Source: Mobula hypostoma
Lineage: Eukaryota
Direction: 5' to 3'
DNA length: 64,000 nucleotides
Assembly: GCF_963921235.1 (NCBI RefSeq)
Contig: NC_086097.1
Coordinates: forward strand, 97,466,001 to 97,530,000
The notes beneath the pieces were generated by a model. That model did not search any database, was not told the origin of the DNA, and was given only the letters and a program-made list of their open reading frames with translations. Each line of letters starts with the position of its first letter. The stretch's first letter is position 1. Below are positions 1 through 64,000 of this stretch, piece by piece. Made by a program: the position numbers and the translations under genes.

Positions 1-296
1 GGATGGAGCCAAGAGCTGGACAGGTGATTGACAAAAGGGATATGAGAGGATCATGGGACAGGAGGTCTGGGGAGAAAGACAAGGCCGGGGGGAACCCAGA
101 GGATGGGCAAGGGGTATAGTCAGAGGGACAGAGGGAGAAAAAGGAGAGTGAGAGAAAGAATGTGTGTATAAAAATAAATAACGGATGGGGTACGAGGGGG
201 AGGTGGAGCATTAGCGGAAGTTAGAGAACAACACCTTATATTCCATCTGGGTAGCCTCCAACCTGATGGCATGAACATCGACTTCTCTAACTTCCG
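1..296 (-). mobile_element. Penelope-like element 3' region with local inversion
   Basis: 1-228 is the reverse complement of the 3' UTR at ~3226-3460. ~225-296 is a forward copy of ~3169-3239. Confidence 0.85.
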
Positions 297-574
297 ATTA
301 CTGCGAACTGAACTGAACTAAATTGAACTGAACTTTGTATCACTTTGAAACTGTCATTTACCCCTAGACAACGATAAAGCTTGATCGATCCTGTTACCTT
401 AATTCTGTGTACATGTATGTTTATCATTGCTGAACTGTTGCATTCATTATCCTTTTCATTAGAGTACTGTGTTGTTTGTTTCTTTAATAAAACTTTCTTA
501 GTTCTAGTAATCCAGACTCCAACTGAGTGATCCATTTCTGCTGGTTTGGCAACCCAGTTACGGGGTACGTAACA
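295..574 (+). mobile_element. 3' portion of an LTR (same family as solo LTR 44508-45363)
   Basis: Closely matches ~45091-45363, contains AATAAA and ends ...GGGGTACGTAACA. Confidence 0.85.
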
Positions 575-938
575 GATCTGAACATCTTGGTTTAAATAAG
601 TAACTCAATGAACTTTGCAGGTTTTGAACATTCCCCGTGTGACTATTAATGGTTGAAAATCATGACATTACAGTATTGAGGTCAAGTATTCCTTTGGATT
701 GACAGAGATCCTGGACAGCAGAAGCTGGAATATTGGTTGCTGTTGCAGAGGCTCCCAACAAACTGGTGGGCTAGATTTACTCTGGGAGGAAGCAATTTGT
801 TATGTAACTTCTGATTAAATTTTCAAGAGAATGAAAGTGATCAAGGAATGTAGAAAGAGTAATTTTGTGAGTTGATAGACACCAAAGCCAATGGTAAGCA
901 ATACATCTCTAGTATTTCTTAAAGCTTTCAACTTATTG

Positions 939-2145
939 TGTTGTGTATTTAATATTTCAGTAATATTAAATATTCCGTAATATTCAGAAGTTCTCCATCT
1001 GCCTGCACCTCAGGAAGATTACCACCCTCCCCGCATCACCATCGATGAGGTAGAGCTGAAGACAGTCCACCAGTTCAGCTACCTGGGGTGCACCATCTTG
1101 TCAGATGCCAAGATCGACAAAGAGATTGACAACAGACTGGCAAAGGCAAACAGCGCATTCGGCAGGCTGTACAAAAGAGTCTGGAACAACAAGCATTTGA
1201 AGAAAGGCACAAAGATCAGTGTGTACAGAGCCGTTGTACTGACCACCCTCCTGTACGGCTCCGAGTCATGGTTAAGTGAGGCTATTTGCTATTCATGCAT
1301 TTATACACATAACAGGTTATGAATAGCAAATAGCCTCACTTAAAGTAATATGTTGGTTGACCGTCAACACCTACGACTCCTTGAGCGTTTCCACCAGTGC
1401 TGCCTCCGCACCATCCTCAACATCCACAGGAGGGACTTCGTCACCAACATCGAAGTCCTCGAACAGGCGGAGGTCACCAGCATCGAGGCCATGCTGTTGA
1501 AGACGCAGCTGTGCTGGGCAGGGCACGACTCCAGGATGGAGGATCATCGCCTGCCAAAGATTGTGCTGTATGGCGAACTCTCCACTGGCCACAGTGACAG
1601 AGGGACACCAAAGAAGAGGTACAAGGACTCTCTGAAGAAATCCCTTGGTGCCTGTCACATTGACCATCACCAGTGGTCTAACCTCGCCTCCGATCGCGAG
1701 GCCTGGTGACACACCATTCACCAGTCCGTCTCCTCCTTCGAGAACACACCCAGGGCTGACATTGAGGACAAAAGGAGAAGGAGGAAGAACCGTGACACAG
1801 CAGCACCAAATCCAGAACAGAATTTCCCTTGCAGACACTGTGGTCTGACCTGCCTGTCCCGTATTGGCCTCGTCAGCCACCAGCGAGCCTGCAGCGGACG
1901 TGGGCAGCCCCCTTCCTAAATTTTCGTTCGCAAAGCCAAGCCATGACGAATGTTTGAGTAATCTTGTACATATGTTGGTTGACTAAGCATTTTTGTCCAT
2001 TTTAATAATACATAACAGGTTATGTGTATAAATGCATGAATAGCAAATAGCCTCACTTAAAGTAAACAGGAAGGCAGACTCACATTTCGGAGTCCTGTGT
2101 CTTCCTTTGAATCAGTTTGATATTTTGAAGTTACAACACATAACA
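939..2145 (+). mobile_element. Solo LTR interrupted by an RTE; related to the LTRs of 32046-33504
   Basis: TGTTG...TAACA termini with 5-bp TSD TATTG (934-938 and 2146-2150). Ends resemble the reverse complement of 32046-32298. Confidence 0.75.
986..1949 (+). mobile_element. 5'-truncated RTE-clade LINE (C-terminal region of the RT ORF)
   Basis: Translates FSYLGCTI...KANSAFGRL...LLYGSESW...RLPKIVLYGEL and a terminal C2H2-like motif. Disrupted by an insertion at ~1272-1360. Confidence 0.9.
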
Positions 2146-2307
2146 TATTGGCTGGTAGGTTTACTTTTTGCTGTCATTATTATATCACCACATAAAATAT
2201 TCAGGTAAGCACTATTTAATTGGTGACAGGACATCTGGAAAGCAATTCATTAACAACAAAGGCAAAAAAAAGTCCCCCCAGAGGCTGATCCAGTTTCTGC
2301 TGTTAGA

Positions 2308-3674
2308 GGAACACACATAAAAGTTGCTGGTGAATGCAACAGGCCAGGCAGCATCTCTAGGAAGAGGAAGACTCTCACAGCTATCTGGACTATTCCTCTT
2401 CTCACCCTGTCTCTTGCAAAAACGCCATCCTCTTCTCGCAATTCCTCCGTCTCCGCCGCATCTGCTCTCAGGATGAGGCTTTTCATTCTAGGACGAGGGA
2501 GATGTCTTCCCTTTTTAAAGAAAGGGGCTTCCCTTCCTCCACTATCAACTCTGCTCTTAAACGCATCTCCCCCATTTCACGCACATCTGCTCTCACTCCA
2601 TCCTCCCGCTGCCCCGCTAGGAATAGGGTTCCCCTGGTCCTCACCTACCACCCCACCAGCCTCCGGGTCCAACATATTATTCTCCGTAACTTCCGCCACC
2701 TCCAACGGGATCCCACCACTAAGCACATCTTTCCCTCCCCCCCTCTCTGCATTCCGCAGGGATCGCTCCCTACACAACTCCCTTGTCCATTCGTCCCCCC
2801 CATCCCTCCCCACTGATCGCCCTCCTGGCACTTATCCGTATAAGCGGAACAAGTGCTACACATGCCCTTACACTGCCTCCCTTACCACCATTCAGGGCCC
2901 CAAACAGTCCTTCCAGGTGAGGCAACACTTCACCAGTGAGTCGGCTGGGGTGATATACTGCGTCCGGTGCTCCCGATGTGGCCTTTTATATATTGGCGAG
3001 ACCTGACGCAGACTGGGAGACCGCTTTGCTGAACACCTACGCTCTGTCCGCCAGAGAAAGCAGGATCTCCCAGTGGCCACACATTTTAATTCCACATCCC
3101 ATTCCCATTCTGACATGTCTATCCACGGCCTCCTCTACCGTAAAGATGAAGCCACACTCAGGTTGGAGGAACAACACCTTATATTCCGTCTGGGTAGCCT
3201 CCAACCTGATGGCATGAACATCGACTTCTCTAATTTCCGCTAATGCCCCACCTCCTCCTCGTACCCCATCTGTTACTTATTTTTATACACACATTCTTTC
3301 TCTCACTCTCCTTTTTCTCCCTCTGTCCCTCTACCTATACCCCTTGCCCATCCTCTGGGTCCCTCCACCACCCCCCCTTGTCTTTCTTCCCGGACCTCCT
3401 GTCCCAAGATCCTCTCATATCCCTTTTGTCAATCACCTGTCCAGCTCTTGGCTCCATCCCTCCCCCTCCTGTCTTCTCCTATCATTTTGGATCTCCCCCT
3501 CCCCCTCCCACTTTCAAATCCCTTACTCACTCTTCCTTCAGTTAGTCCTGACGAAGGGTCTCGGCCTGAAACGTTGACTGCACCTCTTCCTAGAGATGCT
3601 GCCTGGCCAGCAGCGTTCACCAGCAACTTTTATGTGTGTTGCTTGAATTTCCAGCATCTTCAGAATTCCTGTTG
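2308..3674 (+). mobile_element. Penelope-like element (RT thumb, GIY-YIG endonuclease, 3' pLTR), 5'-truncated with inverted 5' end
   Basis: VPLVLTYHP and GVIYCVRCSRCGLLYIGET motifs. 12-bp flanking duplication TCTGCTGTTAGA at 2296-2307 and 3675-3686. ~2310-2367 is an inverted copy of ~3583-3640. Confidence 0.92.
3544..3579 (+). ncRNA. Minimal type I hammerhead ribozyme motif in a Penelope pLTR
   Basis: AGTC-CTGACGA-AGG(gtctcgg)CCT-GAAA-CG-TT-GACT. Core and stems I and II are intact, with a palindromic ACGT at stem III. Confidence 0.75.
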
Positions 3675-4154
3675 TCTGCTGTTAGAAGGTTGATTTAAAC
3701 AATGCTGCTTCAACTTTTCTGCTCAGTGGCCAATGCAACAACAAGGTTAATAAAACAAAAGTACTGGAAACACTCATAACTGGATGAAAAAAAAACAAAT
3801 AATGTTTTGAGGCAGGGTCTGTGATCTGAAATATTAATCTTTCCATAGATGTTGCCTTACCGCTGAGTGTTCCCAGCATTTTCTGTTTTTATTTCATAGT
3901 CATACTTTATTTCTAGCATCTGCAGATAGTTTGATGGTCATTTATTGTATGGTAAAGTTCAACATATATAAATAATGTTGAAATGCTGCCTTTCCACTGC
4001 TAATTCATAACTGAGGGTGATCTCTCAGTCTAGTGCACATCAGAATAAATTTGCTTTCTGTTTTTGTACTATTTTTCCTATGGTGTAAACAGCCTCACCA
4101 TTCCTGTAACAATGGGGTACATGACCATGTCTACGTAATTGTCTCTTCTCAGTC

Positions 4155-4480
4155 AACGGCCCTTCAATGTCAAGAATGACTTGCTTTCACCACAGTTTTT
4201 GTTGGGACTGAGGCAGTGTGATTGCAGATGCTTATACAGATTAAGCAGGAGATGTCTGATGTGGTGGATGAATGAGTAGTTAGCGGCCAGGTGCTCTTAA
4301 ACGTTCATGAAAGGCTTCTATGAGTTCCTGACGCAGAGACTTGAGGTTTTCAAAACCATCCTGAATGCTGCCTCTCTACTCAGAGCAGTCGTAGGCCAGG
4401 GATTCTGAAGAGTCTGTGGGATGTTGCGCTTTTGCAAAGAGGCTTTGAGTGCATCCTTGACTCTTTTCCTCGGTCCTCTT
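4155..4480 (-). mobile_element. Degraded RTE LINE 3' end
   Basis: Reverse strand reads GPRKRVKDALKASLQKRNIPQT-like and ends in an RTE-like tail. Confidence 0.55.
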
Positions 4481-5450
4481 CGTTAAGGAGAGAGGAAGGA
4501 TCAGGATGGCAACATGTAGAAGTGTTGACATGATGACAAGACAAGTAATGTGTGGCTGTCTTACAGTATTGAAAGATCTTATTTTAAAAAAGTAATTTTC
4601 AAATAATGTTGATATTGAGGTTTTCTTTATAATTCTGAATTGTTTTATAGAATATTTCTGTCACTAACAGGGCCTACAACTGTTGGGTTGGATTTCTCAC
4701 TGCATAGCTTTGAGCATGTTTATAGAAGTCCTGAACATATGACCAGTTTATGACTGAAAACTATAAGTTACAAGCTTTTGAGTAGAGTAACTTGAGAATC
4801 TTGCAACAGCAATGAAATTTCACCAAGTAGATTCCCTCAGACTTATGGTTGTAGGTTGTTTGAAAGATCCACTGGTTCATTCTGGGATGAGATAATCTAA
4901 ACCAGGCAGAACTAATGATGGTTCTATAGAGATGGAATGTAAAATGCACTATTTCTGGAAATAATAATTATGGAAATTTTGCCTCAGCACATCATAACCA
5001 GAATTTTGACTTGTATCTACCCTGTGAGAAGGACAATGGATGTCATTTAACATTGGTTAGATTGTTCTTTGACCTACTTTATGTTAACCCTTAGATAATG
5101 AATGCGTAGCTGCCTGTTGAGTGCAACACCATCGCTGTCCTCTGTTTGCTCGTCCTGTTAACCATTGTTTAGTACAGATAACATCTGTAGGTCACCACAT
5201 TTCAGAATGTAGGTCACCACATTGCAAAAGAGCTAGATTTATGTTTGTGACAGTACTGTTGAACCCTTTCCACCAAAGAGTCTGTCAGAGCTAGAAATGT
5301 GTCACTTTGGCCCTGCCACATCTTCATCACATAGCACTCAAGCCTCACTGCAACACAACAGGGGCCCTGAGAGATGCAACATGAAACAGCCCTTCAGCCC
5401 ACTAAATCTGTGACAACCATCAAGCATTCACTTTTATATTAATTCTACAG

Positions 5451-5583
5451 TGTAATGTATTGCGTGAGTATTCGTAGCGTCAGAGTGCGTATGACGTCAG
5501 GACGTGGAGAAGTAAAATGGAAGCCTGGTGAATAAACGTGGTTGTTCAATCTACAGCGGTGTCCAAGTCACATCAATATTACA
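5451..5583 (+). repeat. 5' LTR of Gypsy element
   Basis: TGTAAT...ATTACA; five substitutions relative to 9865-9997 by eye. Confidence 0.95.
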
Positions 5584-5595
5584 TGGTGTCAGAAG
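5584..5595 (+). promoter_or_regulatory. Primer binding site, tRNA-Leu type
   Basis: TGGTGTCAGAAG directly after the 5' LTR, complementary to the tRNA-Leu 3' end (CUUCUGACACCA). Confidence 0.85.
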
Positions 5596-5629
5596 AGATC
5601 ACAAAAGAAAAGGAAGAGAAGACACGTAA

Positions 5630-6410
5630 AAGATCTCACAGTTACAGCCAGCGTCAAGTTTAAGCCTCCAAGGTAATCTTGCTGAGAACTGGAAAATATG
5701 GATCCAGAAGTTTGAGCTGTTTTGCACCGCTACCGGCGCAGCTGAAAAGACGGAGAAGGTGCAATGTGCTATGTTTCTGCATGTGGCAGGAGAGAGGCAA
5801 TAAAGGTTTGCAACACGTTTGTCTTCCAAGATGATGAGCAAGATAAAATTGAAGCATTGAAGAAAAAGTTTCAAGGTTACTGCAAACCGAGAAAAAACCT
5901 ACCGTACATCCGACATATGTTTTTCACGAGGGCTCAAGGGCCAATAGAGACCATAGACACCTATGTAACACATTTGAAGAACAAGGCATTAAAGACTGTG
6001 AGTTTGGACAACTGCATGACTCTTTAATACATGACAGGATTGTATGCGGCATACGAGATGATCAAGTGAGAGGCAGGCTATTGAGAGAGGCGGATCTTAC
6101 ATTAGAAAAGGCAACTGATGTTTGCCGTGCCAGCGAGATCACGTCAAGTCAGGTTAAGGTGCTCAATGAAGAGATTGAAGTGCACAAAATAAAAACAGTG
6201 AAACAAAGCCAGCTCCACAGGACGATCAAAAGGAAGTTAACTGCAACAGATGTGGTTATAAACATGGATACAGAAAATGTCCAGCCTTTGGTCAGATATA
6301 CAAGTTATGCCAGAGAAGAAATCACTTTGCAAAGGTATGCAAATCGAAGGAGCATGCAAGGAAAATGCATGCTGTGGAACAGAGTGAGGGCAACAGTGAC
6401 GTGTTCATTG
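5630..6410 (+). pseudogene. Gypsy gag remnant
   Basis: LQGNLAENWKIWIQKFELF...RGRLLREADLTLEKA spread across several frames. Confidence 0.8.
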
Positions 6411-6571
6411 TACACATCCCACCCTGCAAAATCTCATTTCAGGGAGGTAGCACCCCCGCCCCCCGCAACCCCATATTCCCCCCCACCCCCCGGTCGACCT
6501 CCAAGGGCGCATGTATACAGGACATTTGATTATGAAAGAACACAACAATTTATTTGACACATATTGAAACT

Positions 6572-6610
<39 letters not shown>

Positions 6611-7521
6611 ATATATATATTCCTTGTTGAGCATTTTGTTGGCAATCTCAATGCTAATGCAAATAGCTTTTCTATTTCATTTGCAAACTTTCCTTGTAGT
6701 GTGATGTGGCTCTGCTGAAAAGAACTGTGAAATACTTGAGCAGCCTTCCCAGTGATTAGCCTCCCTAATATGTTGTGGTCCCTAAAAGAAATAAAAGCAT
6801 AAGGTGTATCCTTATTATATTGTCTTATGTAATACTTTGTTTAGTGATTTTGTCTAATCTGTAAACCAATCTGTAAACTGTAAACTGGGTATATGCAGAA
6901 AATGTGACATTAAAATACAGTATGTACTTATATATTATCATGGAGTCATTTTTTTAAATTCTATTACAACTTTAAGCACATCTACAGGGAGTTTGGTCTC
7001 ATCACGTATGACATCAATAGAGTAGCTCCTTAGCAGCTGGCCAGCTAGTTTAAGTAACGTTAACTATGCTAATGAACGAATGACACCTGTTAAACTCACC
7101 TCAACATGTCTTTTACAGTCCTAACCCACCATGGGCAATAGAAAAGTCACTGTTGCAAACAGTGCAGCGAGCAACACTGTCATTATTTTGACCCCTATTA
7201 GGCAGAGGTACACTTTAGTGCAGTCTGGGGTGAAGTGCGTTTTATATTTTCTTTTTTTGAAACACTTTGCCATGGCGGTGCAGGACAGAAACTGAACTGA
7301 TGGAGAGACAGAGGTCGACTGCAAAGCCCGCCCGCAGAGAAAACTGGTAGGTCTACTTAGCACAAAGAGACCAATCAGGATGCTCGCTCTTGCTCCTGCT
7401 CCTGCTCCCGCTCTAGCTCTCCCTCACATTTCCGGGATATTGTAAATAATTTGTGGGTGTCAGGGAGCTGCTATTAATATGCGAGAGACTCCCGGAACTT
7501 CCGGGAGAGGTGGGATGTCTG
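6411..7521 (-). mobile_element. Non-autonomous hAT-like DNA transposon with 6-bp TSD, nested in Gypsy
   Basis: TIRs TACACATCCCACC / GGTGGGATGTCTG. TSD TCATTG (6405-6410, 7522-7527). Removing it restores DVFIGTVEV. Carries a zinc-finger transposase N-terminal remnant on the minus strand. Confidence 0.8.
6576..6606. repeat. (AC)n microsatellite
   Basis: Direct dinucleotide run. Confidence 0.95.
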
Positions 7522-9600
7522 TCATTGGCACAGTTGAAGTGGAACAGGAGGTACGCATCAAGAATATTGACAATGCAGAGATGGAGGATGAAGACGATTG
7601 GACTCAAGCTCTGATAATAAACAGGAGGAATGTGACATTTAAGCTTGACCCTGGGGCAAAGTGCAATGTAATGTCAACAGAAACATTCAACTCACTGGAC
7701 ATCAGAGGAAGACTGAGAAAATACACCTGCAAGCTTGTTGCATATTTTGGCCACAAGACGGCGCCACTGGGCAAAAAAGCACTCACCTGTGTGTACAAAG
7801 GTCAACAATACAAGATCGAGTTTGAAATAGTACAGCAACATGTTCCAGCAATACTGGGCAAAGCAACATGCACAAAGCTAGGCCTGGTGAAGCCAATCTA
7901 TGGTGTTGAAAAAGAAAATGACATTCTCAAAGACTTTGATGACCTGTTTTCTGGATTAGGATGTTTACCAGGGAAACACCATATTCAGATTGATCCAACT
8001 ATTGCACCAGTCGTGCATGCCCCAAGAAAGATTCCAGTAGCTCTCATGGATCGAGTAGTGGAGGAGCTACACAAAATGGAACAGATGGGAGTCATAACAA
8101 GACAAATAGAACCGGCCGACTGGGTGAATAGTATGGTGACAGTGGTCACAGAAAAAAAGATGAGGATTTGCATGGATCCACAAGATCTCAACCAAGCCAT
8201 CAAAAAAGAGCACTATCCACTGCTCACGGTTGAAGAGGTTGTCTCCCGCATGCCTAATGCAAAATACTTTTCAGTATTAGACGCAAATCAAGGTTCTGGC
8301 AGATCAAGCTGGATGAAGAAAGTTCCAAATTATGCACTTGCAACATGCCCTTAGGGAGATATCATTTCCTGCGTCTACCCTTTGGCATTTCTTCTGCATC
8401 AGGGTATTCCAGAGATCCGAGGCACAAATGATTGAAGGCCTGGACGGGGTGGTCAACATCATTGATGATTTGCTGATATGGGGTGACACAATTGAGGAAC
8501 ATGATCAGAGACTGAGGAAACTCCTGGAGAGAGCACGTGAATACAACTTAAAACTGAACAAAAGTAACTGTAAGATCAGAACTACAGAGATCAAATACAT
8601 AGGTCATGTACTCAGTGCTGATGGGCTAAAACCAGATGATGAGAAGGTCAGAGCTGTGGTACAGCTACCACTACCAGGAAGACCATGGGAGAAGATTGGC
8701 ACAGATCTCTTTCACTACAATGGTGCAGAATATCTGCTTTGTGTGGACTACTATTCAAAATATCCGGAGATCACCAAGTTAAGTGACACATCCAGTCGAG
8801 GTGACATTACCACAATGAAGTCGACATTCACAAGACATAGTATTCCAGATATTGTCGTTAGTGACAATGGTCCACAATATGCCAGTAGTGAGTTCAGAGG
8901 GTTCTCAGAAAGCTGGGAATTTCAACATGTTACTTCCAGTCCAGGGCACGCTCAGCCTTATGGACAAGCAGAGAGAACTGTACAAACTGTCAAGAACATG
9001 CTCAAGAAGGCACATAGCAGCAACGGTGACCCTTACATTGCTCTGCTTGAATACCGCAATGCACCAATTGAGGGTGAGGGGTTCTCTCCTGCGCAGCTGT
9101 TGATGGGACATTGTCTGAAGTCCAAACTGCCAACATCCACAACTCTACTGACCCCTGAAGGTAATGCTCAAGTACATGACAAGCAAAAGTACAAGCAAAT
9201 AAAGCAAAAGAGCTACTGTGACAGACATACAAGACAGTTGCCAGATCTGCATACAGGTGAAAATGTCAGAGTACAGAGAGAAGACACTTGGCAACCAGCT
9301 GTGGTTGTGAACAGACATCAGCAACCAAGATCCTTCATAGTTCGCACGCCGGATGGAAGAGTCTACAGGAGGAACAGGAAGCATCTGCTGAAGACAGGCG
9401 AGAGCGAGTTTCCACGCACAGATGCACAGGACATTTCCACAGATACAGACATGGAAACAAACGACACCAAGAGTGATGCAGACGGCAAAGACACAGAGGT
9501 CACTGGAGAGACTGACACGGATGAAGGACAAGCACAGTCACAGTTGTATCACACACGGTCTGGGAGACAAGTCAAACTTCCAGCTCGATACAGAGACTAG
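7522..9600 (+). pseudogene. Gypsy pol remnant (protease, RT, integrase; RNase H missing)
   Basis: ORFs 7479-8354 and 8332-9600 with frameshifts near 8290-8410. Confidence 0.9.
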
Positions 9601-9853
9601 ACATACATACAGTCTCACACAGTTTGAGGCAAAGTCACACATGTCATAAGTTCCAAGGTGTGAAATAAAAGGTTTATTAGTCTATGTTAGTAAAAGAAAA
9701 TACACTGCTGTTAGTATTGTAAGATACAATGCAGAATACAGTACAAGGTAAGATTTTTTTTAGTTTATGTCATGGTTGTTGCACTGTAAGAAGGGCATAC
9801 CTAGAGGCATTGTTTTGGCAATTCACAGTGATGTAAAAAGAAAAAAAAATCTT

Positions 9854-9864
9854 GAGAAGGGGGA
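9854..9864 (+). promoter_or_regulatory. Polypurine tract
   Basis: GAGAAGGGGGA immediately before the 3' LTR. Confidence 0.85.
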
Positions 9865-9997
9865 TGTAATGTATTGTGTGAGTATTCGTAGCGTCAGAGT
9901 GCATATGACGTCAGGACGTGGAGAAGTCAAATGGAAGCCTGGTGAATAAATGTGGTTGTTCAATCTACAGCGGTGTCCAAGTCACATCAACATTACA
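9865..9997 (+). repeat. 3' LTR of Gypsy element
   Basis: Near-identical to 5451-5583. Confidence 0.95.
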
Positions 9998-10169
9998 TAC
10001 ATTATCGGAGATTATTCTCCCTATGTTCTCATCAACTGCCCTCAACCCAGATTCTCCCACTCACCTACACACAGAGTAACTTACAGTGGCCAATTCATCT
10101 ATGAATTTTGGGATTGGGAGGAGAGAGGACATATTCCACGTTGATGGCACTTCATTCCACGTAGATGGC

Positions 10170-10798
10170 GGGAGGAGAAGATGGCGACGTGACGCAGCGC
10201 GCGCAGCTCTCCAGTGAAATGATATCGTATTTGTAAATAGGATGCCGTGCACAATTCGGATTTGATGGAGACAGACGTGAGAAGGCACGGAGGAACATCT
10301 GGAGAAATTCCTGAAATGCCCGGTTCGCTGCCGCTGTTTCTGTGCGATCGAGAATCTCCGGAGGAAAGGCCCCAAAATCCCCGGCTTTGCCTGCTGCTGG
10401 TGACCGAGGCTGGGGTTGAAGCGTTCGGCAGAGATGGTGCTCGTTACTCGGTGTCGGAGGGCTGATCAGAGCTCGAAGTTTTCGGACGACTCGGAGTCGG
10501 ACTGTGGTTGGGCATGGTAGGGAGAGTTTTCTTCTTTCTCCCGTCTGTGTGAGATGTGGGACTTTCGAGAGACTTTGAACTTTTTTACTGTGCCATGACC
10601 TGTTCTTCATCAAGTTATGGCATTGTTACACTGTTGTAACTATATGTTATAATTATGTGGTTTTTGTTAGTTTTTCAGTCTTGGTCTGTCCTGTGTTTCT
10701 GTGATATCACACCAGAGGAATATTGTATCATTTCTTAATGCATGTATTACTAAATGACAATAAAAGAGGACTGCGTGTCCTCATAATCTAATCTAATC
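10170..10798 (+). mobile_element. Non-coding retroposon, ~630 bp (GGGAGGAGAAGATGGCG head, (AATCT)n tail)
   Basis: A colinear homolog with the same head and tail lies at 53482-54140. Confidence 0.75.
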
Positions 10799-10910
10799 CA
10801 AAACAGTATGGCTGGAGCTGTAAAGCAGCAGCTGTACTCTTTGCATCACTGTGGTCCCTGCTGTGGTCAACTAAGCAAGTCAGGATGTGGTACTTACTAC
10901 TTAGAGCTTG

Positions 10911-11140
10911 TGCAGTAGGCCCCCCCCCACCCCCATACCAGATGGTGTTGTAGCCTGCCAGAATGCTCTCCACGGTACATTTGCAGAGGTTTCAAGTGTT
11001 TGGGTTGATAAACCAAATCTCCTCAAACTCCTGATAAAGTATAGTTGCTGTCTTGCCTTCTTTACAGCTGCATCAATACGTTGGGACCAGGTCAGATCCT
11101 CAGAAATACTGACACCCAGGAACTTGAAATTGCTCACTGT
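10911..11140 (-). mobile_element. Rex1/Babar-like LINE fragment
   Basis: SNFKFLGVSISEDLTWS...KKARQQLYFIRSLRRFG. Confidence 0.75.
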
Positions 11141-11740
11141 CAGCTCTGTTCTGGTTAATGTGAGTGCTCAGAGTAGAACAATGACTGCTGTAGAAACTGT
11201 AAATATCACACTGGTATTTGGAATGGACGTTCAAATATTCAAAGCTAGGGGCAGCCCACTCAGTCTCTGATCCAACAGTGCTTGCTGCCGATAGTATCGA
11301 CTCAAACTCTCTTCGGCGAAAGGCAACTCATTCATATCTTGACCTTTGTTCTCCCTGCAGTTTGCATTGGAATTTTTGCAGGAAGTTACATTTATATTTC
11401 TCATTCATCCTTTCTTATGATGTAAAATGTCATTAGGGCCAGCAAGACAACACTGACTCTGAGAGCAATCCTATCAATCCCAATTGGCCATTCATTTCAC
11501 ATAGTCACCAGCTTCAGCCTGGTGCTGCAGTTCTCAAGGTGATTCTCAGTAGCCGGTTTATCTTTCAACTGTGTGAGGCAAAACCTCACTCCATCATGAG
11601 GGGAACATACAGAGTCCACATAGCCAGCACCAGAGGTCAGGACTGCACCTGGGCATTTGGAGATGTGCTGCACCACTTTCGTTGGGTTGTTATAACTTCG
11701 TTAACTTTATGTCTATATGTTCTCACCTAAGTTTAAATGT

Positions 11741-12545
11741 TCACCCAGGGTTCTGAAAGAGGTGGCTGAAGAGAGACTGGAGGCCTTAGTAGTCATCTTT
11801 CAAGAATCAATCGATTCTGGAGTGGTTCTGGATGACTGGAAAAAATTGAAGAATGAAGGGAGATCTCATGCCATCAGGTTGGAGGCTACCCAGATGGCAT
11901 CAGTAGGTCCAAACTTGGAGTCCTGAAAATGGAGCTGGAAGCCATGTGGAGCAAGATGGTGGTGAAGCCAAGTTCCCAGGAAGGATACGTAGCTGAGGTA
12001 GCAGGTCTGGGACAGCACGTGGCCAAGGAGTTGGAAGGCAACAGAGATCAAAGATTGGGAGCAGTGAGAGAGGGTGTCGCTGAACTCCCGGTGAAGAGAA
12101 GACTTAAACAACTTCAGGGTAGGCATCCTTCAAAGAGACTTTGTATTGGAGCACCAAATCAAAAATGCAAAAAATTCTGCAGATTCTGGAAATCCAAAGC
12201 AACGTACACACAAAACGCTGGGGGAACTCAGCAGGTCAGGCAACATATTTAAAGGGAAATGAACAAACAGTTAATATTGATCTTTGAAGAATCATTAGAT
12301 TTTGGAATGGTTCCTGAGAAATGAAAAATTGCAAATGTCACTGTACTCTTTAAGAAGGTAGTGAGGCAGAAGAAAGGAAATTATAGGCCAGCTAGCCTGA
12401 TTTCAGAGGTAGGGAAGATGTTGGAGTCCATTATTAAGGATGAAATCACAGGGAGAAGGCAGCAGAATGGGGTTGAGAGGGATAATAAATCAGCTGTGAT
12501 GAAATGGTGGACCAGAGTTGATGGGCCAACTGGCCTAATTCTTCT
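11741..12545 (+). mobile_element. Old CR1 fragments interrupted by minus-strand Penelope-derived pieces
   Basis: PRVLKEVA and GNYRPASL motifs. ~11860-12275 resembles the reverse complement of Penelope 3' sequence. Confidence 0.6.
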
Positions 12546-13574
12546 CATATGACTTAGGTGGGGCTCAAGTCACTTGGAGGTCAGGTCATGTTAGCAGCAG
12601 GTGTCCTCCTCTTCAGGACACTGGTGAACCAGACAACAATGGTACTTGTGGTTGTTATGAGACCCTTCAGTTTTTGAAGTTGAACATCACCATCTGCCAT
12701 GGTGGGATTTGAACCTAAGTCCACATGACTTTGCCCTGTGTATCTAGGTTATTCATCCAGTGACAGTACCACTGCAGAGCCATCTCCCCTTTCAAGTTTT
12801 CAACCTTCTGCTCTGGTCCATGCATAGCTTGATTTATTGGTGCCTTCTCCAGTTATGGTCATGCTTCACCATGTTCAGCCAGGTGGAGCAGCTGTCTTGG
12901 CTCTGAACACAGTGCAGTGACGATCGTGCCAGGCACTGATCAGTGGTCTTCCTGCATCCTGTGCTGTAACGCCAGGTACAAAGCACTCTTCACTTAACAG
13001 CATAAAATGGAATGGGGTTGGGCATTCTAGTGTAACATCTAAGTCTGAAACTCAACTGGGTTTAGGAGTTTATAAGCGGAAAGGAGTCATCTGTGTCCTC
13101 TCCCCACAAATATACTGTATTATTGATTCATTATTGGTGTTATCACCTTTGAGACTAAGATCGTCTAAGTTCCTACTTTAGAATGCAGAAGAAGTTTTTC
13201 ACTGATGATGAACGTTCACTCAAGTTCTTGCTTTGGAGATTCAGCTTCAAGGACAACACATTATCAGCTGTCTGAGTGTCATCTGTCACTTATTCAGGAC
13301 CAATGTCCAAACCTATTTGCGGGGGGGCATCTACATGTGGGGAGTTACTGGCTAAAAGGCTTTGATATTCATAAGGAGAAGTCTCCAGAAGGCTAATATC
13401 ACAGTGGTCAATACATATTAAGGAAATGTGCTGGTATGCAAACACTTCTCACTTTCTTTTACCGCATAAGCCTTTATTTCAATCATGTATAGTTGAATGA
13501 CAATTAAACTTGAACTGGAATTTAGCACTCTAGTTTTAAAGTTTATAGTTCGGTGACTGTAATACAACATCTAA

Positions 13575-13800
13575 AATCTTGCCTGACAAATCCATTGGGA
13601 TCCTTTGAAGAAATAGCGAGCAGGAAAAGCAAAGCAGAATCTGTGGATGTTGTGTCCCTGGATTTTCAGAAGGCCTTTAACAAGATGCCCCACTTGAGGC
13701 TGCCCGGCAACAAAAGAGCCTCTGTTACTACACGTGAGATACCTGCATGAGTACAAGATTGGCTGTCTGGCAGGAGACGACAAGTGGGAATAAGGGGAGC
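13575..13800 (+). mobile_element. Old CR1 RT fragment
   Basis: KSCLTN...VDVVSLDFQKAFNKMPH. Confidence 0.75.
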
Positions 13801-13809
13801 TTTATCTGA

Positions 13810-14765
13810 TTTTTATAAATGACCTGGATGAAGAGGTGGAAGGATGGGTGAGTAAGTTTGCGGATGACACGAAGATTGGAGGAGTTGTGGATGGAGCTGT
13901 AGGTTGTCAGAGGTTACAAGAGGATATAGACAGGATGCAGAGTTGGGCAGAAAAGTGGCAGATGGAGTTCAATCCAGATAAGTGTGAGGTGATGCGTTTT
14001 GGAAGGACAAACCAGAAGGCTGAGTACAGGGTTAATGGTCGGTTACTTAAGAGTGTGGATGAACAGAGGAACCTTGGGGTTCAAATCCATACATCCCTCA
14101 AGGTCGCTGCACAGGTTGATAGGATAGTTAAGAAGGCCTATGGGATGCTAGGCTTCATTTATAGCGGGATTGAGTTCAAGAGTAGAGAGGTCATGTTGCA
14201 ACTCTACAAATCTCTGGTGAGACCACACTTAGAGTATTGTGTTCAGTTCTGGTCACCTCATTATAGGAAGGATATGGAAGCTATGGAGAGGGTGCAGAGG
14301 AGATTTACCAGGATGTTGGCTGTATTGGAAAACAAGTCTTATGAGGCAAGGTTAGCAGAGCTGGGACTTCTCTCTTTGGAGCGTGGAAGGATGAGCGGGG
14401 ACTTGATAGAGGTCTACAAGATTATGAGTGACATAGATAAGGTGGATAGCCAGTACCTGTTTCCCAGGGCACGAATAGCAAACACCAGAGGGCATATGTA
14501 CAAAGTTAAGGGAGGGAAGTTTAGGGGAGATATCAAGGGTAAGTTATTTTACACAGAGGGTTGTGGGTGCCTAGAATGACTTGCCAGGGATGGTGGTGGA
14601 GGCTAAAACATTAGGGGTATTTAAGAGCCTCTTGGACAGGCACATGGATGGAAGAAAAATAGAGGGTTAAGGGGTGGTGTGGGTTTTTTTTTTAAGGAAT
14701 ATATGGGTCGGCACAACATCGAGGGCCGAAGGACCTGTACTGTATTCGAGTGTCTTCTAGTGTCT
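13810..14765 (+). mobile_element. 5'-truncated CR1 LINE (RT C-terminal half and 3' UTR)
   Basis: ORF 13836-14579: SKFADDTK...LVRPHLEYCVQFWSP; CR1-type 3' end GGGCCGAAGGACCTGTACTG. Confidence 0.92.
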
Positions 14766-17040
14766 ATTGGCTGGGGAAAAGACGATGTGTTATCACCATG
14801 TCAATGCCCTTTGTGATCTTAAACGCCTACGTCAGGTCACCCTCAATCTCTTATGTTTCAGGAGATAAAGTCCTAGTCTACACAACCTCTCCTTGTAAGT
14901 GAGGCCCCAAGTTCAGGCAACATCTTGGTAAATCTTATCTGCATTCTTTCTAGTCTTAATAACATCTGCCCCATACTAGGGTGATCAAAACTATAAACAA
15001 CATTGAATGGAACAAAGTAGCAGAGAAGAACTGAAAATAAATCTGGGAGTTCTTTATAGGGTAGTGGTTGAAATATTGGGAATGACATAAACTAGGAATT
15101 AGAGACAAATTAATAAACTGCAGTGTGATATGGAAAATGGAAAAACATTGTAATCAATTTCAAATAATGGTATTATACATCCTATTTAGTTTATTATCAC
15201 TTTAATATGTGCAACTAATATTGGTTAAAAACAACTATGGTAATGGTTAATGTGTTCACAAACTTAATTAAAGCTTGTTTGCTGTGATGGTTTGTCATGT
15301 GATGAAGTTATTAATTAAGATCTACAATGAAAGACAAGCCTTATTCTGTTTGGATTTGTGGGCCCAATGCACAATGTCTCTAAAATACAAATGGAGCATC
15401 AAGAAGAAAGTGAAACATGGTCCATCCTCTTACGTCTCCATGATCTGTGATCCCTCAGTGCTGGTGAGAGCACTCTGCAATATTTTGTGCATTATTGCTC
15501 ACTACACTACAGGAGGGAAGTGATTAAGATGTGGGAGGCTAGAAAAGAAATGCAGGAGCAATGCTGAGATATTTGCATCCTTGTTAGTGATGGAAAACTG
15601 GAAGGCAGTGAAAGCCATGCCATTATTTCAGAAGAACAGCAAAGAAAAATATTGGAACTACAGACCAGTAAGTCAATGGTGGGGTGGAGAAGATTCTGAG
15701 GAATAAGATATATGCATATCTGGAGAAACAGGGGTTGCTTGGAGGTAGTCAGCAGAGCTTTGTGCATGGAAAATAATGTATTATGAACTAGATTGAGTTT
15801 TTCATGAAGTGACTGAGTGATTTTGTTGCCTAAATGGAATATTTTTCTTTGTAGCTCGCTTATTATTTACTTCAATGTTGGCAATTTTTCACCATACTTT
15901 ATACAATTCTGAAGAATCAATCACATCCAATTTACCCCTCTTAATTTTCTTTGTTTAGATTTGGGAGTCTGATTTTCATCCCAGTTGCAAATTATCATCA
16001 TCCTCTGGTCATTGTTCCCTAAAAGACCCCTTTATAGCATGTTTATTGACTTTTCTTCATTGCACAAATTCTCAAATATTGTTTTCCCCTCATTTTGCTG
16101 ATCTGTAAATTCATGTCATCTTCACCTTGTTTTGGGCCTGGGAAGGATCCTCTGAGATGCTGAAGCTGATTGCTCTTTCCACCTCTGACCTCACAATGAG
16201 GACTGCTGTGTTACCATTCCTGGTTTTGTTTTCTCATCTATCCTAGGTAATGTTTTTTTCAAAACTCTGAACAACTTCCATCTCGTTTTGTATTGTTTGG
16301 AATTCATTGTGCAATTTTACTCCAAAGTTGAACGCACTCTTTCAGGAGTCATTTCTCAGTTTTCTTTGGAACACCCATTTGGGGTTTTAGTAAGAGCCAA
16401 CATGGCAAGTTCTGCATTGATAAGTGATTCCTCAGCTGCTCCACTTGATAAATTCACATCATTTTGTCCGTCTTGAACTGTTACATCCAGCTGGTCACTC
16501 TGGACAAATTCGGGAGTTGTAGACTTAGCCGGCACCATTGTGAGTGCAGACCCCACACCACTGAGAACATCTTCAAGAGGCAATGCTTCAAGAAGATGGC
16601 ATCCATCACTAAGGATCTCCACTATCCAAGGCATGCCCTCTTCTCATTACTACCATCGAGGTGGAAACCCATGCTCAATGATGTATGAACGGCTTCTTCC
16701 CTTCTGCCATCAGATTAAAAGTTTGCTTGGTATTGTGATTTGTCACAGGATGGGAAGTTGTTGGATCATGTGTATACAAGATTTCCACTGGTTGAGTGCA
16801 CTTCACCTTTGGACTGAGTAATGCCAAGGGACAGAAAATCCTTTTACATTTGCTATTGCCAAGTGTTCAGAAGAGCAGAAGGAATGTGAGATTACTTTTT
16901 TGCTTAAACTAGGATTAATTGAGCTATTTCCCTTTTGAACAATGGTCACCAGAAGGTTCTACTAGCAGGAAATTTGAAAGCTGTTTATTTTAGTAGAACA
17001 AACTCTTCTCTTCTGTTCGATTACTAAATGCTGATTGGAT

Positions 17041-18700
17041 CAAAGTTCAAAGTAACTTTATTACCAAAGTACGTATATGTCACCATATACAAGCCCGAGA
17101 TTTATTTTACCTGCAGGCATACTCAGAAAATCCAAGAATCAATGAAATAGAAACAGCAGAACGGACAAGAGACTGTGCAAATACAAAAGAAAAAAAAATA
17201 GTAATAATAAATAAATAAGCAAAAAATATGAAGAACATAAAATGAAGAGTCCTTGAAAGTGAGGCCATGGGTTCCTGAACCCACTGCTGAGGGTCCCCGA
17301 GGCTCCTGAACCTTCCTCCTGATGGTTGAGGGGTTCCTGAACCTTCCTCCTGATGGTTGAGGGGTTCCTGAACCTGGTGCTGAGGGCCCCGAGGCTCCTG
17401 AACCTTCCTCCTGATGGTTGAGGAGTTCCTGAACCCAGTGCTGAGGGTCCCAAGGCTCCTGAACCTTCCTCCTGATGGCAGCATTAGGAAGAGAGTAAGG
17501 CAGGCGTGGCGGGGGCCCTTGACGATGGAAGCAACTTTCCCACGACAGTGCTTTGTATAGATGTGCTCCATAGTGGGGGCGGGGGGAGCTTTTCCTGTGA
17601 TTGACAACTGTCTGTAGGATTTTCCATTCAAGGGCATTGGCATTTCCATACCAGGCCATGAAGCAATATATAATAGAAGTTTCTCAAAGTTTTAGATGTC
17701 AGACTCCTAGGGAAGTAGAGGTGCTGCTGTGCTTTCTTCATGATTGTACCTACGTGCTGGGCCCAGGACAGTTCCCCTGAACTGATAACACCGAGGAATT
17801 TAAAGTTGCTGACCCTCTCCACCTCTGGTCCCCCAATGAGGACTGGCTCATGGACCTCCGATTTCCTTCTCCTGAAGTCAATGATCAGCTCATTGCTCTT
17901 CCTGACATTGAGTGAGAGGCTGTTGTTATGGCACCACTCAGCCAGATTTTCAATCTCTCTCCTATATGCTGATTCATCACCACCTTTGATTCAGCCGATG
18001 TCAGACATATCATCAGCAATCTTAAATATGGCATTGGAACCATGCTTATCCTCACAGTCATAGGCAGCTAAGTACACAGGCTTGTGGTGCACCCGTGCTG
18101 ATGGAGATTGTGGAGGAGATGCTCTTGCCAATCTGAACTGACTGGGGTCTGCAAGTGAGGAAATTGAGGATCCAGTTGCACAAAGGAGTATTGAGGCTTA
18201 GGTCTTGGAGCTTATAGATTAGTTTTGAGGCGATGGTAGTACTGAATGCTGAGCTGCAGCCGATAAAGAGCATCCAGTTGTTCCAGGGTTGAGTGAAGAG
18301 CCATTGGGATGGCATCTGCTGTGGATGTTTTGAGCTGGTAGGCAATTTGGAGCGGATCCAAGTCGCTTCTCAGGCAGGAGTTGACATGTTTCATCACCAA
18401 CCTCTCAAAACACTAAATCACTGTGGGTCACTGAGGTAGGTCACCACGTTCTTCTTAGGCACCGGTGTAAGTAAAGCCTGCTTGAAGCAGGTGGGTACCT
18501 CAGACAGCCGAAGCGAGAGGTTAAAGATGTCGGTAAGCACACCAGCTAGTTGATCAGCACTTTAGTACCTGGCCTGGTATCCCGCCTGGGCCAGATCCTT
18601 TCCATGAGTTCAGCCTCCTGAAGGATGCTGTCACATCAGCCTCAGCGACTGAAATCACAGGGTCATCGGGGACTGTGGGAGCCTGTGAAGGTCCCTCCAT
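17041..18700 (-). mobile_element. Rex1/Babar-like LINE, degenerate
   Basis: [33 protein letters not shown] and LPSGGRFRS motifs in broken frames; TTTGAAC-type tail at ~17041. Confidence 0.85.
17269..17478. repeat. Imperfect tandem duplication (~60-bp units plus a ~29-bp partial)
   Basis: Recurring GTTCCTGAACC...CTGAGGG...GGCTCCTGAACCTTCCTCCTGATGG. Confidence 0.85.
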
Positions 18701-19349
18701 GCTTATGATCAGAATCATAACATAATTAAACAGCACTTTGCGTCAGAGGTAAGCATAGTCATGGCAAACTTTAATTTACATACAGGCTAGACAAGTCAAA
18801 TTAGTGAAACAAGGTGGACATGAATTTACAGGTCAGCAAGTTGAGAAGCCAACTAATTAAAGCAATATTTCAGATTGTATGCAGTGAAAAAAGGTTAAAA
18901 AAACATGTTGCAAACAGGCTTTTTAAGGAACAACAACCAATGGATGATAACAATTTGCACTGAGATCAAAACTGTCAAATCTAAACAAAGACAATTAGGA
19001 GGGGTGAAATGGATGTGATTATTTCTTCAGAACTGCAAAAGATGTGGTGACAGCCAATGGCTAACATTAAAGGAAATAATAGAGTTGCAAAGCAAAATAT
19101 TTCATTTAAGTTCTGGTTCAAGTTTATTGTCATCTGAATCAAAGTTCAAAGTACATTTATTATCAAAGTATGTATAAATTGTACAACGTTGAAATTCGTC
19201 TCCTTACAGGCAGCCCAAAATAAGAAAACCGAAAGAACCCATTTTTAAAAAAGGCCAGCAAGCATCCAATGCACTGAGGAAGGAAAAAAACACAAATTGT
19301 GCAAACAGTAAAAGCAAGCAACAGCATTCAGGATGAAAGTGAGTCTATA

Positions 19350-19483
19350 GACACGAAGCCCCGAGCAGCCGGAGCAGGACACAGCCTCTGCCTCAGTTCA
19401 TCACACAGCAGAACAAAACGTCGTGAAACTTGCAGAGACGAAGCCCCGAGCAGCCGGAGCAGGACACAGCCTCTGCCTCAGTT
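19350..19483. repeat. ~50-bp direct repeat within a minus-strand retroposon remnant
   Basis: ACGAAGCCCCGAGCAGCCGGAGCAGGACACAGCCTCTGCCTCAGTTC occurs twice. Confidence 0.85.
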
Positions 19484-20135
19484 CCGTGGAGAGCAGAGTA
19501 AATATAGCAGAGCGGCGAGCAGAACTGGTGGAACCTCATCTCCAGACACGACACCTTTCCTTCTCAATCCATCCAGCCCGTCGTTTAAATCATCCAAATA
19601 TCGGGTTGTTCCTCACTCTGCCGCATTGATGTGCTCTGGGCCTGGAGCCCACCACCACCCTTCAGCCCATATCTGACCTCTCCAAACCGACCCAGTGCTT
19701 AGACTGTAAATAGCGTGTATAAAAGCTAAGAATACAATGTTCCTCTGGGCCACGGTGCACCCACAGATTACAGATCACAGACAGCGCTCAAAACAAATAA
19801 GTTAATAAAAAATAATCCAAAGTGCATCTGGTGTGCAGCACAGGTAAACAGTAAACAGCTCACTGTCCCAGTGATGAGACCTCAGTGCTGGTAAGGTATT
19901 CATTAGTCTCACAGCCAGGGGAAGAAGCTGTTACCCAGTCTTGTAGTCCTGGACCTCATGCTCCTAAATCTCCTTACTAAAGGTAGTAGTTCAAAGAGAT
20001 TGTGGATGAGTGGCAGGAATCCTCAATATATGTAATGGGCCTTATGTACACAAAGAAGAAAGTAGATAACAAATCAAAGGAGGCTGGGCAAGCTGCCAGA
20101 AATAGTAGCACTTGAATATTAGGAACCTTTTAGAG

Positions 20136-21822
20136 CAGGGTTTGGCAACCTTTTTGCCTCTGGGGGCCGGATCACGTATTAATGAGCGGACGGTGGGCCA
20201 GATAAACGCCATAAAAAACTTGAAAAATGGGAATTGTCCATTTAAATACATCTAGTTATGTTTTGCCTCAAATTAATGAATAACACATGCTAGAAAATCA
20301 TTTGTGCTTGATCAAGAATGCCAATTAGTAATCAAAGAACTCAGTTTAGTTGCAATTTATTTCAATCAAGGCATCTTTAGAATCTATTAAAACAACACAA
20401 AGAGTCTTTAAATATAAAACATATGAACATGATGCATTGAATGGTGGTAAATTAAGTATAATAAAAAAGAAAATTTTGATGCAAACAGTCGATAAATCAA
20501 TGTGAAACTTGCTGTTTGTTGTCAGACTTGTTGATGCCAAGAGCAAGACATTATCCAGATGGGCATCAGTCAATCTTGTTCTCAAATAGTTCTTGGTGTG
20601 CTTCATTTTTGAAAATAATTGGTCACACAGATTCGTGCTGCCAAACAATGATGCCATCTTTTTTGCATGGTCCACTAAGTTAGGATACTTCCCACTTGGA
20701 TGAATATAATTACTACAGAAGTCAAGCACTGACACATCTTCAGAATTAAATTTCGATCTCAATACGATGTCTCGCTGCATCTCAATCAATTCCATTTGAA
20801 AAATTTCTGATGCAGTGTCCACTTCCACATCTAATGGAGTAGCAAACAGCTTGAACTCATTTACATGCAAGCGAAAATCAGCAAAACAAGATGAAAACTC
20901 TTTTCTCAATTCTTGGACCATATTCACAAAAATGCCTGGATCTTGTACTTTACTTTTTTGAAAAGTGGGAAAATGTGCACAATTTCCTTTTTGAAGCTGG
21001 TACTCCCACAATTGCAACTTCCTTTCAAAGGCCACAATGTGACCATACATCTCATGATGTATCAGCTGATCTTTTCCTTGAAGTTGTTTTGAGACTTCGT
21101 AGCTGGCACGGGTGTTTCCTTCATTGTCACTGCTTTTCTTGGCAAAAAAACGATGTTTGTCTTCTGAAACTAGCCTTCATTCGCTCAACTTCATCTTTCC
21201 TTGCTTGTTCAATAAACTTGTTAAAATTTCCACTATGGCGGGTCTTGTAATGTCGCCTGATATTTGCCACCTTCTTCACAGCAACATTTTCTAGGCAAGT
21301 GAGACAAACTGGTTTTCCAGCTTGCTTGATGAAAAAGTAATCTGGTGTCCAAGTGTCTTGGAAATTTCGGCCCTCAGTGTCTACCTTCCTGCATTTTGCA
21401 TTCATTGCCATTGGAATTTTTTTCTTCGATTTTATTTCGAAACACGAATTATTTCAACGAGTATCATAGCACATGTAAATATCGGGATATTTAGCGTGGA
21501 TTTCTTGTTAAAACACAGTGACGCTGTTTCTGTTTACAAATTTGAACGATCCCATCTGAAAACCTGTGTGTGCACGGAGAGTATCTAATTAATACATATT
21601 AATCAGATAATCTGCCTTCCCGTCATTGGTATATACCAGTGTTTGGTTTGGAACAAAACGGAACCTGGGGCCAGTGTAACAAGATACCATGCATTTCCAT
21701 CAGTGTGGTCGCGTGAAACACTCAGAATAAGGAAAAATTGATCGCGGGCCGGATAAGCATAGTATCCGAATATTTGCTCGTGGGCCGGATCTGGCCCTTG
21801 GGCCGTAGGTTGCCTACCCCTG
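20136..21822 (-). mobile_element. hAT DNA transposon (Buster/Charlie, SPIN/GTF2IRD2-like), internally deleted
   Basis: TIRs CAGGGTTTGGCAACCT / AGGTTGCCTACCCCTG and perfect 8-bp TSD TTTTAGAG. Transposase N-terminus (KPVCLTC...IRRHYKTRH) and C-terminus (FGSTNLCDQLFSKMK...RTRLTD) present; central region absent. Confidence 0.93.
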
Positions 21823-22305
21823 TTTTAGAGCCTTGTATGATAGAACCAAAACAAAAATGATAAAGGAAGACATGAAGGTAACCTGTCAAGAAACATAAAA
21901 CAGGATGTAAAAAGGGGAAAACAGTGAGAGCAAATGCAGCTGGAAAAGAGTTTATAATGGAGTATGAAAAATTCAACAAAAACTCTCTTCAAGAAAGATA
22001 CAAAAGATAATTGTCAGAAATATTAGCGGATCAAGCGTCTAATGAGATTGAGAAGCTGTAGGAAGTTAGGACTGGTATTGGACTGGGAAGGTTTGACCCT
22101 AGAAGCTGAATTCCAAAAGGGTATAATCCCACAGTTTTGAAAGTGCTGGCAGTAAAGACGATAGATACATCAGACAAAATCTTTCTAGATTCTATATATT
22201 CTGGAATAGCTCCTGTAGGTTGGAGGGTAGAAAATTTAACCACGCTATTTAAGAAAGATGGGCAAGGCAAAACTGGAAACTTGACTGGATAGCCAAACAT
22301 CAGCA

Positions 22306-24169
22306 AACAAGACAAAAACTGCAGATGCTGGAAATCCAAGCAACACACACGAAATGCTGGAGGAACTCAACAGGCCAGGCAGCATCTACGGAAAAAAGTA
22401 CAGTCGACATTTCAGGCTGAGACCCTTCGGCAGGACTGGAGAAAAAAAGCAGAAGAGTAGATTCGAAAGGTGGGGGAGGGGAGAGAGAAACACAAGGTAA
22501 TAAGTGAAACCTGGAGGAGGGGCAGGGGGAGGGAATGAACTAAAGAGCCGGGAAGTTAATTGGTGAAAGAGACAGAAGACCATGGAAGAAAGGCAAGAGG
22601 GTGGGGGAGGAGCACCAGAGGGAGCCGATGGGCAGGCAAGGAGAAAAGGTGAGAGAGGAAGAAGGGATAGGAAATGGTGAAGGAGAGGGGGGTGGGGCAT
22701 TACCAGAAGTTTGAGAAATCGATGTTCATGCCATCAGGCTAGAAGCTACCCAAATGGAATATAAGGTGTTGTCCCTCCAACCTAAGTGTGGCCTCATCAC
22801 GACAGCCGGAATAAACGGGAAGTGGAAATAAATTGGGTGGCCACTGGGAGATCCCGCTTGTTCTGGTTCGTGGAGCGTAGATGCTCAGTGAGGTGGTCTC
22901 TCAATCTACGTCGGGTCTCACTGATTTATAGGAGGCCACACCAGAATCACCAGACACTGTAGATGACTCCAACAGACTCACAGGTGAAGTGTCGCCTCAC
23001 CTGGAAGGACTGTTTAGGGCCCTGAATGGTGGTGTGGGAGATGGTGCAAGGGCAGGGCAGATGTAGCACTTGTCCCGCTTGCAAGGATAAGTGCCAGGAG
23101 GGAGATTAGTGGGGAGGGACGAATGAACAAGGGAGTTAATCAGGGAGGGATTTCTGCAGAAAGCAGAAAATTGGGGAGGGGCAGGGAAAGATGTGTTTGG
23201 TTGGAGGGATCCTGTTGCTGGTGGCAGAAGTTACAGAGAATTACATGCTGGACACAGAGGCTGGTGGGGTGGTAGGTGAGGACAAGAGGAAGCCTATCCC
23301 CTTTAGGGTGGCAGGAGGATGGGGTAAGAGCAGACATGGAAGAGACGCGGATGAGGGCAGCGTTGATGGTGGAGGAAGGGAAGCCCCTTTCTTTGAAAAA
23401 GGAGGACATCTCCTTTGTTCTGGAATGGAAAGCCTCATCCTGAGAGCAGATGCAGTAGAGATGGAGGAATTGAGAGAAGGGGATGGTGTTTTTACAAATA
23501 ACAGGGTGGAAGAGGTATAGTCCAGGTAGCTGTGATAGACTGTGGCTTATAATAGACATCAGTGGGTAAGCTGTCTTCGGACAAAGAGACAGTGAAGTTG
23601 AGAAAGGAGGGGAAGTGTTAGAAATTGATCAGGTGAATTTTGAGGGCAGGGTGGAATTTGGAGGCAAAGCGGATGAAGTCGACGAGTTCAGCACAGATGC
23701 AGAAAGCAGCACTAATGTAGTCGTCAATGTAGCATAGGAAAAGTGTGGGACGGTCACCAGTGTAGGCTTGGAACATAGACTGTTCCATGTAGCCGACAAA
23801 CAGGCATAGCTGGGACGCATGCAAGTGCCTATGGCTACCCCTTTTGTTTGAAGGAAATGGAAGGAACCAAAGGAGAAATTATCCAGAGTGCAAACAACTG
23901 TCACTAGACAGAGCACAGTGGTGGTGGAGGGAAACTGGCTAGGTCTGGTACAAAACGGAGAGTTTGAGGCCTTCCTGGTGGGGGGGAGGGGATGGAGGTG
24001 CATAGGGACTGGACATCCATAGTAAAAATAAGATGATGGGAGCCAGGGAACCTGAAATCCTAAAAAAGATCCAGAAGGTGTGAAGTGTCACAGGTGTAGG
24101 TAGGAAGGGACTGAACTGGGGAGGATAAAACAGAGTCAAGGTACGCAGATATGAGTTCAGTCATCAGTT
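22306..24169 (-). mobile_element. Penelope-like element
   Basis: YIDDY RT motif, GIY-YIG region, pLTR with a mutated hammerhead at 22401-22438. 13-bp TSD CCAAACATCAGCA at 22293-22305 and 24170-24182. Confidence 0.92.
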
Positions 24170-24637
24170 CCAAACATCAGCAGCAGGGTACTAATATCTA
24201 CAATAAAACATCCAGTACAGTAACAGAACATCTTGAAGTATAATGAGGTCAGCATGAATTTATGAAAGGAAAATACCATTTGACTGACTTTTTGAGATCA
24301 TGTTGAGGTGGGGATGAGCCGAGTAAACGTGATGTATTTGGACTTTTTGGAATGCTTTCTGCATGTTCCACACAGACGTCTGTGCATGTTCCACACAGAC
24401 GGCTGATCATGTTCCACACAGACGGCTGATCATCAGGGCTGCAGCGGTTAGAATTGGAATGTACTGGTATGGATTGAGATGGTTACTGTACAGAATGCAA
24501 AGAGTGGGAATAAATTAATCATTCTCAGGATGGAAAAATGTGATGGATGGTGTTATGCTTTGCCCCATTTATTCCAACTTCTATTAATGATGTGGCTGAG
24601 GGAATCATATCATATTTCTGTTTGCTGATGATACAAA

Positions 24638-27600
24638 TCAATGACATTTATGAGACTGGAATAATACCAGAAGAGATGAAAAAGATCAGTATTTATCATT
24701 CTTCCTAAGAAACCTGGAGCAATAGAATGTGAATTACATAGGACCATAAGTTTAATGAGTCATATCACCAAGATACTTAGAAACATAGAAACATAGAAAA
24801 TAGGTGCAGGAGTAGGCCATTCGGCCCTTCGAGCCTGCACCGCCATTTATTATGATCATGGCTGATCATCCAACTCAGAACCCAGCCTTCCCTCCATACC
24901 CCCTGACCCCTGTAGCCACAAGGGCCATATCTAACTTCCTTTTAAACATAGCTAATGAACTGGCCTCAACAGTTTGCTGTGGCAGAGAATTCCACAGATT
25001 CACCACTCTCTGTGTGAAGAAGTTTTTCCTAACCTCGGTCCTAAAAGGCTTCCCCTCTATCCTCAAACTGTGACCCCTCGTTCTAGACCTCCCCAACATC
25101 GGGAACAATCTTCCCGCATCTAGCCTGTCCAATCTCTTTAGGATCTTATACGTTTCAATCAGATCCCCCCTCAATCTTCTAAATTCCAACGAGTACAAGC
25201 CCAGTTCATCCAGTCTTTCTTCATATGAAAGACCTGCCATCCCAGGAATCAATCTGGTGAACCTTCTTTGTACTCCCTCTATGGCAAAGATGTCTTTCCT
25301 CAGATTAGGGGACCAAAACTGCACACAATACTCCAGGTGTGGTCTCACCAAGGCCTTGTACAACTGCAGTAGTACCTCCCTGCTCCTGTACTCGAATCCT
25401 CTCGCTATAAATGCCAGCATACCATTCGCCTTTTTCACCGCCTGCTGTACCTGCATGCCCACTTTCAATGACTGGTGTATAATGACACCCAGGTCTCGTT
25501 GCACCTCCCCTTTTCCTAATCGGCCACCATTCAGATAATAATCTGTTTTCCTATTTTTGCCACCAAAGTGGATAACTTCACATTTATCCACATTAAATTG
25601 CATCTGCCATGAGTTTGCCCACTCACCCAACCTATCCAAGTCACCCTGCATCCTCTTAGCATCCTCCTCACTGCTAACACTGCCACCCAGCTTCGTGTCA
25701 TCCGCAAACTTGGAGATGCTGCATTTAATTCCCTCATCCAAGTCATTAATATATATTGTAAACAACTGGGGTCCCAGCACTGAGCCTTGCGGTACCCCAC
25801 TAGTCACCGCCTGCCATTCTGAAAAGGTCCCGTTTATTCCCACTCTTTGCTTCCTGTCTGCTAACCAATTCTCCACCCACACCAATACCTTACCCCCAAT
25901 ACCGTGTGCTTTAAGTTTGCACACTAATCTCCTGTGTGGGACCTTGTCAAAAGCCTTTTGAAAATCCAAATATACCACATCCACTGGTTCTCCCCTATCC
26001 ACTCTACTAGTTACATCCTCAAAAAATTCTATGAGATTCGTCAGACATGATTTTCCTTTCACAAATCCATGCTGACTTTGTCCGATCATTTCACCGCTTT
26101 CCAAATGTGCTGTTATCACATCCTTGATAACTGACTCCAGCAGTTTCCCCACCACCGACGTTAGGCTAACCGGCCTATAATTCCCCGGTTTCTCTCTCCC
26201 TCCTTTTTTAAAAAGTGGAGTTACATTAGCCACCCTCCAATCCTCAGGAACTAGTCCAGAATCTAACGAGTTTTGAAAAATTATCACTAATGCATCCACT
26301 ATTTCTTGGGCCACTTCCTTAAGCACTCTGGGATGCAGACCATCTGGCCCTGGGGATTTATCTGCCTTCAATCCCTTCAATTTACCTAACACCACTTCCC
26401 TACTAACATGTATTTCGCTCAGTTCCTCCATCTCACTGGACACTCTGTCCCTTACTATTTCTGGAAGATTATTTATGTCCTCCTTAGTGAAGACAGAACC
26501 AAAGTAATTATTCAATTGGTCTGCCATGTCCTTGCTCCCCATAATCAATTCACCTGTTTCTGTTTGCAGGGGACCTACATTTGTCTTTATCAGTCTTTTC
26601 CTTTTTACATATCTATAAAAGCTTTTACAGTCCGTTTTTATGTTCTCTGCCAGTTTTCTCTCATAATCTTTTTTCCCCTTCCTAATTAAGCCCTTTGTCC
26701 TCCTCTGCTGAACTCTGAATTTCTCCCAGTCCTCAGGTGAGCCACTTTCTCTGGCTAATTTGTATGCTACTTCTTTGGAATTGATACTATCCCTAATTTC
26801 TTTTGTCAGCCACGGGTGCACTACCTTCCTTGATTTATTCTTTTGCCAAACTGGGATGAACAATTGTTGTAGTTCATCCATGCAACCTTTAAATGCCTGC
26901 CATTGCATATCCACCGTCAATCCTTGAAGTGTCATTTGCCAGTCTATACTTCTAAGAAATTTGATGACAAGAGCTAAAGTAAGATACAAGCTGAAATAGG
27001 TAAAGAACAATGTGGTTTTGTGAAAGACAAAGGTACAAGAAACACGATATTGATGTTAAAGATACTATCAGAACAAGCTATTCAAGTGCAAAAAGCTTTG
27101 TTTGTTTTATCAACTACACAAAAGCATTTGATAAAGTGAAGCACAATGAGTTATTTGAAATATTACAGAAAACTCTAGATCTAGATTCAAAAGACCTCCC
27201 CCAATCAGAAATCTGTACTGGGAACAAACTGCAACTGTAAGAATGGATGGAGAAGTGAGTCGATTTACAAAAATCAAGAGAGGTGTTAGACAAAGGTATG
27301 TTTTCTCCCCTGATTTATTTAATGTGTACAGTGAAACAATAGTACAAAAAATAGGAGACATCTTGGGAATCAAAGTTGGCAGTGAAAACATCAGTAATTT
27401 CAGATATGCAGATGACACTGTGTTAATTGCAAGTACGGAGGAAGAACCTCAAAACTTATTTGATATAATTGTTGAAAAAAGTGCGAAAATGGGTCTATCT
27501 ATCAATTGCAAAAAGACAGAATGTATGGTGATATCCAAGAAGAAGGAGAATCCTATCTGCAGGCTGAGAATAAATGGGGAAGATATAAAACAAGTACAGA

Positions 27601-28161
27601 ACTTTTACTACTTGGGAAGCTGGGTGACATCAGATGGCAGATGTGACATGGACATCAAAAGAAGAATAGGGATGGCAAGAGACACCTTTACGAGAATAAA
27701 GAGTATACTGACCAACACTAAACTAGGCATGACAACCCACCTCACAGTACTGAAATGTTACGTTTATCCAGTTATGTTATATGGCTCAGAATGTTGGACA
27801 ATATCTAGTAACATGAGGAAAGGAATTGAAGCAGCAGAGATGTGGTTTTTGAGGAGGATGCAAAGAATATCATGGACAAAACGAATATCTAACAAGGATG
27901 TCATGAACAGAGCAAACACAAAAAGAGAAATAATGTATGAGATCATGAAAAGGCAATGTAACTTCATTGGATTAGGAAAGAGGAGTTAGAATGCACGGTA
28001 ATTATGGGAAAGATTGAAGGGAAGAAAGCAAGAGGAAGACAAAGACAAATGATGATGGAGACGGCAGCCAGAGAACGAGAAATGAATACCAGTGAATTGA
28101 TCCACTTGACCCGAAACAGGAGTGTGTGGGCCACGGCAGTCAAAGTTCAAACTGATGATGA
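24638..28161 (+). mobile_element. RTE/BovB-like LINE, 5'-truncated, interrupted by a young CR1
   Basis: RTISLMSHITKIL, GVRQ...SPDLFN and FRYADDT motifs; (GAT)n tail; TSD TGATGATACAAA at 24626-24637 and 28162-28173. Confidence 0.9.
24779..26945 (-). mobile_element. Young 5'-truncated CR1 LINE with uninterrupted RT-containing ORF2 segment
   Basis: Open frame to the stop at 24875 (GVPQGSVLGP, FADDTK); (TTTCTATG)n tail; TSD ATACTT at 24773-24778 and 26946-26951. Confidence 0.96.
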
Positions 28162-28325
28162 TGATGATACAAAACTAGGTAGGATTGAGTCTATTGAGAA
28201 TGTAAAGAGGTTTCAAGGCAATATCAACATGCTGAGTTGGTGGATATGTTCCAAATGAGGAATAATGTAGAAAAATGTGAGGCCATCTATTTGTGTATGC
28301 AAAACAAAACAGCAGAATACTTCAG

Positions 28326-28570
28326 ACAACACACACAAAAAATGCTGGTGGAACGCAGCAGGCCAGGCAGCATCTATAGGAAGAGGTACAGTCAACGTTT
28401 CAGGCTGTGACCCTTCATCAAGTCACGAGTGAGAGACTCTCCTGAAGAAGGGTCTCGGCCTGAAACGTCAACTGTCTATTTATTTCCATAGATACTGTCT
28501 GATCTGTTGAGTTCCTCCAGCATTTTATGTGTGTTGCTTGGATTTCTAGCATCTGCAGAATTTTTCGTGG
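28326..28570. mobile_element. Head-to-head pair of Penelope pLTR ends, each with a hammerhead motif
   Basis: Minus-strand motif at ~28389-28424 and plus-strand motif at ~28437-28474, about 15 bp apart; the arms are imperfect inverted repeats. Confidence 0.8.
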
Positions 28571-29704
28571 TTACAGTTATAGTATCTTGATTTAAACATA
28601 TGTAACGTGTGCATGTTTTTAGTCTCCTTACCTGAAAAAGATATCTGTGCCTTAAAGGGAGTGCAGCAAAGGTAAACCTGAGTGGTTCCAGTCATGGAGA
28701 ACTTTCCATACAAGAGACTGACTACACAAGGGTCATATCCTCCACAGCTTTGAAGAATGAGAGTTAAATCTTAGAAAGTTCTTACAGTGATTATGTTTCC
28801 CTTAGCTGAGGAGTTTTGAACCAGGGATCAAAACCTCAGAATGAATGAGAAGAGATGATATTTCTTCAATCAGAGGATGCAATTCTCTAGCCTAGAAAGT
28901 TGTGGAGCCTCAGTCATTAAGTTTATTCAAAACAGATTGATAGATTTCAGAACACTAAGGGAGTCAAGAGATAATGTGGAGAGTGCAGGAAAGTGGCTCT
29001 GAGGTGGATCAGCCATGACCTTGGAAATACCAGGGTAGGGTCAAGGAGATAGCCTTCTTGTGCTCCTAATTATGTCGTTCACAATCCAGGTTGTGGCACT
29101 GTAGATGTCGTCTGACAGCACAAGAAAGATGCTCTGACATTTGGAGAGAGGTTATTCCAGCAGCAGGAGAATTTGAGTTGTTTGAGAGAGAAATTCCAAG
29201 GCAACGTTTGGCCCCAGCTGATGTTGCAACCTATGCTTTGAAATGACACACCCATACACACACCAGTGTAAGTCATCAATGTCGAGGCCCTTTGATGGTG
29301 GGGTCGACCTGAGATGTTGCATCCTAACTGTCTACGTTCAATATACGCAAGGCAATGCTGTACAATATGGAGGGCAAACTGTTGTCCATGCAGCAGGTTC
29401 CCCTTCTCCGTGCAGCTGATGAATCCAAAGGAATGGCAAAGACTGATACACTTTGGCACCAGCGGCATCGCAGGAGTTACCAATCAGCATTGACCTCAAC
29501 ATAAGACTGTCTTAGGGACTCCAGTTCAGCCCTTGTGCAGAACTACTTTATAGGACTACCAGTTACCATAAGTACAGAACAAGCAAGTTGAATAGAGACA
29601 CAGTACTTACTTGTGTTATACAAGTTTTAATCACTGGAAGGAAGTTCCTATTGGCTATCACACACCTTACTTGATTTTGAAAGGGACCTAGTCAACTGAG
29701 CATC

Positions 29705-30105
29705 TCAGAAACAAAGTTGAGTTTACTGTCATATGCACAGGTGCAATGAAAAATAGCATTTACAAGAAAAATATTAATCATCAATTAGACACATTTTTAC
29801 AACAAAACAGAATTAGAACAATAAAGTCAAGATTAGTGCAAGATGGTCAAAATGTTGCTAAACTTTAGTAATTAGAGTTTGGCCAGTTGCTTCAATAACC
29901 AAATGGTTGAAGGGAAGTAGCTGTTCTTGAACTTGATGGTGTGAGATTTCAAGTGTCCGTACCTCCTGCCTGATGGTAGCTGTGAAAAGATGATATTGCT
30001 CCAGTGGGGAGGGATTTGCTTGTGATGTGTTGGGCAGAGTCTACTTCTCTGAGCAGTTTCCTTACATTCGCCACACCAGACCATAATGCAACCACACAGG
30101 ATATC
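29705..30105 (-). mobile_element. Rex1/Babar-like LINE 3' fragment
   Basis: QLPSGRRYGHL...KFKNSYFP on the minus strand. Confidence 0.7.
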
Positions 30106-30109
30106 TTCA

Positions 30110-31895
30110 ACAGTGCAAGAGACACGAGGTGCATGTGGCAGGCAATCCAGAGGATTACAGACTACAAGTCTACCCTGCACGTCAGTGACCAGGACGCCTC
30201 ACTCCCCCAGAGGCTGCATGTCTTCTATAACCAATTGGATGCACAGAACAAAGTGCTGGCGAGGAAGGCACACCCCCTCCCCCACAGGGGAGCGGACACT
30301 CCATCTGGCTGAAGCTGAGGTGAGGAAAACCCTGGCTAGAGTCAATGCACACAGAGCTGCAGGGCCCAATAATATAGCAGGTCATGTTCTGAAAGACCGC
30401 GCTGCCCAGCTGTCGGAGGTACTAAAGGACATATTCAACATCTCTCTGAAACAATGCATTGTCCCCTCGGTTTTCGAGGCAGCAACCATCATTCCAGTGC
30501 CAAAGCAGACAATACTAACCTGCCTAAATGACTATTGTCTGGAGGTATTAACATCAAACATTATGAAATTCTTTAAGTGGCTGGTCATGGAGCATATTAA
30601 ACACTTTGGAGCTTTTCCAATTTGCTCATCGCTCAAATTGATTCATTGATGATTCAGTAGCCTCTACCCTCCACTCTGTCCTGTCCCACCTGGAAAATGG
30701 GGTCTCACATGCCAAGACTGCTGCTTATAGATTTCAATTTGGCATTCGATACCATCATACCCCAGAAACTGGTGGGGAAACTGTCCTTGCTGGGTCTCAA
30801 CACCTCCCTCTGCAATTGGACACTGGACCTCTTAACAGTAAGGGCACAGTCAGCCTGTGTGGGATGCAACATCTGTTGTCCCATTACGCTGAACACTGAT
30901 GTTCCCCAAGGCTCAGTCTGCTGCTGTTCACACTGCTGATGCATGACTGTGTGGCAGGATCCAGCTCAAACCATGTCATCAAGTTTGCAGATGACACAAC
31001 AGTGGTTGGCCTTATCAAGAACGATAACAAGATAGAGTATAGAGAGGAAGTGGAGTGGCTGGTGGATTGATGTGAGAAGAACAACCTAAGCCTGAATGTG
31101 GAGAAGACAAGGGAAAACATTGTGAACTTCAGACAAACTATCCTCTCTACGAATACATAGCTCCTCCATAGAAAGAGTCAAGTGCACCAAGTTCCTGGGA
31201 GTTCACATCACGGATTATCTCACCTGGTCCTTTAACATCACCTCCCTGAACAAGAAGACACAGCAACGCTTCCATTTTCTAAGAAGATTGAAGCAAGCAA
31301 GGCTCCCACCACCCCCCCCCCCACCCATCTTAACTACATTTTACAGGAACACCATTGAGAGCATCCTGACAAGTTGCATCTCCATCTGGTATGGGTGCGG
31401 TCAAACATTGGATCAGAAGTCCCTACAAAGGACTGCAAGAACAGCTTGAGAGGATCATAGGAGTCTCCCTACCATCCTTCGGGGACATTTATCAGGAGCA
31501 CTGCATAGACAGGGCCCTTTGTATTATTAAGGATCCCACCCAGCCATCCAGCATCCTCTTTGACTCTCTACCATCAGGCAGGAGACTCTGATGCATAAAA
31601 GCAAGAATGAGAAACAGTTTCAGGATGAGAAACAGTTTCTTCCTCCAGGTCATTAGGCTTCTGAACTCCTGGCCACATCATATACAAAGTCTAAATATAA
31701 TCTGTTCCATACTGAATGATATTTAATATTCATGCACTTTAGTTTGCTACTTATGTGTGATTCATCTGCAGATTTTATCCTTAGCTTCATAAGTTATCGT
31801 ATGTTATGTTTTACACCCTGGTTCAAAGAAACGTCTCATTTCTATATACATTATAAATGTTATGTACATGTATGTAGTTAAATGACAATAAACCT
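30110..31895 (+). mobile_element. Rex1/Babar-like LINE, degenerate RT region to 3' end
   Basis: [44 protein letters not shown] motifs. Confidence 0.88.
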
Positions 31896-32045
31896 CACTT
31901 GTCACTTATATATTTGTAGATGTTTGTCAGTGTGTTTGATAGCAAGTCAAACCTCCTTAGCCTCATAAGAAAGACAGTGTGGCACACTTTCCTTATGATT
32001 GCATCAAAGTGCTGAATCCAGGACAGGAGAGAGGCTGACTCTCTC

Positions 32046-32298
32046 TGTTGCGTTTTGTAACTCCAAAGCATTAAATTAATTGCAAGAAAAAGAAGGGAGC
32101 CCAAGAGAACAGGTCTTAGTTTTGCTTTTTTTCACTTTAAGTGAATGTACCCATATCACATGATGGCATGATGACATATAGCATTTACATACTTTTACAG
32201 ACAATTCGCAAAGCATCACATAGACAACAAAGAAAGCTTAATCAAACAATATATTTGCAATAATACTCAAATACTACTGAAATATTAAATACACAATA
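32046..32298 (-). repeat. 3' LTR
   Basis: Aligns end to end with 33251-33504. Confidence 0.85.
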
Positions 32299-32629
32299 CT
32301 TGTTTAGCCATGCTTAGCCATAAGCTCCAACTCAAGATAGAATGTATCTTAACTTATGTACACACAGTATAAACTATAATACAACTACTATACAGACATA
32401 CAGCATAGTAAATTTTTAATTTTCCCATTAAGGCCTAAAGATTTGACTGCTGTGAAGGATTTCTTATTCTTGTGTGATATTGTCTTTCCTGACAAGGTAG
32501 GTTAATCTACTTGGCTGGTGAGACTTGTGGTTGTGAAAACAATCTCAGGTTTCTGGGGCCTCCTCTGTGGTGCTTGTAGGAGTTGACTCTGAGACTGCAG
32601 GAAGTGATTCTGACAGCTCTGGGCACCTT

Positions 32630-32859
32630 TCTTTTTCTTATTCTCATTTATGCATTTTGATCTTGGGAGGATCCATTTAGTTCACTGGAGTATTCTCTTA
32701 TTAAACCTATTGTTCCCTTTATGATCTGATCTCTCCTCTTAGCTTCCTCATCCACAAAATCATCTGATGAATACTCTATTGTTGTATCTCCATTGACTCC
32801 TTTCTTTTCGGCCTTCCATTCATCCAGCTGGGCTTTGGTCCTTGCATCTACTTTTACAA
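32630..32859 (-). pseudogene. RBM25: RBM25-derived fragment (segment at and after the end of the RRM)
   Basis: VKVDARTKAQLDEWKAEKK...VDEEAKRRDQIIKGTIGLIREYSSELNGSSQD matches recalled vertebrate RBM25 VKVDAKTKAQLDEWKAKKK...LDEETKRRDQMIKGAIEVLIREYSSELNAPSQE. Has a premature stop. Confidence 0.85.
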
Positions 32860-33028
32860 CTCCTAAGCAAATTGTAAGCTTTTCCACCCAATGCACTCAG
32901 CAAAATTGGTACTTGTTTCTCATTGGCTATTCAATTTGCTTAAAATATTGCTCAATTAGCACAATATACATATTCCAGTTATCTATTGTGTAATCAAACG
33001 CATCAATTTTTCTGATGTAGCCAGCCAC
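32860..33028 (-). pseudogene. Gypsy gag N-terminal remnant
   Basis: VAGYIRKIDAFDYTIDNWNMYIVLIEQYF, then a frameshift, then IANEKQVPILLSALGGKAYNLLRS. Confidence 0.75.
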
Positions 33029-33240
33029 TTTTTTTAATGATACTTACTGTTTATGGACCTGTGAATTCACCCATTTTCTGCCTTCTTTTTTAACTCAGCA
33101 GTCTCTGACTGCTTTTGCGGAGAAAACATGCTATGCTGCTTTCTTTTACTTAACTGTTTCTTGCTGTGCTTTTTCAAAGACTTGAATATCCATTGCACTT
33201 CAACAGGTAGGTCACCATCTCGGGTTCATTTTAAATATAT

Positions 33241-33250
33241 CTCGTCACCA
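33241..33250 (-). promoter_or_regulatory. Primer binding site, tRNA-Ser(GCU)-like
   Basis: TGGTGACGAG directly after the 5' LTR; one mismatch to TGGCGACGAG. Confidence 0.65.
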
Positions 33251-33504
33251 GTAATGCTTTGTAACTCCAAAACATTAAACTAATTGCAAGAAAAAAGGTG
33301 GGAGCCCAAGAGAATGGGTCTTTATTTTGTTTTCTTTTACTTTAAATGAGGAGCACCCATATCACATACTGGTGTGAAGATGTATGCCATTTACAATCTT
33401 TTACAGATAACTCATAATGCATTATGTAAACAACAAAGAATTCTTAATCAAACAATATATTTGTAATATTACTCAAATACTACTGAAATGCTAATTACTC
33501 AACG
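33251..33504 (-). repeat. 5' LTR
   Basis: Aligns with 32046-32298 and is flanked by the PBS and the TSD. Confidence 0.85.
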
Positions 33505-34271
33505 CTCTCTGCTGCTGATCCATCAATGTAGTTTGCTTACTTTCACCCTCCTTCTCCTTCCTGAAGTCAAAAGTCTGCTATTTAGTTTTGCTGACATTGA
33601 GTGTGAGGTTGTTGTTGCGGTGCCACTCAACCAGGTGACCAATCTTGTTCTGGTAAGCCGCCTCCTCACTACCCACCTGTGATTTGTCCAACAACAGTAG
33701 TGGAATTAGAGAATTAGAAGAGCAAGGCTTCAGGTTAAGCTTTAACATAAACTACAAGCAAAGCATTAAGTAATAGTATAGAGTTAGTACGTATTTGGAA
33801 GTGGTGCAGAAGTAAAAACAGTCTTATTTTCTTATTATTGAAAGGAGGAGCAGGTCTGCTCTTGCCTTTTTTGTGTTTTAATGTAGGTCCCTTAGAGAGT
33901 AAAATATGAGAAATTGCATTGGGGAATAAATGAACAGACACGCAATTAGAATATTTCAAAGTTTCAAAGGTCAAGTTTAATGTCAGAGAAATGTATACAA
34001 TATACATCCTGAAATGCTTTTCCTTTGCAAAACATCCGCAAAAAAAAGAGAAGTGCCCCATAAAATGAATGACAGTTAAACATGAGAACCTCAAAGTCCC
34101 CCCCAGCTCCCCCCACCCACGTGTAAGCAGCAGCGAGCAACAATCCCCCTTCCCCCACCAGCAAAAATAAAAAGCACATCAGTACAATCACCGAGCCCAA
34201 GCGTCTGCTAAGCGATAGCAAAGACACAGACCAGTCACCCCAAAAACTTCGCATTTCATGCGAAGGATGGT

Positions 34272-35368
34272 GCGTTCAATACCATCCGCCCTGCTCTGCT
34301 GGGGGAGAAGCTGACAGTGATGCAGGTGGATGCTTTCCTGGTGTCATGGATTCTTGATTACCTGACTGGCAGACCACAGTACGTGTGCTTGCAACACTGT
34401 GTGTCCGACAGAGTGATCAGCAGCACTGGGGCTCCACAGGGGACTGTCTTGTCTCCCTTTCTCTTCACCATTTACACCTCGGACTTCAACTACTACACAG
34501 AGTCTTGTCATCTTCAGAAGTTTTCTGATGACTCTGCCATAGTTGGATGCATCAGCAAGGGAGATGAGGCTGAGTACAGGGCTACGGTAGGAAACTTTGT
34601 CATATGGTGTGAGCAGAATTATCTGCAACTTAATGTGAAAAAAAACTAAGGAGCTGGTGGTAGACCTGAGGAGAGCAAGGGTACCGGTGACCCCTGTTTC
34701 CATCCAGGGCGTCAGTGTGGACGTGGTGAAGGATTACAGGTACCTGGGGATACGAATTGACAATAAACTGGACTGGTCAAAGAACACTGAGGCTGTCTAC
34801 AAGAAGGGTCAGAGCTGTCTCTATTTCCTGAGGAGACTGAGGTCCTTTAACATCTGCCAGACGATGCTGCGGATGTTCTACGAATCTGTGGTGGCCAGTG
34901 CTACCATGTTTGCTGTTGTGTGCTGGGGTAGCAGGCACCAACAGAATCAACAAACTCATTTGTAAGGCCAGTGATGTGGTGGGGATGGAACTGGACTCTC
35001 TCACGGTGGTGTCTGAAAAGAGGATGCTGTCTAAGTTGCATGCCATCTTGGTCAATGTCTCCGATCCACTACATAATGTACTGGGTGGGCACAGGAGTAC
35101 ATTCAGCCAGAGACTCATTCCACCGAGATGCAACACAGAGCGTCATAGGAAGTCATTCCTGCCTGTGGCCATCAAACTTTACAACTCCTCCCTTGGAGGG
35201 TCAGACACCCTGAGCCAATGGGCTGGTCCTGGACTTATTTCCTGGCATAATTTACATATTACTATTTAACTATTTATGGTTTTATTACTATTTAATTATT
35301 TATGGTGCAACTGTAATGAAAACCAATTTCTCCCGGGATCATTAAAGTATGACTATGACTATGACTAT
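34272..35368 (+). mobile_element. Rex1/Babar-like LINE 3' portion
   Basis: STGAPQGTVLSPFLF, QKFSDDS, LYFLRRLRSF motifs; (ATGACT)n tail. Confidence 0.9.
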
Positions 35369-38264
35369 CCACAATTCGACAACCCACTGGTTCTCTCTCT
35401 CCCTGGTAAGGGAGAGGAAGGTGCCCCCCATTTTCACAGTGAGCTGGAGACATAACAACACCCACTGGTTTACAATGTTAAAAGTCCATTTTGTCGCTTT
35501 TTTCAAGCTCTGTGTCCGAAGATCGCAGAAACCGCGGATCTTTGGGCCCACAGCGAAAGATTTTCCGGCCTCCCCTACGACACACAAGTCCCCGGCCGTG
35601 ACACCAACCCTCGATCCTCCCCCCGTCATCCAACTTCCTGGAGTAGGTCACAAGAACCTCCTGGAAATTGGCAAGAGTAATAGTTTAAGGATGTATGAAA
35701 ATAGAAGGTATGGGCCACTATTAAACCAGCATCAGGTTTATTATCACCGGCATGCGCCATGAAATATGATGGTGGTGGACCTGCTCTAGGCTTCAACTCC
35801 TATCCCAGTTCCTTACATCTATCAATTCCATGATCTTTGAAAAATGTATTCATTTCCTCTTTTAAATATTCCTGACAATTTAGTCTACACAGCCCCCACC
35901 ACCGGGTAGAAAATTCCAGAGTTCATCACCCACTGCAAGAAGTTCTTACACATCTCTGGTTAAATGATGGTCCCTAATTTTGCAATTATATCGATTTGTC
36001 TGATATTTTACGTGTAATTTACAAAGAGGCTTTTGGTTTTGAAATGACAAAGGCAGTTGTGCAAACAAACACTGCAGCAGTTATTGAAAAGAGCACAAAG
36101 GGAGGCAATGATAAGCATGTGATAAGACAACCCTTCTGTTCAAAAAAAGTTCACAGTAAATTTATTATCAAAGTACGTATATGTCACCAAATACAAACCC
36201 GAAATTTATTTTTTTGTGGGCACTCACAGTAAGTACAAAGAAACAACAAAAAAAACAAAAAAAAATTAATAAATAAGCAATAGATATTGAGAACAAGAGA
36301 TCAGTCTCTGAAAGGAAGTCTGTAGTTTGTGCACCAGTGACAAACGGCAACATCCTGCATACAGTTTACAAAATTACTTCTTCTTCTTCTTCTGTTAAAC
36401 ATACCTCTACTGCTAATCTGTGTGCGATTGGAGCCCGTAATTTACATTTTGATAATGTGTGTTTGGGCCGACTGAGCGGTTTTGCAGCCTCCGAAGGAAT
36501 TCGACGTGGCCCAGGGTCACAAGGTTCAGAATGGAGTGTGTGGCCGTATGGCAGAGCACAAAGAATGACTGGCTCAATTTCTCACTGCTCTCACCGATTA
36601 AAGCATTGAGCAAGATTGTAATCAATGAGGTGACTACGGTTCATATTATATGTGTTTCTGGTTTCTGGTTACTCCTATGTTGTTGTTATTTTGTATGATT
36701 TGATCGGGGCAGATAGGCTCTGTGGCCTGGCTGCCGCTTACATGTGGGTGGGGGAGCTGGGGGGGACTTTGAGGTTCTCATGAATTGAACTGAACTGAAC
36801 ATTCCTACACTGGTTTAATTACTCTGTAGTTTGATGTTTAGTCTGTGTTGTTCACTCATTTTTGTGACTTGCACGATTTGTTCTTTTCCTTTGTCTGTTG
36901 AATATTTGATGTTTTCTTTGAACGGGTTTCATGGTGTTTGTTTCGTGGCTGCCTGCAGGAAGACAAATCTCAGGGTTATGCACAGCATACATACTTTGAT
37001 AATAAATGTACTTTGACTTAACCTATGTAATATCCATCCACATGACTAATTGCTTAGGGTGTTCGAATCAACCATTAAAAATTGACACATCCTGAGATCT
37101 GTACCTTTGTAATATAGACAGGAGTACTCAACAGATAAATAAGGCTGCTTTCCAGCACCAGATAAGATCAAAAAAGGTTCCATATGGTTGTGGTTATATT
37201 TGTTCTGTCAATTGAGTCCAAAGAACCACCCTCACTATCACAGTAAAAGAAGGGTATTTTAGATGTCTGAGATTTGTCCATGGAAGCCTTTATTATATTG
37301 ACATGAACTACCAAGTGTTCAACTATTTAGAGCTCATCAGTTAAGATGTGCTCCCATTGTAAATATGCAACTCAGTGGAACCATTTGTCCACACCCAAAA
37401 TATTGAAATTATATTTAATCACCTACTTTTATTGTTGTACATGAAGTATAAAAACTTAGTTTCTCACTTCTCATATCTGTGCTGAATAAAGACTGGTTAC
37501 TTCAACAACCCCTATCCTGTGTGGCTCGTTCAAAGTCTTTGTTGTCCAAGATGGCACTGGCGATATATGGCAAAGTTTTGTGGGCAGCTCACGACACTGC
37601 TAACTATTCTACTAAGTATACTTCATCTGACCTTCGATCACTGCAGTCCACAGCCTGTAATATTCCTTTGATTTTGAACCATCTAAATGATGTAGCATTT
37701 TCTCCTGAACGATTCAGCGAACTGGACTCTTAAGAATACAGGTACAGCAATCACGGTAGCGGCCATTTCTGGAATGGACTTCAGACCAGAGCACAAAACA
37801 AACTGCTATTTAGCTGATTTAAGCTCTGAGCCAGATTAAAAAGATTAAAACATCAAGGTTGACAGCAGAAAATGTACTGGTGTTCAATTCCCTTCTCTGT
37901 GGCAGCCAAGGTCCCCCACTTCAGCCCGTCCCATCTGCCTGTGTTTAGCCTGTCTCCCTTCTACTACCATCAGGTGGGAGGTACAGGAGTCTTGGTCCCA
38001 TGCCACCAAGTTCAGGAGCAGATGTTGCCCTGCAGCCATCGGGCTCCTGGACCTGCTTCACTTGTCTCAAATATTTCTTAAGCTTCAGATGTTGTTTAAG
38101 TGCAAGCTGCAGTTGTAATTTAGGAAATTACATATCTAAGTTTTCAGTCGCCCATAACGCTGTGACAACTTTCTCAGGTAATTCTTAATAATTTTAATGA
38201 ATATGACTAAGTGAATACGATTAACCTGTTTTATGCAATGACCAATAGAATAGGGTATAATTAT

Positions 38265-38480
38265 AAACATCGAAAATGCTGGAAATACTCTGTAGATGGC
38301 GAGAGAGAAAGAGGTTAATGTTTCAGGTTGTGGAACCTTTCCTGGATTCTGATGAAAGTTTGTCAATTGAACATTTAACACTGTTCCTCACTTCATAGAG
38401 GCTGCCTGACCTGCTCAGACACAGTATCTAATATTTTGTGTTTTTAATCTCAGATTTCCAGCATCTTCTGGTATTTGCTT
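38265..38480. mobile_element. Older head-to-head Penelope pLTR-end pair
   Basis: Same layout as 28326-28570, with a degenerate CTGATGA motif at ~38349. Confidence 0.55.
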
Positions 38481-40991
38481 TCAGATTGAAATGTTTGATA
38501 AATGCTAAAAATGCAGGCTACAGACCCTCACCAAGGATTTGTACATTTTAGGCCTTTTTCTCTGCAGTATTTCAACAGCACTTGAAGATCCAGCTTTACA
38601 GTGGTTCAGGATTAACTGAGGCAGTTTTCACCAGTCTTCTGTATATTATACAGAAGCATGACTCAGTATTAAATAGCCATAGTTGAGTACATCAACTACC
38701 TTTTAACAGAAAGTTCCATGTTATTAACTAATGAAGTGATTAAAATTAACCGCATAAATAATTTTATTGAATAGTTTTCCATGTACTTATAAACTGGTCA
38801 AGATGGTGCCAGCATACAATGCTCCCTCGGTTGACATGTCCAGATAGCTCATAAAAATGCCTTTTTTACTTCTTTTACGTCTGTTTTTCACCTTTAACGT
38901 GTTTCTGGGACTGTTAAGAGTTACAGCCTGTGATTTACAATTTGGAAATCTTTTGAGTGATCCAGCGCTTTGCTGTCTCCAAGATGATTCCAGGAAGCGA
39001 GTGCATACTCGGACGGCCTTGATGCGAAGAAACTCCAAGATGGGGCGTAAGCCGATTAAGGCATCCATTAATCACCAACTAAAACATCAAGGAAGGTTGA
39101 GACATTGAGGTGATTGTGGAAGGTAAGTGAGAGTTCAGTGCCGACTGCCTTCCTTTTGATCGCTGCTGAGAAGGAGTCTGTGAGTGGCCTATCGCTGTGT
39201 GGCAGGTGGGTAGGCCTCTCTGCCTTGTGTGGTGTCCCCCTCTTTCGATGAGTGTTGTTGATATCAAAGGATGGTATCACGGTTCTGTGCTCATGGATTG
39301 GACTATTGCGTTTATGGACCATGCACTTATTCAAACTTAGAGTTTTTATATTGTGTTTTTTAAAATCACTTGTTCCTTTGCCATTTTGTTGTGCAAGGGG
39401 AGAGTGTTTCAGGGTTAATATTCTGTTGTATTTTGTTAGCTTTTTGTGTGGGGGAGGGTTTTTTTGGAGGGGTCAATGTTCCTGTTCCATTTAGTGCAGG
39501 GGGGGGTTTTGGGGGGTTGATAATCAAGGATGCCATTCTTTTTTGTGGGGTGGGGGGTTTGATGTTTCTCTCTGAACATCTTTCATGGCTATCTGGAGAA
39601 GACAAATTTCAGAGTTGTATATGGATACATGCTTTAATAATAAAAGAACCATTGAACCTTTAAACTTTAGGCTGTAGGTCACAAAATCATGCAATGGACT
39701 ATTTGGCCTATTGCATTCCTTGAAACAGAAATCCAATTAGTTCCATTGTATTTCTATCATTCTTTTCAATCATATATTCAAATGCCTTTGGATTAAGATC
39801 TCCAGGATCTTTTCAGCCAGTATGTACATTCCAAATAAAAATTTGCTCTGCAAAAATATACAACTCCATGATTTCCTTACCAATCTTAAGGAAATTTTCC
39901 TAGTTATCATTCCTCTTACTATGGAAATAGTCACTCCTTCTTTTATCACTACTTTGAATAACCAATTCCCCATAACAACATCAGCTCAAAATGATGCCAT
40001 CCGCATGTCTATTTCTATACAGAACTCTCACAAGACTGGTACAGTACTATCCTGGTACAGACTGTATTCTCCTATTTCCTGATATCAAAGGGAATGGTGT
40101 GCAGGACTGAACACATTACTCCAGATGAGGTCAACTAATGATTTATAATGATTTTCACAACTCCTTTGCTTTTGTTCTCCTTGTGTTCTTTGACAATCCA
40201 GAATCCCATATGCTTTAAATTTTTGAAAAAGGATTTATTTATTTACTTCTAGATGAATCTGTCTTTGCTTCCTTTTCAACTTTAGTCTATAGTTTCCTCT
40301 CTTTCAAAAATACATCAGTCAGAATTTCTTTTTATTTTACAACACTGATTAGCATCTTATTATGCAAAGTGCCTGCAACAGTATGATCAAAAAGCATATT
40401 CTAAATTTACACTAATTTACAACAGTTGAAAAATGTTCAAAACATGCACACTTCCTCTCGAAGAGCACATATGAAGTCAGAACACAGAACTGTTAGTATT
40501 CACTTGTCACAAGATAATGAACCTGATTCTGACCATGAGCAGCAAGTAATAACCTCTTGGATGGAGGATGAATAATTGGTAAAGGACTCACAGAATAGGG
40601 CTAAAGTTTAAAGAAAATTCATTTTTGGTACTATTCTCTAGTTTTTAGGACCATCAACAAATTTTCATGTTTTGCTGAAAATCTAGATAAAACAGGGGAC
40701 AACTCAGCTGGTCAGGGAGCACTTGTGGAAAAAGAAACATCCAAATCAATATCCCACATTATCTGAAACAAAGTATCACAATTATTACTTGGGTTTTAGA
40801 AAAGTGAGGGGTGATTTTATTGAGCATAAAGGATCTTTTCAAAGTACAACAGGGTAGATGTTGAGATGTTTCCAATAGCAGCAGATCTCGAACAAGGCGA
40901 CATAGTTATGAGATAAGGAATCAGTCATATAAAACTAAGGCGAACAAGAATTTCTTCTTGTTGACAGAGCACAGAGGGTTTTAGAGCTAAA

Positions 40992-43146
40992 TTGACGGTG
41001 GATATGCAATGGCAAGCATTTAAAGGTTGCATGGATGAACTACAACAATTGTTCATCCCAGTTTGGCAAAAGAATAAATCAAGGAAGGTAGTGCACCCGT
41101 GGCTGACAAGAGAAATTAGGGATAGTATCAATTCCAAAGAAGTAGCATACAAATTAGCCAGAGAAAGTGGCTCACCTGAGGACTGGGAGAAATTCAGAGT
41201 TCAGCAGAGGAGGACAAAGGGCTTAATTAGGAAGGGGAAAAAAGATTATGAGAGAAAACTGGCAGAGAACATAAAAACGGACTGTAAAAGCTTTTATAGA
41301 TATGTAAAAAGGAAAAGACTGATAAAGACAAATGTAGGTCCCCTGCAGACAGAAACAGGTGAATTGATTATGGGGAGCAAGGACATGGCAGACCAATTGA
41401 ATAATTACTTTGGTTCTGTCTTCACTAAGGAGGACATAAATAATCTTCCAGAAATAGTAAGGGACAGAGGGTCCAGTGAGATGGAGGAACTGAGTGAAAT
41501 ACATGTTAGTAGGGAAGTGGTGTTAGGTAAATTGAAGGGATTGAAGGCAGATAAATCCCCAGGGCCAGATGGTCTGCATCCTAGAGTGCTTAAGGAAGTA
41601 GCCCAAGAAATAGTGGATGCATTAGTGATAATTTTTCAAAACTCGTTAGATTCTGGACTAGTTCCTGAGGATTGGAGGGTGGCTAATGTAACCCCAATTT
41701 TTAAAAAAGGAGGGAGAGAGAAACCGGGGAATTATAGACCGGTTAGCCTAACGTCGGTGGTGGGGAAACTGCTGGAGTCAGTTATCAAGGATGTGAAAAC
41801 AGCACATTTGGAAAGCGGAGAAATGATCGGACAAAGTCAGCATGGATTTGTGAAAGGAAAATCATGTCTGACGAATCTCATAGAATTTTTTGAGGATGTA
41901 ACTAGTAGAGTGGATAGGGGAGAACCAGTGGATGTGGTATATTTGGATTTTCAAAAGGCTTTTGACAAGGTCCCACACAGGAGATTAGTGTGCAAACTTA
42001 AAGCACACGGTATTGGGGGTAAGGTATTGGTGTGGGTGGAGAATTGGTTAGCAGACAGGAAGCAAAGAGTGGGAATAAACGGGACCTTTTCAGAATGGCA
42101 GGCGGTGACTAGTGGGGTACCGCAAGGCTCAGTGCTGGGACCCCAGTTGTTTACAATATATATTAATGACTTGGATGAGGGAATTAAATGCAGCATCTCC
42201 AAGTTTGCGGATGACACGAAGCTGGGTGGCAGTGTTAGCCGTGAGGAGGATGCTAAGAGGATGCAGGGTGACTTGGATAGGTTGGGTGAGTGGGCAAACT
42301 CATGGCAGATGCAATTTAATGTGGATAAATGTGAAGTTATCCACTTTGGTGGCAAAAATAGGAAAACAGATTATTATCTGAATGGTGGCCGATTAGGAAA
42401 AGGGGAGGTGCAACGAGACCTGGCTGTCATTATACACCAGTCATTGAAAGTGGGCATGCAGGTACAGCAGGCAGTGAAAAAGGCGAATGGTATGCTGGCA
42501 TTTATAGCGAGAGGATTCGAGTACAGGAGCAGGGAGGTACTACTGCAGTTGTACAAGGCCTTGGTGAGACCACCCCTGGAGTATTGTGTGCAGTTTTGGT
42601 CCCCTAATCTGAGGAAAGACATCTTTGCCATAGAGGGAGTACAAAGAAGGTTCACCAGATTGATTCCTGGGATGGCAGGACTTTCATATGAAGAAAGACT
42701 GGATGAACTGGGCTTGTACTCGTTGGAATTTAGAAGATTGAGGGGGGATCTGATTGAAACGTATAAGATCCTAAAGGGATTGGACAGGCTAGATGCAGGA
42801 AGATTGTTCCCAATATTGGGGAAGTCCAGAACGAGGGGTCACAGTTTGAGGATAGAGGGGAAGCCTTTTAGGACCGAGATTAGGAAAAACTTCTTCACAC
42901 AGAGAGTGGTGAATCTGTGGAATTCTCTGCCACAGGAAACTGTTGAGGCCAGTTCATTGGCTATGTTTAAGAGGGAGTTAGATATGGCCCTTGTGGCTAC
43001 AGGGGTCAGGGGGTATGGAGGGAAGGCTGGGGCGGGGTTCTGAGTTGGATGATCAGCCATGATCATAATAAATGGCGGTGCAGGCTCGAAGGGCCGAATG
43101 GCCTACTCCTGCACCTATTTTCTATGTTTCTATTTTCTATGTTTCT
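40992..43146 (+). mobile_element. Young 5'-truncated CR1 LINE with uninterrupted RT-containing ORF2 segment
   Basis: 683-codon open frame nearly identical to 24779-26945; (TTTCTATG)n tail; inserted in an older CR1 3' end. Confidence 0.96.
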
Positions 43147-43210
43147 AAATCGCTAGAATCATTTACAGAGGATGGCAATTAAATTTTTGAAAGATAATTG
43201 TATTAACTAT

Positions 43211-43439
43211 CATGTTCCCTCTAAGCTGCATAGGTGCGCAGCAGTGCAGTAACTGAAGGGGGGGGGGGCTCCTGCACACTTAGCCTTTGTTGCCACATAG
43301 CTATTCATTCTAAATATTCATAATAGCATTTTACAAAAAGAAATTTAAAGTGCCGCTCAGTTTTCAGGCTGTGTAAAATTTCCCTACTCAGAGTAATGGT
43401 TGGTCAGCGCAGCTGTAAAAAAATTTAGAGGGAATGTTG
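43211..43439. mobile_element. hAT-type MITE
   Basis: TIRs CATGTTCCCTCTAA / TTAGAGGGAATGTTG; degenerate 8-bp flanks TTAACTAT / CTGACCAT. Confidence 0.65.
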
Positions 43440-44195
43440 CTGACCATATTAACCATAGTTAATTCAAACCCATGGACGGTTGAATTTTCTTGGAGCACTG
43501 AATTAGTGGGAGCTGAACCTGGTAATGGCCTCCTCCTCGAACTATCCCAGCTCCACTGAGGCTTTGATGTTAGAACGGTGAGAGGCTTCTGACTGAGTGA
43601 GAGCCCTGAAGCAAGAGAGTCTTGGTTCCGTTTGGTTTTCAGGGGAATGGAAAATTTCCAAATAAAAGCCTTGCAGTAACTATACAAACATAACTTTTAC
43701 ATTAAAAAAATCATCTTCCATATAAAACCCAATTAGCAGTGCAAAACTGTGTACCAGTTCCTATTTTCTGTCTATAATCTATTAGCTGCACTATTTTTTG
43801 CTTCTCCTAAATTATAAATAGCAATGAAAAACTGCTCTCTCACATAATCAAGACCAATGAGCTTTGAGGTTGTTCATGATCCCAATAATCACATCAAGAA
43901 CCTGGTAACTCTCTGCAATTGTGAATGTTTTCTCCCCATAAGCAAGTTCTGATATTATTTTTCCAAGGGCCTTCATTGCTGAGAGTTAATTCTGGAAGGC
44001 AATAATTTTTTTCTGAAGTACCACTTGTGAGCAACTAATTGGAGAGTCAGGAGCTGTAATGTCTATGTAATTTATCTTCCTTTAGTCCTGAAATTACCAT
44101 CTCTTTCAAATATTCGAAGTAACAGGTGACCTAAAAAGGAATCTTTCCAAAGCATAATCTGTTGAATGCAGAAGTGTGGAAACAAAATAAAATAA

Positions 44196-46955
44196 TGGGT
44201 AGACCCATAGTTTCTGCCTGCTCCTGTCCCACCGAACTTGTATCTGCCTTCCTGGACTCCGTTTTGTCACCCATAGTTCAGTCCCTCCCCACCTACATCC
44301 GGGATACATCCCTTGCCCTCCACTTCTTCAATGACTTCCAGTCCCCTGATCCCGACCGCTTCATTTTCACTATGGATGTCCGATCCTTATACACTTCCAT
44401 TCCCCATCAAGAAGGCCTCAAAGCCCTCCACTACTCTCTGGACAATAGACCTCACCAGTTCCCCACCACCACTGCCCTCCTCTGGTTGGCCGAACTGGTA
44501 CTCACACTGTTACGAGAATACACATAAAATTAAGATGTTTGCTGGCCTGGGCTAGCATCAGTGGCATCAGCAGTTGGTCTGCCACCTGCCCTCAGGGGAA
44601 GGAGAGATAAGGAACAATGGAGCAGCATCTGGAGATGTGTAATGAAGGGATGTGGGAGGAAGAGCTGTCTGGAGCGGCTCCCCCCTTTGAACCCTGAACT
44701 GTTTGAAGTGATGGACAGGCGATACCCCAGCAGGGGGATAAAAAGGGACAGGTTCGCTAAGACAGACACACGCCACCCGAGGTAACGAGACCCTGGAAGC
44801 GGTGCGCTTCTCACGAGTGGGTGAGAAGTGCCAGACAACGACAAGGGTGGAAAGGTACGATCAGCGGGAACCCGGTGTGTGTCCGCCCTTGCCTGGGTGC
44901 CGGGTTCACTGCAGAGGATTGACCGCATCTGGAGGAGGGGTCACAGTCGGTGACCTCAGGTGACATCACCAAGGACCCGCCCAAATGCTGTTTGTGAGCC
45001 ATCTCGCCGGTCTGTGAGTGAAGCTGTGCTGAATGATGAGTTGTTCCTATTCTATGTCTCTCTTCCCCACCTTGTCCATCGCCATGACAACGATTACTGC
45101 GAACTGAACTACAAACTGGACTGAACTTTGAGTCATTTTGAAATTGGTCATTTACCCCTAGACAACGATAGAGCTTGATTGATGCTGTTATCTTAATTCT
45201 GTGCACATGTGTGTTTATCATCACTGAACTGTTGCATTTATTATCCTTTCGATTACTGTGTTGCTTGTTTCTGTAATAAAACTTTCTTAGTTCTAGTACT
45301 CCAGACTCCAACTGAGTGATCCATTTCTGCTGGTTTGGCAACCCAGTTACGGGGTACGTAACAACACTTAATAACTTCTCTTTTGGCTCTTCCCACTTTC
45401 TTCAGACCAAGGGTGTAGCTATGGGCACTCGCTTGGACTCCAGCAATGCCTGCCTCTTCGTTGGTTATGTGGAACAGTCTGTGCTCTAAACTTATACTGG
45501 TACTGCTCCCCAACTTTTCCTTCGCTACATTGACGACTACTTTGGTGCTGCTTCCTGCACCCATGCTGAGCTCGTCAATTTCATCGACTTTGCTTCTACC
45601 TTCCACCCAGCCCTCAAATTCACTTGGTCCATCTCGGACACTTCTCTCCCCTTTCTCGATCTCTCGGTCTCCATCTTTGGAGACAGACTGTCCACTGACA
45701 TCTTCTACAAGCCCACTGACTCTCATAACTACCTCGACTATACCTCTTCCCACCCTGCCACATGCAAAAATGCCATTCCCTATTCCCAGTTCCTCCGTCT
45801 CCGCTGCATCGCTCCCAGGATGAGGTTTTCCATTCCAGGACATCTCAAATGTCCTCTTTCTTTAAGGATCGTGGTTTCCCTTCTGCCGTCATCAATGATG
45901 CCCTCACCCGCATCTCCTCCATTTCCCACACTTCGGCCCACACCCCATCCTCCCGCCACCACAACAGGGACAGAGTTCCCCTTGTCCTCACCTACCACCC
46001 CACCAGCCTCCGGATCCAGCACATTATCCTCCACAACTTCCACCACCTTCAACAGGACCCCACCACTAAGCACATCTTTCCTTCTCCACCCCTCTCCGCT
46101 TTCCGCAGGGATCGATCCCTCCGTGACTCCCTGATCTACACGTCCCTCCCCACGGATCTCCCACCCAGCACTTAGCCCTGTAAGCGCAAGTGCTACACCT
46201 GTCCCTACACCTCCTCTCTCACCAGCATTCAGGGCCCCAAGCAGACCTTCCAGGTGAGGCAACACTTCACTTGTGAGTCTGTTGGGGTCATCTATTGCAT
46301 CTGGTGCGGGCTCCTCTACATCGGTGAAACCCGACGCAGATTGGGGGACCGCTTCGTCGAGCACCTCCACTCAATCCACCAGAACAGACAGGATCTCCCG
46401 GTTGCCACCCACTTCAACTCTGCTTCACATTCCCATTCGGATATGTCCATACATGGCCTCCTCTACTGCCAGGATGAGGCTAAACTCCTCCAACACCTCA
46501 TATACCATCTGGGTAGTCTCCAGCCCCTTGGTATGAACATAGAATTCTCCAACTTCCAGTAATTCCCTCTCCCTCCCTTCCCCTATCCCTATTTCACTCT
46601 GCCTCCTCCCCCAGCTGCCTATCACCTCCCTCATGGTTCTGCCTCCTTCTACTGCCCATTGTGTTTTCCCCTATTCCTTCTTCACCTTTCCTGCCTATCA
46701 CCTCCCTGCCTCCTCTCCCCCACCCCTTTATCTTTCCCCTTACTGGTTTTTCACCTGGAACCTACCAGCCTTTTCCTTCCCACCCTCCCCCCACCTTCTT
46801 TATAGGGTCTCTGCCCCTTCCCTCTTCAGTCCTGTCAAAGGGTTCCAGCCCGAAACATTGACTGATCGTTTCCACGGATGCTGCCTTACCTGCTGAGTTC
46901 CTCCAGCATGTTGTGAGTGTTGCTTTGACCCAGCATCTGCAGAGTATTTTCTGTT
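44196..46955 (+). mobile_element. Penelope-like element (RT, GIY-YIG, pLTR) interrupted by a solo LTR
   Basis: GRPIVS, MDVRSLYTSIP, GVAMGT, RYIDD and LLYIGET motifs; degenerate hammerhead at ~46827-46864. Confidence 0.93.
44508..45363 (+). mobile_element. Solo LTR, 856 bp
   Basis: TGTTACG...CGTAACA inverted termini, 4-bp TSD ACAC (44504-44507, 45364-45367), AATAAA near the 3' end. Confidence 0.93.
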
Positions 46956-48283
46956 AAAAAAAATAAGGCTTTACATTCGTTTTCAGTTCTTTTTCATTTA
47001 AAAACTTCAACTACATCTCCTCTAAGTATTTATTGCTAAGTTAGTAAACAATTCCAGTTTGTCCTCATTATCCAAATCTCTAAAATTTGGCATTTCCATA
47101 TCTACATTTTATGCAGAACCAAAATAGCTTTGATCAAAAGAAAACCTGCAGAACAGTACATACATACACAGACAAACCCATGCCTCATTTAGATAAATAC
47201 AATTAAGTCTTTGATGTCCTAACAGCGCACACTGTAAAACTAAGACTGTTTGCTTGTCTATTTTTAAGTATCCTGCTTGGTTTACTGCAATTTGTAAGCT
47301 TTTTAAGGAGCTATCGATTAATCCAAGACCCTTTTCTGATCTTTCACCTTTAATGGTTAACACTATTAAAATCAGCTTGCAGTTATTAATAAATTACTAA
47401 GCCGGAAATAACACTGTAGGATGAAAATGCAGAACTATTGCAGGAACAACATGTGAAAACTACAGCTGAGTTCAGATAAGTCACACACAGCTTTGAAAAA
47501 GTATAACTTTTGCTAACCGCACCAAAGTGCTTAAATAAACAAGCATGTTTGTTTTTGTGGGCAAAACCAGTTTAATAGGTTATCTGTATCTCTCTAATAC
47601 ATTTGCATCATGCCACTAACTTACGCTTGTAGAATACTTTACCTTACTCTGTTTCTCTCTAATAAACTACCTCTGATGCACTGCAATTCATCTAGGCCAC
47701 CCTCTTGGCTAACAGAGTTTACTGCAGAAACATGCAAGTTTGAAATGACCGAGGAACTGCTGAGAGGGAGATTAGAAACAGGAAGGATGACCTAGCCCAT
47801 TTTGAAGCTTGAACATAAGGACAGCTTCTCTGTCTGACAAATGAAAATTTATACAAATGTCAGCCCAGGGCACGAGCCTGCGGAATCCATCTTCAAATTT
47901 CCTCAGCTGCCATTTCAAAAGTGTGATTCAACCCCAAATTAAGGAACCCATTCTTTCTTATGATATTTTAAACATTCCCAAGTAAATTGTCAAATGCACA
48001 AATAAAAGCTTAAACAAATAATAAATAGATAAGGACTAGTTAATGTTTTCTTCAGCTCTACTCACAGACTGGAATGACTGCCAGCATTGTTAATATAGTG
48101 AATTAAAATTCATTCAGGTGGCTGAGTTCATTGTTACCATGTATACTTTTTATTCTGAAAGCTTCAAGTGAGAAAGGAATTCCATTGCACGGTGGTGTAT
48201 ATGACAATGAACTAATATGACCTTCAAGTTTATGATAACCAGTTATGGGTGAGCTGAAAAGCAGCCTTTTCAATGGGAGGATT

Positions 48284-48833
48284 TGTCATCGCTGATAATA
48301 CAAATAACTAGGCCAGGAACAGACACATTCTTACGATTCAAGCACCTTTTTATTTTACGTGCGCACAAGGAGAACAGCATGGGTCCCTGTCACCCACACT
48401 CTTCTGAAGGCTGAACAGAAAACTGCTATTTTTATATAGATTTGGCTTATCAGTTACGGATATTGACCATTTGGTAAATTGTACCATATATGTTCGAATT
48501 CCTTACTTGCAACATCAATTGCCATTCACAATAGAGGTGTTAAAAGTCAATCAAAACTTCTAGATGACATCGTATTTTGAAGTTAGGAAAGCAATTGCCC
48601 CTCAGTATTTTGGAGTATTTCACATCCTTCTATTATGCCTATCTTGTCTTTCTCCGGCACTCCAGCACACTGCCACAGTCTCCCCTGCGTATCTTGTCTG
48701 TGGGTAAGCAGAGGTGTCTCCAGTGGTCTCACTTTAAAGATCTTCCTCAACTACAACTGCCACAGGCTATTCTTGCCTGGACATTGTCTTTAAACCTTGC
48801 CTTCACACAACTTCCACACATTTCCTGCTGACA
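48284..48833 (-). mobile_element. Probable solo LTR
   Basis: TGTCA...TGACA termini; minus strand shows TATATAAAA followed by AATAAA. TSD is poor. Confidence 0.45.
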
Positions 48834-49374
48834 TAATTGGCACACGAGAGGTCTGGACAAGTGGTAAGAACACAAGAGATAAAAGTAGTAGGCCACATGG
48901 CCTCTCAAACCTGCTCTGCCATGCACCAGGATCCAGAATGCTCTTTCACCTTAGCATCAATATTTCACACTATCTCCATACCTTTTGATTCTCTTCTTTT
49001 GTAGCATATCAACCACTATTGGAAACAGTCTAGTTTTTCTTTTGCTGCAATCTCTCATCCTTTCTTACATTAGATGACGATAACTGTCCAAATGGGATCT
49101 CACTCAGATCCTACACAAGTGTAATGAAGTGCAGCTAGGGAAAATCTCTTTAATAAGGGCTAGCGTGCCATTTACCTCCAATTCCCTTGCTGCACCTTCA
49201 TATTGGTCTTTTGTGACGTGTACAAAGCACAGCTATATCCCTTTAATCATTAACATACCATAATCTCTCACCACTTAAATAATCTGCTTTACCTCTCTGT
49301 GCTTCAAAGTGGGTGACATCAAATTTTTTCCACATTATATTCCATCTGTCACATTTTCACCTCCAATCTCAGCA

Positions 49375-49700
49375 TTCAGTGTCTGGTGAAATACCTACCA
49401 CAACCTCACAGCTCCAGTGACCCAGTTCATTCTTGACCTCCAGTGCCCGTAGTGGGGAGCTGATATGTTCTCCCTGTGAACGCATGGATTTCCCCCAGTA
49501 CTCTGATTTCCTCTCACATCCAAAAGTCAAGCAGGTTGGCAGTTTAATGGGTTGCTATGTTAATTGATTCTAGTGTGCAAATGAGTAGTAGAATGCGTTG
49601 ATGGAAAAGTAGAGAGAATTACTAGGGATTAGTGTGAATGGGTGCTTGATGGTCAGCGCCAGTCTGACAGTTTGCATGTTACTATCGTTTCTACAATCTG
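49375..49700 (+). mobile_element. HE1/V-type tRNA-derived SINE, degenerate
   Basis: CTCACAGCTCCAGTGACCC head and V-domain-like TGTTCTCCCTGTG...TTTCCTCTCACATCCAAAAG. Confidence 0.65.
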
Positions 49701-49954
49701 CTTCTACTACAGACGTTTGCTTGCTTCTACTACGAATGTTTTCCCCGGTGAAGAGTCTAAAATTCGGAAGTATTGTTTCAGGATAAGGGGTTAACCATTT
49801 AAGGCAGAAGTATTTGTTATCGAGTCATATGGTAATACAGTATGGAAACAGGCCCTTCAGCCCAACTCATCCAGGCAAACCAAGATGCCCACTTGCCTCT
49901 ATTGGACCCACTTCCTTCAAACCCATTCCTATCCATGTACATTCCATCCATAAA

Positions 49955-50835
49955 CTGGGGGGTATGGGGTGTTCTGGTGCTTGTCGTGCTCCGCCCAGGG
50001 GTAGCTCATCCATCTGTGGTCCCCACCTGCCATCAAGCTCTCGCCTGTGGCTCCATCTAACTTTTTGTATGCAACAGCGGCCACCGCCTGCTACACTGCT
50101 CTGACAGGTGGGTTAAACCAGGTGGGGATAGCGAGGAACCTCTAATCCCGGTGAGACAGTGATATGCCTACCCCAGCAAGCAAAGACAGTTCCGGCGGGC
50201 TGAGTGGATGAGATCAACTACAGGATCCAATGACCAAGAAGGCAGTGCTGCAATGCTTCATGGAGAGTGAAGGGCACGACAACACGCAGAAGCCGTCATG
50301 GCTATCCACTGGAGTCAAGAAAGTCTCCAATTGTGATGATTTTTCTTGCCATTGAACCAAGATTTTTGAGGCCGAGAGAGTGGAACTGCCCCAGTGCAAG
50401 GGCTTTTTTGCTATAAAACTCAAGCTTTTCTCTATGCAGCTCTTTACTCAATCAATTGCTATACAAAGAACTGTGGCAAGGAAGAAGAGACAGGTGGAGA
50501 CCTTGTAAGAAGTTCAAGGACTGTGTGAATGCCAACCTCGTGCATGCTGGCCTCACCTAAGCAGCTTGAGCAGAGTGCTCAGGACCCGACTAGATGGCGT
50601 GTTCTGGTAAGACTAGCCTCCAACAACTTCAAGAATAGCTGTCGTGCAGATCTGGTCGCTGCTCAAGAGAGGAGAAAAATAGCCACATCAGTTGCTCCAA
50701 CAGTGGCCGAACAGTTTACCTGCCCTCACCGTCAACATTCATGCCTTCCTAGAATCAGACTGCAGAGCCACCTCAGAACACACAGTTGATGAGCTGCACA
50801 GACAAATGTTATTGTCGGAAATGGCAGACAATCAA
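49955..50835 (+). mobile_element. Internally deleted RTE-like element (putative 5' UTR joined to 3' end)
   Basis: 3' part encodes GRPCKKFKDCV...FTCPH...RIRLQSHLRTH; the 5' part resembles RTE leader sequence. Confidence 0.55.
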
Positions 50836-51376
50836 CACCTGCGTAAATATCTTTTAAATCATGTATTTGTATCTTCAGGTGGCAGGGTGGAAACAGGTCT
50901 CTACCAAAGGAGGTAGAAGGAGCTCCTTCTCTCCATTAGCCTGCAGGTCACGTTTAGCACCTGCTTAACACCCTCCCTCCTCCCCATCCCGCAGATCACG
51001 GTCACGTGAACTCATGGCAGCAGGTGGTAGATGGTCGTATGCGCAGCTGGTGCATATCACAAGTCCTGGTTATGCAACTACTGACACTGGGCAGACAATC
51101 TCTGAAGAGTATTGATAATGGCCGGGGTTACCCATCTTGTAAAGACACTGCCCAGAAGGTGGTAATGGCAAAGCACTTTTGTAGAAAAAAATTGCCAAGA
51201 ACACTGATGATCATGGGACTAGATTGCCTACATCATACAATACAGCACATATTGCTGGTAGAGATGATTTGTACCCTGGGCAGGACTCATACTTTCAAAG
51301 TATTCATCAGACGACATGAGGAAATAAAAATCACAGTTTGTAGAGAATAAAATAAAGAATAGAGCAAAAAGATTTG

Positions 51377-51655
51377 TTGGCATGTGGCCAGGTGGTTAAG
51401 GCATCAGTCTAGTGATCTGAAGGCAGCGTGCTGTGTCCTTGAGCAAGGCACTTAACCACACATTGCTCTGCGACAACACCAGTGCCAAGCTGTATCGGCC
51501 TTAGTGCCCTTCCCTTGGACAACATCGGTGGCGTGGAGAGGGGAGATTTGCAGCATGGGCAACTGCCAGTCTTCCATACAACCTTGCCCAGGCCTGCGCC
51601 CTGGAAACCTTCCAAGGCGCAAATCCATGGTCTCACAAGACTAACAGATGCCTAT
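51377..51655 (+). mobile_element. tRNA-derived SINE with truncated head
   Basis: A-box-like TGGCCAGGTGGTTAAGG and TGTGTCCTTGAGCAAGGCACTTAACC motif. A related minus-strand stretch lies at ~29380-29480. Confidence 0.65.
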
Positions 51656-51711
51656 ATAGAGCAAAAAGATAATGGTAGAAACATACAAATCATAAATAAT
51701 TTTTAAAGCTA

Positions 51712-51864
51712 AAGACACCCTGAGCCAATAGGATTTATTTCCTGGCATAATTTACATATTACTATTTAACTATTTATGGTTTTATTACTATTTAATTATT
51801 TATGGTGCAACTGTAACGAAAACCAATTTCCCCCGGGATCAATAAAGTATGACTATGACTATGA
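51712..51864 (+). mobile_element. Short 3' end of the Rex1/Babar family seen at 34272-35368
   Basis: Near-identical to ~35203-35365 including the (ATGACT)n tail. Confidence 0.85.
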
Positions 51865-52809
51865 GATAAATGTTATTTCATATGCAATGTCCAAAGGATT
51901 GATAATCTACAAATTTTAAATGAACTTTTTGGATTGTTGAGGCTTTAAGCATTCAGCCATTAAAAACTCACCATATACAGAAAGCTTCACACATTCAAGT
52001 TCTTTACTGTGAAAGTAATTATTAAATATCCGAACTTATGTTGGATCACAGATTAGGTAAGAGGCCACTGCTTAGAATAAGGACTCACTAATGTAACCCA
52101 GGATCACGATTTGCCACTTTCTTTCTGAAATGGCCACTGAGGCAGAGTCATTGAATTCTTTCTCTCAGTCTTTTCTATTAGATTGTGATCTATGGAATTA
52201 TCTACCCCAGAGAGCTAAGGATGCTTTACTCAAGACTGAGATGAACGACAGGGGATCAGGCAAGAAAATGGAGCTGGCGGGGGGCTTTTGGGGTGGGTAT
52301 GGAGGAGGACATTAAGCAAACAAAGTTTGTTTATAAGAGTCCATTTAACAAGATTCTCCATGATCAGCAGCAAGTAGAATTTCTAACTAAAACTGCAGCA
52401 CATTCTTTTGAAAGGTGATTTCTTGAGGAAAATGCAGTGAATAGGGAATACTTACATACAAATTACATGTAAAATTATGTACGTAAAATTAACCAAATCA
52501 TTGATTGTGCAACCAATTTCATCCCAAGCAGTAATAATGTCACCGTAAGCACCTTTGGGAAATTGGGCAAATATTCAGTTTATTCAAACTGACTTTCAAC
52601 TCACAGAGTCACAACTAGGATAATTATATTGTTAAACCCAGACTTTTAGATATCAGTGAAAGTTTCATGCAAGATCTGCAATGATGTAATTTTTTAAGAA
52701 TCTCAAAAGTTGTTACTGTAAAATGTGCTTCATTTAAAATAGTTTAATTCAAATTATAATTTTGAATGTTCGAAGTTTTAGATGTGAAGAAAATAAAAAT
52801 ATCCCCATT

Positions 52810-53235
52810 CAACATGTCGGTCCATGGCTTCCTCTTGTGCTAAGAGGAGGCCACCCTCAGGGTGGAGGAGCAACACCTTGCATTCCATCTGAGTAGTCTC
52901 CAACCTGATGGCATGAATATCGATTTCTCCTTCAGTAAACAAATTCCAACCTCCCTCTATTCCCTACTCTGACTTTTCACCTGCCTATAACTTCCACCTG
53001 GGTCCCCTCCTCTTTCCCTTTCTCCTATTGTCCACTATCTTCTATCAGATTCTTTCTTCTGTAGCCCTCAATCTTTCCCACCCAACTGGCTTCACCTATC
53101 ACCTTCCCTCTCAGTCCTGAAGAAGGGTCTTGGTATGAAACATCAACTGTTTACTCTTTCCCATTGATGCTGCCTGACCTTCTGAGTTCATCCAGCTTTG
53201 CGTGTTGCTTTGGATTTCCAGCATCTGAAGTGTTT
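52810..53235 (+). mobile_element. Penelope-like 3' fragment
   Basis: EEQHLAFHLSSLQPDGMNI followed by a pLTR with a degenerate hammerhead at ~53112-53149. Confidence 0.8.
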
Positions 53236-53481
53236 GTGAGTCTCCATCACCTTGAGTGTAACTGACTCTCAATATTTTATAATCTTCTAGTTCTGTAACA
53301 TGCTAGTTCTTTTATGTAACCCACGTTTCACAGCCTAGCAACTGATCCAGATTGAAAGCACACACTCAGCAATAGGCATTAATTTGCATTTCTGAGATAG
53401 TTATAGTTCTACTGGGAAATTAAGGTAGAACCCCTTCTACCTGATGCTAACCTTATTCCCTTCATTCAGGAATGAGGAGAA

Positions 53482-54140
53482 GGGAGGAGAAGATGGCGGC
53501 GCGACGCAGCTCGCAGCGGCCACTCCGGTGGCGATATCTGTCACCTGTCAAGTAGGGTGCCGTGCACAATCCTGATTTGATGGAGACAGATGTGAGAGCA
53601 CGGAGGAACATCTGGTGAAACTTCTGAAATGCCCGCTTTGCTGCTGCTGCTACTGTGTGATCCAGAATCTCCGGAGAAGGCCCCGAGTCCTCGGCTTTGC
53701 TTGTTGCTCGGCGCAGGGCGGTGTCGAAGCGCTCGGCAGAGGATGGTGCTCGGTGCTCGGTATTGGAGGGCTGGTTGGATGCTTGAAGTTTTCGGATGGA
53801 CTCAGAGTCCGCTGCAGTCGGGTGCTTCCAATACATCGGCAAGTTTGTGGCGCTTGGAGGTTCATGGCAGGGAGAGTTTCTCCCTTCTACCATCTGCGTG
53901 AGATGATAGGGCTATCAGGACTTGAGACTTTTTTTTTACCGTGCCCATGGTCTGCTCTTTATCAAATTACAGTATTGCTTTGCACTGTTGTAACCATATG
54001 TTATAATTATGTGGTTTTGTCAGTGTTAGTCTTGGCTTGTCCTGTGTTTCTGTGATATCTTTCTGAAGGAACATTGTATCATTTTTTAATGCATTCATTT
54101 CTAAATGACAATAAACGAGGACTGAGTGTTCTCATAATCT
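53482..54140 (+). mobile_element. Non-coding retroposon, homolog of 10170-10798
   Basis: Same head and CTCATAATCT end. Confidence 0.75.
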
Positions 54141-54214
54141 AAAAAAAATTACAGCTCGGCTCTGCAATGTGATACTTCAATATCCAGCATGGCATGAATG
54201 GAAAATTCCCTGAA

Positions 54215-54800
54215 ATTCCTGTACCTTCCTGATGGCAACAGCAAGAAGACAGCATGTCCTGGGTTGTGGGAGTCCGTGATGATGGATGCTGCTTTCCTAC
54301 AACAGTATTTTGTGTAGATGTGCTCAATGGTGGGGAGGGCATTACCTGTGATGGACTGGGCCGTATCCAATACATTTTGTAGGATTTTCCATTGCAAGAG
54401 CGTTAGTGTTTCATACCAGGCTATGATGCAGCTAGTCAACATAGTCTGCAGCACACATCTACAGAAGTCTGTCAAAATTTTAGATATCATGCCAAATCTT
54501 CACAAACTCCTAAGGAAGTAGAGCTGCTGATGTAAATATGTTAATACATCTTCCTTGTGATTACATCTCTGTGCTGGGCCCAGGGCAGGTCTTCTAATAT
54601 GTTAACAGCTAGGAATCTAATGCAGCTAACTCTCTGCATGGCCAAATTCCCAATGTAAACGGATGCACGTTTGCCCTCCTTCCCCTTCATGAACTCAACT
54701 ATTAGCCCTTTAGTTTTACTGATACTGAGCAAGGTATTGTTGTTATGAAATACTTCACCAGGTGTCCAATCTCACTCCTGTACACGGACTCATCACCACA
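54215..54800 (-). mobile_element. Rex1/Babar-like LINE fragment
   Basis: LSISKTKGLIVEF, CIIAWY and LLPSGRY motifs. Confidence 0.75.
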
Positions 54801-54826
54801 TTGGTGCCATGAGTGAATCTGCATAT

Positions 54827-56815
54827 ATAAGACCATAAGGCATAGGAGCAGAATTAGGCCATTCAGCCTATCGGGTCAGTTCTACTATTTCATCAAGTCT
54901 GATCCATTTCCCTCTCAACCCCATTCTCCTGCCTTCTCCCTATAACATTTCACAATTTATCAAACAAGAACCTATAAACCTCTGCCTTAAATACACCTAA
55001 TAGCCTGGTCTCCACAGCCGCCTGGGGCAATGAATTCCACCGATTCATCACCCTCTAGCTGAAGAAATTCCTCATCATCTCCTTTCTAAATGAAAGTCCC
55101 CCTACTCTGAGGCTATGCCCTTTTGTCCTAGACTCTCCCATCATGGGAAACATCCTCTCCATATCCACTCTATCTAGGCCTTTCATCATTCAATAGATTT
55201 CAATGAGATCCCCCCCCCCCATTCTTCTAAATTCCAGTAAGTAAAGACCCAGAGCCATCAATCGCTCCTCATAAGATAAGCCTTTCATTCTCAGAATCAT
55301 TGTCATGAACCTCCTCGGAACCCTTCCAATGACAGTGTATCCTTTCTCAGATTAGGGGCCCAAAACGCTCATAATACTCCAAGTAATGCCTCACCAGTGT
55401 CTTATAAAGCCTCCACATTACATCCTTGTTTTTATATTCTAATCTTCTCAAAATGAAGGCTAACATTGCATTTTCCTTCATCACCTTCAAATTAACCCAC
55501 AGAGAATCCTGCATAAGTATTCTCATGACTCTTTTCCCCTTGAATTTTTGAATATTTTTCCCGTTTAGAAAATAGGCTACACTTTTATTCCCTCCGCCAA
55601 AGTGCATGACCATACACTTCCTGACACTGTATTCCATCTGCCACTTCTTTGCCCATTCTCCTAATCTGTCTAAGACCTTCTGCAGCCTCCCTGCTTCCTC
55701 AACACTACCTGCCCCTCCGCCTATCTTCATATTGTCTTCAAATTTGGCCATAAATTCATCAATTCCATTATCCAAATCATTGACATACAATGTAAAAAGA
55801 CAGTCCCAACGTAGAAAGGAACACCACTAGTCACCGGCAGCTAACCAGAAAAGGATCCCTTTATTCCCACAAACAGCCAATGCTCTGTCCATGCTGGTAT
55901 CATTCCTATAGTACCATGGGCTCTTACCTTGTTTAGCAGTCTAATATATGGTACCCTGTCAAAGTCCTTCTGAAAATACAAGTACACAACATCCACTGAT
56001 TCTCCTTTGTTTATCCTGCTTGTTGTTTCCTCAAAGAATTCCAGCAGATTTGCCGGGTAAGATTTTTCTTTAAGGAAACCATGCTAATTTTGGCCTACTT
56101 TATCATGTGTCTCCAATTACCCTGAAACCACATCCTTAACAAATTGATTCTAACATCCTCCCAACCACTGAGTTCACACTAACTGGCCTATAATTTCCTT
56201 TCTTCTGCCTCCGAACCTTTTTGAAGAGTGGAGCGACATTTGTAATTTTCCAGTCCAACAGAACCATTCCAGAATCCAGTAATTCTTAAAAGATCATTAA
56301 TAATGTCTCCGCAATCTCTTCAGCCACCTCTTTTGGAACCCTGGGGTGGAGCCCATCTGGTGCAGGTGACTTTAGAGCTGTTAGTTTCCCAAGCACTCAC
56401 TCTCTAGTAATAGCTACTGCACTTACTTCTGCCCCTGACATCCTTTTTTTTATATAATTTTTATTGAGTTTTCAAAAAGAATACATGAAAAGACAAAAAT
56501 CTACCCTCCCCCCTCCCCTTAACCCTCCCCCCCCCCATATAGTCCTACCTAAAAAGAAAGAAGAGAAAAAAAAGAACCGCCTGGGTATTGGAAGGTTTCC
56601 ACATGCTCCATGGGATTCAAAATAAATTTGGTATAATTATTCGTTACTTTCCCCAAGGGACCAAGATCTTTATCGGAGCACTTAAATATGCCATCCTATC
56701 TTTTGTAAATAAGGGCGCCAAATATTCAAAAATGTTACATATTCTGCCCCTGACATCCTTGAACTCCCGGCATAATGCTAGTGTTTTCCACAGCGAAAAC
56801 TAATGCAAAATATTT
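54827..56815 (-). mobile_element. Older CR1 LINE, degenerate
   Basis: YVNDLD...KFEDNMK and LYKTLVRHYLEY motifs; CR1 3' end near 54827. Confidence 0.85.
56446..56741 (-). mobile_element. Short L1-clade 3' end insertion
   Basis: 19-bp TSD TTCTGCCCCTGACATCCTT (56427-56445, 56742-56760); minus strand ends AATAAA plus poly(A); FLNIWRPYL ORF2-like C-terminus. Confidence 0.8.
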
Positions 56816-56820
56816 ATTCA

Positions 56821-57570
56821 CAATGTTCCTTCTAAAGTGTGTGTACATGCACAACTTTTGCTACTAGCACACAAAGGAATTTAAACTGCACACAAAAGGT
56901 TGTCCCCCTCTACCTTGTTGGCATGTTAGGTATATTTCACAATCATACATAATCACATTTCCTTTTCCAGTTTACCACTTCGACAGTGTTGCCAACATGG
57001 AGCTTGCGAAGCTTTGTCCACAAATTTTAGAAATGGCTTATTTATACTGATTTTATTGAAGAAATTATTGATTCGCTATGTCGAATTTCAAAGAAGCAAA
57101 GGGCGTAAAGTGCAAAAGAACTGCTAGTTCATTTAAAGCGGAATGACTTAATGAAACAGTAGAAACTGCTACACCGAAAGCTCATAAAGTCAGGAATGAG
57201 CAGCTACAAGAAATGTTTATGTACATTACAGAAACTGGTGTTACCTGCTTGTATTGTCATGATGCAAAAGTTGCTGGAGAATTTGCAAGTGAGGAGAGGA
57301 GGACTGACATTTGGAAACTTTAAAGCGTCATTTAGCAAGCAAATCATATCTGGCAAAAGCTCCGGTGAAAAATATTTTCATTACCCACTACAGACCTGCT
57401 ATGTATGTTTTGAGAGAGTGCAGGTGAATGACAGCGAAAATGATCAAACCCAGTGGAGATCAAAGTTCTTATTAATAGTATTTTGCAAGCTATTAAAATG
57501 AATACCTCTATATACAAAATTCAGTGCGCACATATTGTTGTCACTGGGCAAAAAATTGCACAGCACAATA
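56821..57570 (+). mobile_element. hAT-derived element with transposase N-terminal remnant
   Basis: Starts CAATGTTCCTTCTAA, like the TIR at 43211; broken CLYCHDAK...KRHLASKS zinc-finger-like frame. Confidence 0.5.
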
Positions 57571-59500
57571 AAGCATGCAGCCTTGAGGTCATAGTAACAG
57601 CATCTTACCAATCTTCTCTGAATGAAATTTGCTGATGAGAAAGTGAAGTATTTAGTTAGAGAGGGAGGTACAGAGGCCCAGGTCTTGAAGCTCAATGATG
57701 AACAGCAGCTTGACATATGTGTTCCTGGTGTTAAACTGTTTTAGCAGTAGACTAATTGAAGCAGATCCAAGTAATTTGAAGCAGGAAGTGATTCATACCA
57801 CAACCAACCACTTGAAGCATTTCATTATAGTTGATGTAAACATTGAAACAGGTGGCCACACTCTTTCAGAGCACCAGTACAAAAGACAATGGGAACCTCA
57901 GACTACAGAAACAAGAGGTTGAATATTTCCAGTTGGCCCACACAGGTGTTTAGTATTTGGCCAGGTATGGCTCAAAATTTAATCGCCTCCATTTTCTTGC
58001 AGTGTTTGGAGAATGAAAAATCATCAGAAGATGACAGTTTTGCTTATTCTGTTTTGAATTCTCTTTGGTGAATTAATCAATGATTGTCATAGTGATAGAA
58101 TTATATGGCATCGAAACAGGTCCTTCAGCCCAACTCAACCATGCCAACCAAGGAGTCTCCCTGCACCAGACCCATTATACTGCATCAGGTCCCCTTTAAA
58201 TCTTTCCCCTCTCACCTTAAACCTATGCCCTCTAATTTTAGGCTTTCGCACTCTGGGAGAAAGACTGTGACCATCTAGTTCATTATGATTTTGGAAACGG
58301 TATTGCATCTTATTCCACCACCTCTTTTGGTAGTGAGTTCCACATATCAACCAGCATCTGTTTTCAAAAAGAAAATTTATCCTTTTGATCCCTTTCTGAA
58401 TTAGGTTAAAAGGGGGCCTGTCTTTTTCAGCCATGCTATTACTTTAAAGTAAACCAAGAGGTATAGATTAGATAGACAGTCAGAACTTTCTCCCCTGTGA
58501 TTGGGATATAAAAAAAACAGAGGATGCAGGTTTATGGTGGGAGCAACTTGATGATGCATTTGGATGTGATGGGATGATCAGCTTTCAACACAATCTTCCC
58601 AACCAAATTCATATTCAAATTCCTCCCACCTTAAACCTAAACTTGGTTTTGATATCCTAACTGTGGGGAGAAAAACTCTGACTAACCAATCTACACCTCT
58701 CGCTTTAATCTGGTACTCATATTTGGTAACATGGCTGAAAAAGCCAGGCTTCCCTTCTACGTAATAAATATACTAAGTAATGGACGTGACTTAATCATAC
58801 TACATCAACCTAGCATATTGTCTCTTTGTAAATAAAATTACAGTGAAGTAAGCAATCAAAAAAGGCAGAATTTTGTATTCCCTCAATGCAAAGTTCTGCT
58901 TGTGTTCACACGGACATCTACATGGTTAAAGTGAGAGGTAAGCATTGCTGTGGATTAATCAATGGTCTCTACTCAATGTGCATGAGATTCAAATCGAGCC
59001 CCTAAACTGCAGGGAATAAGAGTAAACTCAGGATTTCAGATACAAGGACCAAAATATGGAAACAGCTAGGCCTAAAGGTAATTGATCTTAATTAGCCTCC
59101 AAATTGGTCTTCTGACTCATGCTGATGTCATGTGAAACTGTACCTTTAACTTCTACATCTTTAAAATGTTATGATAAAATGCATCCTTTGTGGCACTCAA
59201 TAGCCACAAGTCATTTTGCTTCATTTGCCAAGTCAGTGCTTTGACTAGGCCAGGCATTCAAAAGCTTTAGGCTCCAACACAAATAAGGAATTATTTCAAT
59301 CAGATGGCAAATCTGAATGACATCTCAATGTGCCCCAACACTTCTGTATCAAAGAGGAGAATGCCGTATAGGTGAACTTCCTTCTACTCCCTCCATCTTC
59401 TTATTCTGACTTCTTCCCACTTCCTTTCCAATCCTGATGAATGGCCTTGGCCCAAAACATTGACTGTTAATTCATAGTTGCCAGCTGCCCATGCCTGACA

Positions 59501-61273
59501 AGTTCCCTGGTCCTGATCATTTTATTTTCACTATGGATGCCCAGTCCCTATACAGCTCCATCCCCCACCAGGGAGGCCTCAAAGCCCTCTGTTTCTTTCT
59601 AGACATCAGATCCAACCAGTTCCCCTCCATCACCACTCTCCTGTCTGGTGAAACTTGTCCTCACTTTTAATTTCTCCTTCGGCTCCTCTTCAAACAAAAT
59701 GTGTAGCCATGGGCAGTCGCGTGGGTCCCAGCTCTGCCAGCCCTTTTGTCAGCTATGTGGAACAGTCTATGTTCCAAGCCTACACAGGTATCACTCCCCA
59801 ACTTTTCCCACACTGCATCAACAACTGCATTGGTGTTGCTTCCTGTACCCTTGTGGAGCTCGTCGACTTCATCAACTTTGTCTTCAGCTTCCACCCTGCC
59901 CTCAAATTCACCTGGTCCATTTCCAACACCTCCCTCCCCTATCTCGATCTGTCTGTCTCTAGCTCTGTAGACAGCTTATCTACTGAAGTCTATTATAAAC
60001 CCACGGACTCTCAGAGATACCTGGACTATACCTCTTCCCACTCTGTTACTTGTACAAATGCCATCCCCTTCCTTCAATTCCTCCGTCTCCACCGCATCCA
60101 CTCTTAGGATGAAGCTTTTCTTTCCAGAACAAAGGAGATGTCCTCTTTCTTCAAAGAAAGGGGCTTCCCTTCCTCCACCATCAACGCTGCCCTCAACTGC
60201 ATCTCTTCCATTTCGCTGCCCTCACCTCTATCCTCCCCAACCCCACCAGAGATAGGGTTCCTCTTGTCCTCACCTATCACCCCACCTGCCTCCGCATTCA
60301 GCGCATAATTATCCATAACTTCCGCCATCTCCAGCGGGATCCCACCACCAAGGACATCTTTCCATCCCCACCCGCTTTCTGCTTTCCACAGGGATTGCTC
60401 CCTATGTGACTCCCTTCCCATTCATCCCTTCCCACTGATCCCACTCCTGGAACTTATCCTTGCAAGCAAAACAAGTGCTACACCTGCCCCTATACCTCCT
60501 CCCTCACTACCATTTAGGGAGCCAAAGAGTCCTTCCAGGTGAGGCAACACTTCATCTATGAGTCTGTTGGGGTTATCTACTGTATCTGGTGCTCCCGGCA
60601 TGGCCTCCTGTACATTGTTGAGACCCAATGGAGATTGAGAGACCGCTTCAGCGAGCACCTACGCTCCATCCACCAGAAAAAGCGGGATCTCCCAGTGGCC
60701 ACCCATTTTAATTCCACTTCCCATTCCCATTAAAATATGTCATCCAAGGCCTCCTCTACTGTCATGATGAGGCCACACTCAGGATGGAGAAGCAACACCT
60801 TATATTCTGTCTGGGTAGCTTCCAACCTGATGGCATGAACATCAATTTCTTGAACTTCCAGTAATTTCCCCTCCCCTCCTTCACCATTCTCTTTTCCCTC
60901 TCTCACCTTATCTCCTTACCTGCCTATCACTTTCCTCTGATGCTCCTCCTCCTTTTCTTTCTTCCATGGTCTTCTGTCCTTTCCTATCAGATTCCCCCTT
61001 CTCCAGACCTTTATCTCTTTCACCAATCAACTTCCCAGCTCTTTATTTCACTCCTCTCCCCCTCCCGGTTTCACCTATCACCATGTGGCTCTTTCTCTCC
61101 TCCCCGAGCTTTCTTACTCTGACTCCTCATCTTTTTTCCAGTCCTGATGAAGGGTTTCAGCCCTAAACGTCGACTGTACTCTTTTCCATAGATGCCACCT
61201 GGCCTGCTGAGTTCTTCCAGCATTTTGTGTGTATTGCTTGGATTTTAAGTATCTGCAGATCTTCTCTTGTTTG
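59501..61273 (+). mobile_element. Penelope-like element
   Basis: MDAQSLYSSIP, VAMGS and LLYIVET motifs; 9-bp TSD TGCCTGACA (59492-59500, 61274-61282); mutated hammerhead at ~61139-61176. Confidence 0.9.
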
Positions 61274-61282
61274 TGCCTGACA

Positions 61283-62610
61283 TCTATCTCCTTTTCCTGA
61301 CCAGCCCCTCAATATCTCTTCTCAACCAAGCTTCCCTAATCTTGCCAGCCTTGCCCTTCACTCTAACAGGAACATATTGGCCCCGAACTCTTGCTATCTC
61401 ACTCTTAAAAACCTCCCAACTGCATGGCGTATGATTACCTGCAAACAGCTTCTCCCAATCAATTGTTGAGTTCCCAACTGATGGCATCGAAATTAGCCTT
61501 CCCCAAATTTAGGACTGACTTCTGGACCAGTCCTAAACTGTTTCCATGATTGTCTTGAAACTAACAAAATTATGATCGCTGCTCACAAAATGCTCCCCCA
61601 CTAACAAACAACCATTGGCCCAGCATAATTTCCTAAGAGGTGTAACCCCTTCTCTCGTACAGCCATCAACATATTGTTCAGAAAATTTTCCTGAGTACAC
61701 TTAACAAATTGTGTTCCATCTAATCCCTTAGTATTAAAGCAATCCCAGTCAATATAAGGGAAGTTAAAATCTCCTACCAATATAATCCTATTATCACTAC
61801 ACCTATCTGTGATATCCCTCCATATACTGTATGCTCCTTTAATTCCCACTGCCTACTGGGAGGCCTATGGTACAATATCTGTTTGTTTTATTTCTAAGTG
61901 ATCCACTTGGTTTATTTCTAAGTTTTACCTATATTCACCTTGCTAGACTTTACCCTGAGATATTGCTTGAAGTACTGTTGTGATGTTCTCCCCAGTCAAT
62001 GGCCCAAACCCCTCTCTCTTACCTTCACCTCTGTCATGCTGGAAACATCAGTACCCCAGAACACTGAGCTGCCAGTCCTGCCCATCACTCAATTGCTTTT
62101 CTGTAATTGTTCTAATATCACAATCCCATGTGCCAATCCTTCCTTTGGTCATCTGCCTTTACTGTGAGGCTTCTTGCATTAATGTATATATAGTTTTGTC
62201 CAATAGAACTGTTCTCCCTTGCCTATTGGCCTTTCTTTGTTTCATCTTTCTCATTTTATATAACATTATTTTGGGTTCAAGCCCCTGTACCAGACTAGCA
62301 TAAACTGTCCTGAGTAACATGAGCAAAACTCTCTAAGAATATTGGTCCCCCTCCGGTTCAGGTGCAACGGTCCCTCTTGTACAGATCACTTCTTCCCTAG
62401 AGGAAATCCTAATGGTCCAAGTAGCTGTAAGCCTCCCACCTGCACCAGCTCTGCAGCCATACATTTATTTGACTTATCCATCTATTGTGCACAGCTCAGG
62501 AAGTAATCCTGAGATTACAACCCAAGGGATCCTGTTCTCCAACTCCTTATATTCAGTTCACAGAACTCATCTCTCTTCCTCTGATGTTGTTGGTACCAAT
62601 ATGATGCATA
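61283..62610 (-). mobile_element. Old CR1 5' region (APE endonuclease remnant)
   Basis: IILVGDFNFPYIDWD...FVKCTQENFL and WEVFKSEI motifs. Confidence 0.7.
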
Positions 62611-64000
62611 ACCTCTTTCAATAATTAAAATCATTAATATACCAAGAGGCTACAACGAGATCTATGTAGAGATCACGAAAACAACGTAGAGATACACTGA
62701 TAGGAGGGTTGTTACCATGATGCAATGAGAATTTTAAACCCTTAGTGTTACCACCCAGAAAGCCATACAAGTCAGCAAGCATTGGATTGACAGGATGGGA
62801 TGGGATGCAATGCAAGTTAGGATATACGTTTTCCATTGTTTTGGAACAACTCAAGTCTATGTTGGGTCAATAGTGTAGGCTGGTCAGAACATTAGGATAA
62901 TAAGCAATTGATCAGGATTTCAGTAGCAGATAATACGAGCATTATGGTTTTGAGAGATATTAGAGAAACTTCAAAACAGATAACACTGGTAAGGAATCTA
63001 TGATCTAAAACTCAGACCAGAATGAAATATATCATGAAGTTACTCAGGCCACTGCCTCGGAGTAGGAGTGTCCCATTTCAAACCAGCAGTCCCACAGAAA
63101 AGTGATCTCACCCTGTGAAGTTCCACTGAAAAGGGTCAGTCAATGTGGATTTATCAGCACGACCTCTCTTGGTAAAAAATGCATGAGTTATCAACCTCCT
63201 TTCAGTGCATCTCCACAACCCAACTTGTGAAAAAGAAACTAACCAGCATTCTGTGACTTATTTCAATACCTACTTGTAGATTCCAACATGGAAAACAAAT
63301 GTAATTAAAACAAAAAAGAAGTGAATGCCTTTTGAGGACTGAGAGATAAGTACAAAGAGGCGATTCCAGAATAGGACTTTGGCAGCTAAGCATTATGAAC
63401 TGGGCAAGAGGCCAGAATAAGGGGAAGACTGATAGCTCAGGAGGATGTAAGGAAAAAGTTAAATGTGATTCCTCCTTGCTAAAATAAAGTGGAAGTCTGT
63501 AGACAAAGTGCTGTTAGTTTGGGGTGTGATTGTTTTGAGAAAATACAAGAGAATCAATCCACAGCAATGATTTGAGACAGTTCAGAGACTACAAGTCTAT
63601 AGCCATAACAGTGGAAGATGGTGAAAAACATGTTTTTCATGGGAAGGTGAGGTAATTATGCATATCCAGGTACCAAATGCACAGAAAAGTACCAGTGTAA
63701 GGGGCTTTGAAGGGTATAAAGGGGCACCTTCTTGGTGCAGGGGAAGAGAGTTTTGTCCCAGGCTAGATCTCCAGTGTTCAGATAGAGTACTCTATGTCGG
63801 GAGAGTCAGACTTAGACTTACACAGAGGGGGAGAGGGAGAGACTGCATGAAAGTCTGTTGGCATTCCACAGTTTAGCTCATTTGCAGGACAATAAATATT
63901 ATTTTGATTTCTGTACTGCTACTACTTACTGCTTTTGAGATTTGTTTTTCTTTCTGTATTGCATTTGTGCTAGTTCTAATAAAGTGTTTTCTTGTGGCCC

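Follow-up and report, generated by a model that had tools for sequence, protein, structure and literature searches.

The closest described systems are the LTR-mediated retrocopies of animals, for which Tan et al. 2016 (PMC5131818; here and below, the portion of that paper drawn on in this study) give a median microsimilarity of 6 bp. In these retrocopies a partial spliced mRNA replaces an internal part of the element's open reading frame, with microsimilarity at both switch points; both LTRs are kept, a target duplication is present, poly(A) is absent, the cargo lies in sense and often in frame, and the product may be retroposed further as a nonautonomous element whose copies share their switch points. 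The unit described here lies in a window of 64 kb (the whole stretch of DNA that was analyzed), and its family has the same properties: the introns of the host gene RBM25 are lost, the overlaps at the two switch points measure 7 and 9 nt (the 5' point being deleted in the window copy), both LTRs are kept, a target duplication is seen in the window, the sense-oriented cargo has no poly(A), and the switch point is shared by 252 junctions. However, whereas the loci of Tan et al. are young, with a single insertion site or a few (nine retrocopies occupy 18 sites, and the fly cases few), the RBM25 family is old, comprises hundreds of copies by count and about 2,000 by estimate, and has diversified into deletion subfamilies.

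Two further systems treated in the same paper (PMC5131818) resemble the family in part. Maize Bs1 is likewise an LTR element with host exons, in which all copies share the switch points and secondary retroposition has occurred, but it has 1 to 5 copies and three parent genes, whereas a single gene is the parent of the RBM25 family, whose copies outnumber those of Bs1 by two to three orders of magnitude. HERV-K with FAM8A1 is another vertebrate case of an LTR element that took up a host mRNA; it shows microsimilarity at the fusion points and is now a pseudogene. In contrast to this retrovirus-type element of primates, the RBM25 carrier is a Gypsy element, likely of a cartilaginous fish, and became a major repeat family.

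Anatomy and cargo of the window unit

The 5' LTR, the primer-binding site, about 55 codons of gag, and the 3' LTR all lie on the minus strand where an earlier note, made from the sequence alone, had placed them (Table 1). In alignment, the two LTRs share 81.6% identity over 245 nt (divergence, 0.177). The same note had read a pol-like C terminus past about 32630, and this tail does match RT-bearing sister elements at 70 to 81%; its similarity to the C terminus of a fish Gypsy polyprotein is weak and was obtained in 4 of 20 family copies (E values of 0.004 to 0.06). Also in line with that note, none of the open reading frames examined preserves a fusion frame in the window copy, and Pfam found no domain in its RBM25 peptide or gag piece. 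The window unit is a dead, internally deleted copy of an old Gypsy LTR family and adds little beyond what the family itself tells.

Table 1. Features of the window unit, in order along the minus strand.
Feature	Position	Strand	Remarks
Target-site duplication, upstream copy	33505..33509		GAGAG on minus (CTCTC on plus)
5' LTR	33251..33504	-	About 253 nt; TG...CA ends decayed
Primer-binding site	33241..33250	-	Complementary to the tRNA-Ser(GCT) 3' end, 1 mismatch
Gypsy gag, first ~55 codons	32862..33028	-	Start codon mutated, 1 frameshift, stops
Private deletion breakpoint	32858..32861	-	1.3-1.4 kb gone; 2-nt TT overlap; not the capture site
RBM25 exon D, last ~71 nt	32789..32859	-	Of the RRM, only the last strand
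RBM25 exon E, first ~140 nt	32649..32788	-	Joined to D without the 4.8-kb intron
A/G-rich exon G/H remnant	32628..32648	-	Apparently left by the subfamily's shared deletions; ends in the 3' capture microhomology
pol C-terminal tail (after integrase)	32435..32627	-	1 frameshift; runs up to the stop codon
3' untranslated region	32299..32434	-	Family's polypurine tract degraded in this copy
3' LTR	32046..32298	-
Target-site duplication, downstream copy	32041..32045		GAGAG on minus (CTCTC on plus)

The unit sits inside a LINE fragment. The CTCTC duplication that bounds it had been taken to mean that it integrated as one piece, and the duplication is real, because three paralogous LINE copies aligned through the target site (L178, L174, and L146) carry this site once, with at most one base changed; a first alignment had no match reaching the junction, which softer scoring reached. 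Duplications of 5 bp, perfect or with one mismatch, are also found at L175, L039, L047, L145, and L181, while at several other family copies the target duplication is not recognizable. L175 has inserted into a LINE of this type too, at a distance of about 7 nt from the corresponding position, by chance or through a target preference. Two features of Ty3/Gypsy elements are present in the family, namely, the tRNA primer-binding site and the polypurine tract. The former (33250-33241 in the window) differs from the 3' end of the host tRNA-Ser(GCT) by one CpG-type change, and the primer-site pattern has 16 genome matches, of which all three that were checked are tRNA-Ser(GCT); the latter is present in most of the family copies shown.

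The earlier note had assigned the cargo to RBM25, and the protein search bears this out. The peptide encoded by 32860-32651 matches 18 proteins among 52 candidates; 15 of them carry a source name, which is RBM25 in 12 cases and "hypothetical protein" in 3, and the best match is a Heptranchias protein with 80% identity (E value of 1e-24). At the DNA level, the cargo is identical to the genome's own spliced RBM25 at 185 of 203 nt (91%). The comparison with this gene that the earlier note proposed as a check on an mRNA origin gave a clear answer, in that exons D and E are joined at 32789/32788 and the 4.8-kb intron is absent. Since RRM_1 occupies residues 56 to 124 of the Heptranchias protein P0001 and the window cargo begins at residue 125, almost the whole domain lies outside this copy. 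Across the family, the cargo follows the spliced order A-B-C-D-E, to which long forms add F-G-H, so that up to eight junctions are spanned. The cargo lies in sense orientation, and transcripts from the 5' LTR would therefore be RBM25-sense, not complementary to RBM25 as had been suggested.

The end of RBM25 that encodes PWI matches a single locus (G000:C1, near 99.8 Mb), indicating one parent gene, at a distance of 2.3 Mb from the window; its exons Z and A to H were mapped with GT-AG ends. The captured mRNA included a 48-nt in-frame exon (G000:C1:99832633-99832586, L058) that is present in Heptranchias P0001, absent from the bony-fish proteins shown, and matched by 38 of 40 copies. Together with the best protein match, this exon suggests that the host is a cartilaginous fish. 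Two family LTRs (G000:C1:99876630-99876909 and 99906403-99906638) lie on the strand opposite to RBM25, about 35 and 65 kb upstream of its first mapped coding exon.

Other elements populate the window. A second, more distant Gypsy element with remnants of protease, RT, and integrase occupies 5853-9600 on the plus strand. Two long reverse-transcriptase frames of LINEs (726 and 692 codons), which are nearly identical to each other, apparently young, and presumably CR1-like, lie at 24875-27055 (minus) and 40965-43043 (plus), and broken DNA-transposase-like frames, which we take to be hAT-like, lie at 20346-21453 (minus).

The chimeric family and its RT-bearing sisters

In a DNA search (40 of 14,304 candidates scored), nearly all strong matches other than the window itself start at the RBM25 boundary and extend via the tail towards the 3' LTR at 74 to 81% identity. 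Fuller copies measure 2.9 to 3.4 kb and consist of LTR, primer-binding site, gag, zinc knuckle, protease, spliced RBM25, pol tail, polypurine tract, and LTR, the RBM25 exons standing where RT, RNase H, and integrase would be. Exact 18-mers, picked after copies had been seen, matched the genome 252 times for the pol/RBM25 junction, 172 times for exon D/E, and 260 times for the short-form deletion junction, with 0 matches for the controls in each case; in all 40 fetched of the 252 matches (all on contigs C1 and C2), exon B continues past the junction. The suspicion that the unit might represent a multicopy, nonautonomous LTR family was therefore well founded. On the five contigs fully covered by all three motif searches there are 216 distinct loci, and the overlaps between motifs (5, 11, and 4) yield estimates of 2,100 to 4,000 copies with lower 95% bounds of 1,100 to 1,600. 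We estimate the family at about 2,000 copies, with a rough range of 1,000 to 3,000. A figure of about 1,000 derived from 5 of 20 copies was discarded as biased, those copies having been chosen as the best preserved.

Three forms can be distinguished: a long form that keeps exons F to H, an intermediate form without F, and the commonest, short form, which keeps about 30 nt of G/H. The deletion junctions are common to hundreds of loci, which argues for successive source elements. A protein search for a junction-spanning frame, confined to near lengths, returned five short unnamed matches and no annotated fusion, and a lookup of relatives by place showed nothing. One sequencing run, guessed to be RNA, has family-like contigs, which show neither strand nor level.

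The family has sisters that retain pol. A sister motif that reads on into pol has 479 exact genome matches (controls, 0); it contains the 5' 7-mer of the capture point by design, and the independent part of the result is that the host exon carries this 7-mer too. All 20 fetched sisters have pol-type sequence for at least a few codons past the motif. The majority can be placed on the RT region of P0021, and in many cases LTR, gag, and tail are common to sister and chimeras. P0021 and P0020 are fish Ty3/Gypsy polyproteins annotated as K02A2.6-like, to which gag is 59 to 60% identical. Like these, the sisters have a single gag-protease-RT-RNase H-integrase layout with a zinc knuckle and a similar C terminus; the sister copies are colinear with P0021, whose Pfam order (protease, RT, RNase H, integrase) is that of Ty3/Gypsy elements. 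In contrast, the chimeras have RBM25 in place of residues about 412 to about 1250 of P0021. Every fetched sister is decayed, and no intact autonomous element was seen among them. We take the Gypsy family to resemble the Mag clade.

Comparison of chimeras, sisters, and host gene locates both capture points. The 5' point is marked by 7 nt, TGCCACA, that occur both in pol and at the end of host exon Z; here the chimera comes in as pol and goes out as RBM25, whereas 20 of 20 sisters stay pol-type. The 3' point is marked by the 9-nt GAGAAGAAA, which occurs in host exon H as well as in the pol tail and is exact in four of the nine sisters with an alignable tail start and nearly so in three more. Of the microhomologies proposed earlier, the purine-rich one at the 3' junction thus stands, while the 5' TT belongs to a deletion breakpoint, the true 5' overlap being the 7-nt TGCCACA. 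The part of pol replaced between the two points measures about 2.5 kb and extends from just past the protease to beyond the integrase. The reading frame is kept at the 5' join, as seen in a real copy (L047) that reads 113 codons across it without a stop, and the 3' join is out of frame with pol.

Age, selection, and origin

LTR-LTR divergence has a mean of 0.19 in 12 chimeric copies (pairs with at least 120 alignable nt) and a median of 0.19 in five sisters. Pairwise distances range from 0.18 to 0.22 within and between the short, long, and sister groups, and trees are star-like, which argues for one old burst together with the helpers; a burst soon after capture is the simplest reading. Trees of the protease region (68 rows) and the tail (56 rows), which left out copies too short or too divergent to project, contain only two supported groups of at least four rows, too few to yield an order of events. 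Because they are almost without supported structure, the case for a single origin rests on the shared junctions rather than on a clade. In 34 of 40 copies the alignment covers at least 300 nt; their diversity is 0.187 at 0-fold and 0.165 at 4-fold sites (ratio, 1.14; 95% interval, 0.95 to 1.36), and the copies decay neutrally. With this ratio, and because the window copy is out of frame and without the RRM, the unit does not qualify as a functional retrogene, i.e., an intact frame under purifying selection.

We consider it very probable that the family goes back to a single capture, in which two microhomology-guided switches onto copackaged RBM25 mRNA were followed by copying through the sisters' enzymes. 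RBM25 mRNA would have been copackaged in a Gypsy particle, where RT would have jumped onto it at the 9-nt overlap and returned at the 7-nt overlap. The product, keeping LTRs, primer-binding site, polypurine tract, gag, and protease, could then have been copied by the RT and integrase of the sisters. The long form would have given rise to the short form through the shared deletions of exons F and G-H, and the private deletion of the window copy would have come last. LTR-mediated capture as such had already been proposed in the earlier note, and the replacement of pol by the cargo, between flanks common to RT-bearing sisters, agrees with it.

The place of capture given in that note, a template switch onto RBM25 mRNA at about 32860, is a different matter. 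The join between gag and RBM25 found there has a single place in the genome when up to 2 mismatches are allowed, other copies hold 1.3 to 1.4 kb at this place (the rest of gag, zinc knuckle, protease, capture point, and exons A to C), and three organisms have sequencing runs in which contigs that end at 32859 go on into upstream exon D. Because the join is genome-unique and other copies and contigs continue upstream, it is a private deletion of later date, with an overlap of 2 nt, through which both the RRM and the capture site were lost. In run X1, possibly the assembly's own sample, one contig crosses the join with 30 and 48 nt on its two sides (the rule being 31 nt), and among the pieces listed for organism B no contig bridges it; an organism B contig does cross the boundary between 5' LTR and flank without difference, and the insertion therefore predates the split of organisms A and B. 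In L008 (G000:C64:30861799-30862745), an independent gag-to-exon-D deletion ends about 6 nt from the window breakpoint, and this landing spot in exon D is possibly a favored deletion end. A double template switch that produced the short element directly, with its 5' switch at 32860, would account for the abrupt join with its TT overlap and might draw on the separate join of L008, but the 810 nt downstream in the window match a family having 1.3 to 1.4 kb more upstream, and the window copy has the family's 3' capture point, fitting the short-form junction at 13 of 18 nt and the host exon at 9 of 18; we regard such an origin as highly improbable. The unit instead reads as a short-form copy, the 3' side of which would also have been shortened after capture, by deletions shared across the subfamily. 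A processed pseudogene of RBM25, made by LINE enzymes and inserted later into a Gypsy element, has a vanishingly small probability, even though LINE reverse transcriptases abound in this genome: the cargo is an internal piece of mRNA that replaces about 2.5 kb of pol instead of interrupting it, with microhomology at both ends. Neither a poly(A) tail nor a target duplication of its own was found around it, nor any retained intron (the signs that the earlier note had named as fatal to its proposal), and anchoring at the mRNA 3' end is likewise missing, the 3' end of RBM25 being single-copy.

Repair or conversion of one genomic Gypsy copy with RBM25 cDNA at the DNA level, followed by amplification of the chimera, would yield the same end product with microhomology, in sequence indistinguishable from a template switch, and capture of spliced-mRNA cDNA at breaks is reported in the part of PMC4516963 consulted. 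Yet internal replacement with two-sided microsimilarity is the standard signature of LTR template switching in the account of PMC5131818, and copackaging offers a direct route, so that we think this origin quite unlikely. A different question is whether the cargo was useful, in the sense that a Gag-protease-RRM fusion protein of the founder aided its spread and was under selection while the element was mobile. Such a protein would fit the in-frame 5' capture with its 113 codons in L047, a cargo that holds the whole RRM, short-form lengths that stay in frame with the long form in 11 of the 21 copies measured, and the share of chimeras, roughly a third of the junction-bearing family (252 versus 479 exact matches). 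It would also fit the 27 majority differences of the cargo from the present host gene, which outside CpG comprise 22 synonymous and 2 nonsynonymous changes. However, host-side synonymous change alone predicts about 13 to 15 of these (12.6 expected per lineage; P of about 0.01 to 0.04) and so accounts for most of them, leaving a mild, only partly explained excess and some room for selection on the cargo. Moreover, a capture is in frame by chance in 1 of 3 cases, the frame of pol is not continued across the 3' junction, in-frame deletions are favored where repeats come in multiples of three, the copies diverge neutrally, and short nonautonomous elements often outnumber their helpers without any function, according to the part of PMC5131818 used here. 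Taken together, selection on the fusion protein appears very unlikely. The bolder proposal that the RNA-binding domain of an in-frame Gag-protease-RBM25(RRM) polyprotein in the founder drove the growth of one capture to about a third of its Gypsy family, and that such families may be a main, overlooked source of retrocopies in cartilaginous fish, is in our view unlikely.

Significance for retrocopies and genome annotation

Under the favored reading of a single template-switching capture, the mechanism is the one already known from Tan et al. 2016 (in the portion of PMC5131818 drawn on), and what is new is the scale and the subfamily history. A search of the openly accessible literature found no paper on an RBM25-bearing Gypsy family. 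In a 2026 preprint that covers 244 vertebrate genomes (10.64898/2026.06.26.734816), the number of retrocopies is linked to non-LTR elements; "RBM" is absent from its main text, and the top retrocopy parents that it gives for cartilaginous fish are MIPOL1, SUDS3, SDF2L1, SLU7, and ZNF276, not housekeeping genes. The retrocopies of these five genes might be other LTR-borne cargo families.

The family has kept an old splice form of RBM25, including the 48-nt exon that is also present in a shark. Its degenerate RBM25-like sequence amounts to about 1 Mb and will interfere with annotation, with the mapping of reads, and with counts of retrocopies. More generally, when a conserved host mRNA is captured by an LTR element, a single event of this kind can grow into a major vertebrate repeat family.
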